NCBI GenBank assembly: GCA_015059155.1
Contig: SVAX01000003.1
Coordinates: forward strand, 28,473-92,472
From: Bacillota bacterium
Lineage (GTDB): Bacteria > Bacillota_I > Bacilli_A > RF39 > UBA660
Length of the DNA stretch: 64,000 bases
Reading direction: 5' to 3'
In this document: piece by piece, positions 1-64,000 of the stretch
Numbering within the stretch: position 1 is the stretch's first letter
How the letters are laid out: the number at the start of each line of letters is the position of its first letter
Program-made: the position numbers and the translations under genes
The notes under the pieces: generated by a model
The model's database searches: none
What the model saw: the letters and a program-made list of their open reading frames with translations, nothing else
Told to the model about the DNA's origin: nothing

Positions 1-624
1 ACCCTTTTTATTTTTATTAATAATATCATCTACAAACTTAAATATATCTATATTAATATTTTCTACTACTATATCTTCTATATCTTTATTAGTTATAGTT
101 TTATCATCTATTTTATATATTTTTAATTTTTCTACTTCTTGATAAATCAATTCTAAATTATTTCCTACTCTATCAACAAGTAAATTAATAGTACTATCAC
201 TTATTTTATAATTTTCAAACATATTTTTTACAGTACTATTAATATTTTTTAAAGGATTAAATTCTTTTATAATTCCCTTTTCTTTTATTAATTTAACTAT
301 TTTTTTGACACTATCAATTTTTTCATTATTATTTATAAATATAATTATAGTATCACTTTTATTTTTTAAATAGTCTTCTAGTATTTCTACATTATCTATT
401 TTTTTATTTTGTGTCCTAGAAAATATATAAGCATTTTCTACTATTATTAGTTTATTATTAGAAAAAAGTGATACAGTATTTGCATCATCTAATATTTCAT
501 TTAAACTATTTAATTCTAAATCATATTTTGAAATATTAATTTCTTCTATGTTGTTTTTATTTATTATATTTTTAACTTCTTTATCTATTAAAAACAATTC
601 TTTCCCATATAATAAATAATTCAT
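1..624 (-). CDS. holA: DNA polymerase III delta subunit (HolA-like), 5' part; ORF runs off the window start
   Basis: Not in the ORF track because no stop lies in the window. ATG at 624-622 with AGGAAGTGA 4 nt upstream. All 208 minus-frame triplets down to position 1 were checked by eye with no stop. Translation MNYLLYGKELFLIDKEVKNI... has the usual HolA N-terminal pattern. Confidence 0.55.
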   Translation of the reverse strand, partial: MNYLLYGKELFLIDKEVKNIINKNNIEEINISKYDLELNSLNEILDDANTVSLFSNNKLIIVENAYIFSRTQNKKIDNVEILEDYLKNKSDTIIIFINNNEKIDSVKKIVKLIKEKGIIKEFNPLKNINSTVKNMFENYKISDSTINLLVDRVGNNLELIYQEVEKLKIYKIDDKTITNKDIEDIVVENINIDIFKFVDDIINKNKKG

Positions 625-642
625 TGTATCACTTCCTAATAT

Positions 643-1065
643 TTATAATATATCCAAACTTTTATCAATTAAAATATAACCTTCATGTGTAGTTGTACAA
701 AGTAAAATATTATTATTTTCATCATAAAAGGCAATATCATCTAGTCCAAAATCAGTTATTTCATTGTAATCTCCTTTTGTATATGAAATATAATATTTAC
801 AAAAAGTTTCAAATGTTTTTAAATAATTAAATAATTCTTTTGATGCTTTTATTTTAAATAATTTATTTTTAGCGTTTGTTTCTGTTCCCCACCATTTAGA
901 AACTATTTTTTTTGAAATAATATCATTTTTAAATTTATTAACTAATTCATTAGAATCTTTTTCATCAATTAATACAATTTCTATAAATTTAGATTTAGGT
1001 TCCAAATTATTCAAAATTTTTATATATTCTATATGTTCATTTAATTTTCCTGTATAATCAATCAT
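643..1065 (-). CDS. hypothetical protein (140 aa)
   Basis: ORF track; GAAGGTAG SD-like upstream; tightly packed between smc and holA; no recognisable motif. Confidence 0.6.
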   Translation of the reverse strand: MIDYTGKLNEHIEYIKILNNLEPKSKFIEIVLIDEKDSNELVNKFKNDIISKKIVSKWWGTETNAKNKLFKIKASKELFNYLKTFETFCKYYISYTKGDYNEITDFGLDDIAFYDENNNILLCTTTHEGYILIDKSLDIL

Positions 1066-1083
1066 ATAACTACCTTCAAATTA

Positions 1084-4026
1084 TTATTTCAATTCTTCTA
1101 ACTTAACGCTAACAAGTTTACTAACGCCTGATTCTTGCATTGTAATACCATATAAAACATCAACAAATTCCATAGTTTTCTTTTTATGTGTGATTACTAT
1201 AAATTGTGTTTTTTCTTTTAATTTACGAACATATTCACCAAACGCTTCAACGTTAACCTCATCTAAAGCTGCTTCAACTTCATCTAATATACAGAATGGT
1301 ACTGGTCTTGATTTAAGTATTGCGAATAAAAGACTTATTGCAGTAAATGTTTTTTCTCCACCAGATAGTAAACTAATACTTTTTAATGTTTTTCCTGGAG
1401 GACAAGCTTCTATTTCAATACCTGTTTCTAAAATATTACTAGTATCCGTAAGTTTAAGTGCTGCATGGCCACCTTTAAATAATTCTTTAAATGTAATACT
1501 AAAATTATCTTGAATTATTTTAAATGTTTTTAAGAATTCTTGTTTCATAACATTATCCATTTCTTCAATAATTTCAAGTAAAGTAGTTTCTGCTTTAGCA
1601 AGATCTTCTTGTTGGTGTATTAAGAATTCATATCTTTCACTTACTCTTTCATATTCTACTGGTGCCATTTCATTAACTGGGCCTAATTCTCTAATCTTTC
1701 TTTTTAATGAATTAACTTTATTTCTAGCAAGATTTATATCCATATCTAGTTTATATAGCTTAACAGCATTCTCATAAGTCATAGAATAAGTTTCATTTAA
1801 AGTATTAAGTAGGTTATCTAATTTTACATCAGCTCTATTTACTTCTATTTCTAAATCATGTAGTAAATTAGTTTTTTCATTGTATAAAGAATTTTCTTTC
1901 TTAATGTTAAATTCAAAATCATCTAACTCACTACTTAATCTAATTTTATTATTATTTAGTATTTCTAAATTAGATTCTATTTTTTGTTTTTCTTCTATAG
2001 CTTCATAATATTCTTTTAATATTAATTCTTCTTCATTATCAATAGTTTTATTTAAAGAATTATTAGTTCCATTTATTTCAATATTAATACTTTCTAATTT
2101 ACTATTTATATCTTTAATAGTGTTTTTTCTAGAATTAATAAACTCTTCTATAGAAAACTTTTCTTTGTTTGATAGATATAATTTATCTTCTACTGCTTTT
2201 AAATTATAATCTAATTTATTTATTTCGTTTTCTATATCTTTTTGTTCTTCAACTAATTTTTCTTGTAGTTTTAAATTATTTTCTAACTCATATTTATCAG
2301 TAATAACATTTCTAACTTTAATGTTACCACCAGTAAGAGATCCCCCTACGTGTAATACTTCACCATCAATAGTTACTACCCTATATTTATAATTAATTTT
2401 TTTACTAATTATATTAGCATTATCAATATTATCTACTACAATAACATTACCTAATTGATTTTTTATTATATTTTCATATCTATTTTCAAATTTAACTAAA
2501 TTACTAGCTGTATCAATAAAGCCTTGTTCATGTTTTAATATATTTAAAGTTTCGTTATCTATAAATTTTTCTTTAATAATATTTAAAGGAAAGAATGTAA
2601 CTCTACCCATATTATTATCTTTTAAATATTTAATTGCTTCTTTAGCACATATCTCATTATCTATAACAACATTATTTGAATTAGCACCCAATGTTATACT
2701 TATTGCTTTAGAGTATTTTTCTTCTACTTCTATTAAAGAACCAATAGAATTATGTATACCTCTTAATTTTGGATTTTCAAGCACATTTTTAACTGCATAA
2801 GGTAAAGTAGCATTATTATCTATATTTTCTTTTAAAGTGACTATTTTAGTATTTAAAACGCTTAAATTTCTAACAATATCATTTAACTTATATATTAAAT
2901 CAGACTTATCACCTTTTATATCAATAATATTACTTTCATATCCATCAATATCTTTTAAAATTCCTTTTAATTCATTTTCTTTAACAACTATTTCATTATT
3001 ATAAGCATTAATACTATTCTTTAAATTTAATTCATCTTCCTTTAACTTAATTAAGGTTTCATGTAACTTAGTATCTTCTACCTCATATTTTTTTCTTTCA
3101 AGAATTATTTGTTTTCTTGCATTTATCTTTTCTACTTTACTAGTCATATCAAGTAATTCATTTTGTAATTTTCTAATTTCATTATCAAGTTCATTTATTT
3201 TTAATTTATATGAACTAGTTTTAGCTTCATTACTACTATTATTAGTATTAAGTTTTAATATTTCATTATTTAATTCATCTATTTTATTTTTATTTTCTTG
3301 ATATTTATAATTAATATTAGTAATATCACTAGCTATTAATGATATTTCAAGTTCCTTTAATTCCTCATTTAAATTTATATATTCTAATGCTTTAATTTTT
3401 TGTTCTCTTAAAGGCTCTACTTGAACTTCTAACTCACTAATAATATCTTTAACTCTATTCATATTATCATGAGTTTTTTCTAATTTTCTTAAAGCTTCTT
3501 CTTTTCTTTTTTTATACTTCAATACACCAGCAGCTTCTTCAAAAATAACCCTTCTATTTTCAGGCTTACTAGATAATATATCTTCTATTTTACCTTGAGA
3601 AATTATGTTAAAAGATTCTTTAGCTATACCACTATCAATAAGTAAATTTTGTATATCCTTTAACCTACATTTTTCGCCGTTTAAGAAAAATTCATTAGTA
3701 CCATCTTTATATAATCTTCTTTTTATTGATACTTCATCAAAAGCTATATTTAAATAATTATCACTATTATTAAATATTAAAGTAACACTAGCATTATTCA
3801 TAGGATTTCTACTTTTACTACCAGCAAATATTACATCAGTCATATTACCATCACCACGAAGTGATTTTACTGATTGTTCACCAAGTACCCATCTTACTGC
3901 ATCTACTACATTACTCTTACCAGATCCATTAGGACCTACTATACCTGCTATATTATTATCTAAATCAATTACAGTGTTATCAGCAAATGATTTAAACCCT
4001 TGTGCGATTATTTTCTTTAAATACAT
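1084..4026 (-). CDS. smc: chromosome segregation protein SMC
   Basis: 980 aa. N-terminal Walker A GPNGSGKSN, long coiled coils, hinge, C-terminal signature LSGGEK and Walker B ILDEVEAALD. Confidence 0.95.
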   Translation of the reverse strand: MYLKKIIAQGFKSFADNTVIDLDNNIAGIVGPNGSGKSNVVDAVRWVLGEQSVKSLRGDGNMTDVIFAGSKSRNPMNNASVTLIFNNSDNYLNIAFDEVSIKRRLYKDGTNEFFLNGEKCRLKDIQNLLIDSGIAKESFNIISQGKIEDILSSKPENRRVIFEEAAGVLKYKKRKEEALRKLEKTHDNMNRVKDIISELEVQVEPLREQKIKALEYINLNEELKELEISLIASDITNINYKYQENKNKIDELNNEILKLNTNNSSNEAKTSSYKLKINELDNEIRKLQNELLDMTSKVEKINARKQIILERKKYEVEDTKLHETLIKLKEDELNLKNSINAYNNEIVVKENELKGILKDIDGYESNIIDIKGDKSDLIYKLNDIVRNLSVLNTKIVTLKENIDNNATLPYAVKNVLENPKLRGIHNSIGSLIEVEEKYSKAISITLGANSNNVVIDNEICAKEAIKYLKDNNMGRVTFFPLNIIKEKFIDNETLNILKHEQGFIDTASNLVKFENRYENIIKNQLGNVIVVDNIDNANIISKKINYKYRVVTIDGEVLHVGGSLTGGNIKVRNVITDKYELENNLKLQEKLVEEQKDIENEINKLDYNLKAVEDKLYLSNKEKFSIEEFINSRKNTIKDINSKLESINIEINGTNNSLNKTIDNEEELILKEYYEAIEEKQKIESNLEILNNNKIRLSSELDDFEFNIKKENSLYNEKTNLLHDLEIEVNRADVKLDNLLNTLNETYSMTYENAVKLYKLDMDINLARNKVNSLKRKIRELGPVNEMAPVEYERVSERYEFLIHQQEDLAKAETTLLEIIEEMDNVMKQEFLKTFKIIQDNFSITFKELFKGGHAALKLTDTSNILETGIEIEACPPGKTLKSISLLSGGEKTFTAISLLFAILKSRPVPFCILDEVEAALDEVNVEAFGEYVRKLKEKTQFIVITHKKKTMEFVDVLYGITMQESGVSKLVSVKLEELK

Positions 4027-4101
4027 ATTATCACCTTACTAACATTAATATTATATCAATAAAACACTTTAAAAACAAGAAAAAAGAGCAAAAGCCCTTA
4101 A

Positions 4102-4530
4102 TTATCTTCTTCTTTTTCTTTTTTCCGTATCTGTTCTGTAAATTGGGTTATTTTTATTTCTTAAATAAGAAGTATCAATATTAGGATCGAACATAGTTAA
4201 TGCCTCTTCTTCTGTACAAGAATAAAAAGTATCATCAACTACTTCATATAAAGATAAAACTTCAAATATTTGCATTTTAGCAGAATCTCTATCAAAATCT
4301 TCATAACAACTCAATACTTTTCCGTTATTATATTTAACCGAAAATAAATCAAATGTTTTATTGAATCTACCTATAAAAATTTCTTTATCTTTTAAAGTTA
4401 ATACTACATCATAAAATTCATTTTCCCTTAATTTGTATAACCCTTTACTTATCTTAATGTCTTGTCCTAGTTTTATTACATCTAATGGTTGTAATAATTT
4501 AGGCGTATTTATATTATTTTCTTTATTCAT
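4102..4530 (-). CDS. hypothetical protein, basic C-terminus
   Basis: ORF track 4102..4539 starts at a GTG with no spacing to the SD. The ATG at 4530 has AAAGGTGA 5 nt upstream, so the start was trimmed to it. Confidence 0.55.
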   Translation of the reverse strand: MNKENNINTPKLLQPLDVIKLGQDIKISKGLYKLRENEFYDVVLTLKDKEIFIGRFNKTFDLFSVKYNNGKVLSCYEDFDRDSAKMQIFEVLSLYEVVDDTFYSCTEEEALTMFDPNIDTSYLRNKNNPIYRTDTEKRKRRR

Positions 4531-5536
4531 GTACTTCACCTTTCATTAAATCACTATACACACCAATAAGTTTTTTACCAACCTTTTTAATATCTCTATC
4601 TAAAGCAACTTTATATCCTTCTTTAGTTATATTAGGTAGTTTACCTTCTAAAATCTTCTTTATTTTTATCTCAAAATCATCTATATCTTTAGCTTTATAT
4701 ACGTTTTTGCCATCTTCTAACCATTCACTAAATACAGGAATATCTCTAATTAATGATGGTATCTTAGCAGCACATGCTTCCATTATAGGAATTCCTTCCG
4801 TTTCTTCTAAAGTTGGAAATAAATATAAATCAGATCCACTGTAAGCACCTCTTAATACATTTGGCTCCACGTATCCAGCAAATACAAGATTATCTAATTT
4901 AGTATTAACAGCTTCTCTAATTTTATTTGGACTTGCAGCTAAGGGAGAATATCCAAACCATATGAATTTATATTCAGGCAATCTTTTAGCTAACTCAACA
5001 AAATCTAGTATTCCTTTTCTTTCTATATATAGCCCAACACCCATAATTATTTTGTCTGTCTTCTTATATCCAAAGTCTTTTCTAAATTTTTTTCCTAACT
5101 CTTCATTTTTTTCGAAAAACTTAATATTTATACCATTACTAATATCTATTATAGGATTTTTAATTCCATAATTTTTTAATAATTTTTTTGAATATGGAGT
5201 TGGAGTTAAAATAACATCCCCAAGTGTATAACATTTAATTAACCATTTTTTGAAAAGAGGCGCTACTTGATTAGAGAGTATAAAAGAATTTCTAAAATCT
5301 TCCTCTGTTGAATGGGCATGATAAACTATCTTTTTACCCTCTTTTTTTGCCTTTTTAGCAAGTGAATACGATTTAGGACCATAATAATTAATATGAACAA
5401 TATCATAATCATCTTTTGGATTAGTAGTATATTCAATATTGTTTTCATCTAAAGCCTTCATTTGATGTTTAATAGCTTTACCTAAACCTGACTTACCTAT
5501 CATTTTTTCATTTTCAGTGTATAATAAAACCTTCAT
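4523..5536 (-). CDS. glycosyltransferase family 4 (GT-B fold, glycolipid synthase-like)
   Basis: 337 aa with a typical GT4 layout, including the EGIPIMEA (E-x7-E region) motif near the C-terminus. Confidence 0.75.
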   Translation of the reverse strand: MKVLLYTENEKMIGKSGLGKAIKHQMKALDENNIEYTTNPKDDYDIVHINYYGPKSYSLAKKAKKEGKKIVYHAHSTEEDFRNSFILSNQVAPLFKKWLIKCYTLGDVILTPTPYSKKLLKNYGIKNPIIDISNGINIKFFEKNEELGKKFRKDFGYKKTDKIIMGVGLYIERKGILDFVELAKRLPEYKFIWFGYSPLAASPNKIREAVNTKLDNLVFAGYVEPNVLRGAYSGSDLYLFPTLEETEGIPIMEACAAKIPSLIRDIPVFSEWLEDGKNVYKAKDIDDFEIKIKKILEGKLPNITKEGYKVALDRDIKKVGKKLIGVYSDLMKGEVHE

Positions 5537-5569
5537 ATAATCACCATTTAAAGTATATCACAATTATTT

Positions 5570-5800
5570 TTAATAAACAACCCTAACTAGTATTACATCT
5601 TCTCCTATTTTTTCTATCTGATCCCATTTAATAGAAAATTCTTTTTTACTAGTAAAATATGAAATTAAAAATTTATGTTTTTCAACTATTAATCCTACAG
5701 CATTACCTTTTTCATCAATGTTTAAATCTATTATATTCCCAATATTCTTTCCATCTATTAAATTTATAATAGTTTTATTTTGTAATTCTGATAATCTCAC
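5570..5800 (-). CDS. ylmC: YlmC/YmxH family PRC-barrel sporulation protein
   Basis: 76 aa, MRLSELQNKTIINLIDGKNIGNIID..., the characteristic YlmC/YmxH N-terminus. GTG start with GGTGA SD. Confidence 0.8.
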   Translation of the reverse strand: MRLSELQNKTIINLIDGKNIGNIIDLNIDEKGNAVGLIVEKHKFLISYFTSKKEFSIKWDQIEKIGEDVILVRVVY

Positions 5801-5846
5801 AACATCACCAATATATTATATGAAAAAAAGGCTTACAATCGCCTAT

Positions 5847-6719
5847 TTATTTTATAATCTTTTTTGTTTTTAAAAAATTATTTATTCTATTTGAATTTTC
5901 TACATCCACATTTATAGCTTCTTTTTTTATATTAAAATCAAAACTTGTATTCTTTATAATTTCTCCATCTATATTGCAATTTAGAGGAACTAAAAAATTT
6001 ACATAAATAGAATCTGTTCTATAAAAATTAACCATATCGGATTCTATATGTTTAACTCTTATTAATTTTGATATTAAATTTATGATTTCTAATTTATTTA
6101 ACGACATAACATCGATTACATCAAACTTTCCATCATTTAACTTAGCAAGAGGTGCCATTTTAAATCCTCCACCATAGTATTTAGCATTACAAACAGTTAA
6201 TATTGTTAAATCTTTATTTATATCATCTATATCAATATTTATAGGTTTAAATAAAAAATATTCGTGTATTAAACTCAATATATAAATAAGTTTGCTTGGT
6301 AAATTATGTTTTTTTAATTCATTAGCATAATTAGCTATTTCTGCATCTAGTCCTAGTGAAGCAACATTAATGAAATATCTGTCATTCACCTTCCCTAAAT
6401 CAATTTTATTTTCTTTGAGATCTTTAAATGTTCTATAAAAATCATTGCCTGTACCAGAAGGTATAATACCTAATTTTATATTAGAATTAGCTATTCCATT
6501 AACAACTTCATTTAACGTACCATCACCACCTACACTAAAAATTGTAGATTCTTCATATTTTTTTAATCTAGCAGCAATTTCTTTTGCTTCATTTTTCCTA
6601 TTTGTATAAATAATTCTATACTTAACTTTAGTAGCCTTGCAATATTCTTCGATAGCTTTAATTGCTTTAATACTTTTACCATTTCCCGATATAGGATTTA
6701 CTATAAAGATAAAATTCAT
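5847..6719 (-). CDS. dagK: diacylglycerol kinase family lipid kinase
   Basis: IVNPISGNGK and GGDGT motifs. Start trimmed to MNFIFIV (GGGTGG SD upstream). Confidence 0.85.
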   Translation of the reverse strand: MNFIFIVNPISGNGKSIKAIKAIEEYCKATKVKYRIIYTNRKNEAKEIAARLKKYEESTIFSVGGDGTLNEVVNGIANSNIKLGIIPSGTGNDFYRTFKDLKENKIDLGKVNDRYFINVASLGLDAEIANYANELKKHNLPSKLIYILSLIHEYFLFKPINIDIDDINKDLTILTVCNAKYYGGGFKMAPLAKLNDGKFDVIDVMSLNKLEIINLISKLIRVKHIESDMVNFYRTDSIYVNFLVPLNCNIDGEIIKNTSFDFNIKKEAINVDVENSNRINNFLKTKKIIK

Positions 6720-6756
6720 ATAACCACCCATTTAATTATAACATAGTTAAATAAAT

Positions 6757-7533
6757 TTAACTAATTTTATTTTTAATATTATCAAGTGCGCTTTTTTCTA
6801 TTCTAGAAATCTGAGCTTGAGAGATCCCTATTTCACTAGCTAATTCCATTTGAGTTTTTCCAGTTATGTATCGCTCAATAATTATATATTTTTCCTTATC
6901 TTTTAAATCATTTATAGCTTCTTTCAAAGCTACTTTTTCATCTATATATTTCATATTATTGTTTTTATCTTCTATTTGATCTTGAAGATATATAGTATCT
7001 CCTCCATCATTATAAATAGGTTCTGAAATACTTAAAGTATCTTTCATGCTATCTAAAGCATTACTTACTTCAAATTCGGTTAATCCTAATCTTTCTGATA
7101 TTTCTTTAATACTAGGTTCCCTATTTAATTTATTAGTAAGTTCTTCTTTTATTTGAAAAGCATGATAAGCTATATCTTTAATACTTCTAGCTATCCTAAC
7201 ACTAGTATTATCTCTTAAATATCTTTTAACTTCCCCAAGTATCATAGGTACTGCATATGTTGAAAATTTTACATCAAAACTTAAATCAAAATTATCAATA
7301 GCTTTTATTAAACCTATACAACCTACTTGAAATAAATCATCCATATTATCACATCTATTATTATATCTCTTTAAAATACTCAAAACTAATTTTAAGTTCC
7401 CATTTACTAAATCTTCTTTAGCAAATTCATCCCCTTCTTTATATTTTTTAAATAATTCTACCATCTGTTCATTGCTTAAAACTTTTAAATTCGCAGTATT
7501 CACGCCACATATTTCAACCTTATGACGTGCCAT
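6757..7533 (-). CDS. sigG: sporulation sigma factor SigG
   Basis: 258 aa. MARHKVEICGV..., NGNLKLVLSI, DLFQVGCIGLIKAIDNFD, KFSTYAVPMILGE, EPIYNDGGD and ISQAQISRIEK are collinear with the B. subtilis SigG sequence as I recall it. Confidence 0.9.
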   Translation of the reverse strand: MARHKVEICGVNTANLKVLSNEQMVELFKKYKEGDEFAKEDLVNGNLKLVLSILKRYNNRCDNMDDLFQVGCIGLIKAIDNFDLSFDVKFSTYAVPMILGEVKRYLRDNTSVRIARSIKDIAYHAFQIKEELTNKLNREPSIKEISERLGLTEFEVSNALDSMKDTLSISEPIYNDGGDTIYLQDQIEDKNNNMKYIDEKVALKEAINDLKDKEKYIIIERYITGKTQMELASEIGISQAQISRIEKSALDNIKNKIS

Positions 7534-7671
7534 AATTATCTCCTTTCATTTTATAATGAACAGGAGCTCTTTGTTTTAAACAAATTTCTTATTATTGCTT
7601 GTAAAATAAGGGTTAAAAAGGCAAATGCTACAGCTTTCAACCTTATGACGTGCCATAATTATCTCCTTTCA
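7512..7671. repeat. perfect 37-bp direct repeat (7512-7548 and 7635-7671) duplicating the sigG SD plus its first 7 codons
   Basis: TTTCAACCTTATGACGTGCCATAATTATCTCCTTTCA read twice on the plus strand, 123 bp apart. Confidence 0.95.
7576..7656 (-). CDS. upstream ORF (26 aa, MARHKVESCSICLFNPYFTSNNKKFV) created by the duplicated sigG initiation region
   Basis: Same SD (GAAAGGAG) and first 7 codons as sigG; stops 40 nt before the sigG SD. Whether it is translated is unknown. Confidence 0.3.
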   Translation of the reverse strand: MARHKVESCSICLFNPYFTSNNKKFV

Positions 7672-7774
7672 AGATAATTATAATTAAATATTATTTTTTC
7701 AAACGGCAAAGTTGCGAAATCAATATATTTGTGATAAAATGTATTTAGTGAAGGAAACTTCATATAATATAAAA

Positions 7775-7858
7775 GGAACACTTAATATTGCTTTGTTGAG
7801 TGTTACCCAATAAATTGTGTAGCACCTAATTCAATGCTGAGTTAGGTGCCTTTTATTT
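7775..7858 (+). ncRNA. candidate antisense RNA (antitoxin-like) of small-ORF module 1
   Basis: TATAAT at 7763-7768. Hairpin AACACTTAA/TTGAGTGTT, then hairpin GCACCTAA(7822-7829)/TTAGGTGC(7842-7849) plus a T-run. Ends are approximate. Confidence 0.55.
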
Positions 7859-7942
7859 TAGTATTACAAAAAGTAACGCTATAAGCAAAAGGATGATAAT
7901 GATTAAAGAACAGATAAAAAAATCTTTCTTACTCACAAGCAT
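7853..7942 (-). CDS. small hydrophobic peptide (type I toxin-like), M(LV)SKKDFFICSLIIIILLLIALLFVILK
   Basis: TTGATA(8028-8023)-17 nt-TATAAT(8005-8000) promoter; GGAGG at 7949-7945. The ATG at 7942 is only 2 nt from the SD, so the in-frame GTG at 7936 (8-nt spacing) is the likelier start. One TM-length hydrophobic stretch. Confidence 0.55.
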   Translation of the reverse strand: MLVSKKDFFICSLIIIILLLIALLFVILK

Positions 7943-8051
7943 CACCTCCTATCTATTAAGATAGAGGTAGCACCCAACTATTAAATGTTCCTACATATAA
8001 TTATATCAAACATACATTCATATATCAATAGTATATGAATTTTTTTAAAAC

Positions 8052-8075
8052 AAAAAAAGTAGATTTAAATCTACT
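8052..8075 (-). terminator. intrinsic terminator after the xre-like gene
   Basis: Palindrome AGTAGATTTAAATCTACT followed by a U-run on the minus strand. Confidence 0.6.
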
Positions 8076-8298
8076 ATATTTTTTTAATAGTTTTTTCTGC
8101 CAGTATAGATATATTTAATTTTTCAGTTATTTCTTTTAATAAAGAAATTTTATAATTTATTTTTCCTGATTCGTAATCTTGTATAGTTCTTTCAGACTTA
8201 TTTAATAATTTAGCAAATTCTTTTTGTGTTAATCCTGACCATTCTCTTATTGACCTTATAAAGAAACCTTGATCATATTCTTTTAAATTTATTCTCAT
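8074..8298 (-). CDS. XRE-family helix-turn-helix protein (74 aa)
   Basis: GLTQKEFAKLLNKSERTIQDYESG HTH motif. Paralog of 41084..41299. Confidence 0.8.
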   Translation of the reverse strand: MRINLKEYDQGFFIRSIREWSGLTQKEFAKLLNKSERTIQDYESGKINYKISLLKEITEKLNISILAEKTIKKI

Positions 8299-8314
8299 AT
8301 TATACCTTAAATAT

Positions 8315-9958
8315 CTAAAATAATCCCTTTATGTTTCCTTGATTATCTATATCCATATTTAAATAAGTACTATTTTTACCAAGCCCTGGCATAGTCATAA
8401 TATTACCCATTAAAACTACTATAAATCCAGCTCCACTACATAATCTTATATCCGTTATTGTCATATCAAAATTATTAGGTGCGCCTAATTTTTTAGGATC
8501 ATCAGTAAAAGAATACTGTGTTTTAGCTATGCATATAGGTAATTTATCTAAATTATTTTCTTCAATCAATTTTATTTTTCCTTTTATTGCTTCATTTATA
8601 ATTACATTGCTTGCTCTATATATTTCTTTACATACTTTATTTATTTTATTTATTATAGAATCATCATAATTATATAAAATATTAAAATCATTTTGTTTTT
8701 CACAAGATTCTATAATTCTTTTTGCTAATTCTATAGCACCATTACTACCTTCTTTAAAAGAATTACATACTTCTATAGGATATCCCATATTCTTAACAAA
8801 TTCTTTTACATATTCTATTTCAAGATCAGTATCATATTCAAATTTATTTAAGCATACAACAATGTTTTTAGTATATTTACTAATATTCTCAATATGTCTT
8901 TCTAAATTTACAACACCTAATTTTAAAACTTCTATATTTTCTACATTTATATTGTTTTTATCTGCACCACCATTATATTTTAAACTTCTAATAGTAGCAT
9001 TAATAACTACACAATTTGGTTTTAAATTAGCAATTCCACACTTTATATCAAAGAACTTTTCAGCTCCTAAATCAGCACCAAACCCTGCTTCAGTTACTAC
9101 ATAATCACTTAGTTTTAAAGCAAGTTTAGTAGAAATTATACTATTACAACCATGAGCAATATTGGCAAATGGCCCTCCATGTATAATAGCTGGATTATTT
9201 TCTAATGTTTGAACTAAATTAGGCTTAATTGCGTCCTTTAAAAGTGAAGCAATGGCTCCTACACAATCTAAATCACGAGCAAATATCATTTTATTATCTT
9301 TAGTATATCCAATTAAAATATTACCAATTCTATATTTTAAATCCTCTATATTTTCCGACATACAAACAATGGCCATCATTTCTGAAGCTACCGTTATATT
9401 AAATTGTTCTTTTCTAGAATATCTACTATTAATAGTTATATTTCTTAAAGCTCTATCATTTAAATCTATACATCTATTAAATACTACTCTATTTATTCCC
9501 AAAGTGTTTCCTTGAAATATATGATTATCAATTATAGCACATAATAAATTATTTGCTGACTCTATAGCATGAATATCTCCTGTAAAGTGTAAATTTATAT
9601 CTTCCATTGGAACTACTTGGGAATATCCTCCACCAGTAGCTCCCCCTTTAATTCCAAATACAGGTCCTAACGAAGGTTCTCTAAGTACTACTAAACTATT
9701 TTTACCTAGGTTTCTTAATGAATCATTTATTCCAATACTTACTGTAGTTTTTCCTTCTCCAAAAGGAGTTGGATTTATAGAAGTAACTAATATTAATTTA
9801 CCATCCTCTTTATTTAAAATATTATCTATATCTAAATTAATTTTAGCTTTATATTTACCATAATTTTCTAAATAATCTTCGCTAATATTTAATTTACTAG
9901 CAATTTCTTTTATATTTAACATATTACACTCATTACTTATTTCAATATCAGTTTTCAT
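8315..9958 (-). CDS. fhs: formate--tetrahydrofolate ligase
   Basis: 547 aa. TPFGEGKTT P-loop-like motif and overall FTHFS pattern (EPSLGPVFGIKGGATGGGY). Confidence 0.93.
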   Translation of the reverse strand: MKTDIEISNECNMLNIKEIASKLNISEDYLENYGKYKAKINLDIDNILNKEDGKLILVTSINPTPFGEGKTTVSIGINDSLRNLGKNSLVVLREPSLGPVFGIKGGATGGGYSQVVPMEDINLHFTGDIHAIESANNLLCAIIDNHIFQGNTLGINRVVFNRCIDLNDRALRNITINSRYSRKEQFNITVASEMMAIVCMSENIEDLKYRIGNILIGYTKDNKMIFARDLDCVGAIASLLKDAIKPNLVQTLENNPAIIHGGPFANIAHGCNSIISTKLALKLSDYVVTEAGFGADLGAEKFFDIKCGIANLKPNCVVINATIRSLKYNGGADKNNINVENIEVLKLGVVNLERHIENISKYTKNIVVCLNKFEYDTDLEIEYVKEFVKNMGYPIEVCNSFKEGSNGAIELAKRIIESCEKQNDFNILYNYDDSIINKINKVCKEIYRASNVIINEAIKGKIKLIEENNLDKLPICIAKTQYSFTDDPKKLGAPNNFDMTITDIRLCSGAGFIVVLMGNIMTMPGLGKNSTYLNMDIDNQGNIKGLF

Positions 9959-9983
9959 GTAATCACCTCAAATTAATTATACT

Positions 9984-10008
9984 AAAAAAAGATAGAAAAA
10001 TCTATCTT
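9984..10008 (-). terminator. intrinsic terminator after ftsZ
   Basis: AAGATAGA-AAAA-TCTATCTT hairpin plus U-run on the minus strand. Confidence 0.65.
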
Positions 10009-10027
10009 TATAATTAATTAAAATTTT

Positions 10028-11119
10028 TTAGAATCCTCTTTTTCTTAAGAAAGATGGAATTATATCATCATTATCATCATCTTCTTCTAAACTTGAACTT
10101 CTAAAAGACATGTTTGAATTAGATTCTATTATTCTCTCAGATCTAGGGCCTTCTTTTTCTAATTCTTTTTTATCATCATCAAATCCAGTAGCAATTACAG
10201 TAACAATAATTTCGTCATTTAAATTTTCATTGATAACTGCCCCAAATATAGTATTCATTTCAGTTTTAGCACTATTTCTAATTACTTCTGCAGCTTCTTC
10301 AACTTCAAATAAAGTTAAATTATTACCACCAGTAACATTAATAATTGCATCTGTAGCACCATCTATACTAGTTTCAAGTAATGGGCTTGATATAGCCTGT
10401 AAAGCAGCTTCTGTAGCTCTATTTTCACCTACACCTATACCTATACCAATTAATGCAGTACCACGTTTTTCCATAACAGTTTTAACATCTGCAAAGTCTA
10501 AGTTAATAAGTCCAGCAACTGCTATTAAATCTGAAATAGATTGTACACCACGTCTTAAGACATTATCTACTTCTTTAAATGATTCTAATAGAGGTGTTGA
10601 TTTATCTATTATTTCTCTTAATTTATCATTAGGAATAACTATTAAAGTGTCTACATTTTTCTTTAATTCATTTAATCCAGAGATAGCTTGGTCCATTCTT
10701 TTCTTACCTTCAAATGAGAATGGTTTTGTAACTATACCAACAGTTAAAGCGCCTAATTCTTGTGCGATGTTAGCAATAACTGGAGCAGCTCCAGTACCTG
10801 TTCCTCCACCCATTCCACAAGTAACAAATACCATGTCAGCACCTGCTAAAGCTTCTTCTATTTCTTTTTTACTTTCTAAAGCAGCTTCTCTACCTATTTC
10901 AGGTTTAGCACCAGCTCCTCTACCACCTGTTAGATTTTCTCCTATTTGTATTTTAGTTGGAGCTTTAGAGCAATTTAATACTTGTAAATCTGTATTAGCT
11001 ACTATAAATTCTACACCTTTAACTCCTGATTCTATCATACGGTTTACAGCGTTGTTTCCGCCTCCACCTACACCAATAACCTTTATTTTAGCGACTTGGT
11101 CCATTTCTAATCCAAACAT
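10028..11119 (-). CDS. ftsZ: cell division protein FtsZ
   Basis: [13 protein letters not shown] and [13 protein letters not shown] tubulin signature. Confidence 0.97.
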
Positions 11120-11136
11120 AAATTTAATTTCCTCCT

Positions 11137-12384
11137 CTATTCACTAAAGAAAAATCCAAATATTTTCCCTAGCATTGAATCTGATGTATTTAATTTTTTA
11201 GAATTTATCGATATCATTTGATAAACTTCATTATCATTTATCATACTATAATCTTGTTCTTTCAATTTTAATTTACTTATAAAGTATACTATGTTTCCTA
11301 CACAACTCGAATACATATTATCACGTATTCCAAGCATTTTAACATTTCCTATGTTAGCATTATCTCCAAATACGTCTCTTACTACATATTCAATTCCTGA
11401 CATATTACTAGTACCACCTGTTATAATAATATAATCTATTTTCTTACTTGTCAAGAGATTTATCTCTTTTTTAGCTTCATTTAATATTTCTTCTAATCTA
11501 GACATAACTACTTCAGATAGTTCAAATTGATTAATTTTTAAATTAGCATCATAAGCACTTTTTACTTCAATTACGTCATTCACACTAGCATTATTTTTAT
11601 GAGCTAAAGCAAATTTTAATTTTAAATTTTTAGCAGTTGGAATATCTACTTTATACATGTAAGATATATCATTATCAATATTCTTACCACCCATATTAAT
11701 TATACTGCTTTTAACCAATATACTTTTATTATACAATGAAACATCTGTAACTTCACTACCAATATTTATTATAGCTCCTACTTTATCTTCAAATGCTTTA
11801 TTATTAAAAGAGTATAAGTCTCCAATATTATTAAGGGTAATATCAACTACTTCAATACCTATACTTTCCAATAATCCAATTACAGAGTAAACATTCTTTT
11901 TAGGAGTAGTAACAAGTACTGCTCTACATCCTAAGTTAGAACATTTCATTCCTTTTGGATTTTTTATAAATGCTTTATCATCAACTGTATAATCAATAGG
12001 AAGTATGGTAACCATCTCTCTTAAACTATAAGGTTGTGCTTTGGCAGCTACTTCAAGAGTTTTAATTATATCATTACTAGTAACAATTCCTTCTTCATTA
12101 ACTATTCTAATATTTCCTTTTATTATAGAATATTCTGCATTAAAAGATGGAACTGAAGTAATAACTCTCTTTATCTTTATTCCAAGCATTTCTTCTACTT
12201 CGTTAAATGCTCCTCTAATACATTCAGTAGCAAGTTCTACATCAGTTATTAATCCTTTTTTTATTCCTTTAGATTTAAAAGAAGATGCTGCAAGCAAATT
12301 TAACTTATTTTGATATAACTCACAAACTACAATTTTTATTGTATCTGAACCTATATCAAGACTAGTATAAATGTGTTTCATCAT
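11137..12384 (-). CDS. ftsA: cell division protein FtsA
   Basis: Actin-like ATPase, [13 protein letters not shown] and [11 protein letters not shown], directly upstream of ftsZ. Confidence 0.93.
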
Positions 12385-12483
12385 ATCATCTCCTACAATC
12401 TATATATTATTATACTATAAAAAGAAAAAAAAGTAAAAACTTTTTTACTTTTTTAAACAAATTACCTAAAAATACCAATAATT

Positions 12484-14127
12484 TTATACTTCTTGTACAA
12501 CAATTATAATCATAGGTTTACTTTCAGTTTCTTTATAAAAATACTTACCTAATCTATCTCTTATACTAATTTTTAATTTATTATAATCTATATAATTTTC
12601 CTTTACATTTTCTTTAATTACTTCACCAACAATACTTTCTGCTTCTTTAATTATATCTATATTTTCTTTTACATAAATAAATCCCTTAGTTACAATGTTA
12701 GGTTTATTAATTATATTTCTACTTTGCTTATCTATATTAGCATTTACTATAACAATTCCACTATCACTTAACATTTCTCTATCTTTTAAAACTAAATCAC
12801 CAATATCCCCAACTGTTTTACCATCTATTAATACATCTTCTATAGATACTTTTTCATCATTATCAACAAGTTCTCCATCGATAAATGTAGTAACTTCTCC
12901 ATTTAATTTTAAAAGTATATTTTTATCAGGAATTTCAAGTTGTCTAGCTAGTATTGCATTTTCTACTTGATGTCGATATTCGCCAGTCACCGGTAAATAA
13001 TATTTAGGTTTCATTAAATTTATCATAAGCATAATATCTTCACTAGATGAATGAGGTGATAAATATTTTTTAGATAAAATAACTAGTTTTGATCCTACTT
13101 TAGATATTTTATTAAATACTTGAGTAGCAGTTATTTCACTACTTTCATATATAGGAGATAAAATTACTACTGTATCTTTTTCTTTTAAAGTAACAAACTT
13201 ATCTGAATTTCTAAGTATTCTTTTTAAACTAGAATAAGGTTTCTCTCTTTCATTAGATATAATTACAAGTATGCCTTCATCATTAACATGACTTATAGTT
13301 TTAATTCTTTCTCTATCAAAATCTATATAGCCAAAATCAATTCCTTTAAGTATTATATTTTCTAAGGCTTTTCCCATTATAACAACATTTCTATCAGTTT
13401 TGTATATTTCATTAAATAATTCTTGTATTCTATATATTTGAGTTTCAAAAATATTAAAAAATATTCTTCCCTCATTTTCATCAATTGTCTCTCTAATTAT
13501 TGAACTTGCCCTATGATTAGGAGAAGTAAATCCTTTTTTTTCAGCATACATTGATTCATTCATAAGACAAAGTACACTTTGTTTACCTATATAAGCAAGC
13601 TTACCTATATCAGTACTATAAGGGCCGTTCATAGATGGATCAAATATATAATTACCACTAAATACAATAGCACCATCTTTAGTATTTAATACATATAAAT
13701 AACTATCTGGTAAAGCATGTGATACTTGTATAGGGAAAATACTCTCTTCACCTAAATCTATCTTTTTATGAGCTTTTATTTCAATCAAATTAGCGCTCTT
13801 AATACTACTTTCTTCTAAATCTTGTTTAATTATTTCTAAAGTGAATTTACCTCCATATATTTTTATATCTGGAATATCTATTAATATATCACTTAAAGCT
13901 CCCATTTGTTGATCGTGACCATGTGTTATAAAAATTCCTTTAATCCTATCTTTGTTTTCTTTTAAATAATCATAATTAGGTATTATATAGTCTACACCAA
14001 GTAATTTATCATCTGCATATTTTAAACCTGCTTCAAATACATATATACGTTCATCAACTTCAACTATATACATATTTTTTCCTATTTCATTTTGCCCACC
14101 TAAAGCAAAAATTTTAATTTTACTCAT
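12484..14127 (-). CDS. rnj: ribonuclease J family protein with degenerate metallo-beta-lactamase motif II
   Basis: 547 aa with beta-CASP/RNase J architecture. Motif reads THGHDQQMG where RNase J1 has HGHEDHIG. Confidence 0.8.
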   Translation of the reverse strand: MSKIKIFALGGQNEIGKNMYIVEVDERIYVFEAGLKYADDKLLGVDYIIPNYDYLKENKDRIKGIFITHGHDQQMGALSDILIDIPDIKIYGGKFTLEIIKQDLEESSIKSANLIEIKAHKKIDLGEESIFPIQVSHALPDSYLYVLNTKDGAIVFSGNYIFDPSMNGPYSTDIGKLAYIGKQSVLCLMNESMYAEKKGFTSPNHRASSIIRETIDENEGRIFFNIFETQIYRIQELFNEIYKTDRNVVIMGKALENIILKGIDFGYIDFDRERIKTISHVNDEGILVIISNEREKPYSSLKRILRNSDKFVTLKEKDTVVILSPIYESSEITATQVFNKISKVGSKLVILSKKYLSPHSSSEDIMLMINLMKPKYYLPVTGEYRHQVENAILARQLEIPDKNILLKLNGEVTTFIDGELVDNDEKVSIEDVLIDGKTVGDIGDLVLKDREMLSDSGIVIVNANIDKQSRNIINKPNIVTKGFIYVKENIDIIKEAESIVGEVIKENVKENYIDYNKLKISIRDRLGKYFYKETESKPMIIIVVQEV

Positions 14128-14358
14128 ATTAACTCCTTTCTTTTTAGTTTTATTAATGCTAATTAATTATACCATTATAAAGAAAAAAAAGCAACGAGTT
14201 GCTTTTAAATTACAATGTTTGTTTATACATAAAAGAGATTTAATAAGCAGAGCTTATCAATCATTCTTTCTTAATTTAAATTATTTTAACATGTCTAAAA
14301 ACTTGACCATAAAAACAAGTCATAAATTTTTTCAAAATACAAAATATTATTTTGTTTA

Positions 14359-15396
14359 TTATTTTAAATTAAATGTTGGTACAGTTATAACTGGACGAAC
14401 ACCATAGGCTCCTTCAGCTTCCCAGAAGGCTGATTCGAATATTTCATCTCCCATATAGTACACAGCTAAAAGATTCCCGGACCAAGTTCCTGCAGTGTCA
14501 AGTAAATAATATCCTCCAATACCTGATACTTCATTGTTTGAAACTCCACCTTCTCTCATATAATTATATAAAAACGCATTTGAACCAGTTTCCTCATCAT
14601 AAACCGATACTTCTGATAATTTTGGTAATCTTGCTTTTGTTGTTATCAAAAAATCTTTATAGAATCCATTTTCATCATCATAAGTTTCATTTAATCTTAA
14701 GACTTCCTTCCATTCTTCTGTTGCATTATTTAAATGATCCATTGCATCTTCAGGTCCTGAATCCATTGTATTTACTGGGCAAGTATTCTCTTTTGTTGCA
14801 AACGTTCCATCTTCACATATATTTCTTTCTAGTATTAAATTAATTGTTCCATTTGTATTACTTCCAAGTACATAGAATGTATATCCTTCTTTATTTTCTA
14901 AATCCATTTCAGCTTTTACTTTACAAGTATATTTATCTCCTACACTTATTCCTGCTGGAAGTACATCTCCATTTTCTGCTAATAAACATAATGGAACAGC
15001 ATGATTACAACTAGATATATCTTGCTTATTAACATTCACTTCAACATTTCTTACAAGTTTTCCATTTTTATTAATAGATGTAGATATTTTTATTTTTATA
15101 TCATCAGATATTTCTTTATTATTTTTAGGATCTAATATTTTATTATCTAAGATGCCGTATTTTTTTAAATCTTCTACTGTTAAATAACTACATTCTCCAC
15201 CGTATGATAATAACTCTAAATTATCTGGTATCCATAAGTCTGTAGCTGATTTTATTAAATTAATTTGTGTAGCAGATAAATCATTTTTAGCATCACTAAA
15301 CATTTTTGTAACTGCTGTTGATGTAAGTAGTGCGAGTAAAGCAAGTATTATAACAACAGCTAATAATTCAACTAAAGTAAAACCCTTTGTATTCAT
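14359..15396 (-). CDS. prepilin-type N-terminal cleavage/methylation domain protein (pseudopilin-like, 345 aa)
   Basis: MNTKG/FTLVELLAVVIIL class III signal (G-1, E+5). N-terminal ~115 aa shared with 15782..17152; C-terminal domain differs. Confidence 0.85.
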   Translation of the reverse strand: MNTKGFTLVELLAVVIILALLALLTSTAVTKMFSDAKNDLSATQINLIKSATDLWIPDNLELLSYGGECSYLTVEDLKKYGILDNKILDPKNNKEISDDIKIKISTSINKNGKLVRNVEVNVNKQDISSCNHAVPLCLLAENGDVLPAGISVGDKYTCKVKAEMDLENKEGYTFYVLGSNTNGTINLILERNICEDGTFATKENTCPVNTMDSGPEDAMDHLNNATEEWKEVLRLNETYDDENGFYKDFLITTKARLPKLSEVSVYDEETGSNAFLYNYMREGGVSNNEVSGIGGYYLLDTAGTWSGNLLAVYYMGDEIFESAFWEAEGAYGVRPVITVPTFNLK

Positions 15397-15457
15397 AACA
15401 TAACCTCTATTCTAAATATAATTATACAAGAAAAAAAATACTTTTACAAGTATTTTA
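15305..15457. repeat. 153-bp near-identical repeat (partner 17061-17213): promoter, 5' UTR and first ~30 codons of the pseudopilin paralogs
   Basis: Aligned by eye with about 5 mismatches. Contains TTGTAA-17 nt-TATAAT and an AGAGGT SD on the minus strand. Confidence 0.85.
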
Positions 15458-15685
15458 AATCCAATAAGCAAACCAATGCTTATTGGATTTATATTTACAT
15501 CAGGTTTTTTCAATCAAAATCTATTGGTATATTTTGTAAAGTTTATCTTTAAACTTTATATACTCTAATAAATTCTTATCATTATCAAAAGAATAATATT
15601 TATTTTTCTTAACTAAAATTATTACATAATCTTTATATACATTCTTAGTAAATGTATATCTATTTATAGCACTCAAATTTTTACC

Positions 15686-15770
15686 TTCTCATCGTCCCGC
15701 TTTTTGCGGGAGTAATTCACTTGCGACAACTAAAGCCGTCGAGCCTTTCGGTCTTCGTCCTCATGGACTA
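15686..15770 (-). other. GC-rich non-coding element of unknown function between the pseudopilin paralogs
   Basis: Local G+C is far above the surroundings. Minus-strand RNA can form GUCC-AUGA-GGAC, GACC-GAAA-GG(C)UC, CGAC...GUCG and CCCGC-AAAAA-GCGGG hairpins. Confidence 0.35.
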
Positions 15771-15781
15771 ATTCATCAAGT

Positions 15782-17152
15782 TTATTCCACCACATAATAA
15801 CTTATTCCTCCACTCGTTGTTCCTGTTCCTACTATAGATACATCAGATTTCAGATATAGGACAGGGCGAACCTCGATGGGGTTGCTGGCGTCGCAGTGGC
15901 TGACATTGCCAGGCGAACCCACAGCGAACACGCCACTCCAGTAATTGGAAATAGGGGTAATCGTCCACTGGTTTATTGATATCCAATCGGTTCCTTTACA
16001 TGATGTTGTTGTATCATAGTTATATGGTTCCTTATTACATTGCCCTAAGTCTGCTCCATATCCATAATCACTTGGATACATGAGTCCTATCTTTCCTACC
16101 CATTCTATTGGATTACCTGTATATCTTGTTGTTCCTCTTTCATATACATACCAATCATTTGTATATGGAATCTCATAAGTTGAAGTTCCTCCTAGGTTCC
16201 ATAGTACATTTTCTACTTTGCTTTGTGCATTTGCACTTAATCCATTACTTGTAAAATCTACACTTGTTGGTTTTGTTCTATTATAATAACTTGTTGTAGT
16301 TGAATTATAGTATGCACCATTTAACATTGTATTTAATGTTGCTGTACTCCAATTGTTTGTATAACTTCCACTTGATGTGTAATCCCAAACATAATCTCGT
16401 ATTGAATCTGCTCTTATTATTTTTACTAGTTTATCTGTAGCACAGTTATCATAGTGTAAATCTCCATCAGAGTCTGTATCACAAGGTTTATCAGTTGTTG
16501 CATACTTTGTTTCAAATACTCCGATTATTCTCCATAGTATTACATTACCACTTGAATCTCTATCTCCTATATCTACATAGTTATTTGGATTTGCTCCATA
16601 GTATCTTATGTTTCCTCCACTTGATACTGTTCCACCTAGTCTATCGTCCATTAAATTATTTGTTGTATCTAAACTATATGTTATTCCATCTACTTCTAAA
16701 CTATTTATTTTTGTTGTACTATTATTATATAAATCTGTTATATACTGTGCTAAAGTTAGAAAATGATTACATCCATCTACATTTTCTGGATTAACTTCAA
16801 TATTTCTTATAAGTTTTCCATATTCACTAGTAGTTGCTGATATTTTTATAATTAAATCATCATCTATGTTTTTATTGTTTTTAGGATCTAATATTTTACT
16901 ATCTAATAACCCATATTTTTTTAAATCTCCAAGAGTTAAATAACCGCATTGATTATTATCTGGTAGTTGTTTTAAATTATCTGCCATCCATATCTCAGTA
17001 GCTTCTTTTATTAATTTAATTTGTGTATTAGATAAATCATTTTTAGCATCACTAACTAATTTTGTAACTGCTGTCGATGTAAGTAGTGCGAGTAAAGCAA
17101 GTATTATTACAACAGCTAATAATTCAACTAAAGTAAAACCCTTTGTATTCAT
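15782..17152 (-). CDS. prepilin-type N-terminal cleavage/methylation domain protein (pseudopilin-like, 456 aa) with GC-rich mosaic C-terminal segment
   Basis: Same class III signal and N-terminal module as the 345-aa paralog. Own copy of the promoter, with -10 at 17182-17177. Confidence 0.85.
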   Translation of the reverse strand: MNTKGFTLVELLAVVIILALLALLTSTAVTKLVSDAKNDLSNTQIKLIKEATEIWMADNLKQLPDNNQCGYLTLGDLKKYGLLDSKILDPKNNKNIDDDLIIKISATTSEYGKLIRNIEVNPENVDGCNHFLTLAQYITDLYNNSTTKINSLEVDGITYSLDTTNNLMDDRLGGTVSSGGNIRYYGANPNNYVDIGDRDSSGNVILWRIIGVFETKYATTDKPCDTDSDGDLHYDNCATDKLVKIIRADSIRDYVWDYTSSGSYTNNWSTATLNTMLNGAYYNSTTTSYYNRTKPTSVDFTSNGLSANAQSKVENVLWNLGGTSTYEIPYTNDWYVYERGTTRYTGNPIEWVGKIGLMYPSDYGYGADLGQCNKEPYNYDTTTSCKGTDWISINQWTITPISNYWSGVFAVGSPGNVSHCDASNPIEVRPVLYLKSDVSIVGTGTTSGGISYYVVE

Positions 17153-17213
17153 AACATAACCTCTATTCTAAGTATTATTATACAAGAAAAAAAATACTTT
17201 TACAAGTATTTTA
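17061..17213. repeat. partner copy of the 153-bp pseudopilin 5' repeat
   Basis: See 15305-15457. Confidence 0.85.
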
Positions 17214-18482
17214 ATCTTTATATTCAAATTCATAGTCAAGAATGCGTATAGTATCCCCTTCTTCTATACCCATTTCTTTTAATTTATCATCTATACCAAG
17301 TTTTCTTAATTTTTTAGAGAATCTAGCAAAAGCTTCATCACTAGCAAACCATGTCATTCTAAGTATTTTTTCTATTTCATCACCAGTTACTACGAAAGTA
17401 TTTCCTTCTTTATATATTTTAAATGGTTGTTCTTTTTTAAATTTATATAATACATGACTTTCAAATTTTTCTTCTTCATATAATGGTTGTCTTTCTATAG
17501 TATCAAGCATATCAGCTAATTTAATTAATACTTCATCTATTCCTTCTCCAGTAACTGCACTTATAGGATATACTTCGCATTTTATTTCTTGTTTAAATTT
17601 TTCTAAATTATCTAAAGACGATTCCATATCCATTTTATTTGCTATTACTATTTGAGGTTTATCCATTATTTTTTTATTAAAACTTTCAAGTTCATTATTA
17701 ATTATTTTATAATCTTCGATAGGATCTCTACCTTCAAAAGCAGACATATCTATTATATGAGCAATTACTCTAGTTCTTTCAATGTGTTTTAAAAATTTAT
17801 CTCCAAGTCCTTCACCTAAAGAAGCTCCTTCAATAAGTCCTGGTAAATCAGCTACTACAAAAGATCTATTATCCTTGGTTTTAACAACACCTAAGTTTGG
17901 AGTGAGTGTTGTAAAATGATAAGCGGCAATTTTTGGTTTAGCTGCACTTATTTTACTAATAAATGTACTTTTACCTACACTAGGCATACCAACAAGTCCT
18001 ACATCAGCTAAAAGTTTTAATTCTACTTTAACCTTTTTTTCTTCTCCAGGTTCACCATTTTCACAGAATGCAGGAGCTGGATTATTACGTGTAGCAAAAG
18101 CCATATTACCACGACCTCCGCGTCCACCGTATGCGGCAACCACTCTATCTCCTTTTTTAGTTAAATCTCCTATTATTAAATTAGTATCTGTATCAGTTAT
18201 AACTGTTCCAAGAGGAACTTTTATTATTAAGTCTTCTGCATTTTTACCATTCATAGCTTTTCCTTGGCCATGTTCTCCTTGTTGAGCTTTATAAATCTTT
18301 TTATATCTTAAATCTATTAATGTATTAAGCCCTTCATCTACTTCAAAAATAATGTTTCCACCATGTCCACCATTTCCTCCAAATGGTCCACCCATTTCTA
18401 CGTATTTTTCTCTTCTAAAGGCCATACATCCATTTCCCCCACGACCTGCATTTAATTCAATTATTACTTCATCTATAAACAT
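17211..18482 (-). CDS. obg: GTPase Obg
   Basis: MFIDEV..., GGNGG glycine-rich Obg fold, GMPSVGKST G1, DLPGLIEGA G3. Start trimmed from 18500 to the canonical MF(I/V)D start. Confidence 0.93.
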   Translation of the reverse strand: MFIDEVIIELNAGRGGNGCMAFRREKYVEMGGPFGGNGGHGGNIIFEVDEGLNTLIDLRYKKIYKAQQGEHGQGKAMNGKNAEDLIIKVPLGTVITDTDTNLIIGDLTKKGDRVVAAYGGRGGRGNMAFATRNNPAPAFCENGEPGEEKKVKVELKLLADVGLVGMPSVGKSTFISKISAAKPKIAAYHFTTLTPNLGVVKTKDNRSFVVADLPGLIEGASLGEGLGDKFLKHIERTRVIAHIIDMSAFEGRDPIEDYKIINNELESFNKKIMDKPQIVIANKMDMESSLDNLEKFKQEIKCEVYPISAVTGEGIDEVLIKLADMLDTIERQPLYEEEKFESHVLYKFKKEQPFKIYKEGNTFVVTGDEIEKILRMTWFASDEAFARFSKKLRKLGIDDKLKEMGIEEGDTIRILDYEFEYKD

Positions 18483-18552
18483 AGTACCACGTCCATTCAT
18501 TAGTATTATACACTAAAAATTGAAAAAATAATAGAAAAAAGAACAATAATTT

Positions 18553-19101
18553 TTATTGTCTTTTTTCTTCATAAAATTCACTTCTTAAAATATCCATATA
18601 TATTTCATCATATCTTTCATTATTCTTAAAATATGCTTCTCTTCTTCTTCCAATTTCTTTGAAGCCTACTTTTTTATAACAAGCAATTGCGCGTTCATTA
18701 AAAGAATATACTGCAAGCATTATATTATTTAGATTTAAGTGGTTAAATCCATAGCTTAATAGCAATTGTAGTACTTCGCTTCCATATCCTTTACCTCTAT
18801 TTTCATCATCTCCAATAAAAATACCAATAGTTGCAGTTTGATGAATTAAATTTAAATCATGAAAACTACAATTACCTATAAGCTCATCATTTTCTTGTTT
18901 TACGATTGCAAATTGATAATTACTTATCCCACTATTTTTTTCTAACCACTCTCTTTCGTTTTCTACTGTTACTAAATTTTGACTTGCATTAATCTTATCA
19001 GTTACTTGAAAATCATTCATCCATTTAGCAAATTTCTCAGCATCATCTACACACATAGGTGATAGATAAACCTTTTTTCCTTCAATTTTTTTAAAATACA
19101 T
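18553..19101 (-). CDS. GNAT family N-acetyltransferase (RimJ/RimL-like)
   Basis: Acetyl-CoA motif RGKGYGSEVLQLLLSYGF. Start trimmed to MYFKK with AGGAGGTGA SD. Confidence 0.8.
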   Translation of the reverse strand: MYFKKIEGKKVYLSPMCVDDAEKFAKWMNDFQVTDKINASQNLVTVENEREWLEKNSGISNYQFAIVKQENDELIGNCSFHDLNLIHQTATIGIFIGDDENRGKGYGSEVLQLLLSYGFNHLNLNNIMLAVYSFNERAIACYKKVGFKEIGRRREAYFKNNERYDEIYMDILRSEFYEEKRQ

Positions 19102-19235
19102 TATATCACCTCCTATTAAAAAAATTATTAATGGTCTACCAAGATATGAAAAAAACACGTAGTACCACTAAAAGTGACTCCGTGTTTTACGTGTAAGATT
19201 TCTCCCAGGAAAGCTCGTTACCTTATTTCCTCTCA
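19102..19235 (-). promoter_or_regulatory. structured 5' leader with intrinsic terminator (candidate riboswitch/attenuator, class not recognised) upstream of the GNAT gene
   Basis: TTGACA-16 nt-TGtTATAAT promoter at about 19273-19243. The ~130-nt leader has GGAAA...UUUCC and UAAG...CUUA helices, then a long hairpin (ACACGUA/AAAACACG alternatives pairing with (UA)CGUGU) followed by U7. Confidence 0.5.
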
Positions 19236-19280
19236 CTTAACTAACATTATAACAAGTTTTTTTGTTTTGTCAACACTAAA

Positions 19281-19694
19281 TTAAATATTTTTATCTTTTA
19301 TATAATTATAGGCATTTAGAAAAACTTCTTTTATATTATCATATTCTAATTTTTCCAATACTTCTTGATAACTACACCACTCACATTCATTAATCTCACC
19401 TTCTTGTGATTTTAAATCAAAAGTAATTGGAGTAGCAACAAAATATACTGCATCCTTCATTACATTTTTAGATTCTAGTAAATATGTAATTTGATATCTA
19501 AAATTTATATCTATTTCAACATCAAGATTTGTTTCTTCCTTTATCTCTCTCAAAGCTGTTTCTATTTCTGTTTCATTTCCTTCTACATGTCCTTTTGGAA
19601 AACTATAATGTTGATTATTTTGATAAACCAATAAAAATTCAAGTTTATCTTTTTCCTTTTTATAAACTACTGCCCCACAAGATTTTTCTTTCAT
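19281..19694 (-). CDS. NUDIX hydrolase
   Basis: Nudix box GHVEGNETEIETALREIKEETN. Start trimmed to MKEKSCGAVV (AGGTGA SD). Confidence 0.85.
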   Translation of the reverse strand: MKEKSCGAVVYKKEKDKLEFLLVYQNNQHYSFPKGHVEGNETEIETALREIKEETNLDVEIDINFRYQITYLLESKNVMKDAVYFVATPITFDLKSQEGEINECEWCSYQEVLEKLEYDNIKEVFLNAYNYIKDKNI

Positions 19695-19710
19695 AACATC
19701 ACCTATTTTA

Positions 19711-21303
19711 TTATAGCACACTTTTTATATATTCATCATAATTTCCTAAATGCTTAGTTAATTTTTTATTTTTCAATTCTACTATATTAGTAGCTACTTT
19801 ATTAATAAAATATCTATCGTGTGATACAAAAAGTATCGATCCATTAAAATCTATCAAAGCCGTTTCTAATATTTCTCTTGTATCCATATCTATATGATTA
19901 GTTGGTTCATCTAGTATTAAAAAATTATATTTATTTTGAATTAAACAAAATAATTTTAATCTTACTTTTTCGCCACCTGATAGATATTTGATTTTTTTAT
20001 AAATATTTTCACCTACAAATAAGAATTTAAATAGCGCAGAACGAAGGTGTTCTTCATCTCCTATAAAATATTTTCTTGCTTCTTCTAATATACTTAAATT
20101 ATTGTTTTCAAATATTATTTCTTGTGGTATATAACCTAATTTAACGTTACTTCCTAATTTTATACTTTCATTTCCTTTTAATATCTCTTTTATTAAAGTA
20201 GATTTTCCTGTACCGTTTTCTCCTATTAAACAAATTTTTTCTTTATAAAAAAGATTTAAATTACTTTCCTCAAGTAATATTTTTGTACTAAAATTCAAAT
20301 TTAATTTATTTATTTTTAATACTTCTTTACCTGTTCTTGAATCATCGTTAAAATCAATATTAATTTTTTTCTTTGTTTCTGGTTTATCTAATTTTTCCAT
20401 TTTTTCTAATCTTTTCTTTATAGAGGCAGCTCTTCTAAAAAATATTTCTCCGCCACTAGGTGAACATAATTTACCATATTCTTGTAATCTTTTTATAGAT
20501 TTTTTCATAGCCTCTATAATTTTTTGTTGATCTTTATATTTTTTAAATTCTAACATTAGTCTATTTTCATTTTCTTTTATAAAATATGTATAATTACCAA
20601 AGTATATTTCTATTCCTCTTTTTGTAAGTAATACTATTTTATTTACTATTTTATCTAGGAAATATCTATCGTGAGAAACTATAACTATTGTACCTTTATA
20701 ACTCTTTAAATATTTTTCTAACCATTCTATTCTTTTTATATCCAAATGATTAGTTGGTTCATCTAAAAGTAATATATCAGGTTCAATTAATAATAGTTTA
20801 ATTAATGAACAAATAGTTTTTTCTCCGCCACTTAAAGTATTAAAATTTCTTTCTAACATCTCATTTGGTATATCAAAAGCAGCAAGTACTTTACTTATTT
20901 TTGTTTCAAACTCATATCCTCCTAAACTTATAAATTCTTCTTGTAACTTAGAATATTTATTTATAACTTTGATATCACTACTTAATTCATTTTCTAATTT
21001 TTCTAATCTTTCTTTCATTTTTATTAAATCTTTAAAAGTATTATAAATATAATCTTTTACTTTTATATCTATTTCTATTGGAACTTGACTTAAAAATCCT
21101 AAAGTTGCACCTTTTCTTATTGATACTTCACCACTATTTACATTTTCATATCTGCCTACAATCTTTAAAATAGTACTTTTACCACTTCCATTAGGGCCTA
21201 TTAAGGCGACCTTTTCTCCTTTTTGTACTGTTAAATCTATATTATTTAAAATTTTATCAAATCCATAAGATTTACTTACTTTATTTAAATTTATATCTAT
21301 CAT
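19711..21303 (-). CDS. ABC-F family ATPase (two ABC domains, no TM); possible ribosome-protection/ARE type
   Basis: GPNGSGKST and GENGTGKST Walker A motifs, two LSGGEK signatures, inter-domain linker. Confidence 0.88.
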   Translation of the reverse strand: MIDINLNKVSKSYGFDKILNNIDLTVQKGEKVALIGPNGSGKSTILKIVGRYENVNSGEVSIRKGATLGFLSQVPIEIDIKVKDYIYNTFKDLIKMKERLEKLENELSSDIKVINKYSKLQEEFISLGGYEFETKISKVLAAFDIPNEMLERNFNTLSGGEKTICSLIKLLLIEPDILLLDEPTNHLDIKRIEWLEKYLKSYKGTIVIVSHDRYFLDKIVNKIVLLTKRGIEIYFGNYTYFIKENENRLMLEFKKYKDQQKIIEAMKKSIKRLQEYGKLCSPSGGEIFFRRAASIKKRLEKMEKLDKPETKKKINIDFNDDSRTGKEVLKINKLNLNFSTKILLEESNLNLFYKEKICLIGENGTGKSTLIKEILKGNESIKLGSNVKLGYIPQEIIFENNNLSILEEARKYFIGDEEHLRSALFKFLFVGENIYKKIKYLSGGEKVRLKLFCLIQNKYNFLILDEPTNHIDMDTREILETALIDFNGSILFVSHDRYFINKVATNIVELKNKKLTKHLGNYDEYIKSVL

Positions 21304-21322
21304 ATTATCACATCCTTATCAC

Positions 21323-21352
21323 AAAAAAACTATACAGACACCTGTATAGTTT
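21323..21352 (-). terminator. leader terminator (attenuator) immediately upstream of the ABC-F start
   Basis: AAACTATACAG-GTGT-CTGTATAGTTT plus T-run on the minus strand, 20 nt before the SD. Confidence 0.7.
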
Positions 21353-21404
21353 ATATACAGATGTAGGCACGACGAAAACTCACACCTACATCTATTTTTT
21401 TGTT

Positions 21405-21464
21405 TTAAGATGAAGGTGTGACACTATCTGTATACATGATTTTTTTACCAACGTAATTTTGCAT
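21405..21464 (-). CDS. candidate leader peptide MQNYVGKKIMYTDSVTPSS (19 aa)
   Basis: AGGAAGTGA SD 5 nt upstream. The ORF contains TATACAGAT and TCACACC, which are complementary to downstream leader segments. Confidence 0.4.
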   Translation of the reverse strand: MQNYVGKKIMYTDSVTPSS

Positions 21465-21582
21465 AATATCACTTCCTATTGATAATATATTATAATTATT
21501 TCATTTTGTCAACATGTTTGACAAATATAGCAAAGATGTGCTAAAATGTATTTACTGAAAGAAAACTTCATATAATAAAAAA

Positions 21583-21668
21583 GGAACACTTAACATTGCA
21601 GTGTTGAGTGTTGCCGATTTAATTGGTTCCACCTAAATCATTGCTGAGTTAGGTGGATTTCTTTTATA
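21583..21668 (+). ncRNA. candidate antisense RNA of small-ORF module 2
   Basis: TATAAT at 21571-21576. Hairpin AACACTTAAC.../...GTTGAGTGTT, then CCACCTAA(21629-21636)/TTAGGTGG(21649-21656) plus a T-run. Confidence 0.5.
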
Positions 21669-21734
21669 TTAATACTATAAATAGGAAGAATAGTAAAAGG
21701 AAGATAATTATATTAAAAAATCCTTCTTGTTCAT
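21664..21734 (-). pseudogene. frameshifted type I toxin-like small ORF (module 2)
   Basis: GGAGG-7 nt-ATG(21734). MNKKDF, then a T6 run (plus-strand A6 at 21715-21720) and a stop after 8 codons. With T7, as in copy 1, it would read MNKKDFFNIIIFLLLFFLFIVLI. Promoter TTGAAT-18 nt-TGcTATAAT is intact. Confidence 0.5.
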
Positions 21735-21883
21735 CTTATCGCCTCCTACATCAAGAAATTTTGCTCCACCCAACTATTAAATGTTCCTACTATATTATAG
21801 CAAAGCCCTACATCACAATTCAATGTTATTTATTGATTATTTGTATATTTCATAAAACATACACTTTTGTGTATGTTTCTTTT

Positions 21884-23080
21884 TTATTCAACATGTTTTT
21901 CTATTAGCATAGCACTACTTACATCACCTACTACGTTAAGACATGTAGCTGGTGGATCTACTATCCAACCTATTGTAGCTATTATAGGGAATGCTTCAAG
22001 TGGGAATCCATATAAAGATACTATTAACATCTCTCCTATTAATCCACCACCTGGAATACCACTCATAACTACTCCTGATAAAACAGCTATAAGTATTGCG
22101 ATTAAATAAGTATCTATACCTGTAAAACTTTTACCGAATATTCCAAAAAGGAAAGCTATTTTAAGTATTGATGCCATAGCTGAACCTTCCATATGCATAG
22201 TAGCACCTATAGGAAGCGTTGTTTTAGATACATCCTCATCTATATTAAGATTATTTGCAGCTTCCATATTAGATGGAAGACTTGCAAGAGATGAACAAGT
22301 ACCAAGTGAAGTTACTGTTGGAGTAAACACGTGTTTAAAGAAATCCTTAATACCTTTTTTTCCTCTAGCAATATAACTGTAAATTGTATAAAATACTACA
22401 TAATAAACTACTGCCATTATATAGTAAAATATCATACTTCTAGCGTAACTACCTATTATTTCTTTACCATATTCTCCTACTAAAGCAGCAAAGTAAGCAC
22501 ATAAACCTATTGGTGCATAATACATAATTATTTTAATTACATTCATCATTACTTTTGAAATACTATCTAACGCTCTAGAAATTCTTGATGATTCTTCTTT
22601 AGTCATTCCAACAGCAAACCCTACTATTATAGAAAAAATAATTAAAGGTAACATACTATTTTTAGATAATAATTGATAAAAATCTCCAACTGTCAACATC
22701 TCTACAATTTTACTACCTATATCAACACTCTCTTTAGTACCTTCTGTAAGAGCTAAAGCAATTCCTCCAACTGGATCGAATATTTTAACTCCTAGTAACA
22801 TAAATAGTGATGCTACTATGCTAGTGATTATAAATACTATAAACATTACTCTAAATATTTTGCCTAGCTTTCTTAAACTTTTAATACTAGATATACTACT
22901 TGAAATAGTAAAAAATACAAGTGGTACTACTACTACATATAACATATTAACAAATATTGTTCCAAATGGTTTTAAATATAATGCATCTTCTTTTAAAATT
23001 ATCCCTATAATAGATCCTATTATTATAGAAGATAAAAGTATTATTGGAAATTTATAATTTTTCCATATTCTTTTTAACAT
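21884..23080 (-). CDS. dicarboxylate/amino acid:cation symporter (DAACS family)
   Basis: 398 aa polytopic membrane protein with DAACS-like motifs (SSLASLP, MHMEGSA, VGDV). Confidence 0.8.
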   Translation of the reverse strand: MLKRIWKNYKFPIILLSSIIIGSIIGIILKEDALYLKPFGTIFVNMLYVVVVPLVFFTISSSISSIKSLRKLGKIFRVMFIVFIITSIVASLFMLLGVKIFDPVGGIALALTEGTKESVDIGSKIVEMLTVGDFYQLLSKNSMLPLIIFSIIVGFAVGMTKEESSRISRALDSISKVMMNVIKIIMYYAPIGLCAYFAALVGEYGKEIIGSYARSMIFYYIMAVVYYVVFYTIYSYIARGKKGIKDFFKHVFTPTVTSLGTCSSLASLPSNMEAANNLNIDEDVSKTTLPIGATMHMEGSAMASILKIAFLFGIFGKSFTGIDTYLIAILIAVLSGVVMSGIPGGGLIGEMLIVSLYGFPLEAFPIIATIGWIVDPPATCLNVVGDVSSAMLIEKHVE

Positions 23081-23211
23081 TAAAAAACCTCCTAGTTAAA
23101 TATATGTAATTAAAAAAAATGTAGAAAAACTATTTACAACCTTTTTTTATAGAGTTATAATTAAAGAGAGCCTAGAGAGTAAGTTCTCTAGGATTTTTTA
23201 TGGAGGATAAC

Positions 23212-24678
23212 ATGAGGAAGATAGGTTTTGATAACGAATTATATGTTAAATTACAAACAGAAACAATAAAAAAAAGAATTAAAATGTTTAATAATAAGCT
23301 TTATTTAGAATTTGGTGGAAAACTTTTCGATGATTATCATGCAAAAAGAGTTCTGCCTGGATTTAAACTTGATTCTAAAATTAGATTACTTGAAGAATTA
23401 AAAGAACAAAGTGAGATTATTTTTTGTATAAATGCGAAAGATATCGAAAAGAAAATTAGAGCTGATTATGGTATTAGTTATGATATGGAAGTTATAAGAC
23501 TAGTTGAAATATTTAGAAAACTTGGAATATCTGTTAATAGTGTTGTTATAACTTTATATAAAGGTCAAAATACTGCTTTAAGATTTAAAGAAAAATTAGA
23601 AAATATGGGAGTTAAAACTTATATTCATACTCCTACTAAAGGATACCCTACTGATGTAGATGTTATTGTTAGTGAAGAAGGATATGGTGCTAATCCTTAT
23701 ATAGAAACTACTAAACCATTAGTTGTAGTGAATGCTCCAGGTCCTTGTAGTGGTAAACTTGCTACTTGTTTATCTCAGCTATATCATGAACATAAACGTG
23801 GTATTAAAGCAGGATATGCTAAATTCGAAACATTCCCTGTATGGAGTCTACCTTTAAAGCATCCTGTTAATATGGCATATGAAGCAGCTACTGCAGATTT
23901 AAACGACAAAAACATGATAGATTATTTTCATTTAGAAACTTATGGAGTAACCGCTGTTAATTATAACAGAGACTTAGAGGTATTCCCTGTACTTAAAAAT
24001 ATTTTAAATAAAATAACTGGTGAAGATATTTATAAGTCTCCTACTGATATGGGAGTTAATTCTATAGGCAGTTGTATAACTGATGATGAAGTTATACAAA
24101 ATGCTGCTAAAAAAGAAATACTAAGAAGATATTATAAAGCTTTAGTAGATGCTAAAGAAGGAAAATGCGATGAAGAGATTCCAAAAAGAATAAAACTTCT
24201 TATAAATGAATTAAAAATAAAGAAATCTATTTTACCAGTTATAGAAGAAGCTAAAAATAAAGAAAAGAAAAAAAATAAAAGAGCTATGGCTTTGGAGTTA
24301 GAAGATGGAACTATTATAACAGGAAGAGAAACTAAGTTATTAAGTCCTGCAGCCAGTTTAATTTTAAATAGTATTAAACATTTAACTGATATACCAGATG
24401 AAATAGATTTACTATCTCCTAGTGTATTAAAACCTATTTTAAAATTAAAGAAAGAATCTTTAAATAATGGTAAAAATCTAAACTTAAATGATGTATTAAT
24501 AGCTTTAAGCATTTGTTCAGCTACTAACCCTACTGTTGAAAAAGCATTAAAAAATTTAAAGAAACTAAATAATTGTGATTGTCATGCAACTTATATTGTG
24601 GAAAAGAATGATTTAAATGCTTTAAGAAGTTTACTTATTAATTTAACTTGTGAGCCCATATTTTATAATGAGTATTAA
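23212..24678 (+). CDS. DUF1846 (UPF0371) family protein
   Basis: MRKIGFDNELYVKLQ... is the typical family N-terminus. Start trimmed to the ATG 5 nt after GGAGG. Confidence 0.75.
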   Translation: MRKIGFDNELYVKLQTETIKKRIKMFNNKLYLEFGGKLFDDYHAKRVLPGFKLDSKIRLLEELKEQSEIIFCINAKDIEKKIRADYGISYDMEVIRLVEIFRKLGISVNSVVITLYKGQNTALRFKEKLENMGVKTYIHTPTKGYPTDVDVIVSEEGYGANPYIETTKPLVVVNAPGPCSGKLATCLSQLYHEHKRGIKAGYAKFETFPVWSLPLKHPVNMAYEAATADLNDKNMIDYFHLETYGVTAVNYNRDLEVFPVLKNILNKITGEDIYKSPTDMGVNSIGSCITDDEVIQNAAKKEILRRYYKALVDAKEGKCDEEIPKRIKLLINELKIKKSILPVIEEAKNKEKKKNKRAMALELEDGTIITGRETKLLSPAASLILNSIKHLTDIPDEIDLLSPSVLKPILKLKKESLNNGKNLNLNDVLIALSICSATNPTVEKALKNLKKLNNCDCHATYIVEKNDLNALRSLLINLTCEPIFYNEY

Positions 24679-24832
24679 AAAATTGGTAAAATTTAATTGC
24701 CAGTTTTTTATTTCTAATTGCCATCTATTTATGTGTATATCAACAAGAAAATTATAACATTACAAATTATTGATTTTAAATAAAAAGTGTGTTATTATAA
24801 ATATGTCAAGGAAACTTGCATATAATAAAAAA

Positions 24833-24916
24833 GGATACATTTGATTGTGCGAATCAAATGCATTCCCTTATTGGATTGCATCTGAAATCAACGGTTGTTG
24901 AAATCAGATGTTTTTA
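24833..24916 (+). ncRNA. candidate antisense RNA of small-ORF module 3
   Basis: TATAAT at 24821-24826. Hairpin CATTTGATT/AATCAAATG (24838-24860), then an imperfect hairpin at 24879-24910 plus T5. Confidence 0.55.
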
Positions 24917-24994
24917 TTATTTAAATAGTAAGGTGATTACTACAAAAAATAATAGTAGAATTATAATAAATTGAGATAATTCTCTTTTTGTCAT
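24917..24994 (-). CDS. small hydrophobic peptide (type I toxin-like), MTKRELSQFIIILLLFFVVITLLFK
   Basis: TTGATA(25090-25085)-17 nt-TATAAT(25067-25062). The 5' UTR hairpin CCUUUCUU-GAAA-AAGAAAGG covers the start of the SD AAGGUGG. ATG at 24994; the stop abuts the sRNA terminator. Confidence 0.6.
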   Translation of the reverse strand: MTKRELSQFIIILLLFFVVITLLFK

Positions 24995-25118
24995 AATTAA
25001 CCACCACCTTTCTTTTTCAAGAAAGGGAAAGCATCTGATATTTTCAAATGTATCCATTAGTATTATATCAAACATATATTCTTATATCAATAGTATATGT
25101 TTGATTTTTTTATATTTT

Positions 25119-26495
25119 TTAATATTCACAATTTCCTGGAGTTCTTGGGAATGGTATAACATCTCTGATATTTTCAACTCCTGTTAAATATATAAGTAAT
25201 CTTTCAAATCCCATACCAAATCCTGAATGTGTACATCCACCGTATTTTCTTAAATTTAGATACCAATCTAAACCTTCAGTTTCCATACCTATTTCTTTCA
25301 TGCGAGTAATTAATTTATTATAGTCTTCTTCTCTTTGAGAACCACCAATAAGTTCTCCTGCACCAGGTACTTCAAGGTCTACTGCAGCAACAGTTTCTCC
25401 ATCAGCATTTTGCTTCATATAGAATGCTTTAATGTCTTTTGGCCAGTTTTTAATAAATACAGGTCCATTGAAGTATTCTGTTATATATTTTTCATGTTCT
25501 TTAGCTATATCTTCACCATATTCAGGTTTAAATTCCCAGTCTACTTTAGCTTCTTTTAAGATAGTTATTACATCTTTATGATCGATACGAGTAAATTCAC
25601 TATTAACTAATTTAGTTAATTTTTCTATTAAGCCTTTTTCAACGAAACTATCAAAGAATTTCATTTCTTCAGGACAGTTTTCTAAAACATAACCTACCAC
25701 ATATTTAAGCATACTTTCTATTATATCCATATCTTGTTCTAAATCACAAAAAGCAATTTCAGGTTCAATCATCCAAAATTCAGATGCATGTGTCTTTGTG
25801 TTTGAATTTTCTGCTCTAAATGTAGGCCCAAATGTATAAGTTTTTTTGTATGCCATAGCAAATGTTTCCGCTTGAAGTTGTCCACTTACAGTAAGTGAAG
25901 ATTGTTTACCAAAGAAATCTTTAGAATAATCAACCTTACCTGAACTTGCTATTTTATTTAAATCAAGAGTTGTTACTTGGAACATTTCCCCTGCTCCTTC
26001 ACAGTCACTAGCTGTAATAAGTGGCGCATGGAAATATACATATCCATTATCTTGGAAATATTTATGAATTGCATAAGCAGCTATACTTCTTACTCTAAAT
26101 ACTGCACTAAATAAATTAGTTCTAGGACGAAGATATGCTATTTCTCTTAAAAATTCACGTGTTGGTCTACCCTTAGCTTGAAGTGGATAATCATCTGGAC
26201 ACTCTCCTTCTAAAACTACATCTATAGCTTTTAATTCAAAATCTTGTTTGCCTTGAGATTCTATTAAAGTTCCTTTTACAGTAACTGCTGAACCTATATG
26301 TAATTTAGAAATTTCTTCAAAATTAGATAATGTATTATCATAAACAACTTGTAAATTTTTAAAATATGTTCCATCATTAAAATCTATAAATCCAAATTCT
26401 TTTTGCTTTCTATGATTTTTTATCCATCCTTGTATTTCAATATCTTTATTTAAATAACTTTTATAATCTCTATATAAATCTTTTAAATCTAACAT
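25119..26495 (-). CDS. asnS: asparagine--tRNA ligase
   Basis: Class IIb aaRS with FRAENSNTKTHASEFWMIEPE motif 2 region. Confidence 0.92.
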   Translation of the reverse strand: MLDLKDLYRDYKSYLNKDIEIQGWIKNHRKQKEFGFIDFNDGTYFKNLQVVYDNTLSNFEEISKLHIGSAVTVKGTLIESQGKQDFELKAIDVVLEGECPDDYPLQAKGRPTREFLREIAYLRPRTNLFSAVFRVRSIAAYAIHKYFQDNGYVYFHAPLITASDCEGAGEMFQVTTLDLNKIASSGKVDYSKDFFGKQSSLTVSGQLQAETFAMAYKKTYTFGPTFRAENSNTKTHASEFWMIEPEIAFCDLEQDMDIIESMLKYVVGYVLENCPEEMKFFDSFVEKGLIEKLTKLVNSEFTRIDHKDVITILKEAKVDWEFKPEYGEDIAKEHEKYITEYFNGPVFIKNWPKDIKAFYMKQNADGETVAAVDLEVPGAGELIGGSQREEDYNKLITRMKEIGMETEGLDWYLNLRKYGGCTHSGFGMGFERLLIYLTGVENIRDVIPFPRTPGNCEY

Positions 26496-26499
26496 ATAA

Positions 26500-27918
26500 T
26501 CATCTCTTTTCTATTTCTTCTCTTATTATACTAGCAGTTATTCCTGGATTAGCTTGACCACGCGTAGCTTTCATAACTTGACCTACAAAGAAGTCAAATG
26601 TATTTTTACCTTTTCTATGATCTTCTATTAAATCAGGATGTTCATCTAATACTTTAACTACTATATCTCTTATAGTTTTATCATCAGTAATTTGTGTCAT
26701 TCCAAGTTCTTTTACTACTTTAGATGGTGCCTTATTTTCTTCTAAACACTTAGTAAATACTTGTTTACTTTGCTTAGATGATATTTTTCCACTATCAACC
26801 ATGTTTATTAATTCAACTAACATTTTTGGAGTTAAATATATATCATTTATTTTTAAATCGTTTTTATTTAAGTATCCCAAAATAACACTAGTTATCCAGT
26901 TCGCACTACTTTTAGGATTACATCCAAGTTCAATAGTTTCTTCAAAATAGTCTGATACGCTTTTATCTTTTACAATTATTTCTGAATCATACCTAGATAA
27001 ATTGTATTCGTTCATATATTTTTCTACTCTATCAAATTGTAACATAGGTATCTCTTTTTTTATTTCTTCTATCCAAGAATCATCAATTTTGATTGGCGGG
27101 ATATTTGGTTCTATATAATATTTATAATCCACTGCATCTACTTTAGAACGCATTGGGAAAGTTTCCATTTTTTCTTCATCAAAACGTCTAGTTTCTTGAA
27201 GTATTATGCCGCCATTTTCTAAAACTTCAGTTTGTCTTTTTATTTCAGTCTCAATAGCTAGTCTTACATTATTGAAACTATTTATATTTTTCATTTCTGT
27301 TCTTGTACCTAAAGTATCATCTTTTGAAAGTGATATATTTACATCTACTCTCATTTGGCCTCTATCAGTTCGAGCTTCACTCACTCCAGTATAAAGAAAT
27401 ATACCTTTAAGAGTTTCTAGAAAAGCAATAGCTTCATCTGCAGAATGAATTGAAGGAGTTGTAACTGTTTCAAGTAGTGGTACACCTGCTCTATTATAAT
27501 CTATTAAGGAATAATCTGAGAAATGCTCCATAGAAGCAGTATCCTCTTCTAAATGTATATCATGTATTCCAATCTTTTTATCTTCACCATTTACATTTAT
27601 CATTACATAACCATCTACTCCTACTGGTTTTTCCATTTGTGTTATTTGATAACCTTTTGGAAGATCTGGATAATAATAATTTTTTCTATCAAACATTACT
27701 ATATCAGGAGTTTTACAATTTAAAGCAAGAGCCATCATTAAAGATTTTCTAAATGCTTCTTTATTAGCAACAGGAAGAATTCCAGGAAGTCCAATATCAA
27801 TAGTATCTACATTTTCATTTGGATACTCTGAATATGTATTTCTAGCACTTGAGAAGTTTTTTGAATTAGTTTTAACTTCACAATGTACTTCAAGTCCAAT
27901 AGTAACATTATACATCAT
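26500..27918 (-). CDS. gatB: Asp/Glu-tRNA amidotransferase subunit B
   Basis: IGLEVHCEV..., GatB/YqeY C-terminal domain, gatCAB gene order. Confidence 0.93.
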   Translation of the reverse strand: MMYNVTIGLEVHCEVKTNSKNFSSARNTYSEYPNENVDTIDIGLPGILPVANKEAFRKSLMMALALNCKTPDIVMFDRKNYYYPDLPKGYQITQMEKPVGVDGYVMINVNGEDKKIGIHDIHLEEDTASMEHFSDYSLIDYNRAGVPLLETVTTPSIHSADEAIAFLETLKGIFLYTGVSEARTDRGQMRVDVNISLSKDDTLGTRTEMKNINSFNNVRLAIETEIKRQTEVLENGGIILQETRRFDEEKMETFPMRSKVDAVDYKYYIEPNIPPIKIDDSWIEEIKKEIPMLQFDRVEKYMNEYNLSRYDSEIIVKDKSVSDYFEETIELGCNPKSSANWITSVILGYLNKNDLKINDIYLTPKMLVELINMVDSGKISSKQSKQVFTKCLEENKAPSKVVKELGMTQITDDKTIRDIVVKVLDEHPDLIEDHRKGKNTFDFFVGQVMKATRGQANPGITASIIREEIEKR

Positions 27919-29353
27919 ATTCCTCCTTTATTAATCCTTTGTAACCTAGTTTTTCTTCAATTTTATAAGCTATATTTAAAGTTTCACCATCTTTAAATTG
28001 AGGCCCTGTTATATTTATTCCTACAGGCATATCATTAACAAATCCATTTGGTATTGTTATACTAGGATATCCTCCAAAGTTAGCAATTGCCATATGATTT
28101 TCAAGAATTAAATATCTATCGCTCATTCTATCTATAGCATCATCAAATTTAGGTGCGATACCACCACTAGCTGGAAGGATCATAGCATCATATTCTTTAT
28201 ATAATTCATTCATTTTGTCTACTATAATACGTCTTAATCTTTGTGCATTCTTAAATAATCTTTCTTGATTTTCTTTTTGTAATATATAACTACCTAAAAT
28301 AAACCTTCTTTTTATAAGTTCACTAAATCCTTTGGTTCTGGCATCAAACATAATATCATTTATATTATTTCCTTCGCCCCTAGGGCCAAATATAATACCA
28401 GTAAGATTAGAATTATTGCTTGTTGCTTCTGCACAACTAATAGTCATATAAGCTGGATATATAGCCTTTAATAGTTTCTCATCAAGAGATACTTCTTCAA
28501 CTATAAAACCTAATTGTCTACACTTGTCTATTGTTTCTTTAAACCTAGTTAATACCTCTAACGTTTCACTACCAGCATCTTTATACATTTCTAAATCAGT
28601 TATTTCTTTAATATAGAAAAGTTTTTTACCTTTTATATCATTATTTAACATATCAGTATATTTTATATTTTCATCAGGCAAAGATGTCATATCTCTTTCA
28701 TCTTTTCCTTTTAGGATATCAGTAACAATAGCTGCATCTTTAACACATCTAGTAAAGCAACCTACATGGTCTAAACTTGATGCGAATGCGAATAATCCAT
28801 ATCTAGAAATTCTACCATATGTTGGTTTAAATCCTACTACGCCACCAAAAGCAGCCGGCTTCCTTATTGAATCTCCCGTATCTGAACCAATTGAAAATGG
28901 TACTATACCAAGTGCGACACTTGCTGCAGAACCTGCAGATGATCCACCTATTTGTCTTTCTTTATCCCAAGGATTTCTAACTATCCCTGTATGACCTGTT
29001 GTTCCAGTTCCTCCCATAGCAAGTTCATCAAGAACAGTTTTACCAACTAAAACTGCACCTGCTTCTTTTAATTTTTTATATACGGTAGCATCATATACTG
29101 GAATATAATCTTTTAATATATTTGATGATGATGTAGAAAGTATTCCTTTTGTTGAAAAATTATCTTTTAAAGAATATGGAATACCATTTAATAATGTGTT
29201 GGCATCAACTTTACTGTATTCATCTATTATAGTTACAAACGAATTATATTCTTCTTGATATTTATGAGCTTTAATGTTTGATTCATTAAATAATTCTTCA
29301 CTAGTTATTTTGGAAGTATCTAAATCATTTCTTAAATCCATTATAGTTTTCAT
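27908..29353 (-). CDS. gatA: Asp/Glu-tRNA amidotransferase subunit A
   Basis: Amidase signature GGSSAGSAASVA. Confidence 0.93.
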   Translation of the reverse strand: MKTIMDLRNDLDTSKITSEELFNESNIKAHKYQEEYNSFVTIIDEYSKVDANTLLNGIPYSLKDNFSTKGILSTSSSNILKDYIPVYDATVYKKLKEAGAVLVGKTVLDELAMGGTGTTGHTGIVRNPWDKERQIGGSSAGSAASVALGIVPFSIGSDTGDSIRKPAAFGGVVGFKPTYGRISRYGLFAFASSLDHVGCFTRCVKDAAIVTDILKGKDERDMTSLPDENIKYTDMLNNDIKGKKLFYIKEITDLEMYKDAGSETLEVLTRFKETIDKCRQLGFIVEEVSLDEKLLKAIYPAYMTISCAEATSNNSNLTGIIFGPRGEGNNINDIMFDARTKGFSELIKRRFILGSYILQKENQERLFKNAQRLRRIIVDKMNELYKEYDAMILPASGGIAPKFDDAIDRMSDRYLILENHMAIANFGGYPSITIPNGFVNDMPVGINITGPQFKDGETLNIAYKIEEKLGYKGLIKEEYDV

Positions 29354-29643
29354 TATCCCACCACCTTAGGTACTTTAACTTGATTAGCTTTAGTTTCTTT
29401 AGCATTACTTAAAACTTCTTCTTCAGTTAAACATTCTTTTGATTCATCTTCTCTTAACGAACTGTGATAAATTACATAAGGAAAAGTCATTGGGTCAACT
29501 TCTTCTATCCCTTCTATTTGACCTATAAGTGCCATATGTTTTTCTATTGTCTCAAATTCTTCTAAAGTTCTATCATAACCTTTATCATCCATATCAAACA
29601 TTAATTTTCCAGCATAGTCTTTTAATTTTTCTTTTGTTACCAT
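29353..29643 (-). CDS. gatC: Asp/Glu-tRNA amidotransferase subunit C
   Basis: 96 aa. Start trimmed to MVTKEK with AAGGAGG SD; precedes gatA with overlapping stop/start. Confidence 0.85.
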   Translation of the reverse strand: MVTKEKLKDYAGKLMFDMDDKGYDRTLEEFETIEKHMALIGQIEGIEEVDPMTFPYVIYHSSLREDESKECLTEEEVLSNAKETKANQVKVPKVVG

Positions 29644-29660
29644 AATATCCTCCTTATAAA

Positions 29661-29685
29661 CAAAAAACAAGTCTTAAGACTTGTT
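29661..29685 (-). terminator. hairpin plus U-run between the tRNA-Asn genes and gatC (weak terminator or processing signal)
   Basis: AACAAGTC-TTAA-GACTTGTT followed by TTTT(G) on the minus strand, ending 10 nt before the gatC SD. Confidence 0.5.
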
Positions 29686-29697
29686 ACTATTTTAAAA

Positions 29698-29773
29698 TGG
29701 CGCCTCTTGTAGGACTCGAACCTACGACCTAACGGTTAACAGCCGTGCGCTCTACCGACTGAGCTAAAGAGGC
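29698..29773 (-). tRNA. tRNA-Asn (GTT), CCA encoded
   Basis: Cloverleaf folded by eye: GCCTCTT acceptor, anticodon loop CTGTTAA, TTCGAGT T-loop, discriminator G. Confidence 0.9.
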
Positions 29774-29781
29774 ATTTAAAA

Positions 29782-29857
29782 TGGCGCCTGATGTAGGACT
29801 CGAACCTACGACCTAACGGTTAACAGCCGTGCGCTCTACCGACTGAGCTAATCAGGC
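29782..29857 (-). tRNA. tRNA-Asn (GTT), CCA encoded
   Basis: Nearly identical to the first copy; acceptor GCCTGAT/ATCAGGC. Confidence 0.9.
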
Positions 29858-29859
29858 AA

Positions 29860-30124
29860 TTTAAATAGCAATCCGTCTCTATTTCTTGGGACGAATTATT
29901 TCCGCGGTGCCACCCAAATTGTCATAAAAAAATGACCACTTTACCGATTCTATCAAATCGAGTAACTTTTAACGGGTTACATCCGATTAACTTTACTTTG
30001 TTCAAGTTAATAGTTCATGAGTGTTATTCATAATATACTTAATTGTTAGCTCACACCATACCTAACTCGCTTTTATTAGTTTATATCATTACTTCTCTCA
30101 ATCAACACTTTTCAAAAGGCTTAT
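29860..30124 (-). promoter_or_regulatory. T-box leader with Asn (AAC) specifier
   Basis: TTGACA(30159-30154)-17 nt-TATAAT(30136-30131). Stem I shows AGAGA/AGTA elements and a distal-loop TGGTGTGA. Specifier GAAU-AAC-A has its codon at 30025-30023. T-box sequence AATTTGGGTGGCACCGCGG lies at 29920-29902. The UGGC bulge matches discriminator G plus CCA of the downstream tRNA-Asn. TTCGTC...GACGGA is the alternative helix. Confidence 0.75.
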
Positions 30125-30204
30125 GTATTAATTATAGATTAGTTTTTATATTTTGTCAATAGAAAATTACTACTTTTTTATTATACGCAAAACAAAAAAA
30201 GATA

Positions 30205-30702
30205 TTACTTTATAGATTTTAATATCTTCTTTTTATTTTCTTTATAATTTTCTACTGAATCTGCTACTTTTGTTATATCATTATAAATATCACAGTGATA
30301 TTCTTTAAATAAATCATTGTTTTTATTAAATAATTCTTCACAATTTTTTGATGTAATAATATAATCTCTACTAGTATATGGAGATGTAAAATCATCAATT
30401 GTGTTAAGTGTATTTAGTGCAGCTCTTTCGTTTGAATCATTCAATAAATAGCTAGAATACGGAGTTAATTTAAATTCACCTTTTCCAGCTAATATACTCG
30501 CTTCTGTAGTACTATTTAATTTTAAAAATAATAAATTAGTAGCATCGTAAATATATAGTTTTCCATTTTCTTCTATTAAGTTAAAAGCATGATTGCCTAT
30601 TTTATTTATTATCGGTTTTAATAATAAAGGTATAACTTTAGTAATTAGATTACAAGACTTTACAACATTTCTTTTTATATCCGGAACACAAAACTTTTCC
30701 AT
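30205..30702 (-). CDS. transglutaminase-like (Cys-His-Asp) domain protein, possibly the 3' part of a disrupted gene
   Basis: KFCVPD (Cys), GNHAFNLIEENGKLYIYDATN (His...Asp) spacing typical of the TGase core. Confidence 0.45.
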   Translation of the reverse strand: MEKFCVPDIKRNVVKSCNLITKVIPLLLKPIINKIGNHAFNLIEENGKLYIYDATNLLFLKLNSTTEASILAGKGEFKLTPYSSYLLNDSNERAALNTLNTIDDFTSPYTSRDYIITSKNCEELFNKNNDLFKEYHCDIYNDITKVADSVENYKENKKKILKSIK

Positions 30703-31060
30703 TTCTTCTATATTATTAATTTTATTTAATATTATAGAAGAATTATATCAAAAGAATACATTCCATGAATAAGACTTCTATTTTCTATTTGATAGTTAAA
30801 ACTTTGATCCTTAGAAAAATATCCATTCAACATTAAATATGTAAATAAAATTGAAATTTCTAATGAACTGGTTAAATTTAATTCTTTAACTAAAGTATTA
30901 AATTTATTTAATATGTTTCTGTAGTTTTGTTGGCTATCATTAAAATAATATTTTAATTTAGTTCTTTCTTCTTCTAAATCTTTACCAAGTTGTCCAAGTA
31001 TTATTTGATTTTTATAGTTTGAAAAATTTCCCTCATCGAAAAATTCAATTATTTATTTAC
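30703..31060 (-). pseudogene. upstream fragment of the same gene, cut off by stops and a frame change
   Basis: About 95 open codons (...EISILFTYLMLNGYFSKDQSFNYQIENRSLIHGMYSFDIILL*) with no start codon. They end in TAA-TAT-TAA about 30 nt before the ATG at 30702, which is in another frame. Confidence 0.35.
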
Positions 31061-31208
31061 AATATCACTCCATTAGGAGTAATATAATAGTATATTATTT
31101 ATAATTTTTCAATATTAACTAATATCAATAAATTTTTCTTTTATTAGGACTTGTTTTTTATATTTGATTTATTTACATATTTGATATATAATTTTTTTAG
31201 GTGATTTT

Positions 31209-31808
31209 ATGTATTCTATAAAAGAATCTTTAGAAAATACTATAATAATTAAAAAATCTAAATTTATAACTAAACTATATAAGATCAATGATACTGAAGA
31301 AATTAATAATATTTTAGATAAATTAAAAAAAGAGTACAAAGACTCTACCCATATTTGTTATGCATATATTTTAAATGGGTTGGAAAAGTGTTCTGATGAT
31401 GGAGAGCCAAGTGGAACTGCCGGATTACCTATCTTAAATATACTAAAGAAAAATAATTTAACTAATATACTTGCAGTTGTTATTAGATATTTTGGTGGTA
31501 TTAAATTAGGAGCAGGAGGACTTGTTAGAGCCTATTCCAATTCTGTAAATGACACTTTAAAATTAACTAATATTATTGAGTTAGAGGAAGGGTACTTAGT
31601 AGAACTTGAATTTAGCTATGATCAAGTTAAACTTGTTGATTATATGTTAAATAATAAAACAATAATTAGTAAAGAATACAATGATAATATAATTTATAAA
31701 TTTTATTTGAATAAATATGAATTAAACTTTATACCAGAGTTAGAAAAAGTAGCAACCCATGTATTAGTAAAAGATAAAATATTAATTGAAAAAAAGAATT
31801 CTGATTAA
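31209..31808 (+). CDS. yigZ: YigZ/IMPACT family protein (UPF0029)
   Basis: IKKSKFIT..., SDDGEPSGTAG, VVIRYFGGIKLGAGGLVRAY motifs. Confidence 0.88.
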   Translation: MYSIKESLENTIIIKKSKFITKLYKINDTEEINNILDKLKKEYKDSTHICYAYILNGLEKCSDDGEPSGTAGLPILNILKKNNLTNILAVVIRYFGGIKLGAGGLVRAYSNSVNDTLKLTNIIELEEGYLVELEFSYDQVKLVDYMLNNKTIISKEYNDNIIYKFYLNKYELNFIPELEKVATHVLVKDKILIEKKNSD

Positions 31809-33139
31809 GCTTCAGAATTCTTTATTTTTATAATTCCATATATAATTAAACCAATACCTGCTAATGAAATAAGTGCTCCTAATACCATTAACGCTGTTTT
31901 ACTTAATCCAGTATCTGGAACTTCTACTACTGGAACATTTTTCATAACAATTTCAATTTCTTTATCAAAATTTTCTACTTCAAACGAAATTAAATTATCA
32001 TTTAATTCATATCCTTCAGGTGCATATACTTCTTTTAAATAATATAAACCTTTATTTTCAAGTTGTATATAATATACTTCATCATTTGAAATCCACTCTT
32101 CAATTACTTTTTTATTTTCATCAAGCAATTGTAATTTAGCCCCTGCCAATGTTTTTCCAGTAGATTCATCAACTTTAGTAATTGCAACTAACACACTTTG
32201 TTCTTCTGGTATTGTTGAACCACCTGATGTTCCAGATGATGATAATGGTGCAGTTAAATTAACAGAAGCAGAAGTTTGTTTTGTAGTAGTTTCTGTTTTT
32301 CTCTTTACACCTATTATTCCTAAAAGTTGAGTGTTATCAGAATATTTAAATCTTTCTACAAATGGTGTAATTGTTATAGTTTCACCAGTTTTGTATGTAG
32401 CTGTAATAGAAACATTAAAATTTCTATTAGTATTTTTAATATCTAGTATTGGAATTTTAACATAAATTGTTTTGGCCGAACCATCAAAAGTTAAAGTATT
32501 CTGACCATTTAAATATGGAGAAACAATAAGATCTTCATTTGATGTTGTAACATTATAGCTAACAATGTTATCAGTAGGATTTAAATTTATAGTTCCAACA
32601 TAATAAACTTTTCCAGCTACTGTTTGCTTTTTCATAGTTATATTGGTAGAAGAAACGCCAAGATTCGCTACTGTAGAATTAGTAGTTGTTTCTACACTAA
32701 TACAATTTTCGTCTGTTATATTTGGATACGGTTCCCAAAACCAAACCTTCTCTTGAAGTTTATAATATTTATCTAATGGCAAATTTTGATATCTAAAAGT
32801 TCCATCACTTTCAGGTTTGTCTATATAACCTTCTTTCATAGCATTTAAAACTGCGCAAGCTTGTCCTTTTGTCTCTATAGTATCAACATATTTATATGTT
32901 GAACTTGCTGCTATTGTTTTAGATATTTCTAAACAATATACCTGTTTACCAGCAGTATCTTTAAGTTCACAAAAATAATCATGTGGTGTTTTTCCTAAAC
33001 TTGTAGAATAACCTTCAGATGTACAAGTTGGAAAACGATTTAGTGTAGTAAAGTCTGCTTTAACTTGTCCTATAAAAAACAAAGAAAGTACACATACTAT
33101 TAAACTAATTAAAACTTTATTAAAATTTTTCATATACAT
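31805..33139 (-). CDS. cell-wall-anchored surface adhesin (signal peptide, possible thioester domain, Cna-B-like domain, VPDTG sorting signal)
   Basis: The N-terminal signal is followed by VYCLE and LQEKVWFW motifs. The segment VAITKVDESTGKTLAGAKLQLLD...YYLKEVYAPEGYEL is Cna-B like. The C-terminus has VPDTG, a hydrophobic stretch and a KIKN tail. Confidence 0.65.
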   Translation of the reverse strand: MYMKNFNKVLISLIVCVLSLFFIGQVKADFTTLNRFPTCTSEGYSTSLGKTPHDYFCELKDTAGKQVYCLEISKTIAASSTYKYVDTIETKGQACAVLNAMKEGYIDKPESDGTFRYQNLPLDKYYKLQEKVWFWEPYPNITDENCISVETTTNSTVANLGVSSTNITMKKQTVAGKVYYVGTINLNPTDNIVSYNVTTSNEDLIVSPYLNGQNTLTFDGSAKTIYVKIPILDIKNTNRNFNVSITATYKTGETITITPFVERFKYSDNTQLLGIIGVKRKTETTTKQTSASVNLTAPLSSSGTSGGSTIPEEQSVLVAITKVDESTGKTLAGAKLQLLDENKKVIEEWISNDEVYYIQLENKGLYYLKEVYAPEGYELNDNLISFEVENFDKEIEIVMKNVPVVEVPDTGLSKTALMVLGALISLAGIGLIIYGIIKIKNSEA

Positions 33140-33241
33140 TAACCTCTCTTACTATTTTATACAATATAATTGTAGCACAATACTAAGATATTTGCAAGAA
33201 AATTATTATTTATTTACATTTTTATACAAAAAAACAAGGAG

Positions 33242-34120
33242 TTATTCTCCTTGCATTTGTTTAGCTACTTCTTCTGCAAAATTTTCTTCTCTTTTTTGCA
33301 TTCCTTCACCTACTTCGAAACGAATCATAGTAGTAATAGTACCACCATTATTCTTAACGAATTCAGCAACTGTTTCTTTATTTTCAGCTTTTACGAAGAT
33401 TTGATTTTCTAAACATACTTCTTCATAGTATTTTCTAACTTTTCCAACTAAGATATTATCTATTCTGTCAGCTGGTTTACCTTCATTTAATAATTGTTCT
33501 CTCATTATTTCTTTTTCTTTATCAAGAACATCTGTAGGAACATCAGTAGATTTTACATAAGCAGGTTTCATAGCAGCAGCATGCATAGCTACATCTTTAG
33601 CTACTTCTTGACTAGCATTGTCAACTACAGTAAGCACTGCAATTTTTCCACCCATATGAATATAATCACCAAATGATTCACTATCTTTTTTAGTTACTAC
33701 TTCTACTCTTCTAAAACTTAATTTTTCTCCAATAGTAGCAGTTCTAGCAACTATTAACTCTTCTACTGTTCCTTCGCTAGTCTCTAATTTTAAAGCTTCT
33801 TCTAATGTAGTTACGTCACTATTAATGATTGTTTCAAGTATTTCTGATACCATACCAGTAAATTTTTCATTTTTAGCAACGAAATCAGTTTCAGCATTTA
33901 CTTCGATAATAACCGCTTTATTATCTCTAGTTAAAATAGCAGCAAGTCCTTCTGCAGCAATTCTATCAGCTTTTTTAGCAGCTTTAGAAATACCTTTTTC
34001 TCTTAACCAATCAATTGAAGCATTAATATCTCCGTTATTAGCTTCTAGTGCTTTTTTACAGTCTAACATTCCAGCACCAGTTTTTTCTCTTAATTCTTTT
34101 ACCATACTAGCAGTAATCAT
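33242..34120 (-). CDS. tsf: elongation factor Ts
   Basis: ITASMVKELREKTGAGMLDCKKAL UBA-like N-terminus; rpsB-tsf order. Confidence 0.95.
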   Translation of the reverse strand: MITASMVKELREKTGAGMLDCKKALEANNGDINASIDWLREKGISKAAKKADRIAAEGLAAILTRDNKAVIIEVNAETDFVAKNEKFTGMVSEILETIINSDVTTLEEALKLETSEGTVEELIVARTATIGEKLSFRRVEVVTKKDSESFGDYIHMGGKIAVLTVVDNASQEVAKDVAMHAAAMKPAYVKSTDVPTDVLDKEKEIMREQLLNEGKPADRIDNILVGKVRKYYEEVCLENQIFVKAENKETVAEFVKNNGGTITTMIRFEVGEGMQKREENFAEEVAKQMQGE

Positions 34121-34180
34121 AATTTTTTTCCTCCTTTTTAATAATAAAAGATGATTTTATAATCATCTTTTTAGTTCATT

Positions 34181-35224
34181 TTATTTTAAAGCTTCTAATA
34201 ATTCAGCTTTTTTCATTGTAGAATAACCTTTAATTTCTTTTGCCTTAGCTAATTCTCTTAATTCAGCAACTGTTTTTCCAGTTAAATCTTCTTTAACTGT
34301 GGCTTTTTTTTCAACAGCTTTAACTTCTTTAGCTTCAACTTTTTCTTCTTTTTTAGCTTCTTCTACTTTTACTTCTTTTTCAAAACTTTTTGATGATTTT
34401 TTATTATCAAATGATTTTTTCTTTTTATCAAATGGTCTGTCAGAATTTCTTCTATCTTCTTTTCTTTTTACTGATTCAACTGCTTTTTTCATAATATCAG
34501 AACCATTTTCATCAGTTTTTCCACTTACATAATCAGTAATTTTTCCACCATTAGCTTCAAGTATAGCATTATTCATAACACCTATAATTAATTTAACAGC
34601 ACGAATTGCATCGTCATTTGCAGGTATTACATAATCAACCATATCTGGATCACAGTTAGTATCAACTATACCAAATACTGGGATATTTAATTTTCTAGCT
34701 TCACGAATAGCTATTTCCTCTTTAGATGGATCAACGATAATCATAGCTTGTGGTAATTTATCCATAGCACGAATACCGCATAATAATTTATCTAATTTAG
34801 CATATTCTTTTTTAAGACCGATAACTTCTTTTTTTGGAAGTAAATCAAAAGTCCCATCTGCTTCCATTCTTTCAATTTGTTCTAATCTTTTAACTCTGTT
34901 TCTAATAGTTTTAAAGTTTGTAAGTGTTCCACCTAACCATCTTTCAGTTACATAGTAAGATTCACTTTTGATAGCTTCTTCTTTAGTAGCTTCTTGAGCT
35001 TGTTTTCTAGTTCCTACAAAGATAGTTTTTCCACCATTTCTAGCAATTTCAGATAAAGCATTGTACGCTTCTTCTATTTTTTTTGCAGTTTTTTGTAAAT
35101 CGATAATATAAATATCATCTCTTGAAGTAAAAATGTATTCTTTCATTTTTGGATTCCATCTTTTTGTTTGATGACCAAAATGAACACCAGCTTCTAATAA
35201 ATTGTTCATAGACACAACTGTCAT
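34181..35224 (-). CDS. rpsB: 30S ribosomal protein S2 with ~100-aa K/E-rich C-terminal extension ending in a Rho_N/HeH-like motif
   Basis: The S2 core runs from [19 protein letters not shown]... to about aa 240. A K/E-rich extension follows, ending in [30 protein letters not shown]. Confidence 0.93.
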
Positions 35225-35376
35225 ATTAATTCCTCCCTTTCGTTATATCTTCCATTCATATCAACTTTATACATCACCATTTGGCACTAGACATATAAAT
35301 CCATGAATGTGTTTAATTAAAAAAGCCATATATATTATAACACATTATATGACTTTTGCAACAATTTTTTTCAATT

Positions 35377-36042
35377 TTATATAACTCTTCTTATACTTAT
35401 TATTGGCATCATATACATGCTATCTGTTCTAATACCTAATTCTGGTGTTGAAGCATGTACTATTCTTCCATCACCTATATAAATAGCTGAATGCCCAGCA
35501 AATCCGTTATATCCATAAGAAATTATATCTCCTATTTCTATTTCTTCCAACGATACTTCTGTTCCTATAACAACTTGTTGAACAGTAGTACGTGGTAAAT
35601 TATAACCAAACTTACTATAAACTAATTTAACAAATCCAGAACAATCCGTACCGTTTGTTAAACTATTACCACCTAATACATATGGATTACCAATAAATCT
35701 TTTAGCATAACTTACAAGATTATTTCTTAATTCTATTTTGGCTAATCTTTCTTGCTCTAATCTTTCTTGTTCTTCTATGTACTCAAGAATAACTTCCTTA
35801 TTTGGGTCTGTCTCGTAAAAATCAACAATACCGTTATTTAAAATTACGTCTTCCTTATTCTTTACTTCATATATTTCTACTGATAAATTTTCTTTATGTA
35901 TTGTTATTGCATTAACTACTTCAATACAATTTATATTTGAAATTGATAATAATAACACTATCGAGAATACAAAAATTCTCTTTAATATATTTTTCACAAC
36001 AATTCTCCTATACTTCAATTTTGGCGCCTTTTTTTGAGGCAC
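35377..36042 (-). CDS. NlpC/P60 family peptidoglycan hydrolase with N-terminal membrane anchor
   Basis: GTDCSGFV catalytic Cys and HSAIYIG His motifs. Confidence 0.85.
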   Translation of the reverse strand: MPQKKAPKLKYRRIVVKNILKRIFVFSIVLLLSISNINCIEVVNAITIHKENLSVEIYEVKNKEDVILNNGIVDFYETDPNKEVILEYIEEQERLEQERLAKIELRNNLVSYAKRFIGNPYVLGGNSLTNGTDCSGFVKLVYSKFGYNLPRTTVQQVVIGTEVSLEEIEIGDIISYGYNGFAGHSAIYIGDGRIVHASTPELGIRTDSMYMMPIISIRRVI

Positions 36043-36154
36043 ATTGTCGATTATAGCAAATTATGGTAATATTGTCAAATTTAACAAAACTATATGTTTT
36101 GTACATAAAATCAACCCTTATTTATAATTTGAACAAAATTTTTAATAAAATAAC

Positions 36155-36180
36155 AAAAAAACTAGAATTTTTTTCTAGTT
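36155..36180 (-). terminator. intrinsic terminator directly 3' of the tRNA-end fragment
   Basis: AACTAGAA-TTTTT-TTCTAGTT plus U-run on the minus strand. Confidence 0.65.
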
Positions 36181-36192
36181 TTGGACAAAAAA

Positions 36193-36212
36193 TGGTGACC
36201 CGTATGGGGTTT
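36193..36212 (-). other. orphan tRNA 3'-end fragment (T-stem 3' strand, acceptor 3' strand, discriminator A, CCA): putative att core or displaced tRNA end
   Basis: The minus strand reads AAACCCCATACGGGTCACCA. No matching 5' half or cloverleaf lies upstream, and the fragment is followed by its own terminator. Confidence 0.45.
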
Positions 36213-36231
36213 AGATAGAGATTTTTACAAA

Positions 36232-36278
36232 CCATTGAAAATAAAGGCCAAACCCCTATAATCCATTGAAAATAAAGG
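36232..36278. repeat. two direct copies of CCATTGAAAATAAAGG (36232-36247, 36263-36278) in a repeat-dense non-coding stretch
   Basis: Read directly. Further short direct repeats follow: TGTTAATGTT x2 and ACAAGAC x2. Confidence 0.8.
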
Positions 36279-36504
36279 GATTTGTGTTAATGTTTTGCTT
36301 AATTTTGTTAATGTTAATTCTATTAAAAAAAACTTACATTTACATCAAACAAGACTAAAACAAGACCAAAATATTTTGATTAATTAAAAAAAGTTAGATT
36401 AATTCTAACTTTTTTATTTAAAATATAATTGTTATTTTTGTTTACCTTGAGTCTTATAATATTCATCAATATATTTTTGCGTTTCATCGTTGATTTTTTC
36501 ATAA

Positions 36505-36813
36505 TTAATATTTAATTACATCTAAAATATCTTCAAATTTTATTTTAGTATTTTCTAATATTATTTCCTTATATATATTATCTATCTTTTTTACATTTCC
36601 TATAATTTCACTATAATCAATATTATAGTAATAAGTAATCTTTATTTTATCTCCCTTTTTTAATTCTTTTATCTTTTCATTTAATTCATATTCCATTTCT
36701 TCAGATATGCTCTTTTTGGTATTACATTTTTTACAAGCGTTTTCTAATCCTTCTCTAAATCCAGCAATAGCATCAAATGGCATAAATATTCTAGCCCTTT
36801 CTTTATTCAGCAT
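36505..36813 (-). CDS. YolD-like protein
   Basis: 102 aa with an RARIFMPFDAIAGF motif, immediately downstream of and overlapping the Y-family polymerase gene, as in yolD/uvrX-type pairs. Confidence 0.65.
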   Translation of the reverse strand: MLNKERARIFMPFDAIAGFREGLENACKKCNTKKSISEEMEYELNEKIKELKKGDKIKITYYYNIDYSEIIGNVKKIDNIYKEIILENTKIKFEDILDVIKY

Positions 36814-38059
36814 TATGACCTCCTAATAACTTATTTCTCTTTATTTGAGTGGCATTATCTGTAAAACTTAATCCCCTAAGTATAGAGTTCTTTCCATATT
36901 TATTTTTTATTTCATTCATAGCCATTTCAATTCTTAAATCTTTTTCAGTTATTTCATGAGTGGAAAATAAATCTAATTGTTCTATTAATTTATCTTTTAA
37001 ATTTCCAAAAGAAATCCCTATTCTTCTTATAGGTACATATTCATTTATTCTAAAATCAAATTCTTGTAATATTTTATTTAATATTATTGTGAAACTACTT
37101 GTAGCTTGTTCTAATTTAAAAGTAAACTTTGTAGGTGGTATTTTATCTTTTGTATATCCTATTATTACACAAATAGATGTTGCAAATTTATTTCTATTAA
37201 CTAAATCCAAAACTAAATTATCTACCATTTCAATTAATATATTTCTAGCATCAGAATAACTATAATCTTTATCTAGTATATGCGAATTTGAAATTGAATT
37301 AGATTTTGGTTTATAAGACTTAACATCTTTTATAGTACAAGGTTCTATTCCTTTAGAATGGTCAATTAAAAATTCAGCATTAATACCAAATTCTTTATAT
37401 AAAATAGATTCTTCGCAATTAGCAATATCACACATATCTTTCAAATGTAAATTATATAATCTATTTTCTATACCCCTACCTATTTGCCAAAAATCAGTTA
37501 ATGGTGTATGATGCCACAATTGTTCTTTATATAACTCTTCATCTAAATAACCTATATTATCTTTAGAATGCTTTGCTGTAATATCTAAAGCTATTTTTGC
37601 AAGATACATATTTGTTCCTATTCCAGCGGCCGCTGTTATTCCCGTTTTTTTATAAACAGCATCAATTAACATTTTAGCGAACTCTTTTGGTGTTTTATTA
37701 TAATAATTAAGATATGGTGTTGCATCTATAAAACACTCATCTATTGAATAAGCAAACCAGTCATCCTTATTTATATAGTCTAAATAAATACTATTTATAT
37801 ATATTGAATATTCCATATATTTTTTCATTCTAGGTTTTGCTATTATAGGATGAATATTTTTAGGTATCTCCCACATTCTACATCTATTTTTAATACCTCT
37901 TTGTTTCATTTTAGGACTTATAGCTAAGCATATCGCTCCATCTCCTCTTGATGGATCAGCAACCACTAAATCTGTTTTGAATGGGTCTAATCTTCTCTCA
38001 ACACACTCTACAGATGCAAAAAATGTTTTTAAATCAATACAAATATATATCTTATTCAT
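36803..38059 (-). CDS. Y-family DNA polymerase (UmuC/UvrX/ImpB-like)
   Basis: IYICIDLKTFFASVE catalytic N-terminus. Start trimmed to MNKIY (GGTGA SD). Confidence 0.85.
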   Translation of the reverse strand: MNKIYICIDLKTFFASVECVERRLDPFKTDLVVADPSRGDGAICLAISPKMKQRGIKNRCRMWEIPKNIHPIIAKPRMKKYMEYSIYINSIYLDYINKDDWFAYSIDECFIDATPYLNYYNKTPKEFAKMLIDAVYKKTGITAAAGIGTNMYLAKIALDITAKHSKDNIGYLDEELYKEQLWHHTPLTDFWQIGRGIENRLYNLHLKDMCDIANCEESILYKEFGINAEFLIDHSKGIEPCTIKDVKSYKPKSNSISNSHILDKDYSYSDARNILIEMVDNLVLDLVNRNKFATSICVIIGYTKDKIPPTKFTFKLEQATSSFTIILNKILQEFDFRINEYVPIRRIGISFGNLKDKLIEQLDLFSTHEITEKDLRIEMAMNEIKNKYGKNSILRGLSFTDNATQIKRNKLLGGHNAE

Positions 38060-38074
38060 CCTATCACCATAAAA

Positions 38075-38103
38075 ATTATAACACGAATATTCGTTCGTGT
38101 CTA
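38075..38103 (-). promoter_or_regulatory. promoter TAGACA-17 nt-TATAAT with an embedded LexA (Cheo-type) box CGAACGAATATTCG
   Basis: The box lies at 38084-38097 and matches CGAAC-N4-GTTCG at 9 of 10 conserved positions. It sits in the spacer of an extended -10 (TGtTATAAT) promoter. Confidence 0.6.
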
Positions 38104-38139
38104 GCGTTAAAATAAATTTCACTAAAATAGTGAATTTTA

Positions 38140-38271
38140 TTATTTTTTTATAACTAAAGAAAAACTTATTTTTGTTTCTATGAATGAATAATTTGCATAT
38201 ATGTCTATTGTATATCTTCCTTTTCCTTTTATATACGGAGTTATATCATTTATAAACTCTCCATCATACAT
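38140..38271 (-). pseudogene. relic copy of the C-terminal ~43 codons of the 39237..39908 protein
   Basis: MYDGEFINDITPYIKGKGRYTIDIYANYSFIETKISFSLVIKK aligns with ...YNGKYISNITPYIQKKGMYYIGITAKYNLVETKIFFYFINEK. Confidence 0.5.
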
Positions 38272-38346
38272 TTTCTTACCTCTATTTAGATGTATATGTC
38301 ATTTTTATTATATCAAATAACTACTTCAAAATGAAGTAGTTATTTT

Positions 38347-39114
38347 TTACTCTATTACTAATGTGTTTAATAAATCTTTTATCATTTCATTTGTAAAATA
38401 TTTTGAATTATTAAATGTTAAAGTATATCTCATATCATCTTTTAAAATATTACATTCTACTATATATGCTGGTTCAAAATTGTGATTTACACAGTATCCA
38501 TCATAATCTCCGTTAATTAGTGTTATTCCATCAATCCTAGTATATTCTGTCCTAACTAAAGAATGTATATCATAAAATTTTTTCATATCTTTAACACTAT
38601 CAAAAATACTATTCTTATCATTTTTTGTTTTATCAAGAAATTTAAATAATTCAATATCATTTGTTATATTATTTTCTTCATAGAATTCTGTTAAAACTGA
38701 ACTTTGATTTACTCTTTCATCACTAGATAACATCTCTCCTGTTCCATTGATTTGCATTACTGTATCGCCTCTACCTATTGCAATTGCACCAACATCACTC
38801 AATTTATACCAAATAAAATCTTCTTTTGGTTTTATAGTCATATCATCAGAAGAGGAAAATACTTCCCAATTTTTAAAGTCATTTCTAATTTTCATGTTTT
38901 TGAATACCAAATAATCTTCTTCTGGTAACTTAGTTGTTTTTATTGTAATTGTTTCATCCTTAATAACAAAATTATCTTTTGACTTTTCAAAATCGTGTAT
39001 ATGACTTAAATCATAGTAATTTGCATAATAAATCTTATAACCTAAATATCCCCCAATTAACACTAATAGTATTATAGCTACTATTATTATCCATAACTTT
39101 TTTTTCATAAGCAC
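38347..39114 (-). CDS. membrane-anchored hypothetical protein (255 aa)
   Basis: ORF track; N-terminal TM LWIIIVAIILLVLIGGYLGY; followed by the hairpin AACTACTTCA...TGAAGTAGTT. Confidence 0.6.
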   Translation of the reverse strand: MLMKKKLWIIIVAIILLVLIGGYLGYKIYYANYYDLSHIHDFEKSKDNFVIKDETITIKTTKLPEEDYLVFKNMKIRNDFKNWEVFSSSDDMTIKPKEDFIWYKLSDVGAIAIGRGDTVMQINGTGEMLSSDERVNQSSVLTEFYEENNITNDIELFKFLDKTKNDKNSIFDSVKDMKKFYDIHSLVRTEYTRIDGITLINGDYDGYCVNHNFEPAYIVECNILKDDMRYTLTFNNSKYFTNEMIKDLLNTLVIE

Positions 39115-39236
39115 ACTCCTCTAATATAAATATATCACAACTTAATATAATAAACTTAAAAAGTTATCCTATCAAAGAAAAATTTACATTTTTTTACATT
39201 TTTATGCTATAATTATTATAACAAAAAGGTGATGAT

Positions 39237-39908
39237 ATGGATAATAGTAGTTTTAGATTTAAACCTAATAAATCAGAAATAGAAAAAGAAAAGAAAAAAA
39301 TATTGTTAGAAATTAATAAGGAAAAAGCTGAAATTAATTCGAATAATAAAAAAAATATAATAATAATTTTTGTAATAATTATATTTTTGTTTATTACAAT
39401 AAAAATATGTTTTGGTACAATAAATATATATAATATTTTTGGTTATCCAGCAAATAAGGCAAGATTTTATGAAGTAACAGTAAACAATAATAAAACTTCT
39501 GTAGAATATGTATTAATTCAAAAAATCCCTATAATACCATTCTTAGTAAATTTTAATAGTAAATATGCAGGTGCAAATATTATTGAAAAAAATAAAGGGT
39601 TTGAAGTCTATGCTGATGATTCAAAAGAATATTTAATTAATATAAATTCATATAGTTGTTATTCTGGAGAATATCAAATTGAATGTAAAAACATAAATCA
39701 AAATATGAAGAAAAACAATGATACAAAATATACTAATTTAGAAATTGTTAGAGTAAATAATCCTTATGAAAAAATATATAATGGTAAATACATCTCCAAT
39801 ATAACACCATATATACAAAAGAAAGGTATGTATTATATTGGAATTACTGCTAAATATAATTTAGTAGAAACAAAAATATTTTTCTATTTTATAAACGAAA
39901 AAAACTAA
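39237..39908 (+). CDS. membrane-anchored hypothetical protein (223 aa)
   Basis: ORF track; AGGTGA SD; one TM segment after a K/E-rich N-terminus. Confidence 0.6.
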   Translation: MDNSSFRFKPNKSEIEKEKKKILLEINKEKAEINSNNKKNIIIIFVIIIFLFITIKICFGTINIYNIFGYPANKARFYEVTVNNNKTSVEYVLIQKIPIIPFLVNFNSKYAGANIIEKNKGFEVYADDSKEYLININSYSCYSGEYQIECKNINQNMKKNNDTKYTNLEIVRVNNPYEKIYNGKYISNITPYIQKKGMYYIGITAKYNLVETKIFFYFINEKN

Positions 39909-39934
39909 TTTAATCAATTAGTTTTTTTATTTTT

Positions 39935-40840
39935 TTAATTTAATATGTTTCCGTAACTTGCAACTTCCACACCCCTCATACCATCATAGTATGAAGATAC
40001 AGAACTAGCAAAATTTAATACTCCACCCATTCCATTTTCTGAGAAAGTATAATTCTTAGATTGAGATAAAGAAACATTAGAAGTGGCATGTTGATATGTT
40101 CCATGAACAACAAATGGTTCAGCATCTGTTATCAATGTAACGGTTAAAGAATTTTCTAGAGAAGAAGTTACAGAATCATCTATATTCATAGAAATTCCAA
40201 TTCCTCCTCCACCTGCTCCCCATCCAGTAGAGATTTTTGTATTATCAGAACTTTGAGTATATCTGTGATATGCACCATCATATTTTTGATAACCACTTAA
40301 AGTTCCACCGCTCATTCTAACGTAATAACTTGTTGCCTCTGCTCCTACAGCCAAAACATCATATGATTTTACTGATGGAATAGATAACCAAGTATTTGTC
40401 AATGTTATTACTCTATGAGTAACATAACCAGATGGTACGACTGTTAAAGTTATTCTTTTCATTGAAGTACTATATGATGCAGAAGCACGAGTTTGTGGAC
40501 TATTCTTTTTCTCTTTTAAGAAATTTTGAGCTTCTTCTTCAGTTACTTCCTTTTCTATTCTTGATACTATGTTACCACGAAGATCATAAATATCATCTAC
40601 TCTAACATATTTTGTATCTTCTGTTTTTACTAGATTCTCATTATCTTTTACAAGATTAATTTGTTCTACTGTCATAGTAGCTATTGTATCTTCACTAAAA
40701 ACCTTAATAAGATTATTATATTGTTGTTCTGTTAATTCAGCTCCATTTAAATTTGTATAATATGGAGTAATTTCATCTGCTGATACCATGAAAGGCATCA
40801 AAAACAATGTTGTAAAAATCGCTAAAAATATTTTTTTCAT
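39935..40840 (-). CDS. secreted hypothetical protein (301 aa)
   Basis: Signal peptide MKKIFLAIFTTLFLMPFMVSADE; GGAGG SD. Confidence 0.65.
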   Translation of the reverse strand: MKKIFLAIFTTLFLMPFMVSADEITPYYTNLNGAELTEQQYNNLIKVFSEDTIATMTVEQINLVKDNENLVKTEDTKYVRVDDIYDLRGNIVSRIEKEVTEEEAQNFLKEKKNSPQTRASASYSTSMKRITLTVVPSGYVTHRVITLTNTWLSIPSVKSYDVLAVGAEATSYYVRMSGGTLSGYQKYDGAYHRYTQSSDNTKISTGWGAGGGGIGISMNIDDSVTSSLENSLTVTLITDAEPFVVHGTYQHATSNVSLSQSKNYTFSENGMGGVLNFASSVSSYYDGMRGVEVASYGNILN

Positions 40841-41052
40841 TTTTTTCCTCCTATTCTATTTTTAACTTTTTAATTATTAGAATTTAACCCTTTTTTTATC
40901 ACCTCTCATTCCAACATTATTTCATATTACTTTCTTCATTATAATTATAAAGAATTTTTATAATAATTTAAATATCAATTGTACTAAATATAATAGTTAA
41001 TGTTTGAAACAAAAATATAGTATTCAAAAACTAAAAAATATTTTTTTAATAC

Positions 41053-41080
41053 AAAAAAAATAGATTTTCATACAATCTAT
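41053..41080 (-). terminator. intrinsic terminator after the xre-like gene
   Basis: ATAGATT-N7-AATCTAT plus U-run on the minus strand. Confidence 0.55.
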
Positions 41081-41083
41081 TTT

Positions 41084-41299
41084 TTAGTCCTTCTTTTCAG
41101 CTATAAAATTTATGTTGGTTTTTTCAATTATTTTCTCAAAAACATCTACACCATAATTTACTAAATTGGCTTCATAATCTTGAATGGTTCTTTCTTTTTT
41201 ATCAATTAAATCGCCAAACTCTTTTTGAGTAAGTCCAGTCCACTCTCTAATAATTCTTATAAAGTCGCCTTTATTATAATCTTTTAAATTAACTCTCAT
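41084..41299 (-). CDS. XRE-family helix-turn-helix protein (71 aa)
   Basis: GLTQKEFGDLIDKKERTIQDYE. Paralog of 8074..8298. Confidence 0.8.
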   Translation of the reverse strand: MRVNLKDYNKGDFIRIIREWTGLTQKEFGDLIDKKERTIQDYEANLVNYGVDVFEKIIEKTNINFIAEKKD

Positions 41300-41413
41300 A
41301 CATAACTCCTAACTATACATTTACATTATATTTTAAAAATTATGTAATTTGTTAAAACCCACGACCACATCGTGTGTTATAATAGTTATGTATGATAGAA
41401 AGGAGTTAAAATT

Positions 41414-41734
41414 ATGTTCTTAAAAAATAATGATTTACTAAAGGAAATGGATTTTATTAAAAGATGTAAACCTCATTCTAAACAAATTGAAGACTATATT
41501 GAATCATTTATAGCACCTGATCTAATTGCATTTTATATAGCAAGTGGTTTTTATTCATCTTCAATATACGAGCAAAAACTTGATACATTAATAACAACAG
41601 GTTTAGAATTTTTAAATACTTCTATAAATAACAACGAAATATTAATTGACAATATAAAAAAAATACTAAAAATTAAATATAACTTATCTATATTAGAAGT
41701 AAATCCTTTAATTTTAGAAACATATTATAAATAA
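41414..41734 (+). CDS. hypothetical protein (106 aa), divergent from the XRE gene
   Basis: ORF track; AAGGAG SD; TGTTATAAT promoter overlapping the palindrome CACGA-N5-TCGTG. Confidence 0.55.
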   Translation: MFLKNNDLLKEMDFIKRCKPHSKQIEDYIESFIAPDLIAFYIASGFYSSSIYEQKLDTLITTGLEFLNTSINNNEILIDNIKKILKIKYNLSILEVNPLILETYYK

Positions 41735-42006
41735 AAAAAGGTAGATTAGATAACTTACCTGTACTAGCATAAGTTAAATACTGCTCTCTACCTATATTTA
41801 TATTATCAAAAAAAATTAAAAGAAACAATTACCATAATTAAAATTTGTATCAGTTGTTAATTTTATAACATAAAACCAAATAAACAGAAAATTATTTTCT
41901 TTAATTTTATTTTTATGCATTAATTTTAATATTATGTACATTAATTATTTATAAATATTATTAATAATATTATAATAAAGAATTAAACAATATAAAATTA
42001 GAAATC

Positions 42007-42252
42007 TTACTTTTCTTCAAAGAATTTGCCTACTTCTACATCCAACACTACAGATATTTTATGTAACATAGGAATTGATATACTATCACTACAATTTTCC
42101 GCTTCTATTCTTCTTAGATAATCAGAAGATGTTCCTATAGCCTCAGCTAAATCCATTAACCTTACATCTTTTTCATTTCTATATTTTTTAATATTTTTAC
42201 AAATTACACTTTTAATATTCTCGTTAAACTTATATTCTTTCATATACACCAC
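42007..42252 (-). CDS. XRE-family helix-turn-helix protein (81 aa)
   Basis: HTH region RLMDLAEAIGTSSDYLRRIE. Confidence 0.7.
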   Translation of the reverse strand: MVYMKEYKFNENIKSVICKNIKKYRNEKDVRLMDLAEAIGTSSDYLRRIEAENCSDSISIPMLHKISVVLDVEVGKFFEEK

Positions 42253-42342
42253 CTATATAAATTATCACATTATTTAAAGCAAAAAGAAGTTAACAAAACA
42301 CTCACGCTTATGTTATAATTTTGTTGATGAAAGGTTGATTTT

Positions 42343-42615
42343 ATGCAAGTAAATAATAAATTAATAGAATTACAAATGCATCATTATATTAAAGTCCAAT
42401 TAATTAATATCGAATTTTATGAAAAAAAACGAGATAGGATTGAAAAACTAAAACAGTTAGAACTTAAAAACGAACCTTCTACCCTATTTAAAAACAAACA
42501 TCACGAATGGAAAAAAAAGATAGAATCATATAATAAAGAATTGGAAGAAATAAATTTATTAAGTTTAAAAGAAAAACAAGAATTAGAAGAATTAATTGAA
42601 TCATTAAAAAACTAG
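42343..42615 (+). CDS. hypothetical coiled-coil protein (90 aa)
   Basis: ORF track; AAAGG SD-like; K/E-rich. Confidence 0.5.
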   Translation: MQVNNKLIELQMHHYIKVQLINIEFYEKKRDRIEKLKQLELKNEPSTLFKNKHHEWKKKIESYNKELEEINLLSLKEKQELEELIESLKN

Positions 42616-42631
42616 TAAAACACTAGTTTTT

Positions 42632-43639
42632 TTAATAATTACCATTTTCATATTTTGGTGTATCTGTTATAGTACAAGAATACTTATTAGGATTTCCAGA
42701 TATGTATCCAAATCCTTTCATATCTGTTTTTATTTTAAAATGATAATTTCCCATATCCTCATGTATTAAATATGAAAGACCATTATATTTTTGTGGGTTT
42801 AATTTAATTAAAACATCTGAAGTATTATTTGCTCTATAATATTTATTAGTTTTATATACTGTCCAAGAATTAACTTCTGGTTTTAAATTAAGGTACTTTT
42901 TATTTCCTGGATTAGTTATATCACTTTCAGCTACCCAACCTAAACTATCAATATGATATGGTTTAACACCTTTAGAATTAACTATAGTAATTTTACCTTT
43001 GTAATTTGTTTTTTTTGCTCCTCTTCCATTTCCAGCACTATCTCTATATAAATATCCGTTTAATACAATAGAATCACCTTTATTATATTTTAATTTAGAT
43101 ATATTAGTAGCTGGTTTTTCATATGTATAAGAACTAGTTTTTACCCAATTATAACCACCAGTATTTTTAATTTTGCAACTCTCTAATATAAATAATGCTT
43201 TTGTTATGTCATATTGATTATTTATACACCAATTTCCATAACTATTTTCATACCATCCATTACCTGTATATTTCCCTTTACCACAAGCAAGATGAATATG
43301 GTTTCCAGTAGCATACCCAGTAGTTCCTTCTTGATAAAATATTTGACCTTGTTTGATAGTTTGTCCTACTTTTAAATCTGTTGTATCATTATCATGCATA
43401 AGAACTACTGTCATATAGTCTTCAGTTCCATCTGCATACTTAACTTTATTTAAACTTTCTAACCAAACAACATAGCCTTTATAAATTCTTTTAATAACCC
43501 CAGTAAAAGGTGCTTTGATGCTTTCTATACCTCCATCTTTTCCAGCGATGTCTATTGCTAATGTACCCTTGTGTGAAAAACTATTATTCATTCCTTGAGT
43601 TACATTTAAAGTTTCCATTCCAAATATCGCTTTTTCCAT
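42632..43639 (-). CDS. phage endolysin: M23 (LytM-type) peptidase with SH3-like wall-binding C-terminal half
   Basis: AIDIAG and GNHIHL (HxH) M23 motifs; position directly after the holin. Confidence 0.8.
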   Translation of the reverse strand: MEKAIFGMETLNVTQGMNNSFSHKGTLAIDIAGKDGGIESIKAPFTGVIKRIYKGYVVWLESLNKVKYADGTEDYMTVVLMHDNDTTDLKVGQTIKQGQIFYQEGTTGYATGNHIHLACGKGKYTGNGWYENSYGNWCINNQYDITKALFILESCKIKNTGGYNWVKTSSYTYEKPATNISKLKYNKGDSIVLNGYLYRDSAGNGRGAKKTNYKGKITIVNSKGVKPYHIDSLGWVAESDITNPGNKKYLNLKPEVNSWTVYKTNKYYRANNTSDVLIKLNPQKYNGLSYLIHEDMGNYHFKIKTDMKGFGYISGNPNKYSCTITDTPKYENGNY

Positions 43640-43657
43640 TTTACCACTTTCTTCCTT

Positions 43658-43846
43658 TTAAAAATTATTTTGATCCGTTGGATTATTAACACCAGCAAAT
43701 ACATTTATAATTACTGTTATTGAATAAACAATTTTATCCATAGTTCCTTGAAATTCAGGAACTAAAGTAACTATTAAACTAGCTACAATAGATACTAATT
43801 GTGCTATTACTACTGGGCTTTTTAATCTTTTTAATATTTCTTTCAT
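43658..43846 (-). CDS. phage holin
   Basis: 62 aa with two hydrophobic segments and a polar C-terminus, immediately upstream of the endolysin. Confidence 0.7.
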   Translation of the reverse strand: MKEILKRLKSPVVIAQLVSIVASLIVTLVPEFQGTMDKIVYSITVIINVFAGVNNPTDQNNF

Positions 43847-44052
43847 TATTTCACCTCTATTTTTTCTTCTATATATAATTCATTCATCATTTCTTCTGTA
43901 AATGTGTCAGGTACAAATATAGTTGTTGAATAATATGGAAAGTGTTCTTCCCCTGTTTCTTTATCTATAAAATATATATCATCAACACTTCTTATCTGTT
44001 TACCTTCATCAGATATTATCATTTTAGGTTTAGTATAAGTAAATAATTTCAT
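43846..44052 (-). CDS. phage hypothetical protein (68 aa)
   Basis: ORF track 43846..44067 trimmed to MKLF (start overlaps the upstream stop). Confidence 0.5.
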   Translation of the reverse strand: MKLFTYTKPKMIISDEGKQIRSVDDIYFIDKETGEEHFPYYSTTIFVPDTFTEEMMNELYIEEKIEVK

Positions 44053-44963
44053 TAACTCACCACCCATCCCTTATTTGTTATTGAGTTCAATTCATTGGCA
44101 TTTAATTTTAAGATGTTTTCGGCACCAATTACAAATTGCTGTGTATATAATGAGCCACCGTTTGCTACATCATAAGTTAAATTTAAATCATATAAACCAT
44201 TTATTACACTCATTAAACTTTCATATGATAACTTTGGTGAACCACTTAAATCCATTTTATAATAGGAGTAATTGTTTTCATTTTGTACAAATGCTTTTCC
44301 TAAATTTGTACCAAATTTTAAGTTTTCTAAGTTAGGACATCTTAGCATCATATAATATATCTTTGGCAAGTTGCTAAAATCAAAACTACTCATATTTAAA
44401 TTTTTTAAATTCCTACAATTACTAAAAATATTTGCAATTTCTGTTACCTTACTTATATTAAAGTTTTTTAAATCTAATGATTCTAGTGTTGTCATATTAT
44501 AAAACATGCTATTTATATGTGTCGCATTTGATGTATCAAAACTACTAACATCTATTTCTTTTAAATTATAACAATTACCAAACATGTTTGAAAAATCTTT
44601 GCCTTTGCTAGTATTTAAATTTTTTAGATTTAATTTTTTTAATGCACCGCAATTATAAAACATGTTACTAAAGGAAGTACATTGACTAGTATCAAAGTTA
44701 CTTAAATCAACTTCAGTTAAAAGATTTCCAGAATGATAAAACATATAATAACAACTTGTAACATTTTTACATAAAGCTAATAATTCGTATAAACAATTTA
44801 GTCTTTCTCCACTTGCAAACAAATAATAGCAACTATTTATTTCAAATTTATCTATAAGTGTACTTACATCAGGAAGTTGATTTATTGTATTATTAATATC
44901 TTCAAGAGATGAATTATTTTCGGTTAATCTTTCATTATAATTTTGTAATCTTTCTTTGTTCAT
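44052..44963 (-). CDS. DUF285/BspA-type leucine-rich-repeat protein (phage, candidate receptor-binding protein)
   Basis: Repeats of the ~26-aa unit L.NFDTS..T....MF..C..L. C-terminal 55 aa shared with 44974..46242. Confidence 0.7.
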   Translation of the reverse strand: MNKERLQNYNERLTENNSSLEDINNTINQLPDVSTLIDKFEINSCYYLFASGERLNCLYELLALCKNVTSCYYMFYHSGNLLTEVDLSNFDTSQCTSFSNMFYNCGALKKLNLKNLNTSKGKDFSNMFGNCYNLKEIDVSSFDTSNATHINSMFYNMTTLESLDLKNFNISKVTEIANIFSNCRNLKNLNMSSFDFSNLPKIYYMMLRCPNLENLKFGTNLGKAFVQNENNYSYYKMDLSGSPKLSYESLMSVINGLYDLNLTYDVANGGSLYTQQFVIGAENILKLNANELNSITNKGWVVS

Positions 44964-44973
44964 ATTTTACCCC

Positions 44974-46242
44974 CTAACTTACCGTCCAGCCTTTATTAAT
45001 TACTATATTCAGTTCTTCACTTGTTAATTTGGCAATATTTTTGGCTCCGATTATTAATTTTTGTGTATATAAAGTACCACCATTTGCTACATCGTATGTT
45101 AAATTTAAGTCATATAATTTATTTATAACATCCATTAAACTTTCGTAGGTTAAGTCATTTGAATAATGTAAATCTATTTGATAACTACTACTATTGTTTG
45201 ATTTTTTAGTAAAACCTTTTCCTAAATTATTCATGAAAATTAAATCCTCTAAATCTCCAATATAATAAAAAGCATTATAAATATCATTTACTTTACTCGC
45301 ATCCCAAGTACCTAGATTTATACTTCTCAAAGTGGAAGTGGTGTAATAAAATAATTCTCTCATTGAAGTCACATTGCTTGTATCAAAATTGCTTAAATCA
45401 AACTCTTTAAACCCTGTTTGTTTAAATATTCCGTCAAGTTTTGTAACTTTGCTCGTATTAAATTTTTCTAATCCTATTATTTTTCCTAAATTATAACAAC
45501 TATAAAACATATTAGTCATATCTGTCACATTACTTGTGTCAAAATTACTTAAATCTATCTGATAAGAAATTTTTCTTGCGCCGTTATAAAACATGTGGCT
45601 ACAACTTGTAACATTTTCACATAAGTCAAGAAGCTCATTTATATTACTAAGTCTTCCGCCATTATAAAACAAATAAGAAGCATCATTTATTTTAAAACTA
45701 CTTACTTTTGCTAATCCATCAACACCAAATATATTGACACCACTTTTAATATTTTCAGGTATTAAATCTTCATCTCCTGCTACATTTACTTTGTTATATA
45801 TTCCCTCAATAGTTTGTTGCTCAGTTGTTGGAGTTACATTTAATTCTTTTGGTTCTATAAGACCTTTTCCTCTTAAAGTTTCTAAAATGTCATTAATCTC
45901 TAATTTTTGATTATTTATTTCTTCGTTATAAACATTTAATTCATTATCTAAATTTTCTATAGCATCTAAAATTATCTCAACTTCATTTAAACCAGAAAAA
46001 TCATCTTCGCATTTAATGGTATAAATACCATTTTTATTTAGTGTCAATTTTTTATCTTGCAAATTTATTGCATTTACTTTTACATTGTTATAACCATATT
46101 TATTAGATACAAAATTTTGGTCTATGCCCTTAGGAATAACAATTAAATTTTCTAATTCTGGATATTCTTTGATAGCATCAATTTCTAAACTACCAATATT
46201 AATTTCTTCATCTATAATTAGATTCCCAATATTAATTTCCAT
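44974..46242 (-). CDS. DUF285/BspA-type leucine-rich-repeat protein (phage, candidate receptor-binding protein)
   Basis: Same repeat (DLSNFDTSNVTDMTNMFYSCYNL) and the same C-terminal module YESLM.VIN.LYDLNLTYDVANGG.LYTQ. Confidence 0.7.
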   Translation of the reverse strand: MEINIGNLIIDEEINIGSLEIDAIKEYPELENLIVIPKGIDQNFVSNKYGYNNVKVNAINLQDKKLTLNKNGIYTIKCEDDFSGLNEVEIILDAIENLDNELNVYNEEINNQKLEINDILETLRGKGLIEPKELNVTPTTEQQTIEGIYNKVNVAGDEDLIPENIKSGVNIFGVDGLAKVSSFKINDASYLFYNGGRLSNINELLDLCENVTSCSHMFYNGARKISYQIDLSNFDTSNVTDMTNMFYSCYNLGKIIGLEKFNTSKVTKLDGIFKQTGFKEFDLSNFDTSNVTSMRELFYYTTSTLRSINLGTWDASKVNDIYNAFYYIGDLEDLIFMNNLGKGFTKKSNNSSSYQIDLHYSNDLTYESLMDVINKLYDLNLTYDVANGGTLYTQKLIIGAKNIAKLTSEELNIVINKGWTVS

Positions 46243-46582
46243 TTAAATCACCTTCAAAAATTGTTGTTTCTTCAGTTAATTTGAACTTATACAATTTAGT
46301 TTTTTTAAAACCAGAGTTCAATGTAATTTCAATATCAAAATAATATTCTTTATAATCTAATTTTTCAGTATCTATAGGAAGAAATACCACATGGCAAAAC
46401 CCTTCATTATCAATACTCATATCTTCTAAAGTTTTTTGAAATAAAACTGGTGATTCTTTGGTTGGGAAAACTCTTGATGTAATATATATACTTTTAATAT
46501 CTTCTATTTTAATAGGTGAACCATCTGCATATGTTATTTGAGTTTTAAAAGCAAATGTATCACCTCTTGTGAATTCAATCAT
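46232..46582 (-). CDS. phage hypothetical protein (116 aa)
   Basis: Start trimmed to MIEFTRGD (AGAGGTG SD). Confidence 0.55.
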   Translation of the reverse strand: MIEFTRGDTFAFKTQITYADGSPIKIEDIKSIYITSRVFPTKESPVLFQKTLEDMSIDNEGFCHVVFLPIDTEKLDYKEYYFDIEITLNSGFKKTKLYKFKLTEETTIFEGDLNGN

Positions 46583-46641
46583 ATTTTCACCTCTTTCAAT
46601 AAAATAAGAGAGAATTATATTAATAACTCTCCCTTCCATAT

Positions 46642-46956
46642 TTATTTAATTATTAGAGCCATAAAAGCTCCTACTAATGCTCCTACTATACCTATAATAA
46701 TTGTATTTTTAATATTAAATAATAATTTATTAGGTTCTTTGTGATGATATTCTTCCATATTAGATTTTATTTGAGAAATATCAGAATTCATATTATTCAT
46801 TTTTTCTGCCATTACTTTAACACTCGTTGCTAATTCATATATTGTTTTTACAACTGGTTCTAAATTATCTATTCTTTTGTGAGCAGATTTTACACTTCCA
46901 TTTAATTCGCCCAATTCTTTTTCTATATTTAACATTGTCTTTTCCATCATACTCAC
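46642..46956 (-). CDS. XhlA-like coiled-coil protein with C-terminal TM anchor
   Basis: 104 aa with a coiled-coil N-terminal part and IIIGIVGALVGAFMALII at the C-terminus, the architecture of PBSX XhlA. Confidence 0.5.
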   Translation of the reverse strand: MSMMEKTMLNIEKELGELNGSVKSAHKRIDNLEPVVKTIYELATSVKVMAEKMNNMNSDISQIKSNMEEYHHKEPNKLLFNIKNTIIIGIVGALVGAFMALIIK

Positions 46957-46964
46957 CTACTTTC

Positions 46965-49268
46965 TTATGCTATTCTTTTCCAAACATATACGGCTAAATA
47001 TGGTGGCATATTTTCATGGGCAGTACCACTACCAGTATTATTAACTGTATGGGTATGAGCTCCAGAACTATCCATAGATGGAGGAACATTAGAACCATCA
47101 CCAGTATATCTAATATGAGATACAGCTTTATAAGTATCATCTTTAATACCGTATGTATGTAGGTAACCTGTAAATTTATGAGTATGCGCTCCACTTGAAG
47201 AAATTGAGTGATTATGCGATGGTAACTCTGCTGTTTTTAGTGCAACAGTAGCTTTACCACCTGTTGAACCGGCACTATATGTAGAACCACTAGCCAATAA
47301 AAATTTGTCTTTTATTTGCTCCCAAGTTCCTCCAAACAAAGTTGATGGATTAGTTGAATTAACACTCAAATAAATAGAACCAACAGGATAAGCATCTGCT
47401 CCACCTATTTTTTTACCACCTACTTGAAGTAATCCACCTACACTTTCATCATATTTTCCCATTATACCTACACCATTTTTAGCATAGGCAATATGTGGTA
47501 CTCCTGAACCTAAATTTACAGTATAAGTAATATTTGAGAGTTCATCTTCCACATATACTTCTATATTATAGGAATTATTAATATCAAAACCTACACTTGG
47601 AATATCACCAGAAATTAAACTATTAAATTTAAATGTTCCATTTTCAAGAATGTCGAGATTTATATTTATATAATCAGACCACTTATCTTCATTTTCTCCA
47701 GCTATTTTATATCTATATTTAGATTGTTTAATTCTATTAGTAACTCCTCTTTCTTCAATAAATATATATTTATAAGCTGAAGATGTTGTATCAATATCAG
47801 TAACTATTCCAAAATCATCTGGTAACTTATATTCAGTTAGATTTGTTATGGAATCAAAATTAGGATCATTACTATATATATAATTATCTATTACTTGTAC
47901 ATATTGATAATCCAATCCACTTGTTCTATAAAATAAACCAGACAACATATAACCAGTTAATTTGCCTTGTGATGAATCATAACAAGATACAAATTGAATA
48001 TCATCTACTCTACCATATTCATCAAATAAAAGTTCATCTCCTAAGTTATTAGGAAAGTTACAATAAATTGTTTTACCACTTAAATCATCACCGATTTGTA
48101 TATTCCTTAAAGTTTTACCAAAAGTTACAACATCTACCTTACCAGAAAAATTTAATGTTACACTTTCAGACACACCATTTTGTCTTTGAACTACTATACT
48201 ATCTTTTGTCAAAGGATTATATGGAATTACATTGTATGCATGTTTTGTTTTAGAAGTTGTATTTCCACGACTATCTATAGCATAAACAGTAAAATCTCCA
48301 TTACTTACTTTATTTGAAACTATTTCCACATCATCTGTATCGCTATAACTTGCATCTATAGAATTAAACCTATATTTAACCATTGATGATTCTTTTTTTG
48401 CGATAGCTTTGTTTGAGTTTGAAATAGTTGCTTTTACATTTGAATACCCTAAAATAACACTTTGATTATTTTTTGTTAGATCAACAGTTTTTTCATTTAT
48501 ATCTTTAAATTCAAAATCATTAAAATCAGGATTTGCATTTACAATTCTAAAAGTTTTTTCCAACCTTGAATAATATGTATTACTACCAATTTCTGTTCTT
48601 ACATAAAAGAACACCTTTCTTTCATTTGTTGTAGTAGCTTTTCTTAATACATTTCTTTCGCTTTCTGTTAAATTAAATGTATAACTTAAAGTTCCAGTTT
48701 TATTAATATTCCTATATTTAATATCATCAGCCGAACCAGTTAAAGAAATACATGCCTGTAAAGAACCGACTGAATTACCAGCTTTATTTTCGTATGTTAT
48801 GGTTGGATTTTCCTCATCATTAAAATCTTGTGCTGTTAAAATATCTGCTTGTCTTGGTATTGTAGGTAAAGATACATCAACATACCTTGTATAAGCACTA
48901 CCAAAAACACAAGCATTAAAAGTAAGCGTTGTACTCCATTTACCATCAGCATTATGATTTTGAGTCCAACTTCCACTTGCTATTACTTTTTCATATCTAT
49001 TTACATCGCCCTCTTTATACGAACCACTTGCTCTAGCAGTAGAACCATCATAAATACTGTATGTTTTAGAATAATTATAATAATAAGTTGCCCAATCTTT
49101 ATCAGGGGTAGCAATCGCTCTAAACTCCCAATATATTGTATGTCTATTATTTGGAGTGTCTGTATCACTTCTTTTTAAATAAAATCTAGTATTACCATGT
49201 ACATTACTACCACCAACATTATTATAAGTAGCTTCGGCAACTCTTTGCCATGAAGTAGTTAATTCCAT
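46965..49268 (-). CDS. phage tail fibre / receptor-binding protein with C-terminal tail-collar-type domain
   Basis: 767 aa. C-terminus LPSHNHSISSSGAHTH...SGAHTHTV...HENMPPYLAVYVW is typical of phage tail collar (MdpB-like) domains. Confidence 0.7.
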   Translation of the reverse strand: MELTTSWQRVAEATYNNVGGSNVHGNTRFYLKRSDTDTPNNRHTIYWEFRAIATPDKDWATYYYNYSKTYSIYDGSTARASGSYKEGDVNRYEKVIASGSWTQNHNADGKWSTTLTFNACVFGSAYTRYVDVSLPTIPRQADILTAQDFNDEENPTITYENKAGNSVGSLQACISLTGSADDIKYRNINKTGTLSYTFNLTESERNVLRKATTTNERKVFFYVRTEIGSNTYYSRLEKTFRIVNANPDFNDFEFKDINEKTVDLTKNNQSVILGYSNVKATISNSNKAIAKKESSMVKYRFNSIDASYSDTDDVEIVSNKVSNGDFTVYAIDSRGNTTSKTKHAYNVIPYNPLTKDSIVVQRQNGVSESVTLNFSGKVDVVTFGKTLRNIQIGDDLSGKTIYCNFPNNLGDELLFDEYGRVDDIQFVSCYDSSQGKLTGYMLSGLFYRTSGLDYQYVQVIDNYIYSNDPNFDSITNLTEYKLPDDFGIVTDIDTTSSAYKYIFIEERGVTNRIKQSKYRYKIAGENEDKWSDYININLDILENGTFKFNSLISGDIPSVGFDINNSYNIEVYVEDELSNITYTVNLGSGVPHIAYAKNGVGIMGKYDESVGGLLQVGGKKIGGADAYPVGSIYLSVNSTNPSTLFGGTWEQIKDKFLLASGSTYSAGSTGGKATVALKTAELPSHNHSISSSGAHTHKFTGYLHTYGIKDDTYKAVSHIRYTGDGSNVPPSMDSSGAHTHTVNNTGSGTAHENMPPYLAVYVWKRIA

Positions 49269-49278
49269 TTACTCACCC

Positions 49279-51261
49279 CTAACCTATAAAAGAATCCCAT
49301 ACTTGGTTTTCAACCCTTTGTCTTAAAATACCAACTATTGTAGCTTCATTTTTTATTGTAGCTTCATTAGTTGTCATACCTTTATCGGTAAATTCAGTCA
49401 ATGTTTCTGTTCCAGTTTTATTTAAAGTTTTTATACCGTTTGCATTTGCTTTAAATTGAACTTCCATCTCTGAAGAAGTGATTGTTATACCTTTTGAGAT
49501 ATTAACAGTATCGGTTGTTGTTTCGTTTTGATTTTGTGTCCATACTACCTTTTCAGTACCCTTATTTACCATTAAATCCCAAACTTCTAAAGAATCATCA
49601 GTATCACTTATAAAACTAACTTTAATATTATTTGCACGAACCTCTAAAGGATTTATTATATAAATTCCATCATCATCAGTTTTTCCAGTAAAAAATTCAG
49701 TATCATATTTTTCTGTTAATTCATATTCAACATCATTTATAACAACCTTTACAGTAGCCAAATCTAATAATTTTTTATATTTAAATGAAACAGTATAATC
49801 ACCATTAGAAACCTCCACATCTTGTTCAAATATACCTTTTTGTATTAACATTACATTTTTTGAACTAGATTTATTGTCTTGTTTTCTTTCAACATTTCCA
49901 ATCCAAAATTCATAAGGATTTTGTTCCTTATCTGAATTATCATTTTTATACCATAATCCAGTATTTCTAAATATATTATTACCTCCACTCTTAATAAAAG
50001 TGTTTGTAATTCCTGTTTCAGCTTCTTGAATTAATTTATTTGTTTCTTCTTTTGTATAAATATTTCCTGCTAAATCACTAACTTGTTTTATATTAGTTGT
50101 TATAGATTCAATTATTCCTTCTTGTTTATTTACTTTTATTTGTGTATCTCTTAGTAATTGTCCTAAAGAAATATCTTGTTTTTGATTTATTTCTTCTTTT
50201 GTTAAAATAGGACTCTCTAAAGTACTTTCAAAAGTACCATCATATTTAAAATTATGTTTAAGTATATAAGTATCAAAATAATTAGTGTCATCTATATAAA
50301 CTCTAATTTTATCTCCTATGTTTAAAAATGGTTTTCCATAATAAGAAATTAATTTACATTCTACATATTTAAATCCTAAAACTTTGTTAAAAATATTTTC
50401 TATTGCAATTTCTCTTAATTCACTATTATATAAAACATAATCATCATTAATAACTATAGAATTTTCACCATATAAATCTATACTCTCATCATTAGATTTT
50501 GATACATTTTCATCATTTATTTGACTATTTTTTAGAACCAAATTATTAACAGGTCCAAACCCTAATTTTCCACCTTCTAAAGTTGAATAATCAGTAGGAT
50601 AAAAAGTATATTTTGGTTCTGATTCATAATCAAACCATGCCAATTCAATTTGATTAGATAAAGAATCAATTTTTATATAAGAACAAGATACATTTGCTAA
50701 ACTTTGTAGCACTATTCTATTTGTTTCATTATTTGTAAACGGATTATTTGACAATGGGATATCACTATTTAAAAATTCTTCACTTTTTGGAATCAAATCC
50801 AATTGTTGACAAACATCTAAATACAAATCTTTTAATGTAACAGGTGTATTCTCAAAATCGAGATAACAATTATATTTATTGTCTATAGTATTTATTATTT
50901 TTTGATAAGCTGTAAATTCAACTTTATTTTGTGTTTTTAAATCATTTGGATGTTCAATAATGAAGTTACCTAAATCTATATATTCAGTTGTGTTATTATC
51001 AAACATTATTCCAACACTAGCATTAATTTCTTTTTGAAGTAACAAATTAATATCTTCTATATTGATTAACTCTCCTGATAATTTTGATATATAAATACTA
51101 CCTATAATATTTCCATCTACAAAACAACCAGAATCTATAGAAAAAGATTTCAAATTATTTTTCTCACTATAAGATAAATTGCTTTCACTTATATTTAAAT
51201 AACCTAATCTATTATGATTTGCTCCTCGTTTACATTCATTTATAAATTCATTAGTAATCAT
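49279..51261 (-). CDS. phage tail-associated protein (Tal / prophage tail endopeptidase-like)
   Basis: 660 aa; position after the Dit-like gene and before the fibre. Confidence 0.6.
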   Translation of the reverse strand: MITNEFINECKRGANHNRLGYLNISESNLSYSEKNNLKSFSIDSGCFVDGNIIGSIYISKLSGELINIEDINLLLQKEINASVGIMFDNNTTEYIDLGNFIIEHPNDLKTQNKVEFTAYQKIINTIDNKYNCYLDFENTPVTLKDLYLDVCQQLDLIPKSEEFLNSDIPLSNNPFTNNETNRIVLQSLANVSCSYIKIDSLSNQIELAWFDYESEPKYTFYPTDYSTLEGGKLGFGPVNNLVLKNSQINDENVSKSNDESIDLYGENSIVINDDYVLYNSELREIAIENIFNKVLGFKYVECKLISYYGKPFLNIGDKIRVYIDDTNYFDTYILKHNFKYDGTFESTLESPILTKEEINQKQDISLGQLLRDTQIKVNKQEGIIESITTNIKQVSDLAGNIYTKEETNKLIQEAETGITNTFIKSGGNNIFRNTGLWYKNDNSDKEQNPYEFWIGNVERKQDNKSSSKNVMLIQKGIFEQDVEVSNGDYTVSFKYKKLLDLATVKVVINDVEYELTEKYDTEFFTGKTDDDGIYIINPLEVRANNIKVSFISDTDDSLEVWDLMVNKGTEKVVWTQNQNETTTDTVNISKGITITSSEMEVQFKANANGIKTLNKTGTETLTEFTDKGMTTNEATIKNEATIVGILRQRVENQVWDSFIG

Positions 51262-51268
51262 ATTTCAC

Positions 51269-51733
51269 CTACAATTCTATGATTGCTTGAGAAATTGGAT
51301 TATATAATTCTACAAGTTGTCCATCAATTATATAAGAAAGCATAGATTGAGCTGTCCTATCACCTCTATAACATTGAATCGTTTTCCATTTCTTATCAAA
51401 AGGGTTTAAAAACTCTACTTCTATTGGAGAAGGTCTTTTTCTTATCTCAGTAAAAAAGTCTACAAGTTCATCTTCTGTTAATGGTCTTGTTACCAAATCT
51501 AATCTATATTTTGTATTAATAACATTTAAAATCATATCACCATTAGCATTTGTAACATCTCTACCACTATTTTTAGATACATCATACTCACTAATGGAAC
51601 TTTGATTTGATAAATATTTAGTTATATCAACTCCATTTAATTTAACTTTAGTTAACTTTAAAGATGGTCCAGATAATACATATCTATAACCATTATTTAC
51701 AAATTCTTTTATCATGATTTCACCATCTTTCAT
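51269..51733 (-). CDS. phage distal tail protein-like (start may be the ATG at 51715)
   Basis: Position directly after the tape measure gene. Shorter than a typical Dit. Confidence 0.45.
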   Translation of the reverse strand: MKDGEIMIKEFVNNGYRYVLSGPSLKLTKVKLNGVDITKYLSNQSSISEYDVSKNSGRDVTNANGDMILNVINTKYRLDLVTRPLTEDELVDFFTEIRKRPSPIEVEFLNPFDKKWKTIQCYRGDRTAQSMLSYIIDGQLVELYNPISQAIIEL

Positions 51734-51749
51734 TTTCCCTTATGAAAGA

Positions 51750-51758
51750 AGTGCTACT
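51750..51758 (-). promoter_or_regulatory. AGTAGCACT motif copy (upstream of the Dit-like gene)
   Basis: Minus strand TAA-AGTAGCACT-TCTTTCATAAGGGAAAATG. The following UUCUUUC can pair with GGGAAAA (SD region). Confidence 0.5.
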
Positions 51759-54700
51759 TTAATATGGTATATTTATTGGACAAACACCAGTTTGTCTAGT
51801 AGTTTGATTTATTCTATCTACAACTACGCCTTCATCTGAGTGAACGTGAACATCTATTTGATTTGTATGATTAGCATATTGAGCCATTACTTGACTCATA
51901 CCTTGCATTACAGCTTGCTTTATACCTTCTGTTATTTGCATATTGTTAGCAACCACACTTTTACCATTATCAAATTTTCCCATTATTTCACCATGATTAG
52001 CTCTAAACCAACCATCTTCTGGGAATCCACCATTTGCATAAGCATTTATTTTTATATATCCATATTTATCTTCTTTTTTTCCAGATGTTATATCTGTAGA
52101 AATTTCTTGTTTTATCTGAATCTTTTTATTCATAGCTGAAATGAAACTATTTTGCCAAGCTGTTCCAGCTACTTTTCCTGAATATTTAAAATTTTCTTCA
52201 TCTATATCTACATTTATGTTTAATGCATCAATTCCTTTTTGAAGTTCCTCAGAAATTGAGTAACCTTTAGCATACATTTTATCTACTATTTCTTCTTGGA
52301 TATCTTGTGGTAACAATTTAAATTTATTCATAAATTCTTCTTCACTATTTTGAGCAAGTTTTCCCCAAGCATCAACCATATCAGAATTTATATCTTTTAC
52401 TTCTTTTACTAATAATGTTAAATTAATTTGATTTAACATAAGTAAATTTTCATATCTTAATTTTTCTCTTTGATACTCTTCAGCATTATAATTTGATTTA
52501 TTTTTTTCTAGTTCATCTAAATTATCTTTTTGCAAGTTGATTTCATCCATATAATATCTTTTCTTTTCTTGATTAGATGCATAATATAGTTCTTCTTCTT
52601 TTTCTATATATTCAATTAAATCATCCAAATTATTATCTAAAGATAACTCATATGCTGTTGTATATGTTTCTATAGCTTTTTGATTTTTATAATATATTTC
52701 TCTTTGCTTTTCAAGTTTTTCGTTTGCCTCATCCAACTCTTGACCAGCATAATATAAAGCTCCCATAGCATCCGCTGTTGCTCCAGAAAAATCTCCTAAA
52801 GAAGAAATTGCACTAGCCAATCCACTTTTTGATAAATTCTTTAATTCCTTTTCAGTTTTTCCTGTTACTTTTATAGCTTCTTTTAATGCATTATTATATT
52901 TTTCTTGTTTTTGTTTTTGAGTTTCAACTGCTTTATTATAAGTATTAGTAACTTCAGTTTTTGTTTTGATTGCATTAGTATATTCTTCCTCATATGTTTC
53001 TAATAATATCTGTGCTTTTTTTTGTGTTATTACATCTTTAATTGATTGTTCTAAATCTTTATATTTTTGAACTTGACCATTAACAATATCGATTTCAATT
53101 CCCAGTGCATTGCTAAGCGTTGTTGTTATAAATTTTGCTCTATCTTCATAACCTGTTTTAATTTTTCCATTTGCATCAACAATTCTTGTTAATTCTTCAT
53201 ACAAATCTTCATAATATGAAAATTCACTATTTGATTCACTAATTATTTTTCGCCTTGTTTCTTCAAGTTGTTTATATTGTTCTGACATAGTTTCTATTGA
53301 ATTGTATAAGTTTTGAGTTTCTTTATCAATTGTTCCAGATGCTCCAACAATAGCTGTAACAAAACTACTTAATAAACCTATTGCTCCACCTATCGCTGTT
53401 CCAAGAGGTCCAAAAATTGAACCTATAGTGGCAAAACCACCTATTGTAGATAAAGAACCCATTATTCCTTCTAATACATTTGTTACATTTGGTCCCTCAC
53501 TAGCTATATCTTTCATAGCATCATGTACCATATATAAACCAGATACACTCATTCCTATACCCATTAAAGCAGTTTTTGCTTTGTTTATGTTTGTATGCCA
53601 TTTATTAACACTTCCATCAGCATTTAAAACAACATTCTTATGTTTTTCTAATGTTTTATTATATTCTTTCAAATTACCATTAGAATCTAAAATATAATTA
53701 TTAGTACCTTTTAATTGTTTGCCAAAAGTTTGAATTAAATTAGCTCCTGTTTTAATTTTAGTTGTAAATGTTTTCCAAACATTAATTAATGGAGTTAATA
53801 TCGTTTTTACGGTTTTAAATAATAAAAATGTTTCTAATAATTTTGCTAAGATAGTTTGTGCTTTTTTATTAGAAGCTATATATTTAAATAAATCTCTTAA
53901 TTTTTCAAATATAGTTACTAAAACTTTCCCAAATGCTCCACTATCAAAATCTCTTTTTAAAACTTCAAAAACACCTTTAATAGCATCTTTTCCATATATT
54001 ACAATATCTTTTAAAGCATATAATAATTTGCCCATAGTTGAATTAGTATTATCTAATTTCCAACTTACTTTTCCTGTTAGAGGATCGATTTCTTTTATAA
54101 ATCCTAACCAACCCATCATTTTTTCATATATTTCAGTGGCTTTCATTTTTACTTTATCCATACCATTGTCATACCCATAAATAGCATCTAACAATCTTTG
54201 GTCTATACCACCATTTAAGGAATAATCATTATTTTTATCTTTGTTTTCGTTTATATTATTTATTTGGTCAAATCCTAATGTTTGTCTTTTTAATTCTTTT
54301 ACACTATCTGTAGCATCAGATATAGAATCATCTAAATCTACAAAAGCATCTTCTGAACTTGCTATACCAGAGTTAAAATCTGATAATTCAATTCCTAATA
54401 AGTTTGCTAAGACATTACATATTTCTCTAACTACTAATAAGAAAGCATTTGCATAAGGTAAAACTTTAGAAAAAGTACCCATAAATAAACTTGTTAATGC
54501 TACTTTGGCTTCAACTAATAAATTAGAAAATATTTTCATTTGATTAGATGGAGATTCTATTGTGTCAGCATAATCTCCCATAGCTACTTTAGCTTGTTTT
54601 AATGCCGCTAAATATCTTAATATTTCTTTTTCTCCTTGAGATAAATCTTTTACACTTCTATCATTAATACCTAAACTTTCAAGTAAAGGTTGCATTGTTG

Positions 54701-55448
54701 ATTGAGTAACATCTATACCATATGCTCTTAATGGTTTTGTTTGACCAGCATATACACCAGCTCTTAGTGCCTCAGCAACATCACTTTCCTTTTTGTTGTA
54801 TAAGGATGCTAAGTCATAAGTAAACTTAGTCATAGTTTCAGACATTACACTTGCATACTCTTTAGGTATACTTGCATTTTCTCCCATTGATTGAAATAAT
54901 GCTTGATATTTTAAGGTGTCAGTTAAATTAGTTCCAAAAGCATAATTTAATTTGTTTTGAAATTGTATTGCCTCTTTACCTAATTTAGAAAATGTTTTGA
55001 CACCATTTTTTTCCATATTATCAAATACAACATTAAATAAGTTTAATTGTTCAGTTCTATCAGTTGCTTCAGTCATCCAAGTTAAAAATGTTGTCGCTAA
55101 TTTTCTAACTCCATAAAATAATCCAGTTAATGATATTGCTGAAGTTAATTTAGAAAACATTTTTGAAGTATTATTAGTTGCATCTCCAAGTTTTCTCATA
55201 TTAAAAGTTGTATTTTGTAATGTCCCATCTTTTCCAATTCTATATAAAGTTGTATATACTTTTTGACCTTTTTTATTTACAGATGTTAAAGTTTTATTTA
55301 CTAAATTACCATTAGCATCTACTTTTGTAGAGATTTTTTGAATACTCGATCCAGTTAAATTTAGTGTACTTAGTAATTTATTAAAACCACTTACAGCTTC
55401 TTCTGCACTTGATTTTAATTTAACCTCTAAAGACTGACTTTCATTCAT
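51759..55448 (-). CDS. phage tail tape measure protein
   Basis: 1229 aa, with coiled-coil and G/A-rich TM-like segments, downstream of the chaperone pair. Confidence 0.9.
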   Translation of the reverse strand: MNESQSLEVKLKSSAEEAVSGFNKLLSTLNLTGSSIQKISTKVDANGNLVNKTLTSVNKKGQKVYTTLYRIGKDGTLQNTTFNMRKLGDATNNTSKMFSKLTSAISLTGLFYGVRKLATTFLTWMTEATDRTEQLNLFNVVFDNMEKNGVKTFSKLGKEAIQFQNKLNYAFGTNLTDTLKYQALFQSMGENASIPKEYASVMSETMTKFTYDLASLYNKKESDVAEALRAGVYAGQTKPLRAYGIDVTQSTMQPLLESLGINDRSVKDLSQGEKEILRYLAALKQAKVAMGDYADTIESPSNQMKIFSNLLVEAKVALTSLFMGTFSKVLPYANAFLLVVREICNVLANLLGIELSDFNSGIASSEDAFVDLDDSISDATDSVKELKRQTLGFDQINNINENKDKNNDYSLNGGIDQRLLDAIYGYDNGMDKVKMKATEIYEKMMGWLGFIKEIDPLTGKVSWKLDNTNSTMGKLLYALKDIVIYGKDAIKGVFEVLKRDFDSGAFGKVLVTIFEKLRDLFKYIASNKKAQTILAKLLETFLLFKTVKTILTPLINVWKTFTTKIKTGANLIQTFGKQLKGTNNYILDSNGNLKEYNKTLEKHKNVVLNADGSVNKWHTNINKAKTALMGIGMSVSGLYMVHDAMKDIASEGPNVTNVLEGIMGSLSTIGGFATIGSIFGPLGTAIGGAIGLLSSFVTAIVGASGTIDKETQNLYNSIETMSEQYKQLEETRRKIISESNSEFSYYEDLYEELTRIVDANGKIKTGYEDRAKFITTTLSNALGIEIDIVNGQVQKYKDLEQSIKDVITQKKAQILLETYEEEYTNAIKTKTEVTNTYNKAVETQKQKQEKYNNALKEAIKVTGKTEKELKNLSKSGLASAISSLGDFSGATADAMGALYYAGQELDEANEKLEKQREIYYKNQKAIETYTTAYELSLDNNLDDLIEYIEKEEELYYASNQEKKRYYMDEINLQKDNLDELEKNKSNYNAEEYQREKLRYENLLMLNQINLTLLVKEVKDINSDMVDAWGKLAQNSEEEFMNKFKLLPQDIQEEIVDKMYAKGYSISEELQKGIDALNINVDIDEENFKYSGKVAGTAWQNSFISAMNKKIQIKQEISTDITSGKKEDKYGYIKINAYANGGFPEDGWFRANHGEIMGKFDNGKSVVANNMQITEGIKQAVMQGMSQVMAQYANHTNQIDVHVHSDEGVVVDRINQTTRQTGVCPINIPY

Positions 55449-55468
55449 ATTTTACTCACCACCTTTTA

Positions 55469-55828
55469 TTAGTTTTTGGTAGTGCTACTTTTATCTTTGC
55501 CCTTTATTGCCTGAACTTGTAAAACTCTATTTTTAATTTTTATAGCTAACAAGTCCTGTTCTTTTTTATTTACATCTACATTTTCTTCACCTATCAAACC
55601 ATAAGGTTTTTTTGAATATTCTATTTTTTGTTTATTAAAACAATTATTAATTGCAACTTGCATGGCTTCACAAATATATGCTCCTTGCAACCAGGAATTA
55701 TAATTATTTATTTCTTGCATTGATTTTATTCTTTCAAAAAAAGAAAAACGGTATGCCCAGAACAAGTCAGGGCTATCCTCCCAAAACTCTTTCACAGACA
55801 TACCGTATGTAATTGCCATAGGCAACAA
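55469..55828 (-). CDS. tail assembly chaperone, T-like part (-1 frame relative to 55882..56214)
   Basis: Position between the chaperone and the tape measure. Its frame stays open upstream across the stop of the preceding ORF. Confidence 0.55.
   Translation of the reverse strand: MLPMAITYGMSVKEFWEDSPDLFWAYRFSFFERIKSMQEINNYNSWLQGAYICEAMQVAINNCFNKQKIEYSKKPYGLIGEENVDVNKKEQDLLAIKIKNRVLQVQAIKGKDKSSTTKN
55481..55489 (-). promoter_or_regulatory. AGTAGCACT motif copy (upstream of the tape measure gene)
   Basis: Minus strand AAAGTAGCACTACCAAAAACTAATAAAAGGTGGTGAG. CACUACC pairs with GGUGGUG (SD). Confidence 0.5.
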
Positions 55829-55881
55829 ATCATAAAACCAATCTGTTAAGTTTTTAAATTTTTTGCCTTCTTGATTTTCAC

Positions 55882-56214
55882 TTAAATTTCTATTATTTCT
55901 AGTGTTTCGTTCATCTTCGATTCTGTATCGGCTAGGGCATTCATAAAAGCTGAATATTCTTCTATAGCAAATTTAATGACATTTGCAACACTATGTTCTT
56001 TTTCATAACTTTCCAATAATTTAATTGCTAAATTAGGATTTACATCACTATGATTTTTAATAAACAAGCTAGTCCATAATAAATCATAATAAGTTAGTGG
56101 TTTATTTTCAAAATCTACTATAGAAAACCCATTTGACTCTAACCACTTAATAGAGTTTCTATTCATCTCTAAATTATAAGTTTTATCATTTATTTTTAAT
56201 TTTAATTGTTTCAT
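55882..56214 (-). CDS. phage tail assembly chaperone (G-like)
   Basis: Position after the major tail gene. Start trimmed to MKQLKLKIND. Confidence 0.65.
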   Translation of the reverse strand: MKQLKLKINDKTYNLEMNRNSIKWLESNGFSIVDFENKPLTYYDLLWTSLFIKNHSDVNPNLAIKLLESYEKEHSVANVIKFAIEEYSAFMNALADTESKMNETLEIIEI

Positions 56215-56235
56215 CGTTTTTCCCTCTTTCATTTA

Positions 56236-56682
56236 TTAATTAGTTGCTATTTTAGTTGAAACTTCACTTGAAGTTAAATATGTTGGAGCAACACTTGGAA
56301 CTGTATGTAAAGTACATTCTATTGCACTACCAACAGATACTTCATTAATCCAAGTTTGTAATGTTCCTTTATATTCAACACCAGTTCCATCAGGTAACTT
56401 AATTAAAATATCTTTTGTTGAATTATCACAAACTTCTTGAACATTTGATAAATTAGATTCTGTATAGTTATATGTGAAATCCATATCTCCAGTATCAGGT
56501 CTATCTGCTACATATACTTTAGTCGGATCACTAGATGTTGTTATTTCAACTGTTCCACCAGCTTGTCCTGTTGCAGGCATACCTTTAACAGCAACTAAAA
56601 TCGCTTTTGAATAAGTTTGTTCAGTTGTTTCTTTAACTCTTAATTCAATTCCTAAATCAATATATCCATTCATTTTATTCAC
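56236..56682 (-). CDS. phage major tail protein
   Basis: 148 aa, immediately upstream of the chaperone pair, with a strong GAGAGGTG SD. Confidence 0.7.
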   Translation of the reverse strand: MNKMNGYIDLGIELRVKETTEQTYSKAILVAVKGMPATGQAGGTVEITTSSDPTKVYVADRPDTGDMDFTYNYTESNLSNVQEVCDNSTKDILIKLPDGTGVEYKGTLQTWINEVSVGSAIECTLHTVPSVAPTYLTSSEVSTKIATN

Positions 56683-56709
56683 CTCTCATTGTAATTCCCT
56701 TACAATTTG

Positions 56710-56718
56710 AGTGCTACT
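56710..56718 (-). promoter_or_regulatory. AGTAGCACT motif copy (upstream of the major tail gene; contains the upstream TAG stop)
   Basis: Minus strand ATAGTAGCACTCAAATTGTAAGGGAATTACAATGAGAGGTG. CAC/UCA/UUGUAA pair with UUACAA/UGA/GUG, reaching into the SD. Confidence 0.5.
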
Positions 56719-57169
56719 ATAAAGGATAAATAACTAATTTATCAATTCCATATTTTGTATCTAATTTACCACTAATTCTCACATAGTTTCTATGTATGTC
56801 AGAATCTATATTTGGCATATCATATTCTACTTTTATAGATACCTTATAATTATTCTTAAAATATTCAATTACTTTATTTGTAACTTCATCACAAACTGTT
56901 TTTTTTGATATTTTTAAATTATTAGTATATTTATCTTGAGTATATATATTTATTTCTATTCCGAAAGTATAAGTTTCTTCTCCATAAGATAAATTATTAT
57001 ATTTATTTTCTATAGGTAATAATTTAACTGGTACTATAGGAAAAACTTTACTTTCTTGTGTTTGTTTTTTTGTAACTTTTGGACTATATATTGAATTACT
57101 TTCAACATACTCTTTTAAACTAGTATATATATGATTATTAAATATATTTTCTACTAACATACTTATCAC
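56717..57169 (-). CDS. phage tail completion/terminator-like protein
   Basis: Position only. Confidence 0.4.
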   Translation of the reverse strand: MISMLVENIFNNHIYTSLKEYVESNSIYSPKVTKKQTQESKVFPIVPVKLLPIENKYNNLSYGEETYTFGIEINIYTQDKYTNNLKISKKTVCDEVTNKVIEYFKNNYKVSIKVEYDMPNIDSDIHRNYVRISGKLDTKYGIDKLVIYPL

Positions 57170-57714
57170 CCACTTAATGAATTTATAAAACTTTGATATT
57201 GTTCATCGTTAATAGCACACTCTGTTGCTATAGAATAAAACTCTTTCATTTTTTCTTTTAACATAACTTCAAGGTCATAAAACATATGCTTTGCTTTCAT
57301 ACCATAAGTACTAACATAGCTTTCAATATCTTCATTATAATAAACCCATCTTCCATTTTTATCTTTATAAGATGTTTGAATATTATATTGATAGTTTTGT
57401 GAGTTAGGATGAGTTCCTGATCCTACAATACCAGTTCCATATTCATTAAATATAACAACCCAATCATTAGTCCAAATTCTAAATCCATAACCATTATCTG
57501 TTATTTCTTTGTTTAAGTTTTTTATATGATTTGATAAATTAGTTCTTTTAAATATTTCAATCATCAGATTATAACTTAAGTTCATTAAATCATAAGTAGC
57601 TAATTTAATGTTTTTTTGAAATCTATTCTTTATCTTCTGAAGTTGGATTGTTGCTTCCTGTATGCTTTTTTGGGATAGATTTACTATTATTTGTTTCATT
57701 AGGCTTTTCCTCAA
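57166..57714 (-). CDS. HK97 gp10-like head-tail joining protein
   Basis: Size, position and N-terminal pattern. The start is uncertain because of the overlap with 57623..57817. Confidence 0.45.
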   Translation of the reverse strand: MRKSLMKQIIVNLSQKSIQEATIQLQKIKNRFQKNIKLATYDLMNLSYNLMIEIFKRTNLSNHIKNLNKEITDNGYGFRIWTNDWVVIFNEYGTGIVGSGTHPNSQNYQYNIQTSYKDKNGRWVYYNEDIESYVSTYGMKAKHMFYDLEVMLKEKMKEFYSIATECAINDEQYQSFINSLSG

Positions 57715-57817
57715 TAGTTTTCTTAGCTTTACTTGTTACTAATTTATAACCACATTTTATATATTTTTCTTTGGTTTCTTTATCATATACAACTATTCCA
57801 TTCGTAAATTTATACAT
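57623..57817 (-). CDS. small phage protein (64 aa), overlaps the next gene by 92 nt
   Basis: ORF track only. Confidence 0.3.
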   Translation of the reverse strand: MYKFTNGIVVYDKETKEKYIKCGYKLVTSKAKKTIEEKPNETNNSKSIPKKHTGSNNPTSEDKE

Positions 57818-57824
57818 AAAGCAC

Positions 57825-58202
57825 CTACTTTCCTTCTATTTTTTCTAAATAAATAACAATCACAGAATTGCCATTTCTAGGTGGCAATAATCTATAATTT
57901 GCATTTTCTCCATTAACTATTTCTTCCTTTGGAGATACACCATCTAAATAAGCTACATCAAATTCTTTAAACATATTTATGTATGCTATCGGAATTACCA
58001 TTTTTTTCATTATGCTACATTTTTCACCAAACTCTACTATTTCGGAATATGAATTAACTGGTTGATAATTAAATTCATAATATGTTGGTTTATCATAAAT
58101 AACTATTTCATTATCTTCATCATCAACTTCAACTTTTAACTTTTTAGATATATATATTTTTTTATTCCAATCCATAGGATTAGCTTTAATATCTAAAATC
58201 AT
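57825..58202 (-). CDS. phage head closure/head-tail adaptor protein
   Basis: Position after the gp6-like connector. Confidence 0.45.
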   Translation of the reverse strand: MILDIKANPMDWNKKIYISKKLKVEVDDEDNEIVIYDKPTYYEFNYQPVNSYSEIVEFGEKCSIMKKMVIPIAYINMFKEFDVAYLDGVSPKEEIVNGENANYRLLPPRNGNSVIVIYLEKIEGK

Positions 58203-58534
58203 TTAGGAACTCCAGCTTTAGGAATTAACTCATTCATTAAACTAGTTGAAATTAATCCAGTTAAGAAAGTTACTGATAAACCATTTTCACTATAGGATTG
58301 TACATTTGTAGTACCAATTTTTCTATATAATTCTATAGCACAACGAGTTTGCCAATTTTTTAATCTAAAATTGTTAGGCAATTCTTTAATTTCTAAATTA
58401 TAAGGATAAAGTGTATTTAGAGCCACAACTTCTGCATTCTTTAACATAATGATAAAAATGTCATCTTTAGAATTATCAAATATATTACCTAATATTTCTA
58501 ATTGCATTATTTTTAGTTGTTCTTCTTGACTCAT
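58199..58534 (-). CDS. phage gp6-like head-tail connector protein
   Basis: 111 aa, first gene after the capsid gene, with a typical helical pattern. Confidence 0.55.
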   Translation of the reverse strand: MSQEEQLKIMQLEILGNIFDNSKDDIFIIMLKNAEVVALNTLYPYNLEIKELPNNFRLKNWQTRCAIELYRKIGTTNVQSYSENGLSVTFLTGLISTSLMNELIPKAGVPK

Positions 58535-58558
58535 AAATACACTTCCTATCTAATAAAA

Positions 58559-59572
58559 CTACCCTGATACTTCTTCAGTTACAGTTACAATTTTTTGACC
58601 TGTTGGAGCAACAAATTCAGTAGATAAATTTGTGATTTTTCCATGATACCATTCTGGTCCGTGGTCTAATCCAATTTGCCCAAATAATTGATACTTAGTT
58701 CCAGCGCCTTGTTTAGCTAATTCTTCTAAGAAGAAATTTCCTTTTCCAGGTGTTGGTTGTTCAACTGGTCCTACAACAGATGGATTTATAACTAATGCTG
58801 TTCCTTCAGGAATAAATTCACCTAATCCTAATCTAACAGTTGTTCCAACTGGTAAAATTAAATCTCTTACTTGAATACCATAAGAAGTCATATATTCTTT
58901 TCCTACAGGCATTCCTAATTCAATAGCATTACCATGTAATTGTAATAAGTTTACAGAGTTTAATAAGATAATTAAGTTATCTATTTCTCCTCCAGCATTA
59001 CTTATTAATGAAACTACATCATTAACTAACCATAAGTCTAATTTAGAACCATTTGCATCTTTTGTATTTGTAGAAATAGCTTCTACCATACCTCTTGTTT
59101 TATTAACTTCTGTATCTGAAGTTGCTTTATTATATTTTCCTTGAATAAATGTTTTTTCAATACTTCTTTTTAATTTTTCCATTTTTCTTGCAACTTGAAA
59201 ATCTAATTCATTTTGTGGATTAGCACTTTGTCCAGCTAAATTAACTCCACTTAATGTTGCCATATTTGATTGTTTAGCATAACTAATTGCTACAGCATCC
59301 ATAAAGATTTGAGTAACATTTGATAATTGATTTCTTGTTACAAATGATGCTGATGGAGCAGTTAATGATGCTGTTTCACTAATTTCAGGAATTTCACCTT
59401 CTTCACTAGAGAAATATTGTCCTGTAACAAATTCAACTGAATTAGTATATTTTACATTTCCACTAATCATGTTTAAAAATGGAGTTTTTGTATTTGCTTT
59501 GTTATATAACAACCCTGAATAGTTAGGGCAATTAAAAGATTGTACAGTTTCTGTTCCGTTCATTGTTTTCAC
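58559..59572 (-). CDS. phage major capsid protein
   Basis: 337 aa, following the scaffold gene. Confidence 0.8.
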   Translation of the reverse strand: MKTMNGTETVQSFNCPNYSGLLYNKANTKTPFLNMISGNVKYTNSVEFVTGQYFSSEEGEIPEISETASLTAPSASFVTRNQLSNVTQIFMDAVAISYAKQSNMATLSGVNLAGQSANPQNELDFQVARKMEKLKRSIEKTFIQGKYNKATSDTEVNKTRGMVEAISTNTKDANGSKLDLWLVNDVVSLISNAGGEIDNLIILLNSVNLLQLHGNAIELGMPVGKEYMTSYGIQVRDLILPVGTTVRLGLGEFIPEGTALVINPSVVGPVEQPTPGKGNFFLEELAKQGAGTKYQLFGQIGLDHGPEWYHGKITNLSTEFVAPTGQKIVTVTEEVSG

Positions 59573-59604
59573 CTCGTATAAAATTTTCTATCCCTTTTTT
59601 TACG

Positions 59605-59613
59605 AGTGCTACT
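59605..59613 (-). promoter_or_regulatory. AGTAGCACT motif copy (upstream of the major capsid gene)
   Basis: Minus strand TAAATAAAGTAGCACTCGTAAAAAAAGGGATAGAAAATTTTATACGAGGTG. CAC-UCGUA pairs with UACGA-G-GUG (SD). Confidence 0.5.
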
Positions 59614-59617
59614 TTAT

Positions 59618-60250
59618 TTAAATTTTAGGTTTGTTTTGTTCTTGAAATATTTGAGTCATTAAACTAGTTTGTTTAATTACATCTTTATCTTTAATAGCTT
59701 GTTGTAACTCTTTTTGTAATGATTCTAATTTAGTAACATTAGAAGAACTATCAACTCCACCAATAGGTTTTGGAGTATCTTTTAACAACTTAGTAGTTGT
59801 TTCTTTTTCAGTATTAGTTTTAGTTTTATTTAGTAAAGATATAAAACTATTAGTTAATTTAATTGACTTATCTAAATCTTCACTAATAATATTTTGTAAA
59901 GTTTCTTTTAATTCAGTATCTTCATCTGTAACTTTAATACCATTATCTAAAAGCAAACTTTTAACTGCCAACTCACTAGCTTTAATATTATTTTGTTTAA
60001 CCTTTTCAGCTAACTCATTTTCTTTAGCTTGATTTAATTCATCTTCTGTCATTTTCGATTTTTTATAATCATTAAATTCATTTTGTAAAGTAGAATAATT
60101 AGACTCACTAGTTTTTAACCTTGTACTTAAATCATTATATTTATCTTTAGGAATTACTAATGTTGCTAATCCTTTTTTTATAGCTTCTACCTTTTCTTCG
60201 TTTGTTACATAAGTTTCATCACTTAATACATTTTCAATAACTTCATTCAT
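59618..60250 (-). CDS. phage scaffolding protein
   Basis: 210 aa, acidic coiled coil, between portal and capsid. Confidence 0.7.
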   Translation of the reverse strand: MNEVIENVLSDETYVTNEEKVEAIKKGLATLVIPKDKYNDLSTRLKTSESNYSTLQNEFNDYKKSKMTEDELNQAKENELAEKVKQNNIKASELAVKSLLLDNGIKVTDEDTELKETLQNIISEDLDKSIKLTNSFISLLNKTKTNTEKETTTKLLKDTPKPIGGVDSSSNVTKLESLQKELQQAIKDKDVIKQTSLMTQIFQEQNKPKI

Positions 60251-60374
60251 TCTATAACCTTTCCCACTCTTACGCTTTTATAGTTGCCACGTTCCAACAA
60301 TTGAGTGTCATACAATTATGCTCTGTATGATGAGCAAATTTTTATATAAACTAAATTAATAGTTTGTACCTTAA

Positions 60375-60451
60375 TGGTCTGGTATAAAGGATTTGAACCT
60401 CTAATTACTACATCCCAAATGTAGAGCCTTACCAACTTTGGCCAATACCAG
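60375..60451 (-). tRNA. phage-encoded tRNA-Pro (TGG), CCA encoded
   Basis: Folded by eye: CTGGTAT/ATACCAG acceptor, anticodon loop TTTGGGA, T-loop TTCAAAT. Confidence 0.7.
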
Positions 60452-60452
60452 A

Positions 60453-60526
60453 TGGAGAGCCATGTCAGAATTGAACTGACACCAATAGATTGGAAGTCTA
60501 CTATTCTACCTTTAAACTAATGACTC
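60453..60526 (-). tRNA. phage-encoded tRNA-Gly (TCC), CCA encoded
   Basis: GAGTCAT/ATGGCTC acceptor, anticodon loop CTTCCAA, T-loop TTCAATT. Confidence 0.7.
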
Positions 60527-60527
60527 A

Positions 60528-60602
60528 TGGCAAATCGACTAGGACTTGAACCCAGATAAACGGTTTTGGAGACCGACATGTTACCAATTACATCATCGAC
60601 TT
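60528..60602 (-). tRNA. phage-encoded tRNA-Trp (CCA), CCA end encoded
   Basis: AAGTCGA/TCGATTT acceptor (one G-U), anticodon loop CTCCAAA, T-loop TTCAAGT. Confidence 0.65.
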
Positions 60603-60612
60603 ATATAGAAGA

Positions 60613-62133
60613 TTATTTTTTATCTTCTATTTCTTTACTTTCTTTTTTATCGTTATTTTCATTAATTTGTTTACTAGCTTTGTCTACAAATAATTTAATC
60701 CAATTTTCTACACCACCATAGAAATCCATAGATTTATTAAATGCCTCATTAGTATCACTATATAAACCACTTGTTGTCATAGCAACATCTGGAGCAATAC
60801 CACTTTGTATTTGATTCATTAAACCTTGTGATTTAACTAGGAAATTATCTGATTTATTTCTTGTAAATTTCTGGTCTATATCTTTTAATGATAATGATTT
60901 GATTTCACTATCTGGAGATAATTTACAAATTCTTAAAATTAAATTTATTTCAGGTTTAGCACACCTTTTAAATTCCATTTCATCTTGTCTTGCTCTAGCA
61001 TCAGCCATAGTCCAACCTTCGCCAAGTTCTCTTGCTGATCCTGTATCCCCACCACTTGATTTTTCATTATTTTTAGGAATACCTATAATATTTAAAGCCG
61101 CATTAAATAATCTATCGTGTAAAACTTTAGTATTCTTATGGTCAATATTATTTGATAATAGCTTTAAATCAGCAGGTCTACTAGGATCAGAAGTAGCTAT
61201 CTTCACAGCACCTAAATCTAATAAATCTTCATAATCTTCTTTATCAATATCTTGATTGACAAATACTAAAATACTTTGAATAAATTGTTCTAAACCATCT
61301 ATTTCATCAGATGTTACTTTATTTAATTGATTTAATAAATCCATAACAATTTCAATTATTCCTAATCTTGACTTATTTAAATAATATTCAAATATAGGAA
61401 TATCACCTAAAATATGGTATTTAACAAATTTAACATCAAAGTTTGTTGAAAAACTATCTTTATCAAAAGTATAAAAAGCATTATTTGTATATATACTTCC
61501 AACTATTGATGTATCTTTTACATTTTTAGTATAAGTACAAGCAAATAATCTTTTATGTGGTAAATAACTTGAATAAACAATAAATGTAGTTTTACTATCT
61601 AAATTTTCTATTTCAAAAGGACTATCTTCATTATCACTAGGCAAAACTAATCTATGTCCTATTCCTGATATATATAAACTTTCAGCAAGTTCTGTATCTT
61701 TTGGATATTTATCTTCGGCTAACATATAACTATTTAAAATTCCAACTTCATTATTTGCTACTTCTCCCCTTTGAACATATTGTATAGGTTCTCCAAATAC
61801 ATAGCTCTTTTTAAACTCAGTTACAAAGTAAGCATTGTTTTCAACTACTGTATTATTTATTGTTGGTCTTATTTCTTTAGTCTTTCCTAATATGGGTTGA
61901 TAACCTTTATAATATTTTTCCAAATAATCAATTTCTAATGAGTTATTTAAATGCACACTAAATACATCATTCAATATCTTAGAAATCGTATTTTCATCCA
62001 TATCTTCTTGTTTATAGTCTGCATATATAATTTTTCTACCAAACAATCTCATTTCTGGAGGTCCAATTCTAACATTGGTTATTGTTTGAGTAGGAATGTT
62101 TGCATTTACTTTTTCTTCCTTTACTTCTTCCAT
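60613..62133 (-). CDS. phage portal protein
   Basis: 506 aa, first large structural gene after the terminase, SPP1 gp6-like length and pattern. Confidence 0.8.
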   Translation of the reverse strand: MEEVKEEKVNANIPTQTITNVRIGPPEMRLFGRKIIYADYKQEDMDENTISKILNDVFSVHLNNSLEIDYLEKYYKGYQPILGKTKEIRPTINNTVVENNAYFVTEFKKSYVFGEPIQYVQRGEVANNEVGILNSYMLAEDKYPKDTELAESLYISGIGHRLVLPSDNEDSPFEIENLDSKTTFIVYSSYLPHKRLFACTYTKNVKDTSIVGSIYTNNAFYTFDKDSFSTNFDVKFVKYHILGDIPIFEYYLNKSRLGIIEIVMDLLNQLNKVTSDEIDGLEQFIQSILVFVNQDIDKEDYEDLLDLGAVKIATSDPSRPADLKLLSNNIDHKNTKVLHDRLFNAALNIIGIPKNNEKSSGGDTGSARELGEGWTMADARARQDEMEFKRCAKPEINLILRICKLSPDSEIKSLSLKDIDQKFTRNKSDNFLVKSQGLMNQIQSGIAPDVAMTTSGLYSDTNEAFNKSMDFYGGVENWIKLFVDKASKQINENNDKKESKEIEDKK

Positions 62134-62159
62134 TATTTCACCACTTTTCTATTTGGAAG

Positions 62160-62265
62160 TTCCCAAATAAGAAAATAAGGGAACACAACTATAAATAAAT
62201 TTACGGTTATGCTCCCGCGTAGCACTTCGAGTAACCAATGAAGGGAAAAACTTGATTACTCGTGT
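62160..62265 (-). other. GC-rich structured non-coding element upstream of the portal gene
   Basis: Minus-strand helices CGAGUAA...UUACUCG, GUGCU-ACGCGGG-AGCAU and GUUCCC...GGGAAC. Contains AGUGCUAC, the complement of the AGTAGCACT motif core. Confidence 0.35.
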
Positions 62266-62283
62266 ATATTTATATAATAAATA

Positions 62284-62309
62284 TAAAAAAAAAGACATCT
62301 ATGATGTCT
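62284..62309 (-). terminator. intrinsic terminator after the membrane moron
   Basis: AGACATC-ATA-GATGTCT plus U9 on the minus strand. Confidence 0.75.
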
Positions 62310-62366
62310 AAAAATCAAATATATATTTGATTAATTCTTATTCTAATCAATAAATTGTAATTTGTA

Positions 62367-62786
62367 TTATTTTTTCTTTTTATTTTTTATTAACAAAATA
62401 CCAATTACTATAAGTATTATTGATGGTATTAAAAACTCAACACTTCTAACTATTACATTTAAATAAAATGGTGCTGAATTCATATAGCTATGTAAATAAT
62501 CAACATCTAATACAACTAAATATAATAATACCAATAGTAATGCTACAAACAATAAAACTAATCCTATAATTTTTTTTATTTCTAACTTTTCTTTTTTTAT
62601 CACTCTTTTAACAATGTAAGTTATAGAAATTGCTAAGTATTCCAATATAGCAAAAATTGATATTAAATATAATGATGTTAATAATGTCGGTAAGCTACCA
62701 AAATGATAAATACTAAATATCTCTGCAAATATAAATGTTAAAACTAATGTAATAATAGTTAATATTATAATCGTTCCCTTTTTCAT
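62367..62786 (-). CDS. polytopic small membrane protein (moron between terminase and portal)
   Basis: 139 aa with about 4 TM segments, its own TGaTATAAT promoter, GGAGG SD and terminator. Confidence 0.65.
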   Translation of the reverse strand: MKKGTIIILTIITLVLTFIFAEIFSIYHFGSLPTLLTSLYLISIFAILEYLAISITYIVKRVIKKEKLEIKKIIGLVLLFVALLLVLLYLVVLDVDYLHSYMNSAPFYLNVIVRSVEFLIPSIILIVIGILLIKNKKKK

Positions 62787-62852
62787 ATTTTCCTCCTAAC
62801 AAACAAATTGCTATTTATCTGTCATTTATATTATATCATACATATAATTTTA

Positions 62853-64000
62853 TTAAAATACTCTTCTAATTGATTTAGGTTTAGATAATTCTCCTTTGCC
62901 TAGTATAATTTCACTTGCATACATACAAATAGAATCACAAGCATCATCATGTAAATTAGGTTTATCAAAAGAATACTTTGTCATATTATCCATAAGTCTA
63001 CCAATATCATTATTAGGTTTAACAAGTGATTTATCTGGAAATATCATTTGTTTTTGAACTATACCCCTATTGTTTTTTATTCTTTCTTCTTTTTTTATGG
63101 TATTAAATTTTTCTACTATAGTACACCATGTAATACCTCTGTTCACCAATTTTTCAGTTAATAAGTTTTTTAAGGATGTATCTATATTGTTTTCTATTAC
63201 AAGCATAGTAATAGTATTAGTAATTATTTTTTCAATTATTTCATCATATAAATCATCCATAGCTTTTTGTTTAAATATAGCATCAATTAAATAATGATTT
63301 CCATTATTATCATTTTTAAAAATTGGCATAGAAACATTATCTCTTCCTTTTCTTGCTGTATCTAATGTTGCCATAGAATTACTTGTTAAATTATTAGGTA
63401 AATCAATATATGTTCTTATACATTCCCAAGCAAATTCTCTACCTGTTGGTGCTATCGGATCTTGCTGATAAACACAACTAAATAAAAATGGGTCCGTAGT
63501 ATCTTTTATTTGTTCAGCAATTTCCTGTGGATATACTTCTTCACAAGTTGTCTTACCATCTTTGTCTATCATAGGTACTCTTATTACAATAGTTGATTTA
63601 TCTTCACTTTCCATAACATATGGATTAGCAGTTTCTTTTAATAAAGATACTTTGTTTCTATCTTCAATAACTCTATTTAATATATCTTCAGGAGTCCATT
63701 GAGTTCCTACAAATATAAACTTACAATTCTTACCATCTCTTCTATTCCACCATTCTGTCAACCATTTATCATAAATACCTTTATGTGTACTTTCACTATT
63801 AGCTTCTTCAGCACCTTTAGTCATATCATCAAATATAATTGCAAATGAAGCTCTTTCTCCTGTTGTTGATCCGTTTCTAGTTCTTGCTATATGATTAGAT
63901 TTAGGTACATTAGCATTTTTTATTTTCCAATCACTTTCTCTTTCAACTTCAAAAGGTTTACCTTTATATAATTGAAATAAAGTAAATATTTCAGCAAACT
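62853..64000 (-). CDS. terL: phage terminase large subunit (5' end beyond the window)
   Basis: The frame stays open upstream of the ORF-track start (triplets 63825-63998 checked, no stop). Walker B-like IIFDD lies just before M-T-K-G, and the C-terminal nuclease has the HDDACDS motif. Confidence 0.85.
   Translation of the reverse strand, partial: FAEIFTLFQLYKGKPFEVERESDWKIKNANVPKSNHIARTRNGSTTGERASFAIIFDDMTKGAEEANSESTHKGIYDKWLTEWWNRRDGKNCKFIFVGTQWTPEDILNRVIEDRNKVSLLKETANPYVMESEDKSTIVIRVPMIDKDGKTTCEEVYPQEIAEQIKDTTDPFLFSCVYQQDPIAPTGREFAWECIRTYIDLPNNLTSNSMATLDTARKGRDNVSMPIFKNDNNGNHYLIDAIFKQKAMDDLYDEIIEKIITNTITMLVIENNIDTSLKNLLTEKLVNRGITWCTIVEKFNTIKKEERIKNNRGIVQKQMIFPDKSLVKPNNDIGRLMDNMTKYSFDKPNLHDDACDSICMYASEIILGKGELSKPKSIRRVF

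Follow-up and report, generated by a model that had tools for sequence, protein, structure and literature searches.

Three copies of a convergent module in the window

The window, that is, the whole 64-kb stretch of DNA analyzed here, has a G+C content of 26% and contains a module of approximately 300 bp in exactly three copies. Repeat finding, alignment, and an nhmmer profile agreed on this count, which had already been given by an earlier reading made from the letters of the DNA (referred to below as the sequence-only reading). The side encoding the putative toxin lies on the minus strand in each copy, as listed here.

About 7694 to 8033, toxin side on the minus strand: copy 1.
About 21516 to 21823, toxin side on the minus strand: copy 2, with a broken toxin ORF and with its two promoters and every RNA helix intact.
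24760 to 25095, toxin side on the minus strand: copy 3, which belongs to a different subfamily; ORF 24994 to 24917, peptide MTKRELSQFIIILLLFFVVITLLFK.

The neighbors of copy 1 are an XRE/formate-THF ligase gene pair on one side and a sporulation-type sigma factor gene on the other. Those of copy 2 encode an ABC-F ATPase and an SDF symporter, and those of copy 3 a DUF1846 protein and AsnRS. For the formate-THF ligase flanking copy 1, matches were found on metagenome contigs only. The window also contains an RNase J gene, at 12484 to 14127. The break in the copy 2 ORF is a 13-nt deletion, which leaves the truncated product MNKKDFLI*. The features of copy 1, which was used as the reference, are as follows.

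7712 to 7740, plus strand: antisense promoter P1, TTGCGA-17-TGaTAAAAT, from the promoter scan.
7747 to 7860, plus strand: predicted antisense sRNA, approximately 114 nt from P1, or approximately 87 nt if the TATAAT box also fires; ends inferred.
7749 to 7762, plus strand: 5' hairpin of the sRNA, UGAAG-GAAA-CUUCA, with a 5-bp stem and a GNRA loop.
7761 to 7777, minus strand: U-tract of the toxin terminator, UCCUUUUAUAUUAUAUG; the plus strand at this place holds TATAAT (7763 to 7768).
7768 to 7992, minus strand: predicted toxin mRNA of approximately 225 nt, consisting of leader, SD hairpin, ORF, 3' UTR with two hairpin regions, and U-tract.
7774 to 7808, both strands: hairpin 1 region; an internal sRNA hairpin on the plus strand, and the 3' strand of the end-to-end helix plus the toxin terminator stem on the minus strand.
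7822 to 7849, both strands: hairpin 2; the intrinsic terminator of the sRNA on the plus strand, followed by CUUUUAUUUU, and a hairpin of the toxin 3' UTR on the minus strand.
7853 to 7936, minus strand: toxin ORF, with a GTG start 8 nt after the SD and 27 codons plus a stop; peptide (M)SKKDFFICSLIIIILLLIALLFVILK.
7945 to 7967, minus strand: anti-SD/SD stem-loop from the local MFE, CCUCUAUC-UUAAUA-GAUAGGAGG, with the SD GGAGG at 7949 to 7945.
7966 to 7992, minus strand: 5' strand of the end-to-end helix (LDI), AGGAACAUUUAAUAGUUGGGUGCUACC, which contains the repeat copy at 7967 to 7977.
8000 to 8028, minus strand: toxin promoter, with the −35 element TTGATA at 8028 to 8023, a 17-nt spacer, TG at 8008 to 8007, and the −10 element TATAAT at 8005 to 8000.

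On the toxin side, the promoter TTGATA-17-TATAAT at 8028 to 8000 is present as the sequence-only reading had described it. It scored 11 of 12 in the promoter scan and carries a TG extension; equivalents were called in copies 2 and 3 too. The mRNA is predicted to start near A7992, and its ends were inferred from the promoter and the U-tract. The U-tract matches TCCTTTTWTATTATATG in all three copies of the window, and the toxin-side terminator hairpin of copy 1 had a weak local fold and was not called by the terminator scan. In the leader, CCUCUAUC (7967 to 7960) pairs with GAUAGGAGG (7953 to 7945) in the local MFE structure, as expected from the earlier proposal that this pairing hides the SD. 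The frame 7853 to 7945 is open and offers three candidate starts, which had been summarized as an ORF of 27 to 29 codons. GTG 7936 is the likely start codon in copy 1, giving a product of 27 aa, because it is the only candidate with normal SD spacing and because it aligns with the ATG of homologues.

On the plus strand, the antisense RNA had been assigned to a TATAAT box. That box is indeed present at 7763 to 7768, but it has neither a −35 element nor a TG and received no call in the promoter scan; the conserved promoter, P1, lies 28 nt upstream at 7712 to 7740, and the scan placed its equivalents at 21518 to 21547 in copy 2 and at 24770 to 24798 in copy 3. The predicted sRNA from P1 folded with z = −6.9, and its last 87 nt (7774 to 7860) formed two hairpins with z = −6.5, as had been proposed. 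Hairpin 2 was the sole terminator called in the region (shuffle mean, 0.1). The two predicted transcripts overlap 3' to 3', as the sequence-only reading had suggested, by approximately 90 nt (roughly 7768 to 7858); the overlap covers the stop codon and a few codons of the ORF and is otherwise 3' UTR.

Conservation and selection in relatives

Relatives were collected by scanning one genome per GTDB species with a pattern made from two short motifs common to the three window copies. The pattern returned 47 stretches, 46 of them with real modules; the exception was a chance match in a Bacteroidota contig. An nhmmer profile then found about 20 more copies that the pattern had missed in the 8-kb stretches it had retrieved. 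The total was 69 non-redundant copies, in which two short motifs were forced for the main sample and 20 of the 69 were found without the pattern. Conservation in relatives had been set beforehand as a test, and these copies showed structure-preserving variation. The hosts are uncultured low-GC Bacilli, known from gut MAGs of goat, deer, reindeer, rabbit, and human (Hadza), most of which are labeled "Bacilli bacterium," "Tenericutes," or "Erysipelotrichaceae." Tandem arrays were found, with four copies in one locus (L021) and three to four in two others (L036 and L047), and the retrieved fragments of a single MAG held at least 15 copies. Some copies occupy fixed sites adjacent to core genes across species, and the fhs-sigG site of a related species holds a different subfamily. 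Searches of plasmid records, phage records, and IMG/VR viral contigs gave no real copy; the viral-contig matches were chance matches inside coding DNA.

An ORF of 22 to 30 codons was kept at the equivalent position, behind an SD located 7 to 9 nt upstream of its start, in 63 or 64 of the 69 copies. Within subfamilies pN/pS was 0.28, 0.17, and 0.51, and differences in the ORF fell mostly at codon position 3, then at 1, and least at 2. This pattern of substitution indicates that the ORF is a real coding gene under purifying selection, and the small hydrophobic ORF of the sequence-only reading is thereby supported as coding. The peptides form about five or six subfamilies, whose sole common pattern is M-x-K-(K/R)-(D/E), then approximately 20 hydrophobic residues, then nothing or K/KK. 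Trp was absent from all of the approximately 55 distinct peptides, their TM segments lacked Pro and Gly, and no charged tail went beyond KK. The peptide had no match in Pfam or NCBIfam even at E ≤ 10, which bears out the earlier remark that it does not resemble Fst, TxpA, or BsrG; it also lacks the Fst/Ldr signature. An exact look-up of ten peptides among 15 billion predicted proteins found none of them, because gene callers skip such ORFs.

Both promoters were conserved. A −10-like box stood at the toxin promoter site in 48 of 51 relatives, and at P1 the −10 element TGnTAnn(A/T)T was found in 50 of 51 and TTGnnn in 41 of 51, with spacers of 16 to 18 nt. Of 63 relatives, 62 had the 5' hairpin of the sRNA; its stem took at least eight different sequences, and its loops were mostly GNRA in the plus-strand sense. 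None of these three P1-side features, the −10 element, the −35 element, and the 5' hairpin, was forced by the search pattern. Because the covarying 5' hairpin must be transcribed, we take P1 to be the main antisense promoter, and the predicted sRNA from it is approximately 114 nt long with a protected 5' end. In copies found without forcing the motif, the equivalents of the TATAAT box read TATAAT, TAAAAT, or TACAAT. This variation fits a −10 box, and a weak second sRNA start from it, at the base of hairpin 1, is therefore possible.

An sRNA-side alignment of 63 distinct sequences was folded to a consensus by RNAalifold, which recovered both sRNA hairpins. Compensatory changes were found in 16 of the 18 pairs; hairpin 1 contributes 10 pairs and hairpin 2 contributes 8, 7 of them with compensatory changes. 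The first 26 or so nucleotides of the toxin mRNA are complementary to both arms of hairpin 1 and its 5' flank, located at the mRNA's own 3' end. The copy 1 mRNA folded at −73 kcal/mol (MFE; z = −7.8) with its ends paired together, and the end-to-end helix was also in the MFE structures of copies 2 and 3 (z = −4.9 and −10.7).

Across 59 distinct leader plus 3'-end sequences and 20 named pairs, 96.3% of 1166 cells were paired in the end-to-end helix, compared with 31 to 43% when the partner was slid. The competing local hairpin on the toxin strand had 89% of cells paired. For the end-to-end helix 120 cells were changed on both sides, and none of 500 shuffles reached the observed pairing. The covariation counts refer to cells rather than independent events, and the copies belong to only about five or six subfamilies. 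The helix sequences differ among subfamilies (UUGCC/GGCAA, UCACC/GGUGA, UUUCCC/GGGAA, and UCUACC/GGUAGA), and the mean energy of the duplex was −33.4 kcal/mol for cognate and −21.9 kcal/mol for non-cognate partners. Judged by these comparisons, the dominant RNA contact is intramolecular, between the 5' end of the toxin mRNA and its own 3' end.

The sequence-only reading had instead proposed a second contact between the two RNAs, based on a direct repeat transcribed in opposite senses. The repeat itself is real: the 64 kb contain GTAGCACCYAA only at 7819 and at 7967, two occurrences where 0.01 are expected. The copy at 7819 to 7829 is the 5' arm of hairpin 2, and the repeat covaries with its partner, being GCUAC/GCUAC in copy 1, GGAGC/GGAAC in copy 2, and UCAGAUGC in copy 3. 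Pairing of the leader with hairpin 2 of the sRNA gave −16.4 kcal/mol for cognate and −12.5 kcal/mol for non-cognate partners over 8 to 12 bp, and it would require opening of the terminator stem. The leader bases involved, on the other hand, belong to a longer and better-conserved intramolecular helix (−33 versus −16 kcal/mol), with whose 13- to 17-bp extension the proposed contact shares them. Because these bases sit in the stronger helix, sRNA pairing is not needed to explain the repeat. All four hairpin arms carry the core motif CACYYAA, and the control pairing for the leader-sRNA contact was likewise cognate-specific; because the arms share this motif, the sRNA contact is inseparable by sequence from the intramolecular helix. 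A leader-sRNA contact is thus possible but unnecessary.

The strand on which these structures are selected was read from the non-Watson-Crick cells, which lean strongly toward G·U on one strand or the other. The counts, in cells, were as follows.

End-to-end helix, toxin strand: 105 G·U, 14 A·C.
Hairpin 1, sRNA strand: 106 G·U, 2 A·C.
Hairpin 1, same DNA, toxin strand: 24 G·U, 55 A·C.

Because such a bias of G·U over A·C is not expected from inverted repeats maintained at the level of DNA, it shows that RNA of both strands is under selection, and it argues for transcription of both. One DNA segment would thus be under separate RNA-structure constraints on each strand, as a local hairpin in the sRNA and as part of a long-range helix in the mRNA.

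The predicted accessibility of the SD bears on what the end-to-end helix does. The family-wide unpaired probability of the SD and start codon was approximately 0.19 in the full-length toxin mRNA. In the leader alone it was predicted to be 0.32, compared with 0.46 when the upstream sequence was shuffled (p = 5e-4). Blocking the 3' UTR, which mimics bound sRNA, gave a predicted value of 0.22 versus 0.19 for the free mRNA, and trimming 48 nt from the 3' end gave 0.25 versus 0.19 for the full-length RNA. A role of the end-to-end helix as a translational switch was rejected, because predicted SD openness was the same whether the 3' UTR was free or blocked; in these folding models the helix looks like an element of stability and termination.

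Proposed function and alternative explanations

Sequence comparison showed the ORF, both promoters, the helices, and the selection on RNA from both strands. The population features resemble those of toxin-antitoxin systems: genomes carry many copies, some of them in tandem arrays, and dead ORFs lie next to sRNA genes that are still intact. We conclude that the copies are probably chromosomal modules of the type I toxin-antitoxin-like kind and make up a hitherto undescribed family. Transcription, toxicity of the peptide, and the decay pathway are inferred, and the following scheme is conditional on them.

A strong sigma-A promoter on the minus strand would produce the mRNA of approximately 225 nt for a peptide of 22 to 30 aa with a short charged N-terminus and one transmembrane helix. 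This mRNA would be kept quiet and stable by the stem-loop that hides the SD and by the 20- to 28-bp helix between its 5' and 3' ends, which would take over both arms of the weak terminator hairpin. A second sigma-A promoter, on the plus strand, would produce the RNA of approximately 114 nt with its 5' GNRA hairpin, internal hairpin, and terminator hairpin, predicted to be perfectly complementary to approximately 90 nt of the toxin 3' UTR, a stretch that takes in the 3' strand of the end-to-end helix. The sRNA would pair with the 3' UTR, probably starting at a single-stranded linker or at the A-rich stretch opposite the U-tail, and the resulting duplex would be cut by a double-strand RNase as an RNase III substrate. 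The 5' end of the toxin mRNA, having lost its partner, would be open to RNase J, and no toxin would be made while the sRNA is present. This route parallels the 5' "upstream helix" of par RNA I (PMC7472228) and the decay function of SR4 (PMC3834814). With SD openness of 0.19 and 0.22 before and after blocking of the 3' UTR, a translational switch is unsupported and the decay route is a proposal. Our more specific suggestion, that the sRNA acts mainly as an unlocker rather than an inhibitor of translation, invading the 3' strand of the helix that would serve as both terminator and seal of the toxin mRNA, making the 5' end accessible to RNase J and leaving the duplex to RNase III, is tentative, and we would sooner bet against it than for it.

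Three other explanations were weighed against the toxin-antitoxin reading. The peptide might be harmless, a regulated small membrane protein that serves a membrane complex as accessory subunit or modulator and whose level is merely tuned by the antisense RNA; this would account for a peptide with no recognizable toxin motif and for the copies at fixed sites by core genes across species. We consider it unlikely, as the module shows traits that one expects of type I toxins and seldom meets in accessory subunits: genomes have numerous divergent paralogues and tandem arrays, the ORF decays in places where the antisense gene is retained, a strong promoter is paired with a full-length antisense RNA, and the mRNA is predicted to carry a double lock of masked SD and sealed ends. 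The elements are also about 300 bp, multi-copy, and intergenic, with inverted repeats about 200 bp apart, and a different subfamily sits at the equivalent fhs-sigG site in a related species, so one could read the helix as DNA-level terminal inverted repeats of a MITE-like mobile or repeat element in which the ORF and promoters are incidental. The repeat imperfections speak against such a reading, being almost all G·U and strand-specific (105 versus 14, and 106 versus 2 on the other strand), as do the purifying selection on the ORF, the conserved promoters lying outside the repeats, and the lack of any real copy in viral contigs or plasmid or phage records; we give it very little weight.

A very divergent member of the Fst/Ldr (par) family would share with the module its convergent promoters, opposite-sense direct repeat, SD-masking stem-loop, and sequestered 5' end (PMC7472228). 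Its peptide should carry a Trp, a charged C-terminal tail, and a PxxxG motif, none of which is present here. Instead of one terminator common to both RNAs, the overlap of approximately 90 nt contains two hairpins; the repeat is upstream of the SD and leaves the start site uncovered, and no match was found in Pfam or Rfam even at E ≤ 10. We regard this membership, too, as highly improbable, and return to the reading of a separate type I toxin-antitoxin-like family.

If this reading is right, a toxin-antisense RNA family is added to an uncultured lineage of low-GC gut Bacilli for which none had been annotated before, and the family is both abundant (the fragments retrieved from one MAG contain 15 copies or more) and diverse. 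The comparative data set is unusually clean for a type I system, with separate RNA constraints on each strand. If true, the scheme would mean that antisense pairing can act by opening a sealed 5'-3' helix. The peptides would be candidate counter-selection markers in Firmicutes, and the module marks a blind spot of MAG annotation.

Comparison with known systems

No Rfam family reached its gathering score in the window or in the 18 loci with about 35 copies, so the comparison with Rfam that had been called for in the sequence-only reading returned no named family. Two sub-threshold hits spanning the RNAs of copy 1, rli28 (E = 0.39) and SpF19 (E = 1.4), lie far below gathering, are absent from copies 2 and 3, and were rejected as chance. 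In the literature consulted, such peptides were nowhere described, and no type I system was reported from these MAG lineages.

The layout falls in the class of Gram-positive systems whose antisense RNA lies on the 3' side (PMC8594479). The module is like txpA/RatA and bsrG/SR4 of Bacillus subtilis in its convergent arrangement, in a cis-antisense RNA of approximately 100 nt that overlaps the 3' end of the toxin mRNA, and in a small hydrophobic peptide toxin (toxicity being predicted here) in a Firmicute host. SR4 controls both the decay and the translation of the mRNA (PMC3834814). The earlier likening to txpA/RatA therefore stands for the 3' overlap, but the likening to par is less close. The module differs from txpA/RatA and bsrG/SR4 in that its overlap is essentially 3' UTR only, its mRNA ends are sealed by a long 5'-3' helix, and its copies lie outside prophages; its peptides are also unlike TxpA, BsrG, BsrE, and YonT in sequence, having no Pfam or NCBIfam match at E ≤ 10.

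The module and par of Enterococcus faecalis pAD1 have in common their convergent promoters, a direct repeat that the two transcripts read in opposite senses, an SD-masking 5' stem-loop, and a sequestered 5' end; in par, the 5' "upstream helix" of RNA I sequesters the extreme 5' end and stabilizes the toxin RNA (PMC7472228). The SD stem-loop and 5'-end helix are analogous between the two, and homology is not demonstrable. The differences are in the overlap, which is approximately 90 nt with two hairpins in place of the single shared bidirectional terminator of par; in the repeat, which at 7967 to 7977 ends 18 nt upstream of the SD, whereas DRa and DRb of par cover the toxin SD and start; in the 5'-end helix, which is 20 to 28 bp long and pairs with the very 3' end; and in the antisense RNA, which is approximately 114 nt compared with about 40 to 65 nt for par RNA II.

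Ibs and ShoB of E. coli and PepA1 of S. aureus are toxins of about 19 to 30 aa that are nearly all hydrophobic and form one transmembrane helix. The peptides of the module are similarly short and hydrophobic, with no sequence relationship to them, and the RNA layouts differ. Full-length aapA1 mRNA, of aapA1/IsoA1 in Helicobacter pylori, is closed by 5'-3' long-distance pairing. In work attributed to Franch et al. in 1997 (cited in PMC8594479), processing of the hok 3' end is said to trigger refolding that allows translation and antisense RNA binding. The toxin mRNA of the module is predicted to be closed in the same manner as those of hok/Sok (plasmid R1) and aapA1/IsoA1. Both systems are Gram-negative, with antisense RNAs directed against the 5' part of the mRNA and, in hok, a leader ORF; the antisense RNA of the module is instead complementary to the 3' strand of the helix that closes the mRNA, with a match of only 8 to 12 nt to the leader. 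To our knowledge, no Gram-positive type I system has been described that combines hok-like end-sealing with an antisense RNA to the 3' UTR. The unusual feature of the module, as the comparisons suggest, would thus be an extensive end-to-end mRNA helix that serves as the target of the antisense RNA.

Possible module exchange at the formate-THF ligase/sigG site

The intergenic site between the formate-THF ligase gene and sigG was occupied by different modules in different species. In the window it holds a type-A-like module, copy 1 (7694-8033), and in a related species (retrieved stretch L014) the same site holds a type-B module (6105-6450). The proteins flanking the two modules are 86-90% identical, and a 74-aa XRE gene is missing in the L014 species. 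These differences suggest cassette turnover at a fixed position.

The sigG-like flank of copy 1 also contains a 45-bp duplication (7504-7548 and 7627-7671; 93% identical), which is absent from L014. The duplicated segment comprises the ribosome binding site of the SigG-like sigma gene together with its opening ~10 codons, and gives rise to a 26-codon decoy ORF (7656-7576) lying between the module and the real sigma gene.

A toxin promoter region common to different subfamilies

The toxin promoter region, AAACATATACTATTGATATATGAATATATGTTTGnTATAAT, recurs at 8000-8046 and 25062-25108 in the window and at many other loci, and is common to subfamilies that differ in their transcribed parts. A 9-bp inverted repeat covers its −35 element, and the opposite strand reads as a hairpin followed by a T-run. 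The region may serve as an operator, or it may stop antisense transcription that reads through.

Other repeats and tRNA genes

A 300-nt repeat (15034-15333 and 16790-17089; 81% identical) lies within two neighbouring ORFs, 14359-15396 and 15782-17152. Neither ORF had a match in Pfam; they are probably paralogous genes, with no function assigned. Two adjacent ORFs at 44052-46242 contain repeats with start-to-start spacings of 78 nt and 156 nt.

tRNA genes directly adjoin modules in two other genomes (L016, 4855-4928; L050, 807-889). Within the window, the following block was found:

29698-30114, minus strand, T-box leader, then two tandem tRNA-Asn genes
29353-29670, minus strand, gatC, after the tRNA genes
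downstream of gatC, remainder of the gatCAB-asnS block

Copies with a dead toxin ORF

In five or six of the 69 family copies, the toxin ORF was dead or truncated and the antisense side was intact.

Copies with a dead or truncated toxin ORF
Window 21516-21823, copy 2
L009, retrieved stretch
L034, retrieved stretch
L032 3120-3408, retrieved stretch
L048 6361-6637, retrieved stretch

Over 67 nt, the predicted sRNA of copy 2 shares 87% identity with that of copy 1 and could therefore target copy 1 in trans.

Follow-up and report, generated by a model that had tools for sequence, protein, structure and literature searches.

A probable type I toxin-antitoxin-like module with a predicted panhandle mRNA and a 3'-side antisense RNA in uncultured gut Bacilli and Mycoplasmatota

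Type I toxin-antitoxin (TA) loci combine a small hydrophobic, membrane-type ORF, placed behind a Shine-Dalgarno (SD) sequence, with the gene of an antisense RNA complementary to the toxin mRNA. In the txpA/RatA and bsrG/SR4 systems of Bacillus subtilis, duplex-triggered decay is the expected outcome of that pairing. Their antisense RNAs overlap the toxin transcript at its 3' end (PMC8594479). In hok/sok of plasmid R1 the full-length mRNA is closed by a helix between its extreme 5' end and its 3' end (tac/fbi) and bears a hairpin that masks the SD (PMC9841398). The chromosomal, multi-copy aapA/IsoA loci of Helicobacter pylori make a stable primary transcript that is kept inert by a 5'-3' long-distance interaction, and local SD hairpins form co-transcriptionally (PMC6733600). 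Systems of the par/Fst-RNA II type (Enterococcus faecalis pAD1, SprA1, Lpt) have convergent promoters, an sRNA terminator directly after the toxin stop codon that gives complementary terminator hairpins, repeats supplying a second region of complementarity, a 5' stem-loop that masks the SD and an intramolecular helix that sequesters the extreme 5' end (PMC7472228, PMC5608710). In Fst/Ldr peptides the membrane helix contains P/D/S/TxxxG, a Trp is conserved and the C-terminal tail is charged (PMC7472228).

The 64-kb stretch of DNA analysed here (the window) holds at 24770-25090 what we judge, at a probability of about 0.6 for the explanation taken as a whole, to be one copy of a type I TA-like module that combines a panhandle-forming mRNA with an sRNA antisense to its 3' side; the module has a putative function and belongs to a family matched by no Rfam, Pfam or NCBIfam model. 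Both hallmarks of type I loci can be recognized in it: a small hydrophobic ORF behind an SD (GGUGGUGG), and a candidate antisense RNA gene with a convergent promoter, an intrinsic terminator and covarying hairpins. The original prediction of a type I TA-like module in which the sRNA gene converges on the toxin gene is supported by our analysis, and all four features on which it drew, a 12-nt inverted repeat, an 8-nt direct repeat, a 25-aa hydrophobic ORF and an SD hairpin, were located at the coordinates it had given (Table 1). In its layout the module resembles par/Fst, sharing the convergent promoters, the complementary terminator hairpins, a repeat as the second region of complementarity, the stem-loop over the SD and the sequestered 5' end, the partner of which would here be the 3' terminus of the mRNA.

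Table 1. Features of the module copy at 24770-25090 (copy 3) and of its two sister copies; coordinates are those of the window
Feature	Position	Strand	Basis
P1, likely sRNA promoter, TTGATT-17-TGtTATTAT	24770-24798	+	family conservation
h0, short hairpin CAAG-GAAA-CUUG at likely sRNA 5' end	24807-24818	+	family conservation
TATAAT + AAAAAA; on + may be a second promoter (the sRNA -10 of the original prediction), on - the U-tract UUUUUUAUUAUA of the toxin mRNA terminator	24821-24832	.	U-tract counts
sRNA hairpin h1, GGAUACAUUUGAUU...AAUCAAAUGCAUUCC	24833-24866	+	predicted folds; compensatory changes at every consensus h1 pair
Fold-back helix A, 3' strand, UCAAAUGUAUCC, last 12 nt before U-tract	24833-24844	-	repeat, folding, covariation
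Fold-back helix B, 3' strand, AAGGGAA.UGCAUUUGA, in toxin 3' UTR	24854-24870	-	folding, covariation
sRNA linker, mostly single-stranded by prediction	24867-24877	+	predicted folds
sRNA terminator h2, GCAUCUGA-AA-UCAAC-GGUU-GUUGA-AA-UCAGAUGU, and U-tract	24878-24917	+	folds, covariation, T counts
Toxin ORF, 25 aa, MTKRELSQFIIILLLFFVVITLLFK and stop	24917-24994	-	ORF reading; preceded by GGTGGTGG
SD region GGUGGUGG, within AGAAAGGUGGUG	25001-25008	-	sequence
SD-masking hairpin CCUUUCUU-GAAA-AAGAAAGG	25007-25026	-	sequence and family-wide folding
Fold-back helix B, 5' strand, UCAGAUGCU.UUCCCUU, includes the 8-mer of the original prediction	25023-25039	-	folding, covariation
Fold-back helix A, 5' strand, GGAUACAUUUGA, first 12 nt of toxin mRNA	25044-25055	-	repeat, folding, covariation
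Toxin promoter TTGATA-17-TGaTATAAT; predicted start G at 25055	25062-25090	-	11/12 consensus matches, with TG
Sister copy 1	7712-8028	.	P1 7712-7740; sRNA terminator 7822-7849; toxin promoter 8000-8028 (-)
Sister copy 1 toxin ORF MSKKDFFICSLIIIILLLIALLFVILK, GTG start	7853-7936	-	ORF reading
Sister copy 2	21518-21825	.	sRNA and fold-back elements intact; toxin ORF frameshifted by a 13-nt deletion (MNKKDFLI*)

Using pattern scans we recovered more than 130 related modules from genomes of uncultured gut Bacilli and Mycoplasmatota, and a covariance model together with nhmmer yielded about 140 copies. From 118 stretches we obtained 103 distinct modules, all from other genomes, in which an SD precedes a hydrophobic ORF. 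Average linkage sorts them into 16 sRNA clusters (single linkage at 70% had merged all modules); the search pattern included TATAAT and the A-tract, and both features are ascertainment-biased in that set. On contigs with an identical AsnS (L001-L006) copy 3 is identical, and hence offers no variation. No Rfam family reached its gathering score at the modules (the best sub-threshold hit, GibS, scored 24.9 bits vs 115), Pfam and NCBIfam held no family matching the module or its peptide, and the phage and plasmid collections gave no match; the lack of an Rfam or Pfam match sets the module apart from par/Fst. Gene callers miss these loci because the ORFs encode only 22-37 aa; with the covariance model and the search pattern they can be annotated directly. 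If our reading is right, this would add a large type I TA family, with its >130 copies in dozens of metagenome-assembled genomes, from small-genome Bacilli/Mycoplasmatota, a branch of gut bacteria that has received little study, in ruminants, rabbits, mice and humans. The gene pair is common in uncultured gut bacteria and apparently uncatalogued; its hosts are all uncultured.

Read from a strong minus-strand promoter, the predicted toxin mRNA of ~228 nt comprises a structured leader, a hairpin-locked SD, the 25-aa hydrophobic peptide and a 3' UTR of ~90 nt. That a local hairpin masks the SD, as had been proposed for this copy, is upheld across the family, with a mean predicted pairing probability of 0.71 for the SD core, of which at least three of the five nucleotides are predicted to pair with upstream bases in 69 of 97 modules. 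Such a hairpin is common to hok/sok, but the toxin mRNA here contains no mok-like leader ORF, and its peptide shows no relationship to Hok (E = 0.12 and 12 bits against the HokA model, with a cut-off of 89). Homologous hydrophobic ORFs (n = 103, 22-37 aa) begin with M-x-K-[KR]-[DE] and most have a strong SD; unlike par/Fst peptides with their PxxxG motif, MTKRELSQFIIILLLFFVVITLLFK and its relatives have no P/D/S/TxxxG in their membrane helix, no conserved Trp and no charged tail at the C-terminus. The toxicity is a prediction for a peptide that matches no known toxin family, and one could take it for a small membrane protein of the ordinary kind, with an antisense RNA to adjust its expression. 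We consider this improbable: translation appears to be locked down at several levels, the module is multi-copy (three copies in 64 kb) and forms tandem arrays in other genomes, some copies have lost the ORF yet kept the sRNA, and a charged N-terminus followed by a single hydrophobic helix is reminiscent of known type I toxins (PMC8309996).

Where the mRNA ends is indicated by the U-tracts. In the 9 nt after the first hairpin downstream of the ORF (h2) there are on average 6.7 T in the sRNA direction vs 2.2 in the toxin direction, and in the latter none of 97 modules has at least 6 T, so that the terminator is not bidirectional; by its sequence the hairpin after the toxin stop codon is a terminator for the sRNA only. 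A U-tract follows the second hairpin, formed by the antisense of h1, in 27 of 30 copies that were collected without requiring it, though from the same loci as the pattern-found set. As only this second hairpin has a U-tract in the toxin direction, the mRNA most likely terminates there, and its proposed antisense course through the sRNA hairpin is thereby backed. These data also bear on a layout in which, as in par/Fst, the toxin mRNA would stop at the shared hairpin after the stop codon without any fold-back, and two leader elements would pair in trans with the 3' arm of h1 and the 5' arm of the sRNA terminator. The convergent promoters and complementary terminator hairpins would suit it (PMC7472228), and duplexes between the leader 12-mer and the h1 3' arm average -8.8 kcal/mol. 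Nevertheless, the antisense of the sRNA 5' arm is the stronger partner of that 12-mer in 96 of 97 modules (-15.8 kcal/mol), the two trans helices would not be collinear on a geometric reading of the segment order, and the U-tract in the sRNA direction only is a departure from par/Fst; we regard such a layout as quite unlikely.

The convergent sRNA would lie inside the toxin mRNA 3' UTR, and is therefore a perfect antisense to it. Its expression is predicted, and its hairpins h1 and h2 are supported by covariation, all 15 of their consensus pairs having changed on both sides. On the minus strand the antisense of h1 provides both the terminator hairpin of the toxin mRNA and the 3' partner of the two fold-back helices described below. 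At the position of P1, 123 of 131 copies have TGnTAnnnT, 109 of these with a -35 element, and the conserved form of this upstream promoter in the family is TTGACA-17-TGnTAnnnT. It is followed by h0: of 131 copies, 124 have a stem adjoining the box and 100 a GAAA loop, and the fourth stem pair alternates between G-C (77 copies), C-G (40) and T-A (5). Near-miss variants of the TATAAT site still hold TAnnnT. The sRNA thus most likely starts at the canonical promoter and GAAA-loop hairpin, about 30 nt upstream of 24833, and the placement of its 5' end at 24833 in the original prediction is probably wrong. The linker between h1 and h2 might serve as a seed that binds an equally exposed stretch of the mRNA 3' UTR. 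A position wholly inside the 3' UTR distinguishes this sRNA from that of par/Fst, from Sok, which targets the 5' leader (mok region), from IsoA, which overlaps the 5' UTR and ORF (PMC8594479), and from the antisense RNAs of txpA/RatA and bsrG/SR4, which extend over the ORF and of which the mRNA covers only a part; nor has a 5'-3' fold-back or an antitoxin-like leader been described for the latter two.

The window contains exactly two copies of the 12-mer GGATACATTTGA, one at 24833-24844 (+) and the other at 25044-25055 (-), and the 8-mer GCATCTGA is found at 24878-24885 and 25031-25038 (+). On its own the 8-mer is weak, with 3 matches in the window vs 0.75 expected, a number reached in 3 of 100 shuffles. 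Both repeats are present as had been noted, but rather than separate elements they are two pieces of one imperfect inverted repeat of ~30 nt between h1 (24833-24866) and the leader (25023-25055); in other words, the predicted toxin mRNA opens with ~33 nt that repeat the sRNA hairpin h1 in inverted, diverged form. We find strong support for a panhandle that joins these ~33 nt to the final ~45 nt of the mRNA through two helices, A (~12 bp) and B (13-16 bp), both of which covary. [quoted passage not shown] An inverted 12-14-mer is found in 97 of the 103 distinct modules with a sequence that differs between the 16 sRNA clusters, and the minimum-energy fold joins the 5' and 3' ends in 97 of 97; that of copy 3 reaches -75 kcal/mol (z-score -10.6). 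Duplexes of the 5' and 3' segments have a mean energy of -16.9 kcal/mol in cognate vs -9.1 in non-cognate combinations.

Covariation on more homologs, a check that the original prediction itself had named, was carried out on 71 modules: 91.4% of the fold-back cells are paired vs 75.3% upon shuffling (reached in 0 of 500 shuffles) and 36-43% in slid registers, a control that addresses but does not remove the dependence on the toxin start site having been placed by means of the 12-mer match. Double changes are seen at 22 of 24 fold-back pairs, and the covariation score is 0.615 vs 0.307. The argument from covariation to RNA structure has its real support in the relatives, the 103 modules from other genomes, and not in the three paralogs of the window. 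Alternatively, leader and 3' end can each form a local hairpin of their own, and the one at the terminator has to exist for at least a short time; from covariation alone the panhandle cannot be told apart from this state. On alignment A3 the 5' hairpin and terminator hairpin have 48.5% of cells paired, a value with an unreliable column register, since bulges vary between clusters. The leader segment also shows a cognate-specific match to the first 3' UTR hairpin arm, yet it is used in the minimum-energy fold of just 4 of 97 modules.

A further signal comes from the differences between the two 12-mers, which are C→T in 43 cases and T→C in none, as G·U tolerance would predict. This asymmetry does not fit DNA recognition, and bears on the view that the inverted repeat works as DNA, either as a start-site or operator element of the two promoters or as the terminal inverted repeats of a small mobile element. 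Its position flanking a multi-copy unit of ~220 bp, with both 12-mers a few bases downstream of a TATAAT box, is what such a view would lead one to expect; but the complementarity runs on into a second covarying helix, the conserved promoters lie outside the repeat and the sRNA probably starts upstream of its own repeat copy, which makes a role as DNA very improbable.

In the original prediction the key contact was instead made in trans, between the sRNA linker with the terminator 5' arm GCAUCUGA and UCAGAUGC in the toxin 5' UTR, which would act like DRa/DRb of par, perhaps while the mRNA is still being made and has no 3' UTR yet. The direct repeat does keep a constant distance of 12-20 nt from the toxin 5' end and changes along with the cluster, the complementarity often reaches into the linker, and cognate trans duplexes average -14.3 kcal/mol vs -8.8 for non-cognate ones. 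Energies for the whole sRNA against the whole UTR have almost no cognate signal for the direct repeat, which is swamped by A/U-rich stretches and emerges only with targeted segments. Trans pairing is stronger than that with the first 3' UTR hairpin arm of the mRNA in 64 of 97 modules, and in clusters with differing h1 and h2 (L089, L097) a separate UTR segment matches the terminator arm. However, the UTR segment with UCAGAUGC pairs in cis with its own 3' UTR at a mean of -21.5 kcal/mol, against -14.2 with the sRNA terminator arm, cis being the stronger in 92 of 97 modules. Among discriminating positions, those that fit only the trans partner (206) exceed those that fit neither (76), but still more (352) fit cis only. 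The 8-mer by itself is not significant within the window, and an sRNA duplexed with the 3' UTR no longer has its terminator arm free. Moreover, the contact would lie upstream of the SD hairpin and, unlike DRa/DRb, leave the initiation region with its SD and start codon uncovered. The repeat is thus mostly the inner fold-back helix; the residual evidence leaves the sRNA-to-UTR contact as a secondary, alternative pairing at best, and its being the key interaction strikes us as possible but doubtful.

Taking the panhandle as the preferred reading, the structural similarity to hok lies in the pairing of the extreme 5' end with the 3' end and in a 5' element that may alternatively pair with the segment just downstream to give a metastable local hairpin. 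The likeness to hok fbi holds for this fold-back, but the similarity is structural only: in hok the fold-back controls SD exposure, whereas here predicted SD accessibility is independent of it, with no change upon blocking the 3' UTR (p = 0.36). The function of the panhandle is therefore not evident from thermodynamics. With aapA/IsoA the module shares the 5'-3' long-distance interaction, the local SD hairpins and the chromosomal multi-copy loci, but in aapA the anti-SD is supplied by the long-distance interaction, and here it is local and upstream. If confirmed, the fold-back would extend a hok-type device known from Gram-negative systems to Gram-positive-type hosts, in combination with a 3'-side antisense RNA. 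We modelled a switch like that of SR4, in which binding of the sRNA to the 3' UTR would release the leader and so allow a tighter SD hairpin, and found no support for it, as the SD has an unpaired probability of 0.186 in both states (p = 0.36).

We propose that the panhandle hides both ends of the mRNA, which would give a stable and inert pool, and that it also covers the h1 half of the target site of the antitoxin. The sRNA would dock on the still-exposed hairpin H1 or the linker, zip up and displace the wobble-rich leader. RNase III would degrade the resulting long duplex, as happens in other Gram-positive systems in which the antisense RNA overlaps the 3' side; the roles of this and other RNases are assumed by analogy. 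Toxin would be made upon exhaustion of the sRNA, provided that the SD hairpin opens spontaneously or the mRNA undergoes processing. A bolder version, which we hold to be unlikely as a whole, would have the leader, as an evolutionary copy of h1, act as a built-in antitoxin mimic that competes with the sRNA for the 3' UTR site, and the toxin mRNA switch the termination of nascent sRNA. One motif and its complement would then account for the leader, four sRNA hairpin arms and four 3' UTR arms, and all three can swap partners; in models the sRNA has an attenuator-like choice between segments 1:2 plus 3:4 (terminator) and 2:3 (central hairpin). Were this true, toxin mRNA that pairs with nascent sRNA could shift it from termination to read-through of the toxin gene, in a feedback circuit with toxin mRNA as its input. 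In any event the 16 diverged clusters would constitute an unusually rich natural set of compensatory mutations for partner exchange between toxin mRNA, leader and antitoxin.

The sister copies of the window carry 12-mers of their own, AGGAACACTTAA in copy 1 and AGGAACATTTAA in copy 2. The loss of a toxin with its antitoxin RNA kept is the usual decay pattern of TA loci, and copy 2, with its frameshifted ORF, would be an instance of it.

The scheme in the original prediction concerned copy 3 of the module, a toxin gene convergent with an antitoxin-like sRNA gene, and every sequence statement made there on this copy was borne out at its coordinates (Table). The 12-mer GGATACATTTGA occurs exactly twice in the window, and the 8-mer GCATCTGA has three matches against 0.75 expected, which is not significant alone. 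The toxin promoter predicts an mRNA start at G 25055. Compared with intact relatives (L121, L092), copy 2 has lost 13 nt of its toxin ORF, which reads MNKKDFLI*, while its sRNA, leader and 3' UTR elements are all intact; here the toxin has decayed and the antitoxin is retained. No Rfam family reaches threshold at any of the three window copies and no Pfam or NCBIfam family is matched by the module peptides.

Table. Features of the modules and their surroundings (window positions unless a locus label is given)
Feature	Position	Strand	Remark
Copy 1	about 7712-8028		sister module
Copy 2	about 21518-21825		sister module
Copy 2 toxin ORF	21690-21745	-	
Probable upstream sRNA promoter, copy 3	24770-24798		
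Conserved promoter and covarying GAAA-loop hairpin	24770-24832; 7712-7773; 21518-21581		copies 3, 1 and 2
12-mer	24833-24844	+	
12-mer	25044-25055	-	
sRNA hairpin h1	24833-24866	+	
8-mer	24878-24885; 25031-25038		
sRNA terminator hairpin h2	24878-24917	+	
Toxin ORF	24917-24994	-	encodes MTKRELSQFIIILLLFFVVITLLFK; preceded by GGUGGUGG
SD hairpin	25007-25026	-	CCUUUCUU-GAAA-AAGAAAGG
Toxin promoter	25090..25062	-	TTGATA-17-TGaTATAAT, near consensus
Promoter block	8005-8040; 25068-25100		copies 1 and 3
T-box leader	29698-30114	-	137.9 bits; start of a unit that continues to 25119
Tandem arrays	L094 2477-3510; L080 4375-5485; L075 4750-5675; L118 5322-6059; L061 5728-6512; L052 1211-2770		

Since contigs with an identical AsnS also carry an identical copy 3, leaving no variation to analyse, we scanned one genome per species for the conserved box that precedes the sRNA hairpin (AAACTT-N0-1-CATATAATAWAAAAGG). 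This recovered 118 stretches. Nearly all belong to genomes of uncultured gut bacteria ("Bacilli", "Tenericutes", "Mycoplasma sp." or Erysipelotrichaceae) sampled from goat, sheep, rabbit, mouse, reindeer and Hadza humans; Coprobacillus sp. CAG:605 and Candidatus Faecisoma merdavium (Mycoplasmatota incertae sedis) are among the named ones. They yielded 103 distinct modules in which an SD and a hydrophobic ORF encoding 22-37 aa (N-terminus M-x-K-[KR]-[DE]) lie opposite the sRNA; at 30% divergence the sRNAs form 16 clusters. Searches by covariance model and nhmmer found about 140 module copies within the fetched loci, 33 of them without the exact search pattern, in a homologue set that was itself ascertained via this promoter box; all analysis of the module was in silico. 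Nothing resembling it was found in phage and plasmid collections.

The sRNA folds into two hairpins, h1 and the terminator h2, with both-side changes in all 15 consensus pairs (RNAalifold, 84 sequences), and copy 3 adopts the same fold (z-score -4.0). Its start had been placed at 24833. However, 123 of 131 copies have a canonical promoter (TTGACA-like-17-TGnTAnnnT) ahead of this point, with the TGnTAnnnT box lying 30-55 nt before "GG", and in 124 of 131 it is followed by a GAAA-loop hairpin with a stem of 4-6 bp (stem pair 4: G-C 77, C-G 40, T-A 5). The sRNA therefore probably begins further upstream, which would lengthen it by about 30 nt and leave a single-stranded, A/U-rich stretch, CAUAUAAUAAAAAA, separating the GAAA-loop hairpin from h1. 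Near-miss variants keep TAnnnT, so the TATAAT previously read as the sRNA's -10 element may mark a second promoter; together with its A-tract it doubles as the U-tract of the toxin-strand terminator.

The hairpin directly after the toxin stop codon has 6.7 T in the next 9 nt in the sRNA direction as against 2.2 in the toxin direction, where none of 97 modules has at least 6; it thus does not terminate in both directions. Continuing along the toxin strand, the following hairpin is h1 in antisense, with GG:CC as its closing pairs, and a U-tract directly follows it in 27 of 30 copies found without requiring one; in contrast, the 9 nt that precede the toxin 5' end hold a mean of only 3.3 A. This distribution places the mRNA end most likely opposite 24828-24833, and the 3' end assumed in the original prediction is thus favoured at the level of sequence.

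With these ends the proposed pairing of the toxin mRNA 5' and 3' termini was recovered throughout: all 97 full-length mRNAs are predicted to close, the ensemble holding about 12 expected pairs between the two ends, and copy 3 folds at -75 kcal/mol (z-score -10.6). From module to module, the initial 12-14 nt of the mRNA vary with the h1 5' arm; the cognate 5'/3' duplex averages -16.9 kcal/mol versus -9.1 for other-cluster partners and is strictly the best for 10 of 16 cluster representatives. Mismatches within the 12-mer are sRNA C/mRNA T 43 times and never the reverse, as would be expected of an mRNA 5' end that pairs with a complement containing G. When the 48 nt at the 5' end and the 52 nt at the 3' end were joined and aligned for 71 modules, RNAalifold predicted a closure exceeding the originally noted 12 bp, with an outer helix A (first 12 nt with last 12 nt) and an inner helix B, in which nt ~17-33 pair with the complement of the h1 3' arm. 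Here 91.4% of cells are paired, compared with 75.3% in shuffles (0/500 reach the observed value) and 36-43% in slid registers, and the covariation score is 0.615 against 0.307 and up to 0.152 respectively, the shuffle-based significance being inflated by relatedness among the sequences; 22 of 24 pairs have changed on both sides. The reason lies in the leader, which is an inverted copy of h1 that has diverged and whose loop is shorter (identity 0.71 cognate, 0.61 non-cognate; e.g. L017, h1 GGATATACTTAACTTTTGCATTAGTTAAGTACACTCCC and leader GGATATACTTATCTAGTGTTAGGTACACTCCC). The inverted and direct repeats first described separately are two parts of this single element.

The other proposed interaction is a contact of the sRNA with the toxin 5' UTR through the direct repeat. 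The repeat is real, constant in position and cognate-specific, but the UTR segment pairs far better with the mRNA's own 3' UTR (the stretch antisense to the h1 3' arm; mean -21.5 kcal/mol) than with the sRNA linker and terminator 5' arm (-14.2) or the leader's own 5' arm in a local hairpin (-7.1), and cis pairing is the stronger in 92 of 97 modules. The two are hard to separate because h1 and h2 are alike in most clusters. Positions that discriminate between the two partners fit cis only in 352 cases, trans only in 206, both in 189 and neither in 76. In the clusters with unlike h1 and h2 (L089, L097), the terminator arm has its own matching segment in the UTR. A trans contact is thus possible as a secondary interaction but is not the main explanation. 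The same likeness allows the sRNA a central hairpin from its segments 2 and 3; its h1 3' arm and h2 5' arm are mutually complementary in most clusters (e.g. 24852-24893; cognate -10.1 versus non-cognate -6.3 kcal/mol), suggesting an attenuator-like alternative fold that would block terminator formation.

The SD-masking hairpin of copy 3 recurs family-wide, with stems that vary from cluster to cluster and a mean pairing probability of 0.71 for the SD core. An SR4/bsrG-like tightening of this hairpin upon leader release from the 3' UTR was modelled and gained no support, predicted SD accessibility being 0.186 in both states (p = 0.36); the panhandle is therefore not predicted to gate translation as in hok or aapA. 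We propose that the local hairpin would keep the SD closed while transcription proceeds. After termination the leader would capture the 3' arm of the terminator hairpin, closing the mRNA into a panhandle that conceals both ends, along with the half of the antitoxin target that corresponds to h1. The h2 antisense and the linker would remain exposed and could nucleate binding of the sRNA, which, being perfectly matched, would oust the wobble-rich leader, the long duplex then being degraded. Steps after mRNA folding we infer by analogy with hok/sok (PMC9841398), aapA/IsoA (PMC6733600), par/Fst (PMC7472228) and 3'-overlapping Gram-positive families (PMC8594479).

The module shares 5'-3' closure with hok and aapA, convergent promoters, an SD stem-loop and a hidden 5' end with par/Fst, and an antisense RNA on the 3' side with txpA/RatA, but departs from each compared family in its defining features (peptide signatures, bidirectional terminator, initiation-region repeats, anti-SD via long-distance interaction). 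Its organisation matches none of the 24 T1TAdb families as described in PMC8594479.

Other genomes also carry modules in tandem arrays of up to four or five; those listed hold three to five, spaced about 350-400 bp, and some copies are degenerate (terminator truncated or toxin 5' repeat missing). In L012, L018, L020, L032, L086 and L114 the toxin ORF extends into the sRNA terminator hairpin (C-termini e.g. …KIAPSLMR, …KIVPTV), and the antisense RNA overlaps the coding region. Genuine modules also lie on contigs binned as Bacteroidales (L015, L022, L038, L050, labelled Muribaculaceae or Bacteroidaceae), probably through errors in binning; five module-less pattern matches (L011, L041, L068, L093, L107) look like chance hits inside coding sequence.

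Copies 1 and 3 share a nearly identical block (…TATCAAACATAYATTCWTATATCAATAGTATATG…) that surrounds the toxin promoter and extends upstream of it; the block recurs almost unchanged in 11 other loci, including L022, L025, L034, L037, L056, L075, L084, L103 and L121, with RNAs from different clusters. On the plus strand it forms an A/T-only hairpin followed by a T-run; it may, for example, bind a regulator, serve as an UP element or stop sRNA read-through. The T-box leader directly precedes two tRNA-Asn(GTT) genes, followed by gatC-gatA-gatB and asnS on the minus strand, on to 25119; this looks like one T-box-controlled unit of tRNA-Asn genes and both routes to Asn-tRNA.

Follow-up and report, generated by a model that had tools for sequence, protein, structure and literature searches.

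Late-gene control in tailed phages is usually described at the level of transcription, where activators, sigma factors or antiterminators act, and the C4 RNA of P1/P7, the CI RNA of P4 and the CB RNA of N15, which are matured by RNase P, control immunity and early genes through translation block or termination. RNAs can also activate translation by an anti-antisense mechanism, as exemplified by RNAIII on hla, DsrA and RprA on rpoS, the C. perfringens VR-RNA on colA and synthetic toehold switches; the natural cases that we know of involve one or few unrelated targets. To our knowledge, the lambda 6S RNA has no known targets, and we know of no described precedent for a phage-encoded RNA regulon of the kind considered below. 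Firmicute small RNAs (sRNAs) that end in a 3' terminator and combine a 5' hairpin with an unpaired UCCC motif pair with Shine-Dalgarno (SD) regions (PMC2790875), and RNAIII and RsaA are reported to repress translation and recruit RNase III through an imperfect duplex plus a loop-loop contact (PMC2837412, PMC3961350).

The locus under study is the late operon of a prophage within a 64-kb stretch of DNA, the whole of which is called the window. An earlier note on this DNA had proposed that a recurrent 9-mer is a shared post-transcriptional signal, perhaps recognised by some phage or host factor. The signal itself holds up, as the motif forms part of hairpins that sequester the SD in the late mRNA and is kept in related phages, whereas the nature of the factor has to be refined: the best candidate that the sequence offers is a structured RNA encoded by the phage 2.5 kb upstream, rather than a protein or nuclease.

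Results

The sequence AGTAGCACT has exactly four matches in the window (51750-51758, 55481-55489, 56710-56718 and 59605-59613), all on the minus strand as first noted, and shuffling puts the chance expectation at 0.31, with at least four copies in 0 of 100 shuffles. Just outside, 628 nt past the end of the window and 5' of the large terminase (TerL) gene, a fifth copy shows the same anatomy (contig C15:93100-93108, minus strand); the prophage holds five copies in a single orientation versus ~0.2 expected. A sixth, inverted copy (CGTAGCACT, 62218-62226, plus strand) lies within the portal leader. The rest of the 1.0-Mb genome contains eight further copies, all within coding sequence, in mixed orientation and lacking hairpin or SD, a distribution that rules out a Chi-like, restriction-modification or uptake site. 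Each of the four window sites sits in an intergenic spacer with a start codon just 3', and the sites occupy each sizeable intergenic gap from scaffold to Dit plus the position 5' of TerL. From the motif end to the start codon we measured 32-41 nt (16-32 nt had been given before), and the upstream stop codon falls 0-6 nt 5' of the motif or overlaps it at four of the five sites and lies in the loop at the fifth.

The CACU of the motif forms, at each site, the 5' base of a stem, and the SD (GGUG or AGUG) lies in the 3' arm of the hairpin; folding bore out this proposed sequestration at all four window sites. The hairpins have energies of -6.8 to -13 kcal/mol (z-scores -1.8 to -4.4) and stems of 7-12 bp that vary from site to site around a common CAC...GUG closure, with AAGGGAA in most loops. 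5' of the major capsid gene (ATG at 59563; PHROG major head protein) the motif AGUAGCACU (59605-59613, minus strand, as are all sites) leads into the hairpin CAC-UCGUA...UACGA-G-GUG (59570-59608), which has AAGGGAU in its loop and sequesters the SD GAGGUGA (59569-59575). The motif of the major tail gene (56710-56718; ATG at 56673) is overlapped at its first two bases by the upstream UAG stop and joined to the hairpin CACUCA..UUGUAA [GGGAA] UUACAA..UGAGAGGUG (56680-56713). That of the tape measure gene (55481-55489; ATG at 55448) lies inside the 3' end of the tail chaperone frameshift (T) frame, and its hairpin (CACUACC / GGUGGUG with one U.G pair, 55457-55484) has a loop without GGGA, which is present in relatives. 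Directly 3' of the tape measure stop UAA, the motif of the Dit-like gene (51750-51758; ATG at 51715) opens the hairpin CACUUCUUUCAU [AAGGGAAA] AUGAAAGAUGGUG (51721-51753; z -4.4); the stem there is CACUUCUUUCAU / AUGAAAGA-U-GGUG and not the UUCUUUC/GGGAAAA pairing described earlier, GGGAAAA being the loop. Major head, major tail and tape measure are PHROGs assignments, while the putative label 'Dit-like' follows from gene position alone. That the marked genes encode the most abundant virion proteins is not supported, because TerL, tape measure and Dit-like proteins are low-copy and the sites occur at every sizeable gap. The earlier suggestion of cleavage at the motif likewise finds no support here. 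Intrinsic terminators at the five sites are ruled out by the A-rich spacer and start codon that follow the hairpins in place of a U run, and T7-type RNase III processing sites, which are irregular hairpins of ~20 bp or longer, do not match stems of 7-12 bp.

In related uncultured gut phages, the five junctions that carry (GU)GUAGCACU with hairpin and SD are again those 5' of the TerL, major capsid, major tail, tape measure and Dit-like genes. Absence from these junctions had been named in the earlier note as grounds for abandoning the idea; since the relatives keep the motif there, those grounds fall away. Among 77 distinct sites from relatives, the sense strand is more stable than the antisense strand in 72, and 85 of 848 stem pairs are G.U and hence strand-specific. 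Conservation begins at -2 of the motif, and the internal variants are A>G or C>U only. Copies with the site anatomy were found, among viral contigs, in this phage group only.

The inverted copy is part of a predicted ~90-nt RNA element (62165-62262, minus strand) located 5' of the portal gene, with the terminase module on its other side. Just 5' of it, an intrinsic terminator (62293-62309) closes the upstream unit (TerL and a membrane-protein moron), and a -10-like TATAAAT (62268-62274), 5 nt 5' of the first hairpin, marks a putative promoter whose TGnTA is kept in relatives, T17 and A18 being invariant. The first hairpin, H1 (CGAGUAAUCAA / UUGGUUACUCG, 62228-62262), shows compensatory changes in seven of eight pairs and exposes a loop (GUUUUUCCCUUCA, 62239-62251) complementary to the AAGGGAA loops of the sites; UUCCCUU is conserved within it as an unpaired UCCC, with CCCC in relative L030. 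A single-stranded seed, AGUGCUAC (62219-62226), is the exact complement of GUAGCACU and is followed by a terminator-like hairpin, H2 (GGGAGCAUAAC...GUUGUGUUCCC, 62179-62216), with compensatory changes in L023, L030 and G119, and by the U-rich tail UUAUUUUCUUAUUU (62165-62178). Over 36 distinct leaders the energy of H2 averages -17 kcal/mol, and the first 10 nt 3' of it contain a mean of 6.6 U, the U tract being offset by 2-4 nt in some. Next to the tail, GGGAAC (62159-62164) can pair alternatively with the H2 3' arm GUUCCC and covaries with it in L023 and L029, possibly constituting a switch in read-through transcripts.

Covariation supports this architecture: 95% of cells in H1 and H2 are paired and ten pairs have changed on both sides, values that were matched in 0 of 500 shuffles, slid controls giving 40-50%. 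On average the seed is unpaired with a probability of 0.68, and GUGCUAC is invariant in ~40 distinct leaders bar one (GUGCUAU in L202/L203); covariance-model searches of 703 genomes and further prophage matches left the seed unchanged. A seed-agnostic scan with GGGAGCATAACCGTA yielded only chance matches beyond the known leaders, and no extra targets for the invariant GGGAGCAUAACCGUA block were found in the prophage. The leader is not a sixth site transcribed from the opposite strand, as mismatches that are G.U in the late sense become C.A there and the fold has a z of -2.9 in antisense versus -6.4 in sense. When the Rfam 15 covariance models were run on 42000-64000, only three tRNAs passed and the leader region gave nothing but noise (PYLIS_4, 23.9 bits against a threshold of 50). 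No cultured relative was found: neither megablast of the region nor blastn of the leader matched any of 50,697 phage records, the nearest cultured capsid being 36% identical, and literature matches to the sequence strings were primers and siRNAs only. Comprising ~40 distinct leaders, with 77 distinct sites as presumptive targets, the leader is, by comparative sequence criteria, a new and well-covarying RNA family.

An inverted copy could be accommodated if the motif acted in DNA, as a late transcription factor site or an internal late promoter or start, since a double-stranded site is orientation-independent and the portal copy would simply be another binding site; A/T-rich -10-like hexamers also occur 5' of several sites. 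We consider such a role very improbable. Position-specific conservation is nil upstream of -3 in 76 sites and no conserved -10/-35 is present, which excludes a sigma-70-type or phage late promoter, the motif is always joined to a hairpin with strand-specific G.U pairs, and the leader complement belongs to the RNA stretch that links two covarying helices, the -10-like box lying ~45 nt upstream.

The complementarity between leader and sites is twofold. Seed and motif match exactly, over 10 nt (GUGUAGCACU / AGUGCUACAC) in 30 of the 77 sites, and site-loop GGGA faces leader-loop UCCC, with a matched change to GGGG/CCCC in L030. The internal motif variants remain wobble-compatible with the seed, as does the sole seed variant (C>U in L202) with the motif; with a seed that hardly varies, compensation between seed and motif in the strict sense is not observable. 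The leader covariance model also matches capsid sites on the opposite strand, and a leader was found in all site-bearing relatives covering the region and is missing in the site-less L033-L088. RNAcofold placed the seed-motif duplex within the minimum-free-energy dimer at all five sites (ddG -4.3 to -8.6 kcal/mol) with GGUG free, and ranks one to four among the 25 translation-initiation regions of G196, an independent prophage, all go to sites (four of its five).

We therefore favour, tentatively and at a little short of even chances, the reading that the phage uses the leader as a small RNA, akin in type to the UCCC-loop sRNAs of Firmicutes, which pairs with the five sites and activates their translation. 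What the sequences show directly are the sites, their RNA-level hairpins, the leader structure, the two complementarities and the co-occurrence of sites and leader; a discrete RNA, pairing in vivo and activation as its effect are what we infer. It would accumulate as a small RNA or stable leader and base-pair with all five sites, which would serve as translational operator hairpins of the late mRNA, the 9-mer being their conserved 5' flank and stem base. The seed would take the exposed GUAG as a toehold and then invade CACU, stripping it from the SD, so that the SD would be released and translation activated, and the C-rich loop of the leader could additionally kiss the AAGGGAA loop of the site.

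Several observations, besides the near-invariance of the seed, count against this reading. Of the 56 translation-initiation regions of the window prophage, the top seven include no more than three of the five sites, and GGGA is absent from the loop at two of the five sites (tape measure and TerL). In an L024-like lineage several sites are reduced to AGCACU, leaving six complementary bases. One leader per transcript would have to serve four sites, unless the short RNA accumulates.

Others speak for a rival in which the sites are autonomous cis elements. The hairpin would couple initiation to translation of the upstream gene or tune yield, and the single-stranded (GU)GUAG would be bound by a protein or endoribonuclease, for instance with an RNase Y-type cut upstream of the hairpin leaving an mRNA stabilised by its 5' hairpin; the complementarity to the portal leader would then have another role or be a relic of inverted duplication. 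The stop codon positions given above fit such coupling. The CACU part of the motif (positions 5-8) is accounted for by the hairpin alone, the invariant leader block of 25 nt exceeds what pairing needs, and the A at -1 common to all five window-phage sites mismatches the leader (CUACGC) of this lineage; these three points also weigh against the favoured reading. We nevertheless regard autonomous elements as unlikely, if well worth keeping in mind: they leave unexplained the strict co-occurrence with the leader, the invariance of a seed in an unpaired linker and the matched loops (GGGG/CCCC in L030), and the site anatomy is absent from host genes and, among viral contigs, confined to this phage group. 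Moreover, ten proteins, including eight whose genes lie just upstream of TerL, were searched with Pfam, and the only matches were DNA-binding domains of HTH and LexA type and a weak one to a gp3-like small terminase; neither a nuclease nor an RNA-binding, N-like or Com-like protein was among them. The ribosome itself was considered as a partner, as 16S rRNA contains GUGCUAC at ~1228-1234, and set aside because this segment is base-paired inside the 30S head; a 7-mer match in a 1.5-kb rRNA is in any case not significant.

Pairing between leader and sites could also have the opposite outcome. Bipartite binding (duplex plus loop-loop kiss) would block the 30S subunit, or it would create an RNase III substrate at which the polycistronic late mRNA is cut into separately stable pieces. 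The complementarity evidence for repression or guided processing is identical to that for activation, imperfect duplexes with a loop-loop contact have a reported precedent in RNAIII and RsaA (PMC2837412, PMC3961350), and the H1 loop is complementary to 10 nt in the SD region of the tail-chaperone gene as well. Repression or processing nonetheless appears rather unlikely to us. The seed targets the SD-masking strand and not the SD, the predicted complexes free the SD, and the capsid and tail-tube genes need high output yet bear inhibitory hairpins, so that relief, not more repression, is called for.

Discussion

Taken further, the favoured reading of the leader as an activating small RNA would mean that a temperate phage of uncultured gut Bacilli possesses a dedicated natural toehold-switch trigger, in which one 8-10 nt seed and a C-rich kissing loop open five different SD-masking hairpins and gate translation of TerL, capsid, tail tube, tape measure and Dit once late transcription has begun; we put this forward as a conjecture somewhat more likely to fail than to hold. 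If true, late-gene control would gain a post-transcriptional layer in the form of a phage-encoded RNA whose regulon comprises five genes for structure and packaging, and engineered toehold switches would have a natural counterpart with compact and portable parts (a 9-10 nt tag and any SD-terminated stem). The distribution of the RNA family is limited to the phages of a single family of gut Bacilli that have small genomes, no cultured representatives and no genetics.

Several described systems share part of this layout. As in the lambda nut sites (boxA and boxB), a linear conserved motif is directly followed by a hairpin; stems and loops at the sites are unlike the conserved boxB, however, and the sites stand 5' of start codons in the late operon rather than in early leaders. 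The layout also resembles that of Mu mom, where a factor (Com) bound 5' of an SD-masking hairpin activates translation. Much as in the lambda pR'-6S RNA-tR' unit with Q, a candidate promoter and a short structured transcript, closed by a terminator-like hairpin, lie just 5' of the late structural genes; neither a Q-like gene nor a qut element turned up here, and H2 is only a putative terminator. Like the P1 C4 and P4 CI RNAs, it is a structured RNA in an operon leader with several complementary, presumptive targets, four of the five lying downstream in the same operon and orientation and TerL upstream; here the element precedes the late structural operon, and the targets would be SD-masking hairpins.

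Similar in form are the UCCC sRNAs (S. aureus RNAIII and RsaA/E/G/H, Listeria LhrC; PMC2790875, PMC2837412, PMC3961350, PMC4132741). H1 would likewise be a 5' hairpin and carries an unpaired UCCC in its conserved loop, H2 and the U-rich stretch that follows are a candidate 3' terminator, and bipartite contacts (linear duplex plus loop-loop) to G-rich, SD-like loops are predicted; the likeness is one of functional class only, with neither sequence similarity nor an Rfam match. It differs in being phage-encoded within the structural-gene region, with five genes of the same phage as predicted targets, and in a proposed main seed that is an 8-10 nt linker, predicted to pair with the anti-SD strand, instead of a C-rich loop. 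In this last respect it resembles anti-antisense activation, since here too the SD is hidden by an upstream mRNA strand and AGUGCUAC is predicted to pair with the masking strand and the adjoining unpaired toehold (GUAG plus CACU). What would set this phage apart is that a single trigger would open five different hairpins whose only common parts are the toehold and the stem's first four bases.

Hairpins masking the SD at five late junctions

The window (C15:28473-92472) contains exactly four copies of the 9-mer AGTAGCACT, each on the minus strand (at 51750, 55481, 56710 and 59605), and the earlier note's impression that this lies far above chance holds up, as dinucleotide-preserving shuffles predict 0.31 copies and 0/100 shuffles reach four. 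A fifth copy in the prophage is located 628 nt past the window end, directly 5' of the gene for the 582-aa large terminase (TerL), and the source genome (metagenome-assembled, 1.0-Mb, 25% G+C) has 13 in total, the 8 others being intragenic and devoid of the hairpin-SD anatomy. The downstream genes (TerL, major capsid, major tail, tape measure and Dit-like) differ from the "most abundant virion proteins" originally proposed as targets; PHROGs back the identities of the major head, major tail, tape measure, portal and TerL genes, and for the 148-aa protein encoded downstream of tape measure the name Dit-like comes from position only.

The sites are ordered (A/U)AGUAG, CACU, variable 5' arm, loop, 3' arm, (G/A)GUG, A, 4-7 nt and start codon. 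Each motif copy is joined to an SD-sequestering hairpin: CACU folds against the SD GGUG or AGUG (-6.8 to -13 kcal/mol; z-scores -1.8 to -4.4), the rest of the stem being unlike from site to site (UCGUA, UCA..UUGUAA, ACC, UCUUUCAU, UUAUC). Two details required correction: GGGAAAA at the Dit-like site, thought to pair with UUCUUUC, is the loop, and motif-to-start distances are 32-41 nt rather than 16-32 nt. The upstream stop codon lies 0-6 nt 5' of the motif or overlaps it, and at the tape measure site it is in the loop.

Conservation of the sites in relatives

A capsid protein query gathered 80 IMG/VR loci and 48 genome loci, the closer genome relatives, including all carriers of the system, being MAGs of uncultured gut Bacilli, 'Tenericutes' or Clostridia. 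As to whether related phages keep the motif at these junctions, system-carrying relatives with capsid identity of ~65% or more retain motif, hairpin and SD at the same five junctions in all cases. Other low-G+C relatives (L033-L040 and L204-L208; 63-67% capsid identity) have plain GGAGG SDs without the hairpin, as do all more distant relatives, and an IMG/VR pattern scan returned no true copies outside this phage group, all other matches being chance occurrences in coding sequence. The system is rare, with matches in 3/301 genomes sampled from the host family and 7/401 from the host order, all within the same family, and is confined to that one family. One relative (L340) carries two Dit-type sites ~4.9 kb apart (8762 and 13663 of its minus strand), and sites can therefore be duplicated or gained at new junctions.

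Among 77 distinct sites, the hairpin is stabler in mRNA sense than in antisense in 72, and 85/848 pairs are G.U. RNAalifold of 20 sites from all five junctions recovered CACU/GGUG plus the stem, with compensatory changes in 7/11 stem pairs. Information in a logo of 76 sites starts at -2 and reads R-U-G-U-A-G-C-A-C-U; since no -10 or -35 signal appears upstream in this logo, the sites are ruled out as promoters.

A predicted structured leader RNA before the portal gene

A 1-mismatch search revealed an inverted copy, CGTAGCACT, at 62218-62226 of the plus strand, within a block highly conserved in relatives. On the minus strand, this region comprises an intrinsic terminator closing the TerL/moron unit (62309-62293), a -10-like TATAAAT (62274-62268; relatives keep TGnTA), hairpin H1 with loop GUUUUUCCCUUCA (62262-62228), an unpaired linker with the seed AGUGCUAC (62226-62219), hairpin H2, GGGAGCAUAAC...GUUGUGUUCCC (62216-62179), and a U-rich tail (62178-62165), 31 nt after which the portal gene starts (62133). 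The leader folds at -49.3 kcal/mol in late sense (z -6.4) and -31.9 kcal/mol on the opposite strand (z -2.9), its stem mismatches being G.U where the opposite strand would have C.A. Pairing holds in 95% of cells across 19 distinct leaders, and both sides have changed at 10 pairs, values matched by 0/500 shuffles (slid controls, 40-50%); H2 shows compensatory changes in L023, L030 and an orphan copy in genome G119. Averages over 36 distinct leaders put H2 at -17.2 kcal/mol, with 6.6 U in the 10 nt that follow it, and the seed at an unpaired probability of 0.68; their predicted RNA spans 79-97 nt. This leader covariation, together with the sense-strand bias, G.U pairs and RNAalifold stems of the sites and the promoter-less logo, makes it unlikely that the motif acts as a DNA-level site.

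The orphan copy (G119:C103, L195, a 4.6-kb contig) is diverged, with the H2 changes GGGAAUAUAAC/GUUAUAUUCCC, an intact seed and no portal gene downstream. The H2 3' arm GUUCCC can instead pair with GGGAAC 14 nt downstream (62159-62184, minus strand), and covariation of this helix (GCUUCC/GGAAGC in L023, UUCCCCC/GGGGG in L029) suggests that read-through transcripts may adopt two conformations. Because the invariant leader block AGUGCUACRCGGGAGCAUAACCGUA exceeds the length that pairing needs and has no second complement in the prophage, the leader probably does something else as well, such as acting in H2 read-through into the portal operon, and the covarying alternative helix points the same way.

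Between TerL and the leader sits an insertion, the gene for a 139-aa multi-pass membrane protein with its own intrinsic terminator (62367-62786 and 62293-62309, minus strand); it is missing from relatives such as L016, which still have a terminator after TerL. Three head-to-tail tRNA genes (60378-60602, minus strand; Rfam tRNA, 55-65 bits) lie on the late strand between the portal and scaffold genes. Outside the window, opposite-strand genes at C15:95,500-101,600, including one for a serine-recombinase-like protein, lie between a weak gp3-like small-terminase gene (101618-102268) and the genes immediately 5' of TerL, and look like an insertion inside the prophage. The sister clade that lacks the motif system carries another conserved pre-portal element, GUGGAGGGAUUAC...CUAAUUCACUCCAU (L033:1465-2140, L034:7200-7680, L036:7210-7690, L204:7180-7650); in several of its genes a strong GGAGG is followed 7-9 nt later by AUA, AUU or UUA as the apparent start codon, and AUG, GUG and UUG are all absent from that range.

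Complementarity between leader and sites

GUAGCACU is the exact complement of the seed, and GUGUAGCACU, found in 30/77 sites, is a 10-nt complement to AGUGCUACAC, the leader form of most lineages. AAGGGAA site loops are likewise complementary to the H1 loop UUCCCUU, and L030 has GGGG in its sites and CCCC in its leader. Internal motif variants in the 77 sites are restricted to A3>G, C5>U, A6>G and C7>U, all still able to wobble-pair with the seed; at positions 1-2, changes do no more than shorten the helix from its end, and the sole seed variant, GUGCUAU in L202/L203 (C>U), is also wobble-compatible. A leader covariance model (R1) matches every site-bearing relative covering the region and 0 of the site-less L033-L088; it also weakly matches capsid sites on the opposite strand, the sites therefore being pseudo-reverse-complements of H1 plus seed.

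In RNAcofold, the MFE heterodimer contains the seed-motif duplex at 5/5 sites (ddG -4.3 to -8.6 kcal/mol), with GGUG unpaired. Genome G196 has an independent complete prophage, and there the best 4 of 25 translation-initiation regions are all among the five sites; in the window prophage, 3/5 rank within the top seven of 56, where purine-rich SDs able to pair with the C-rich loop compete. The top cofold score among all 56 belongs to the tail-chaperone SD region AGGGAAAAAC (about 56217-56228, minus strand), whose complementarity to the H1 loop spans 10 nt; it may be a sixth target, of another type.

Several points weaken the case for pairing. The near-invariance of the seed precludes a true compensatory seed-motif test, and the window's lineage has G in the leader where others carry A, and A at -1 in all five sites, a correlated rather than a compensatory change. 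Several sites in some lineages keep only AGCACU, and GGGA is missing from two of this phage's site loops. On a rival reading, each site would be a self-contained element for coupling or processing, recognised by a protein or RNase. We nonetheless consider leader-site pairing as such probable. The SD-unmasking post-transcriptional signal envisaged in the earlier note is supported in part: the shared signal in SD-masking hairpins stands, and the unmasking factor, instead of being a protein or nuclease, is likely an RNA of the phage.

Discussion

The most economical reading is a toehold-type anti-antisense activation of five genes at once. The leader would be made as a short stable RNA, through termination at H2 or by outlasting decay of the mRNA body, and would act on all five sites; its seed would bind the exposed GUAG and then invade CACU, freeing the SD, and a kissing contact through the C-rich loop may contribute. 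Activation as the outcome of pairing has somewhat less than even chances. The analysis shows the sites with their structure at the RNA level, the leader structure, the two complementarities and the joint occurrence of leader and sites; where the leader RNA ends, that it pairs in vivo and in which direction it acts are inferred. The same pairing could instead repress translation or guide RNase III, as the accounts of RNAIII-coa and RsaA-mgrA describe (PMC2837412, PMC3961350). The leader has no match in Rfam or in 50,697 phage records. It defines a new RNA family and, on the reading above, extends sRNA control by base pairing in a new way. Its predicted architecture is that described for Firmicute sRNAs, the Rsa RNAs and RNAIII among them, whose signature is a 5' hairpin, an unpaired C-rich motif, a single-stranded seed and a terminator-like 3' hairpin (PMC2790875).
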